A stretch of DNA of 17,497 bases from Lytechinus pictus (taxonomy: Eukaryota): assembly GCF_037042905.1 (NCBI RefSeq). It is one part of the record NC_087257.1 of this genome. The stretch is one strand, 5' to 3'. This document shows positions 1 to 17,497 of the stretch, piece after piece; the stretch's first letter is position 1, and every line of letters begins with the position of its first letter. A program made the position numbers and the translations under genes. The notes beneath the pieces are model-generated. The model searched no databases. It saw only the letters and a program-made list of their open reading frames with translations, and had not been told where the DNA came from.

Positions 1-266
1 CAGTTGGTAGAGCGTCCGTCTCACAACCGGGAGGTCGGGGGTTCAAACCCCGGCCGCGTCAGACCAAAAGACGTTAAAAGATGGGAGTTGCTGCTACCCT
101 GTTTGGCGTTCAACGATTAAAGGGATAGAGCCTCGTCGATCTGGCGCTGCACAGCGGCTGCCGGGCCCACGATCAATTGGGCAAAGCAAATTTTCGGAGT
201 ATTTCATTTCATGTCTATTTCGAACAATAAATTATGGATTTATCATTATCATTTATCATTTATCAT
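1..266 (+). mobile_element. tRNA-derived SINE (5' end cut by window edge)
   Basis: Head has an A-box-like CAGTTGGTAGAGC, anticodon-like loop CTCACAA and T-arm/B-box GGGG-GTTCAAA-CCCC. A non-tRNA body follows, then AATAAA and a (TATCAT/TTATCAT)n tail at 241-266. Confidence 0.8.
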
Positions 267-275
267 ATGTATGTA

Positions 276-327
<52 letters not shown>
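267..327. repeat. compound (ATGT)n/(TG)n/(TA)n microsatellite
   Basis: Directly visible; pure TA run about 284-327. Confidence 0.95.
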
Positions 328-330
<3 letters not shown>

Positions 331-331
<1 letters not shown>

Positions 332-458
332 ACATATCATTTTTTGGCTTGGGCATAATACACACTGGATACAGTCCAAACGCCCTCGGCTATGCTTCGG
401 GAGCACTAAAGGTATATCTCGATCGTGAAATTCTTACCAATGCCCTAGATGATATGTA
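331..458. mobile_element. small degenerate inverted-repeat element
   Basis: TACATATCAT (331-340) is inverted at ATGATATGTA (449-458); central GCCCTCGGCTATGCTTCGGG palindrome-like core. Confidence 0.35.
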
Positions 459-580
459 TTATTTGTATATTATTCAATTCAGTGGCGCTGGAACATTCGG
501 CTCAGGCAAGAGTTGGGATCAAGCCGTTGTTTACACACAATAGTGCGCCCTCCCGAAGCATGGAGGGGGGGGGGGGTCTT

Positions 581-777
581 TAGTCTACCCACATCTGCAG
601 TGTGTGTACCACAGCTGATTCAAGGAGTCTGCATAGCAGACTAGGTTTACCGTGGGCTGCAGATGTGGCTCGCTTCGCTCGCCCTTTCAGGCTGGTTTGC
701 TTCGCAAACCAGCAGCAGCGCGCTTCGCGCGCTGAGATCCCACCTCACGAGCCATTCAGAGTCTGCATAGCAGACTA
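581..777. mobile_element. hairpin-dense TAGTCT...AGACTA element (Academ-like, non-autonomous)
   Basis: Termini TAGTCT/AGACTA; flanks GGGGGTCTT (572-580) and GGGGGCGTT (778-786) match at 7/9, a possible degenerate 9-bp TSD. Hairpins at 626-642, 691-713, 716-734, 760-776; IR at 589-600/657-668. Confidence 0.45.
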
Positions 778-824
778 GGGGGCGTTCGCTTCGCGACGTA
801 CGGAGGATTCAAGAACAGAGTAAG

Positions 825-1093
825 ACCGTGTTTACACAGTGACTCGGCTCATGGGTTCAACACGTGAGACGTGCTTATCACCGCAATTTTATGCTGTGTA
901 AATGCGATCAGTGTGATCCGCGAGTCGTGTCGAACACGACGTTTTTGATCCGCCAAAATCGTAGGTTTCAACCCGCGGGCCGAGTAAGACTCGCCTATTT
1001 TTTCAGTATAAACGCGATCACAGTCACCCTCTTTGCAGCGTTCGACCCTGCTTGAGGATTCAACACTCGAGCCGAGTCGTGTGTAAACACGGT
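825..1093. mobile_element. MITE (PIF/Harbinger-like termini)
   Basis: TIR ACCGTGTTTACACA(GT/C)GACTCGGCTC at both ends; internal hairpin GTCGTGT-CGA-ACACGAC at 924-940. TSD not clean. Confidence 0.7.
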
Positions 1094-1096
1094 ACA

Positions 1097-1307
1097 TGTT
1101 TTGACAATGCCCGTCAAAATTTAATAGCAAAGAAAGTTGGGAGGTCTTTGACTGATATTGGTGAACCGGAACAATATTGTCGTCCTAAGTTTCCGAGCTG
1201 ACGAAAAATCGCAAAGATGCCGTTTGTCGAGAATCATTTTATTCATCAATTTTCGACATCTTGAGACTTCTTTGTATTTGTTTTAATGACGGGCATTGGA
1301 CAAAACA
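1097..1307. mobile_element. MITE-like inverted-repeat element
   Basis: TGTTTTG-ACAATGCCCGTCA versus reverse complement TGTTTTGTCCAATGCCCGTCA, with weaker match extending about 20 bp further inward. Confidence 0.6.
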
Positions 1308-1639
1308 CTTTAACTGTTCTTGGATCTCCCGTGTGTCGCTATGCCAAAACTCCCGAATAATGTTCCGTTGCCACTGAGTATATCACCGTATGAATATGTT
1401 ATACGATATATATTTGATTGAAATATTACTGTGACCATGTTCAGATTTCCTCACATTCTCGTATTCTACACATCACATACCCCATACTTCGGATTATATT
1501 TGAATGTACTGTATTTCATTGTCTCATGTGTGAAATAAAATAGAAAAATACTTATTGGAAACAATTCATATGTATTCTTTGTCAGCTGTCTAGTCGTGTT
1601 AAATTATCGTATAAAAGCAATTATGATATGAAGGAGATT

Positions 1640-1750
1640 GCGATGATAATAAAACATAACGACAATAATAGTAGTAAAGGTTGCTATAACAGCAACAATA
1701 ATTTTAGTAGTAATATTAGTGAAAGTTATAATAATGATAATAATAATATA
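1640..1750. repeat. degenerate (AAT)n-type trinucleotide low-complexity tract
   Basis: AAT/AGT/GAT/AAC triplet run; similar sequence resumes at about 3490-3530 beyond the Tc1. Confidence 0.75.
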
Positions 1751-1798
1751 GGGCAGTTGTATCACGCACATATCCACCTTGATAGGTGCTCCCATATA

Positions 1799-3459
1799 CA
1801 CTGTTGGTCATAAAGGTGGAATATTTTTTTTCACCAAATTTTCTCAGCGTAATTATTGCAACATGATTTGAATATGGCATTTATGGTTGCATGATAACCA
1901 CTTTACTTTATAATTCTGCCTTTTACACACGTTTGACAGTGATATTTTACAAGTTTATGTCCTAAGCGATGGATGTCATGAGCATAGAACAACACTGACG
2001 ACAATATACAGTAAATTAAAGGATCATGAGATATTTATTTTCAATCTCTCTCAGTTTTCCAGATGACTTTTTTTGTGATTTCATGGACAAATTTGCATCA
2101 AACTTGAGTCATTGTTCTTACTCAGTCACTAGTATCGGGTATGTCCACCCCTGGCACGAACCAGCGCATGCAGACGTCGTTACATGCTGTCCACTAGCTT
2201 GTTGATGACGTAAACAGGCATAGCGTCCCATTCTTCCCTCAGAGCATTTGCCAACTCCTGCAGATTTTGAGGAATGACCTCTCTGTCGTTGATGGCTCGG
2301 CCTAGGGCATCCCATGCATGCTCTATGGGGTTCATATCCGGCGAACAAGCTGGCCATGGCAACTGTACGACGCCCTCTGCCTCCAGGAATTCCTTTACTG
2401 CAGCGGCCCTTTGCGGTCTAGCGTTGTCATCCTGCAGTCGGAAACTGTGCCCATACACTCGTCTTGCATATGGAAGACAGTGGAACTCCGAGATATCCCT
2501 GTAGGCGGCGGCGTTGACGTTTCCGTCCGGAACCACCATTGGCGTTTTCCCTCCATAATGGATGCCGGCCCATATCACCACTGAGCCGCCTCCGACTTGA
2601 GTCGTCTCGTGGATACATTCATCACAAAGGTTTTCCCCGGCTAATCGACGAACTCGTTGTCTCCCATCCTTTCGGTCAAGGATGAACCGGCTCTCGTCCG
2701 TGAAGACCACATGTTGCCAATGTCCTGGATGAAGCCTTCTGTGCTCCCTAGCCCAAAGAAGACGAGCTACTCTGAGGTGAACAGACAGGCGTGGACATTT
2801 GGTCAACCGTCGTGCTCGGTAACCATGTTGGAGCAATCTGCGATTAACGGTTGACCGGGAAACGTTGATCCCATGATATCTCCTCCACAAGCGACGGAGA
2901 TGGCTCGTGGGCAATTTCCGGTTTCTGCGGCTGAAATTCAACAGTTGGCGATCATCTCTTCTTGTGGTCAATCTGGGACGTCCTGGAGATTTCCGTGGCC
3001 GCACATTCCCCGCCTCACGTTGACGTTTCAGGATCTTAGAGACTGCACTCTGTGATATCCCTAGGACTTCTGCGGTATCAGTCTGCTTGTAGCCCTCCTG
3101 TCGCAGTGCTACCACTCTCTCGCGTGTTGCTGTTGCCGTTGGACCAGGCATAGTCCAGGGAACGTCTCTACCGATTTTTATTTCAAACGGTACAAGGAAC
3201 TCGAAAAAATGCAACCTTCTTATACACAGTGCTAAATCAGGGAAAGGGACAGAATATCATATGCATAGGCTTTTATAGTCTACAACAAAATAATTTATTA
3301 CGTAATCCAAATTTCTCATGTTATAATGTCACCTGTGTAATGGGGAAACATTATGTAATCACTCAATTACCATTTTGTCTACGCGTAGCCTTTCAAATAC
3401 CAACAAAACTGTCGATTTTTATTCAAAAATATTTTATTCCACCTTTATGACCAACAGTG
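1799..3459 (-). mobile_element. full-length Tc1-family DNA transposon (1661 bp)
   Basis: Perfect 25-bp TIRs CACTGTTGGTCATAAAGGTGGAATA (1799-1823; 3435-3459), TA TSD (1797-1798; 3460-3461), internal transposase, minus-strand AATAAA at 2034-2039. Confidence 0.97.
2129..3151 (-). pseudogene. Tc1 DD34E transposase (340 codons) with premature TAA at 2180-2182
   Basis: True ATG at 3151 (MPGPT...). Paired-like HTH, GRPR motif, FTDES...QDDNARPQ...SPDMNPIEHAW with 34 residues between the second D and E. After the TAA the frame continues RRLHALVRARGGHTRY* (TAG 2129-2131), a typical Tc1 C-terminus. Confidence 0.93.
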
Positions 3460-4350
3460 TATAAAACTGATAACACTAAAAGAATTGGCCTATAAATAAT
3501 TGGTGATAATAGTAATGATGATAACAATAATTGTAGTCCTATATTTACGCTAAGTATACAGTCAAATACAAATCATTATCCATGATTGGTTGTTATATTG
3601 TTCATATACTTGACCATATAGACTTACATTTACCTTCAACTGTAGAACTGGTTATATTTTTAATATTACAGGTCCATGGAACAATTTATGTAACCAAACC
3701 GTGGACCAGCTTTTAAAACTGTAATGATTTCAAAAATCAGCCAAGAAGAAAAAGGAGGAACAAATAACTGGAACATAATCCAAACTTTAATTTACCCCCG
3801 GGAATTTACCACGGTTTGGACAAAAACACATTTGGCACTAAAAATGAACTGAAGGGATAATGATTTCATCCGAATATGAACATATGTTATTTTATCTGCA
3901 ATAAACAAACGAATTATGGATCAATAATAAACAGTACTATATGTAGGCCTACTATCTTATAGACAATGAATTCATTCACATGCGTGCCGACTAGAGCTGT
4001 GCAAATCGTTAGTGTGCATTTGTTATAGCTCTGGTATTCTTGTTATAACCTTGATAAGAATTATAATTATTGATTCAGATTTACATTTTGCATTATAGAT
4101 CAATGCTCGGTGAGTGTAGGCCATTCATGAAGGGGATACCACCTTTTAACTAGTTCACAGTCCTTGTTTGCAGCCATTATTTCAGTAGAGTCCTCGTCAT
4201 TAAAACTAATCTGGGTTACGAACGATCGACCAAACGAGGATTCACTCATTATACGCGGCGGGTTTCGCGGTCAATTTCTTGAGAGCCATTTCGGGATTCT
4301 GGACCAACTGCAAGGCATAACGAATCCCAGCTAACTGGTCAGGCCAGACC

Positions 4351-4602
4351 ATGAACCGGTTGGCAAGTCTCCTGGGCATCATTGTGACCGTCTTCGTACT
4401 CGTACCGGTACAAGGCCACATATCATTCCAGTACTGCAGGCCGAAGTGCCCAGAGTGTCCACAGGCGGGTCTTATCCCCTTGGAGGATTGGCAACTGAGA
4501 GAGATCCAGAATGCCCAGAAGAGGGTCGCCGCTCTCAAGACCAACCGCAGCATGACTTATAGCAACACCAGGCCCATTGTTTCAGGCTTTACAACCAGTC
4601 AG
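4351..4602 (+). CDS. exon 1 of secreted Spaetzle/neurotrophin-like cystine-knot precursor (signal peptide + prodomain, 84 aa)
   Basis: accATG with in-frame TAA upstream at 4318; hydrophobic signal peptide MNRLASLLGIIVTVFVLVPVQG|H; CxxxCxxC; NRS sequon; phase-0 donor CAG|GTAGGG. Confidence 0.85.
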
Positions 4603-4919
4603 GTAGGGAGTGCAATGATGCCCTTTCATAAATGCAGTCATCTGTACCGCGGTATTATTTGCCGGTTACCATACGGGTATCAGGATCTATGAATATTAAC
4701 CTACCCTTTTTCCCAAACTGCTATAAAATTATCAAGGGCTCGATCTGCACGTTCAATATAAGATATTAAGAAAACGTTGCCATGCCTCTGTCCACCGCTT
4801 GCCAACGAAGTTGTTTCACCCACATTTTACTTCGAAATATCCACTTTTATACACTAAAATGCTTCTAGGTTACCCTTATATGCAGGGGCGGAAATCTCTC
4901 CCAAAAGTTAGGGGGGACA

Positions 4920-7101
4920 CAGGGGCGGATCCAGCCTTCGCCAATAGGGGGGGGGCGGAAATTAGTTTCAGCCATATTTTCCCCGATCGGCAGCTCGAAG
5001 ATAATTTGTGTTTGTTTCTTTGAAGGAATAGTCCTCATTAGTCACTTCCTAGCTTCATTCTTATAAATTCATATATAATATAATAATCCTTATTTATATG
5101 ATGCGAGCGCGAAGCGCGAGCTAATTTTTTGGATTTTTTTCCCCCCTAAAATTTTAACATTCTGGGCAATGTTTGTTATCCTAAAAAAATGTGTATGCAA
5201 CTTAATAATTACTACAAACGCAAAGCGCGAGCAGAAATGAACTGATGGAAAAGATACCTGTTAAAGACTACGTGCAGTTAGCGTTTAACAATCAAATATT
5301 GCGAGCGCGAAGCGCGAGCTGATTTTTTTTGACATTTTCACCTAAAGAATGGAAATTCTAAGCACTTTTTGTAACTCAAGCAGAATAGGTATATAAGTAG
5401 ACAGTTGATGCGAGCGCAAAGCGCGGGCGGAAAATTTCGAGATTTAGTCCTATAATATTTACTGAACGAGACACTCTATTCATGTTTTGTAAATCATGAA
5501 AAGGATGAGTATTAATAATGCGAGCGCAAAGCGCGAGCAGAAAATTTTTATATACGTTTTGAACAGGTACCTGTTAATGACTGCTTGAACTTAGCCATGA
5601 AGGCGTTACATATTTCAACAATTAAAAAAATGCGAGCGCGAGCTGAAAAATTTAGAAAATTTCTAAAGAAAGAATGAAAAATTTTAATCAATTTTTGTAA
5701 TCGTGAACTGGATAGCTATATAATTCAACAATTGATGCGAGCGCGAAGCGCGAGCAGAAAAAAAATATCGAGATTTAGACCTAAAAATGGGCCACTCTGT
5801 TCATGTTTTGTAAACAGCCATAGGCTGATCGAGGGCTTTTTACCGTGTTTAAATAAAATAAATCAATCAAAATCAATGTTTTGTAAATCATGAAAAGGAT
5901 GAGTAATAGGGGGTCTTCCTACATTAATAATGCGAGCACAAAGCGCGAGCAGAAAAATTTTGATATTGTGATCTGAAACTGGATACTGATTTAAATAGAG
6001 AACAAGTTGAGTATTTGAATAAACATGCGCGCGCGTGTTTCATATTTAGACCTAGAATCTAGGCATTCTAAATACATCTTAAATCATGAAAATCATGAAA
6101 CTTTGATATTCCGATCTGAAAAATAAGTCAATTAAAGCTTTATATTTCAAGCACTTTGTAGGAAAATTGTAAGGTGGATATGGATCGCACTTAAAAAAAA
6201 GAGCTAAAATTTTCATTATTATTATATTTGAGTTTTGACATAGGACCGGGACATCCTTACGACATGTCATGAAAATGATGACTATCTTCCTATTCCTCTT
6301 GCTAAGTGCGAGATGAAACAAAAGGGACAATTTAATTATTAGATTAATATCATATTTATTAATGCTTGCAGGGCGCGAAATCTGATGATATTATGGCATA
6401 AAAACTGGACATTTCACTATTGTAATTATGAATAGAATGAATCAGTTAATGTATTTTTAACCATTAATGCGAGCGCAAATCGCGAGCTAAAATTTTTGAT
6501 AACTGTCATGAAAAGGGAATTTTAAGTAGTTTGTTGTATAATCAATATTGAAACATACATAACTTGCCAATCAAAATGCCAGCGTGCAGCGCTAGCTGAT
6601 ACGTCTTGACAATCAGACCCGAAAAGGGAAATTTTGAAAACTTTATGAAATACACGAAAATAATAGGTACCTGATAAATAAAAATGTGTGAGCACGCAGC
6701 GCAAGCAGCAAATGTTGATATAATTATTCAGACCATAAAACTGACATTTTTACAGAACACTTTTTAAAAATCAATTCGTAGATCACACAAAATAATGAAA
6801 GTTCGATTTCCGAGGTGAAATATGTTTTGTATATTGACTTCCAAACTTGATATCTGAGCTCCATAGATATGTAAATCACCTAACAGGCAATGCGAGCGTA
6901 AATTTTATATAGTGGCACGAAAGATTATTTTTATTTTCCAAGTCTTCCCCTCATCTTATTTTATGCACTCGTCGTCCTTCTCTTCTTTTTCTCCTTTCTT
7001 TTCCCTCCTTTTTTCCTTTTTCATTCTTTCTTTCCCTATTTTTCTTTTTTTTGTTCCGCCAATAGGGGGGGGGGGGCTCGGCTCCCCTGGATCCGCCTAT
7101 G
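4920..7101 (+). mobile_element. non-autonomous TIR element with internal ~110-bp tandem array of TGCGAGCGCGAAGCGCGAGC units (copy 1)
   Basis: TIR CAGGGGCGGATCCAG / reverse complement CATAGGCGGATCCAG; GGGACA on both flanks; motif starts at about 5102, 5213, 5300, 5409, 5519, 5631, 5736, 5931, with decayed copies to about 6900. Confidence 0.8.
5815..5875 (+). mobile_element. severely 5'-truncated non-LTR retroposon 3' end
   Basis: 61-bp insert ending AATAAAATAAATCAATCAAAATCA, flanked by a perfect 12-bp duplication ATGTTTTGTAAA (5803-5814; 5876-5887). The sister repeat unit near 5482 lacks it. Confidence 0.75.
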
Positions 7102-7500
7102 GGGACAAGGGGCGGGAAAATTTGACAAGCAAAAAAAAAGGTTATCATCCCAAAAGTACGGTCCCAACTCTCGTCACGTCCCAAGTCTCGTCCCAACTCG
7201 TCCCAAAATACATGTTTTATTACGATTTAGAATGATATATTTCTTACCATGAAAGACAAAAAATAGTAGGGGGGACATTTGATATTGTGTCCCCCCTATT
7301 ATTTTGAGTAGGGGGGACACGTCCCCCCTGTCCCCCCTGGGATTTCCGCCCATGCTAACATGCATGAATTAAACTCACCCGTTATGCTTTTACGAGGTTA
7401 AAAAAAAATTCTGGAGTGCGAAAATACAGATTTGCAGATAATACTTATATTTTTTATGTTATATTTATATGTAATTTTATCTTTGATTATTTTCTAACAG

Positions 7501-7716
7501 AAGGAACAAATGAGGGAATTATTCGGCCAATACTTCAGCAGAGACAAAACATCAGTTGACGAAGACTTCATGTTGTTTGACGAAACTAACCCAAGTAGTC
7601 GACGGCGAAAGCGCGACCCCGATGATCACCTGACTCGGGTCTGTCCGGTTATCCGAACTCCGAATGTTCTTGTGACAGTCTATGATGCGGATGGCAACGT
7701 CTTACAAGTGATTCAG
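7501..7716 (+). CDS. exon 2 of Spaetzle/neurotrophin-like precursor (72 aa, contains furin site)
   Basis: Acceptor ttttctaacAG at 7500 and donor CAG|GTGAGC; phase 0/0; open frame KEQMRELFG...RRRKR|DPDDHLTRVCP...LQVIQ. Confidence 0.88.
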
Positions 7717-8262
7717 GTGAGCTTTCAGATTTCAGTTTTCCATACAATAATGCAAATTGAAAGGAAACAATATGTAAATATCATAGTTGATATAGTTTGA
7801 AGTTTATGTAGAATATCTTCCTAAAACATTTCAATAAATTAAATAACAGTGTACTAAAAAATGTTTAGGCATAGCCATATAACAGTTAATAAAGCCTTTT
7901 CTCTGTATTTGTTTTTCATCATAAGCATAGTTTGGTAGTAGGGTCGTCGATCAATGTTTTAGATGGGGGGGGGGGGTGAAAAAGAAAAATTCCGTAATTG
8001 TCAGTGCGCTCTGCGCACGAAATTATCATAGGCCCTACCGAACTTTGCGCCGTCAAGTTAACACTTGCGTTTATGTCATGTTAAATTATTGCATATAAAT
8101 TTCCACTGCATTTTGAGACATATATTTGCATATATAGGCCTATTCGTGTCAGTTTTGGTAATGCTATACCGTCAGACAAGACATGATTACTCGATGATTA
8201 GAAGACCATTTTTTTAGTCTCCGTTAAAAGAAAAACATGTTATTTTTCTTGATGTATCTCAG

Positions 8263-8463
8263 GCCAATGGTCATACACAACCGATGTTCCGTGAGATTTG
8301 TGCAAGCCCTCTCTCACCGCATACAATCGATGCTTCATGTATGTCGGCTGTACGGTTTGCTTACATGGTGGGCTTCCACGTTGACTTGAACAACCAACCA
8401 ACGCATATCCAAGCTTATCGTATTCAGATCGAGTCCTGTACCTCGGTCATGTCAACGGGATGA
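8263..8463 (+). CDS. exon 3 (terminal) of Spaetzle/neurotrophin-like precursor (66 aa + stop)
   Basis: Acceptor ...gtatctcAG at 8262; phase 0 gives ANGHTQPMFREICASPLSPHTIDASCMSAVRFAYMVGFHVDLNNQPTHIQAYRIQIESCTSVMSTG*; TGA at 8461-8463; AATAAA shortly downstream. Confidence 0.88.
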   Translation, partial: ANGHTQPMFREICASPLSPHTIDASCMSAVRFAYMVGFHVDLNNQPTHIQAYRIQIESCTSVMSTG

Positions 8464-8504
8464 CCAAGGTTTACATAAGAAATATGGACCAGACACAAAA
8501 TATG

Positions 8505-8534
8505 AATAAAGTCCGACAGGCAGTGAAAAATAAA
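8505..8534 (+). terminator. two polyadenylation signals (AATAAA 8505-8510 and 8529-8534)
   Basis: Canonical hexamers just after the stop codon, followed by T-rich sequence. Confidence 0.6.
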
Positions 8535-8544
8535 CAATTAACAT

Positions 8545-8621
8545 ATTTATTTATTTATCAATTACTTAATTAATTAATTTATTTATCTATTTATTTAATT
8601 ATTTATTCATTTATTTATTTA
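8545..8621 (+). repeat. (ATTT)n degenerate microsatellite / ATTTA cluster
   Basis: Many overlapping ATTTA pentamers. Confidence 0.85.
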
Positions 8622-8680
8622 TCAAGACCTACATTATTTCGCTAGGATCAGGATCACTTTCATCCTGGTCTTGATATTGC

Positions 8681-8809
8681 NNNNNNNNNNNNNNNNNNNN
8701 NNNNNNNNNNNNNNNNNNNNNNNNNNNNNNNNNNNNNNNNNNNNNNNNNNNNNNNNNNNNNNNNNNNNNNNNNNNNNNNNNNNNNNNNNNNNNNNNNNNN
8801 NNNNNNNNN
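8681..8809. other. assembly gap (129 N)
   Basis: Run of N. Confidence 1.
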
Positions 8810-8945
8810 AAAAGACAGGAAGAAAGAAAGAAAGAAAACGAAAAAAGGAGAGGAAATGAAAGAAAGAGAAAAATGAGGAAAGATTATTAAAACAAGAAAA
8901 GAAAATAAAGAAAGTAAACAAACAATAAAGAAAAAACACAGAAAA
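8810..8945. repeat. purine-rich (GAAA)n-like low-complexity tract
   Basis: Directly visible, adjacent to the gap. Confidence 0.85.

Positions 8946-17497: not shown

Follow-up and report, generated by a model that had tools for sequence, protein, structure and literature searches.

A transcribed three-exon gene of Lytechinus pictus encodes a predicted preproprotein with a possible diverged Spaetzle/neurotrophin-superfamily domain

Nerve growth factor (NGF) has six conserved cysteines that pair I-IV, II-V and III-VI (disulfides 15-80, 58-108 and 68-110). Drosophila Spaetzle C-106 has seven, six in the knot and one intermolecular. Sea urchins have very large families of Toll-like receptors (TLRs), plus Trk and p75NTR, and to our knowledge few or no endogenous ligands of these receptors have been shown experimentally in sea urchins. 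The TLRs of Lytechinus variegatus comprise 3 Drosophila-Toll-like mccTLRs and 64 sccTLRs (PMC3367398). All six knot cysteines are present in Sp-NT and Sp-NT2, two sea urchin neurotrophins, and NT2 has an extra cysteine beside Cys V (Wilson 2009, PMC2772990). Sp-NT2 is split over several exons and has Spz-like traits (PMC2772990). Invertebrate IL-17s that lack exactly the 3/6 disulfide, the "T1C" disulfide class in which Cys 1/4 and 2/5 are kept, have also been described (PMC11087794).

The window analyzed here is a 17,497-nucleotide stretch of the L. pictus genome (NC_087257.1, assembly GCF_037042905.1), and it contains LOC135156453, a real, spliced and transcribed three-exon gene that is annotated but unnamed. 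The coding exons (4351-4602, 7501-7716 and 8263-8463), all phase 0 and separated by GT..AG introns, join in frame to give 222 aa, and an in-frame TAA at 4318-4320, before the ATG at 4351, bounds the open reading frame on its 5' side. RNA contigs from runs X1 and X2 carry the joints 4602/7501 and 7716/8263, and together they cover 4195-4602, 7498-7717 and 8259-8523. The exon structure proposed by the first-pass annotation is therefore borne out by the sequence and by the RNA joints that it had named as a check. It had also described the gene as hidden, which is wrong since the product is identical to the RefSeq protein XP_063965052.1, "uncharacterized protein LOC135156453". The features of the locus are as follows.

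4195..4350, + strand: 5' leader, transcribed, minimum extent (X1 contig record 1, gapless over 4195-4574)
4351..4602, + strand: coding exon 1, 84 aa (GT donor at 4603 used in RNA joint 4602/7501)
4603..7500, + strand: intron 1, 2898 bp (RNA joint)
7501..7716, + strand: coding exon 2, 72 aa (RNA contigs X1 record 6 and X2 record 15)
7600..7614, + strand: RRRKR furin-type site, R-x-K/R-R (from sequence; basic site in all three Lytechinus genes)
7717..8262, + strand: intron 2, 546 bp, GT..AG (joint 7716/8263 in X1 and X2 contigs)
8263..8463, + strand: coding exon 3, 66 aa plus stop (RNA contigs 8259-8427 and 8259-8523 agree with the window's version)
8263..8400, + strand: divergence hot-spot (86-87% identity to the tandem copy; 97-100% in the surrounding sequence)
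8464..8535, + strand: 3' UTR, minimum extent (X2 contig record 15 to 8523; AATAAA-type signals at 8505 and 8529)

Exon 1 encodes the predicted signal peptide (residues 1-22) and the start of the putative prodomain, including a CRPKCPEC motif and a sequon for N-glycosylation (N65). Exon 2 completes the prodomain and continues through the basic cleavage site into mature residues 1-34, which include Cys I and the first of two predicted hairpins. In exon 3, Cys II is followed by a variable loop and Cys IV, and then by the other predicted hairpin and Cys V; its product ends in ...ESCTSVMSTG. About 2.47 kb of intron 1 (4884-7355) is repeat DNA that is not in the tandem copy, and this repeat gives repeat-derived RNA reads with loose ends.

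The protein reads as a secreted precursor. Its N-terminus is hydrophobic, and a cut after residue 22 would have V at -3 and G at -1, which agrees with the 22-aa signal peptide first proposed. The RRRKR motif lies exactly at 7600-7614 as claimed, and RRKR (residues 119-122) fits the furin-type R-x-K/R-R between a prodomain and a mature domain. Besides the CRPKCPEC motif, the N-terminal "pro" part (residues 23-117) has a KR at 57-58, and the C-terminal part after RRRKR is 100 aa long, so that the sequence agrees with the predicted division into prodomain and 100-aa mature domain. The basic site is RRRKR in the tandem copy and RRRFKR (RFKR) in L. variegatus, and is thus kept despite local change. 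At the level of prediction, this is the Spaetzle-type arrangement, in which a secreted precursor releases a C-terminal domain of about 100 aa after a basic residue. It is also like that of Sp-NT and Sp-NT2, two echinoid genes whose products are secreted and pro-processed ligands of the neurotrophin/Spz superfamily, and the gene is multi-exon like Sp-NT2. The site differs from that of Spaetzle in being furin-type and not a clip-protease site, and the host is a deuterostome.

Four cysteines are present in the mature domain (mature positions 10, 47, 60 and 93), and we take them to be in register with Cys I, II, IV and V of NGF and Spaetzle C-106. A Ser presumably occupies the place of Cys VI in these proteins. 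The distances of Cys I and Cys II from the cleavage site are presumably equal to those in Spaetzle, and both proteins end in ...TG. The six-cysteine neurotrophin set is absent from L. pictus, where the positions fit I, II, IV and V only. The L. variegatus ortholog has seven cysteines in its mature domain (9, 46, 53, 56, 63, 65 and 98), three of them extra within the loop relative to L. pictus and none at the Cys VI position. Neither species therefore has the Spaetzle set of six knot cysteines plus an intermolecular one, and the L. pictus domain differs from Spaetzle in lacking Cys III, Cys VI and the intermolecular cysteine. Judged from its four cysteines, the L. pictus mature domain cannot form a true cystine knot.

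Two independent weak signals, which differ in method, point to the Spaetzle/NGF superfamily, and the family membership of LOC135156453 rests on these. The first comes from ESM-Atlas features, whose scores are leads and not tests. For the whole protein the best match was 0.95, with 216 of 256 features shared, and all ten named matches belonged to one clan (Spaetzle, NGF, IL17, Noggin). The mature part alone gave 0.90 (189 features) against Spaetzle and NGF clusters. The second comes from Pfam, where Spaetzle (PF16077) is the family that the mature domain from L. variegatus matches best (E 7.4e-4, 20.5 bits), with residues 22-98 placed on profile positions 17-92 of 96. This score is below the curated cut-off of 27 bits. 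The match is restricted to the ortholog, which also has the three extra loop cysteines, and for these reasons the cysteines may account for part of it. The L. pictus proteins (P0003, the product of LOC135156453, and P0001) gave no match to Pfam Spaetzle, NGF or IL17 at E<=10, so the profile comparison that the first-pass annotation had suggested against Spaetzle and NGF turned out negative for L. pictus itself. Likewise, none of the three Lytechinus proteins or their mature parts matched NGF (PF00243) at E<=10. The Spaetzle/neurotrophin-like assignment thus stands in part: it keeps the ESM-Atlas neighbors and the sub-threshold PF16077 match of the ortholog, and is weakened by the four cysteines and by the missing Pfam match in L. 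pictus. Among the known ligands, Drosophila Spaetzle and the arthropod Spz proteins (PF16077, Toll ligands) are alike in being both the top Pfam family of the ortholog and the top ESM-Atlas features; they differ in that the score is under the Pfam cut-off in L. variegatus and absent for the L. pictus copies. Sp-NT and Sp-NT2, compared by their published description, differ in having Cys III and VI, and LOC135156453 has no Pfam NGF match.

The cysteine pattern could also suggest a diverged invertebrate-type IL-17 of the T1C class, acting through IL-17 receptors. The number and order of the cysteines fit 1/4 and 2/5 kept and 3/6 lost, with the pairing assigned by position, and such IL-17s exist. 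IL17 clusters are found among the ESM-Atlas matches (whole protein 0.91, mature part 0.86); however, Spaetzle and NGF clusters ranked higher both times. None of the three Lytechinus proteins matched Pfam IL17 (PF06083) at E<=10, while one of the three matched Spaetzle. Precursors of the NGF/Spaetzle type typically have a long prodomain that ends in a furin-type site, which is not known to be usual for IL-17s. An IL-17 identity therefore seems improbable.

The remaining sequence searches gave little. Pfam on single exon pieces produced no useful match, ESM-Atlas on exon 3 alone was uninformative, and no relevant match came out of the PDB sequences when exon pieces, mature domains or a three-sequence profile served as the query. 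Weak PDB matches to YD/RHS-repeat-like proteins (teneurin, Tse15), YejM and ARIH1 were taken as chance. The Pfam search that produced the Spaetzle match also produced a comparably weak one to an unrelated family, NPC1_MLD (E 0.004).

LOC135156453 has a tandem copy, LOC135156459 (2241 bp), which is 92% identical and 37 kb away, and a syntenic ortholog is present in L. variegatus. The two copies may be a true tandem duplication or retained haplotypes. The two L. pictus copies and the ortholog have intact open reading frames, a common exon structure and conserved splice sites, and all three are flanked by the same neighbors, a Fibrinogen_C gene and a Patatin gene. Word-indexed homology searches recovered only the three Lytechinus proteins and no homolog outside Lytechinus; therefore, no deep alignment stands behind the family assignment. 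A phmmer search of exon 3 against 1.84 billion representative proteins returned its own cluster and one further match (P0002), which is repeat-derived and false. No relative was found in S. purpuratus with exon 3 as the query, so LOC135156453 is not an evident ortholog of Sp-NT or Sp-NT2. Literature searches found nothing on the LOC identifiers or on echinoderm Spaetzle-like genes. The gene is a candidate ligand gene, perhaps a fast-evolving version of a familiar ligand type that is confined to this lineage.

Comparison of L. pictus with L. variegatus gives an overall dN/dS of 0.56; the prodomain has 0.32-0.38, the mature part 0.55-0.58. Between the two L. pictus copies dN/dS is 0.66. Selection estimated from these sequences is purifying but relaxed, and the prodomain is more conserved than the supposed active domain. 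The value between the copies, the cysteines lost relative to L. variegatus and the restricted taxonomic range could suggest a young duplicate that is decaying or without function, transcribed yet lacking any ligand role. However, open reading frames, splice sites and cleavage sites are intact in all three genes, dN/dS is below 1 in the species comparison and spliced RNA is present. The first hairpin and the last 22 residues also hardly vary, and so decay is very unlikely. Divergence between the copies is concentrated in the segment between the two predicted hairpins, where ten amino-acid changes fall in codons 158-198 and several of these took 2-3 base changes; exon 1 is 98.4% identical. Sliding-window bins that overlap 8681-8809, which is masked as N in the window, were left out of this comparison. 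This local hyper-divergence hints at selection on a recognition surface, and the fast-changing segment may, as a guess, contribute to specificity.

AlphaFold2 models built on the three-sequence alignment had a pLDDT of 29.8 for the full protein and 46.0 for the mature domain. Both of these low-confidence runs predict two long hairpins (mature 18-35 and 66-89) with cysteines at their bases. At pLDDT 30-46 these models are too poor to judge the fold, and the noise that searches by Foldseek (AFDB Swiss-Prot and PDB), Atlas shape and VIA wide gave, with no match at Z>=5, does not speak against it.

It is possible, though we consider it rather unlikely, that the gene encodes a lineage-restricted secreted protein or prohormone of unrelated or new fold, whose resemblance to Spaetzle/NGF is superficial (small, secreted, beta-rich, with few cysteines and a basic site) and whose "pro" part (23-117) could be the active product. 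The stronger constraint on the prodomain, the missing family match of the L. pictus proteins and the confinement to Lytechinus would fit this, and the NPC1_MLD match and the YD/RHS-repeat-like hairpin show that weak matches come easily. Opposed to it are the convergence of ESM-Atlas, with the whole protein and with the mature part, and of the ortholog's Pfam match on a single clan, and the predicted placement of cysteines at the bases of two hairpins as in the NGF/Spaetzle fold. The favored reading, to which we assign a probability of about 0.6, is that LOC135156453 encodes a preproprotein that releases a diverged ligand domain of the Spaetzle/neurotrophin superfamily. We infer secretion, cleavage, disulfide pairing, fold, dimerization and any receptor alike. 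The 22-aa signal peptide would direct the protein into the secretory pathway, and a proprotein convertase would cut after RRRKR (residue 122). The freed 100-aa C-terminal domain would be a diverged beta-hairpin growth-factor ligand of the superfamily in which two knot disulfides out of three remain (by position Cys I-IV, 10-60, and Cys II-V, 47-93). Lacking Cys III and VI, it would have the fold in an "unknotted" form and most likely serve as a dimeric extracellular ligand of a cell-surface receptor. The Drosophila-Toll-like mccTLRs, Trk and p75NTR are receptor candidates only, and a link to Toll/TLR or to Trk/p75 is pure conjecture. The more specific idea of an endogenous Spaetzle-type deuterostome cytokine that activates an mccTLR or some other sea urchin TLRs, its specificity tuned by a hypervariable inter-hairpin segment distinct between tandem copies or alleles, is a long shot.

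If that idea were true, a ligand-receptor pair of Spz-Toll type would be on record outside protostomes for the first time. The reading as a diverged superfamily ligand, if correct, would provide a natural case of a fold with two and not three knot disulfides, as in some invertebrate IL-17s. Lytechinus pictus is used for laboratory genetics, and if LOC135156453 is related to Spaetzle or the neurotrophins, it would offer a concrete furin-processed ligand candidate for testing in this species.

The first-pass annotation described a hidden gene of three exons in this window, and its exon structure was correct. A sequence check places the exons at 4351-4602, 7501-7716 and 8263-8463, each with a length divisible by three, and the splice borders are canonical (GT after exons 1 and 2, AG before exons 2 and 3). 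Joined, the exons give a single ORF of 222 codons plus stop, which begins at the first ATG (4351) downstream of an in-frame TAA at 4318. The gene is not hidden, however. The spliced product is the same in every letter as XP_063965052.1 (P0003), "uncharacterized protein LOC135156453"; therefore, the gene is already annotated in RefSeq, though without a name. The window lies at about 23.99-24.01 Mb on chromosome record CM073238.1 of the L. pictus assembly GCA_037042905.1. A literature search found no paper naming LOC135156453 or its relatives.

RNA was mapped over 4100-8670 using two assembled runs (X1 and X2) and two raw-read runs (X9 and X10). Junction 4602/7501 (GT..AG) occurs in X1 contigs (mapped as 4599>7498, with a stated shift of 3) and junction 7716/8263 (GT..AG) occurs in both X1 and X2 contigs (mapped as 7712>8259, shift 4). 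A single 465-base X2 contig spans 7513 to 8523 across the second junction. The three-exon model of LOC135156453 is therefore confirmed by RNA. Exon 2 is also matched in RNA-labelled runs from one species. Since 4195-4574 is covered by a contig, the transcript begins at 4195 or further upstream, and AATAAA-type signals are present at 8505 and 8529. X9 and X10 have zero reads on the exons; therefore, in these samples the gene is either not expressed or rare. Both runs have many loose-ended, repeat-derived reads within intron 1. Parts of the intron 1 repeats (e.g. 4865-5017 and 7007-7465) are covered by stacks of reads and contigs whose ends are loose and whose joints are odd; the repeats are therefore transcribed elsewhere in the genome. 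A 103-aa antisense ORF (4242-4553, minus strand) overlaps exon 1; it has no evidence of usage and is probably due to chance.

The predicted layout of the encoded protein is that of a secreted precursor, as had been proposed. The N-terminus resembles a signal peptide, with one basic residue and a hydrophobic core (Kyte-Doolittle mean <=3.15, residues 7-17), and a cut after residue 22 would have V at -3 and G at -1. The basic site RRRKR is found exactly at 7600-7614, and residues 119-122 are the only R-x-K/R-R match in the 222-aa protein. The protein carries a single N-x-S sequon, at N65.

When 1.84 billion representative proteins were searched with exon 3 by phmmer, one true cluster emerged, made up of two L. 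pictus RefSeq proteins. The second L. pictus gene, LOC135156459 (P0001), is 92% identical and also lies on CM073238.1, 37 kb downstream. The L. variegatus ortholog LOC121426895 (P0004; 233 aa) is 80% identical and has the same three-exon structure. Neither phmmer over these representatives nor word-indexed homology searches gave further relatives, and the family appears to be restricted to Lytechinus as far as the searches reach.

Both L. pictus copies have a Fibrinogen_C-domain gene on their upstream side and a Patatin/EF-hand gene on their downstream side, and the L. variegatus gene has the same neighbours. The block of three genes is present twice on CM073238.1, 37 kb apart, and the two loci are collinear across the whole window at 92-99% DNA identity, apart from insertions private to the window. 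The synonymous divergence between the two copies is 0.06. The doubling reflects either a genuine tandem duplication of the segment or the retention of both haplotypes in the assembly. The features around the gene are as follows.

1798-3460, Tc1/mariner insertion of 1.66 kb, private to the window and missing from the locus of the tandem copy
2180-3214, minus strand, intact Tc1/mariner-type transposase ORF of 344 aa (Pfam HTH_Tnp_Tc3_2 and DDE_3)
4884-7355, repeat insertion of 2.47 kb in intron 1, private to the window copy
13903-17497, plus strand, start of the Patatin/EF-hand phospholipase-like gene, first coding exon at about 13903-14380, with a GGGxKG motif

Since the Tc1/mariner insertion is missing from the other locus, it is recent and possibly active. 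The Patatin/EF-hand gene is called at 670 aa in the window and at 792 aa in the block of the tandem copy, which makes the first copy the shorter one; a Pfam search with the first coding exon of the window's gene alone gave no match. At 16872-17481, a repeat of about 610 bp resembles a dispersed or foldback element: it matches several sites, in both orientations, in locus L002 of L. variegatus and in the L. pictus loci L001/L003.

LOC135156453 might be a functionless duplicate, which we consider highly improbable. The ORFs are intact in all three genes and all retain the basic site (RRRKR, RRRKR and RRRFKR). Between L. pictus and L. variegatus, dS is 0.21 and the overall dN/dS is 0.56 by the Nei-Gojobori method; the prodomain (0.32-0.38) is better conserved than the C-terminal domain (0.55-0.58). 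Among the three proteins, hardly any change falls in the first hairpin region or in the last 22 residues. This pattern indicates a gene that is functional yet fast-evolving.

Divergence between the L. pictus copies is concentrated in exon 3 (89.6% identity); identity is about 98% in exons 1 and 2, in the introns and in the 5' flank. The dip is limited to about 8200-8400 (86-87% per 100-base bin, against 97-100% in the bins of 7600-8099 and 99% in 8400-8499), which runs from late intron 2 through the first two thirds of exon 3. Codons 158-198 contain ten amino-acid changes, five of them requiring two or three base changes, and four further codon changes are purely synonymous. Exon 3 has 21 differing sites between the copies versus 26-30 between either copy and L. 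variegatus; the corresponding numbers for exons 1 and 2 are 8 and about 53. In L. variegatus this segment has an indel of six residues that carries three additional cysteines. Since synonymous and intronic sites are hit as well as non-synonymous ones, an old haplotype or conversion tract, possibly kept by selection, is more likely than recent positive selection alone. The RNA contigs have the window's version of exon 3 and mix letters of both copies in exons 1 and 2; the small number of differences in those two exons thus represents shared polymorphisms.

The proposed Spaetzle/neurotrophin likeness was borne out only in part. The L. pictus exon pieces, full protein and mature domain have no match to Pfam NGF, Spaetzle or IL17 at E<=10, and PDB sequence searches with the protein gave no relevant match. 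In the L. variegatus mature domain, Spaetzle (PF16077) is the top family (E 7.4e-4), aligning residues 22-98 with profile positions 17-92 of 96, but the score of 20.5 bits is under the curated cut-off of 27. The L. pictus mature domain has a comparably weak match to NPC1_MLD (E 0.004), so E values of this size should be read cautiously. By ESM-Atlas features, the clusters nearest to the whole protein (0.95 to 0.90) are labelled Spaetzle, NGF, IL17 and Noggin; the best match has 216 of 256 features in common, and all 10 named matches belong to one clan. The neighbours also include an echinoderm cluster without a name (65 members). The mature domain alone returns Spaetzle and NGF clusters at 0.90 (189 features), so the signal does not merely reflect the layout of signal peptide and prodomain. 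The Atlas features and the Pfam result on the ortholog are two independent, weak signals that point toward Spaetzle/NGF. An unrelated secreted protein or prohormone is a possible but rather unlikely reading.

AlphaFold2 gave low confidence for the full protein (pLDDT 29.8) and the mature domain (pLDDT 46.0) from an alignment of three close sequences. Structure searches with the mature-domain model reached no significant score and retrieved fragments of unrelated beta-sandwich proteins and enzymes. Both low-confidence runs predict a pair of long hairpins, one at mature residues 18-35 and the other at 66-89. The mature domain has four cysteines (10, 47, 60 and 93); in the models, Cys 10/47 would flank the first hairpin and Cys 60/93 would lie at the base of the second. 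The first hairpin, VYDADGNVLQVIQANGHT (mature residues 18-40; 7666-7716 plus 8263-8280), is also similar to a unit of YD/RHS repeats: it matches Pfam RHS_repeat at E 0.05 and, weakly, PDB sequences of teneurin-like proteins and Tse15. This similarity is taken as convergence on a beta-hairpin motif.

The disulfides of NGF are 15-80, 58-108 and 68-110. We take the four cysteines to be Cys I, II, IV and V of NGF and Spaetzle C-106, with Ser presumably at the Cys VI position (...ESCTS...). If this register holds, the knot ring, formed by II-V plus III-VI, cannot close, which would make the domain an unknotted relative. The L. variegatus mature domain has seven cysteines, one of them seven residues past Cys II and none at the Cys VI position; with this odd number, an interchain bond would be possible. 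By this register, the mature domain would also share the loss of disulfide III-VI with the invertebrate IL-17 "T1C" class, in which that loss has been described (PMC11087794). The protein could thus be an IL-17 of T1C type, for which the Atlas label speaks and the Pfam IL17 result does not; we consider this quite unlikely.

Sea urchin ligands of the neurotrophin/Spz superfamily are not new as a kind, since Sp-NT (one coding exon) and Sp-NT2 (several exons, Spz-like residues and an extra Cys adjoining Cys V) are already described in S. purpuratus, both retaining the six knot cysteines (Wilson 2009, PMC2772990). In contrast, LOC135156453 has a four-Cys framework, lacks any NGF profile signal, was found only in Lytechinus in the searches run and has a hypervariable middle segment. 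The three Drosophila-Toll-like mccTLRs and 64 sccTLRs of L. variegatus (PMC3367398), and the Trk and p75NTR present in sea urchins (PMC2772990), are conceivable as candidate receptors only; the data point to none of them. The gene, its splicing, the signal-peptide/RRRKR layout and the weak Spaetzle/NGF signals favor the ligand reading, while the L. pictus Pfam and PDB results do not. On balance, we give a probability of roughly 0.6 that LOC135156453 is a secreted, convertase-processed, unknotted ligand of the Spaetzle/neurotrophin superfamily, which would be lineage-restricted and fast-evolving.

Follow-up and report, generated by a model that had tools for sequence, protein, structure and literature searches.

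A four-cysteine family of candidate NGF/Spaetzle-type secreted ligands in camarodont sea urchins

Gene A, a spliced and transcribed gene of the sea urchin Lytechinus pictus, probably encodes a secreted, furin-cut ligand of the NGF/Spaetzle type that is held together by two disulfides (I-IV and II-V) and likely functions as a non-covalent dimer. The defining feature of NGF- and Spaetzle-type ligands is a cystine knot of three disulfides, in which the III-VI bond closes the knot ring. The mature domain of gene A carries four cysteines and has a serine where Cys VI is expected, an arrangement that recurs in all ten members of a small gene family in three urchin species.

The window, i.e. the whole stretch of 17,497 nucleotides analysed here, corresponds to C13:23994001-24011497 of the chromosome-scale L. 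pictus contig C13 (812-Mb assembly). Gene A lies on the + strand and comprises three exons (4351-4602, 7501-7716 and 8263-8463) with GT..AG introns and all junctions in phase 0. Its product of 222 amino acids is letter-for-letter identical to NCBI XP_063965052.1, annotated as 'uncharacterized protein LOC135156453' of Lytechinus pictus, and this match supports the start of the gene in exon 1. Exon 1 holds the start codon, a signal peptide (first 22 amino acids, 4351-4416) and the N-terminal prodomain with a CxxxCxxC cluster, and is followed by a GT donor at 4603. Exon 2, preceded by AG at 7499-7500 and followed by GT at 7717, encodes the remaining prodomain, the proprotein-convertase (furin-type) site RRRKR (7600-7614, recognized as a sequence motif) and the first 34 residues of the mature domain. 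This first part of the mature domain (7615-7716, DPDD...VLQVIQ) corresponds to the first predicted beta hairpin and includes the CPV motif, with the Cys I codon at 7642-7644. Exon 3, separated from exon 2 by the phase 0 intron 2 (7717-8262), encodes the second part of the mature domain with Cys II at 8299-8301, a third cysteine, read as IV, at 8338-8340 and a last one, read as V, at 8437-8439, followed by the Ser codon at the expected position of Cys VI (8443-8445) and the stop codon TGA (8461-8463).

The stretch 7615-8463, on which the earlier note had placed the domain, is therefore not a single ORF; it consists of the end of exon 2 (102 bases), an intron of 546 bases and the terminal exon. 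The cysteine pattern that the note had described is nevertheless exact in the spliced 100-residue domain following RRRKR: only four cysteines are found (mature positions 10, 47, 60 and 93), in the contexts RVCP, EIC, ASCM and ESCTS and with the spacing C-36-C-12-C-32-C, and the C-terminal motif, C-x-C in cystine knots, indeed reads C-T-S. The 3' UTR extends from 8464 to at least 8523, where an RNA contig ends, and a poly(A) site is likely located near the AATAAA at 8505-8510. Just downstream of the 3' UTR a run of N, either an assembly gap or a mask, begins at 8681.

RNA contigs from two public runs of one study cover all three exons of gene A. The exon joints lie exactly at 4602|7501 and 7716|8263, and the depth over intron 2 is zero in both runs. 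Exon 2 is covered by contigs of both runs with at most one mismatch, and a contig of 465 nt leads from exon 2 through exon 3 to position 8523, past the AATAAA, with a single mismatch. As the tandem paralog B matches exon 3 at only ~83-89% DNA identity, the exon 2/3 contigs can be assigned to gene A. The exon-1 contigs show letters of the paralog-B type and are thus not assignable to gene A or B. Two large RNA-seq runs from 2026 contain no reads on the exons of gene A and cover only the repeats of intron 1; expression of gene A is therefore not ubiquitous.

Intron 1 measures 2898 bases in gene A and ~430 in paralog B, the additional 2.5 kb being repeat DNA. Within it, the region 4885-7354 accumulates RNA-seq reads at high depth, together with contigs that carry numerous internal joints (e.g. 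4912->7101), which is typical of dispersed repeats and not of gene A. Upstream of the gene, the segment 1799-3459 contains an intact Tc1/mariner-type transposase of 344 amino acids (ORF 2180-3214, - strand) with HTH_Tnp_Tc3_2 and DDE_3 domains. This insertion is specific to the gene A copy, since the 1.7-kb segment is absent from the paralog-B copy. The A/B duplication itself is a mosaic: the flanks are 96-99% identical, but identity to C13:24037069-24037820 drops to 83-89% in the block 8122-8680, which comprises exon 3, the 3' UTR and the end of intron 2. This suggests either gene conversion of the flanks or a separate origin of the exon-3 block. Further downstream, an ORF of 200 amino acids on the + strand (13891-14493) ends in ...FENLIFEGGGNKGLAYAGAIRV, resembling the GGGxKG start of a patatin-like phospholipase domain, and may, judging from its sequence, be the first exon of a neighbouring gene.

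The ten family members comprise five genes of L. pictus, three of L. variegatus and two of S. purpuratus. Paralog B (LOC135156459) is a tandem copy located 35 kb downstream of gene A, while gene C (LOC129273066) on C12 is ~30% identical to gene A and has exons 1 and 2 fused. Genes D (C13:26231749-26233708) and E (C1:40277829-40280602), found with the family profile, have two exons each. Of the L. variegatus genes one is A-type and two are C-type; both S. purpuratus genes are C-type. The four cysteines align in 10/10 members, and the residue two positions after the last cysteine is Ser in every one of them, giving C-T-S, C-A-S or C-S-S as the C-terminal motif. The interval between the first two cysteines is 36 throughout, the next is 12-22 and the last 31-33. 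The CP[VA] motif and the exon end ...VQ are likewise kept in all members, the five L. pictus genes all have an intron interrupting the domain directly after this ...VQ, and the prodomain motif TY.N..PI...FT..Q is conserved in the family.

The members differ in processing signals and in additional cysteines. Clades A and C retain an R-x-[KR]-R site at the position of RRRKR, which D and E lack. The latter two genes have a conserved prodomain, no dibasic site before the knot domain, and Pro/Gln-rich tails after C-T-S; their processing may therefore differ or be missing altogether. Within the domain the number of cysteines is even (four) in A, B, C and E. Gene D has one extra cysteine in the first hairpin (I-II interval), with position VI still occupied by Ser. 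In the L. variegatus A ortholog (P0009) three additional cysteines (STC, SIC, ASC; mature residues 54-66) bring the total to seven. They sit in the II-IV loop near the site of neurotrophin Cys III, position VI again remaining Ser, and the odd total could permit a covalent dimer in L. variegatus.

No six-cysteine member was found among those recovered. The pattern holds across clades that are only ~30% identical, in three species, in intact reading frames and in spliced RNA, which bears out the proposal of a distinct four-cysteine subfamily. In a phmmer search with exon 3 against 1.84 billion proteins only paralog B and P0002 matched, and word-indexed searches with the gene A protein, a clade-C exon and the family profile returned nothing beyond Lytechinus and Strongylocentrotus. 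P0002 was rejected as a homologue: it is the translation of a 106-bp minisatellite on an unrelated ENA metagenome contig (contig positions 8304-9564, 12 copies), called as a 'protein' of 447 amino acids, that mimics the C-terminal motif (IQAWRLQLSTCASVMS). In these searches the family was located only in camarodont sea urchins, and its gene accessions are not mentioned in the literature searched.

We compared the family with known protein classes. Gene A gives no significant match to Pfam NGF, Spaetzle or IL17, nor to PDB sequences, whether used as a single sequence or as a profile. Pfam and PDB matches to NPC1_MLD, RHS repeat and YejM, obtained in single-exon, full-length and mature-domain searches, were discarded as noise. 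Pfam NGF (PF00243) shows no match at E <= 10 for gene A or any other member, and a genome scan with this profile leads to loci on C19, not to the gene A locus. Pfam IL17 (PF06083) likewise matches no member. Four clade-C members, scanned individually, align with Pfam Spaetzle (PF16077), and with no further family, at 13.1-14.7 bits, below the curated cut-off of 27; these alignments place residues 8-103 on positions 2-91 of the 96-position profile and are colinear over the full domain. An alignment-mode scan gives a sub-threshold Spaetzle match in 5/8 members with no other Pfam family recurring, and A, B and L. variegatus A have none. Comparison of gene A with the L. pictus neurotrophin by hhalign yields a probability of 2%, and BLASTP is likewise not significant, both being in the expected register; the non-significant hhalign register places Cys II on Cys II and the third cysteine on neurotrophin Cys IV. 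The protein-language-model neighbours of the gene A domain are Spaetzle (0.90), Spz/IL-17 (0.89) and NGF/Spz (0.89) clusters, with the same clusters for the C domain (Spaetzle at 0.89), and IL-17 and Noggin/Trunk-like clusters are also among the neighbours. Full-length P0013 has as its nearest neighbour a Spaetzle-carrying mollusc cluster (0.94, 209 shared features); an echinoderm cluster and NGF clusters come next.

Structure prediction gives a related picture. AlphaFold models the gene A domain (eight sequences) with a pLDDT of 44.5 as four strands in two hairpins, and Foldseek with this model returned no usable match. A second run, whose twelve rows also comprised exon fragments of D and E, targeted the clade-C member P0012, which is ~30% identical to gene A. 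The resulting model (pLDDT 58, pTM 0.42) again has four strands in two hairpins (residues 12-15, 41-47, 69-82 and 93-106). In a Foldseek search of the PDB with the P0012 model, neurotrophins take the first 34 places (best E 8.9e-3, probability up to 0.99, TM 0.3-0.4), with Spaetzle and IL-17 ranking after them. VIA-align, a method independent of Foldseek, places only 25 of 48,161 chains at Z >= 2, and the 24 listed are all cystine-knot growth factors: NGF at Z 4.5 (model residues 6-108 on NGF 11-113), IL-17A at 4.4, Spaetzle, IL-25 and PTTH at 3.4 each, as well as coagulogen, noggin, Norrin and VEGF. An Atlas shape search ranks an echinoderm cluster first, followed by Spaetzle and NGF clusters. 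The scores are individually weak (E > 0.001, Z < 5, TM 0.3-0.45); it is the agreement of independent methods, together with the single superfamily among the matches listed, that supports the predicted fold. Cystine-knot homology of gene A is thereby suggested by the paralog model with a pLDDT of 58 in conjunction with the language-model neighbours. A homodimer prediction (score 0.07, the alignment not being used by the predictor) counts neither for nor against a dimer.

The models also suggest which of the six knot cysteines are kept. In the end-to-end NGF register the first cysteine falls on Cys15 (I), the last on Cys108 (V) and the conserved Ser on Cys110 (VI). In NGF, Cys II lies at the end of strand 2, Cys IV at the start of strand 3 and Cys V at the end of strand 4; in the P0012 model the second cysteine ends strand 2, the third opens strand 3 and the last lies at the end of strand 4. 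The distance between the second and third cysteines is 18-22 in clades C, D and E, and in the L. pictus neurotrophin the II-IV distance is 20 and the II-III distance 8. Because of the NGF register, the strand positions and the II-IV distance, a loss of III and VI with retention of I-IV and II-V is the most economical reading. The assignment of the cysteines as I, II, IV and V, already made in the earlier note, also fits the sub-threshold Spaetzle match, and I-IV/II-V pairing in the gene A domain is predicted accordingly from the models.

An unlikely alternative within the same superfamily is that the protein belongs to the IL-17/Trunk/PTTH branch; it would then be a ligand of the T1C type whose partner is an IL-17 receptor or a Torso-like double-FN3 receptor instead of Toll, Trk or p75. 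The near tie of IL-17A with NGF in VIA-align, the scores of IL-25 and PTTH, and the IL-17 and Noggin/Trunk-like clusters among the language-model neighbours are consistent with it, as are the loss of exactly the 3/6 disulfide in invertebrate IL-17-type knots and the conservation of Trunk from cnidarians to amphioxus (PMC11087794). However, the ~15 canonical L. pictus IL-17 genes, located on C17 and C6, score above the cut-off of Pfam IL17, a profile that no family member matches, and show different motifs (CPW...C.C..C...C.C). The I-II spacing of 36 is near the 42 of the neurotrophin, versus ~20 in urchin IL-17s, Foldseek puts its 34 neurotrophins before any IL-17, and the sole Pfam family with sub-threshold matches is Spaetzle.

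It is less probable still, and in our view quite improbable, that the gene encodes a secreted prohormone or beta-rich protein peculiar to its lineage, which is non-homologous to cystine-knot growth factors and resembles them by convergence and by a bias of the predictors towards a familiar fold. Such a protein would account for the lack of a significant sequence or profile match, for models of low confidence with structural scores below the usual thresholds, and for a family that database searches place only in camarodont urchins. In contrast, language-model features, sub-threshold Pfam matches and two structural aligners point to one superfamily, no unrelated fold appears among the VIA-align matches listed above Z 2, and relative to strands 2, 3 and 4 the second, third and last cysteines of the model are placed like II, IV and V of NGF.

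The domain shows signs of constraint at variable rates. In clade C the mature domain is 64% identical between L. pictus and S. purpuratus, compared with 44-54% for the prodomain, and between D and E omega is 0.41 for the knot domain (dS 0.45) and 0.68 for the prodomain. In clade A the mature domain is changing faster (77% identity between L. pictus and L. variegatus, versus 87% for the prodomain), and A versus B gives a mature-domain omega of 0.63, which is not decisive given the small number of changes. Taken together, the sequence comparisons indicate purifying selection and yet fast evolution of the family, and purifying selection across its members excludes simple decay. The absence of III-VI is, moreover, common to a small family in three urchin species and thus represents a maintained variant. 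A decaying or neutrally drifting duplicate of a six-cysteine ligand that has lost its function is accordingly highly improbable: the fast evolution, the A/B omega, the divergence of the exon-3 region relative to its flanks and the 2026 runs lacking exon reads would suit it, but nothing disrupts the ORF, the splice sites or the furin site, two samples contain spliced RNA, and the four-cysteine pattern is kept in ten genes of three species and across distant clades, with no six-cysteine member found. The suggestion that the paired loss reflects selection on a folded protein agrees with the conserved pattern and with dN/dS < 1 in both comparisons, as the proposed alignment of orthologs and paralogs brought out. 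Of the overall interpretation given in the earlier note, the subfamily and the selection hold, and the fold and the disulfide pairing stand as model-based predictions.

If gene A encodes an NGF/Spaetzle-type ligand, the signal peptide would direct the proprotein into the secretory pathway, where a furin-type convertase would cut after RRRKR and release the 100-residue C-terminal domain. The released domain would adopt the two-hairpin fold of the NGF/Spaetzle type of cystine-knot cytokine, presumably held by the I-IV and II-V disulfides, with the ring-closing III-VI bond absent family-wide and position VI always Ser. As the number of cysteines is even, a non-covalent dimer is most likely, and in this form the ligand is predicted to act on a cell-surface receptor, which may be Toll-like or of the Trk or p75NTR type.

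Sea urchins have hundreds of Toll-like receptors, and a profile scan of the L. pictus genome found no canonical Spaetzle gene; the Spaetzle-like family therefore offers concrete candidate ligands. A far-reaching extension, which we consider rather doubtful, is that camarodont urchins possess a private, fast-evolving and 'unknotted' Spaetzle/neurotrophin-like family, with at least five genes in L. pictus, that provides endogenous protein ligands for a subset of the greatly expanded TLR set or for Trk/p75NTR. If true, deuterostomes would thereby gain their first example of a Spaetzle-Toll-type ligand-receptor system, and the NGF fold would work without the ring-closing III-VI disulfide. A conserved, expressed family that has the hallmarks of the fold and consistently lacks the III-VI bond would amount to a natural test of how much of the knot is required for the domain to fold, dimerise and bind its receptor; L. 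pictus, moreover, lends itself to genetics.

The neurotrophins (PF00243; Sp-NT and Sp-NT2 in urchin) likewise consist of a signal peptide, a prodomain, a furin site and a C-terminal domain of ~100-115 amino acids. NGF, NT-3 and BDNF are the best structural matches of the predicted two-hairpin fold, with Cys I, II, IV and V colinear, and short motifs of the family echo those of neurotrophins (QW..E..C; AVY.VAIR versus AWVYAMIR). Neurotrophins dimerise non-covalently, as predicted here for gene A. In contrast to them, gene A is without Cys III, Cys VI and the terminal C-x-C, has Ser at position VI and no Pfam NGF match, and its mature domain is split by an intron. Compared with the L. pictus neurotrophin, the I-II hairpin of the family is six residues shorter (36 versus 42) and the IV-V interval four longer. 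A different gene, on C19, encodes the canonical L. pictus neurotrophin, and a probable NT2 is also located there.

Spaetzle (PF16077) provides the nearest language-model neighbours and, alone among Pfam families, repeatedly gives colinear matches below threshold. The furin-type motif of gene A, known here from the sequence, resembles the processing of Spz2 (DNT1) and Spz5 (DNT2), whose prodomain is cleaved by a furin-like protease (PMC9427763). The Spaetzle dimer is covalent through an extra interchain cysteine, Cys-94 (PMC9427763), whereas the urchin family has neither the C-x-C nor, except in L. variegatus A and in D, a spare interchain cysteine.

Among invertebrate IL-17-type knots, the types T1A (all bonds), T1B (2/5 lost), T1C (3/6 lost), T2 (1/4 lost) and T3 have been distinguished (PMC11087794). 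Unlike IL-17, the urchin family shows no IL17 Pfam signal and has a long first hairpin and a prodomain predicted to be cleaved by furin; the canonical urchin IL-17s differ in the first cysteine interval and in their motifs and lie in separate clusters. Vertebrate IL-17 (T2) lacks 1/4 (PMC11087794), in agreement with the statement in the earlier note that IL-17s lack the I-IV bond, while the family described here probably lacks 3/6. The cysteine pattern of the family is like that of T1C, in which Cys 3/6 are lost and two knot disulfides are maintained (Chen et al. 2024, PMC11087794). As this paired loss has been published for an IL-17-type knot, the open-knot pattern is less unprecedented than had been implied. 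The family is best described as a new, four-cysteine form of NGF/Spaetzle-type secreted ligand that joins the two-disulfide cystine-knot cytokines already described as T1C and T2.
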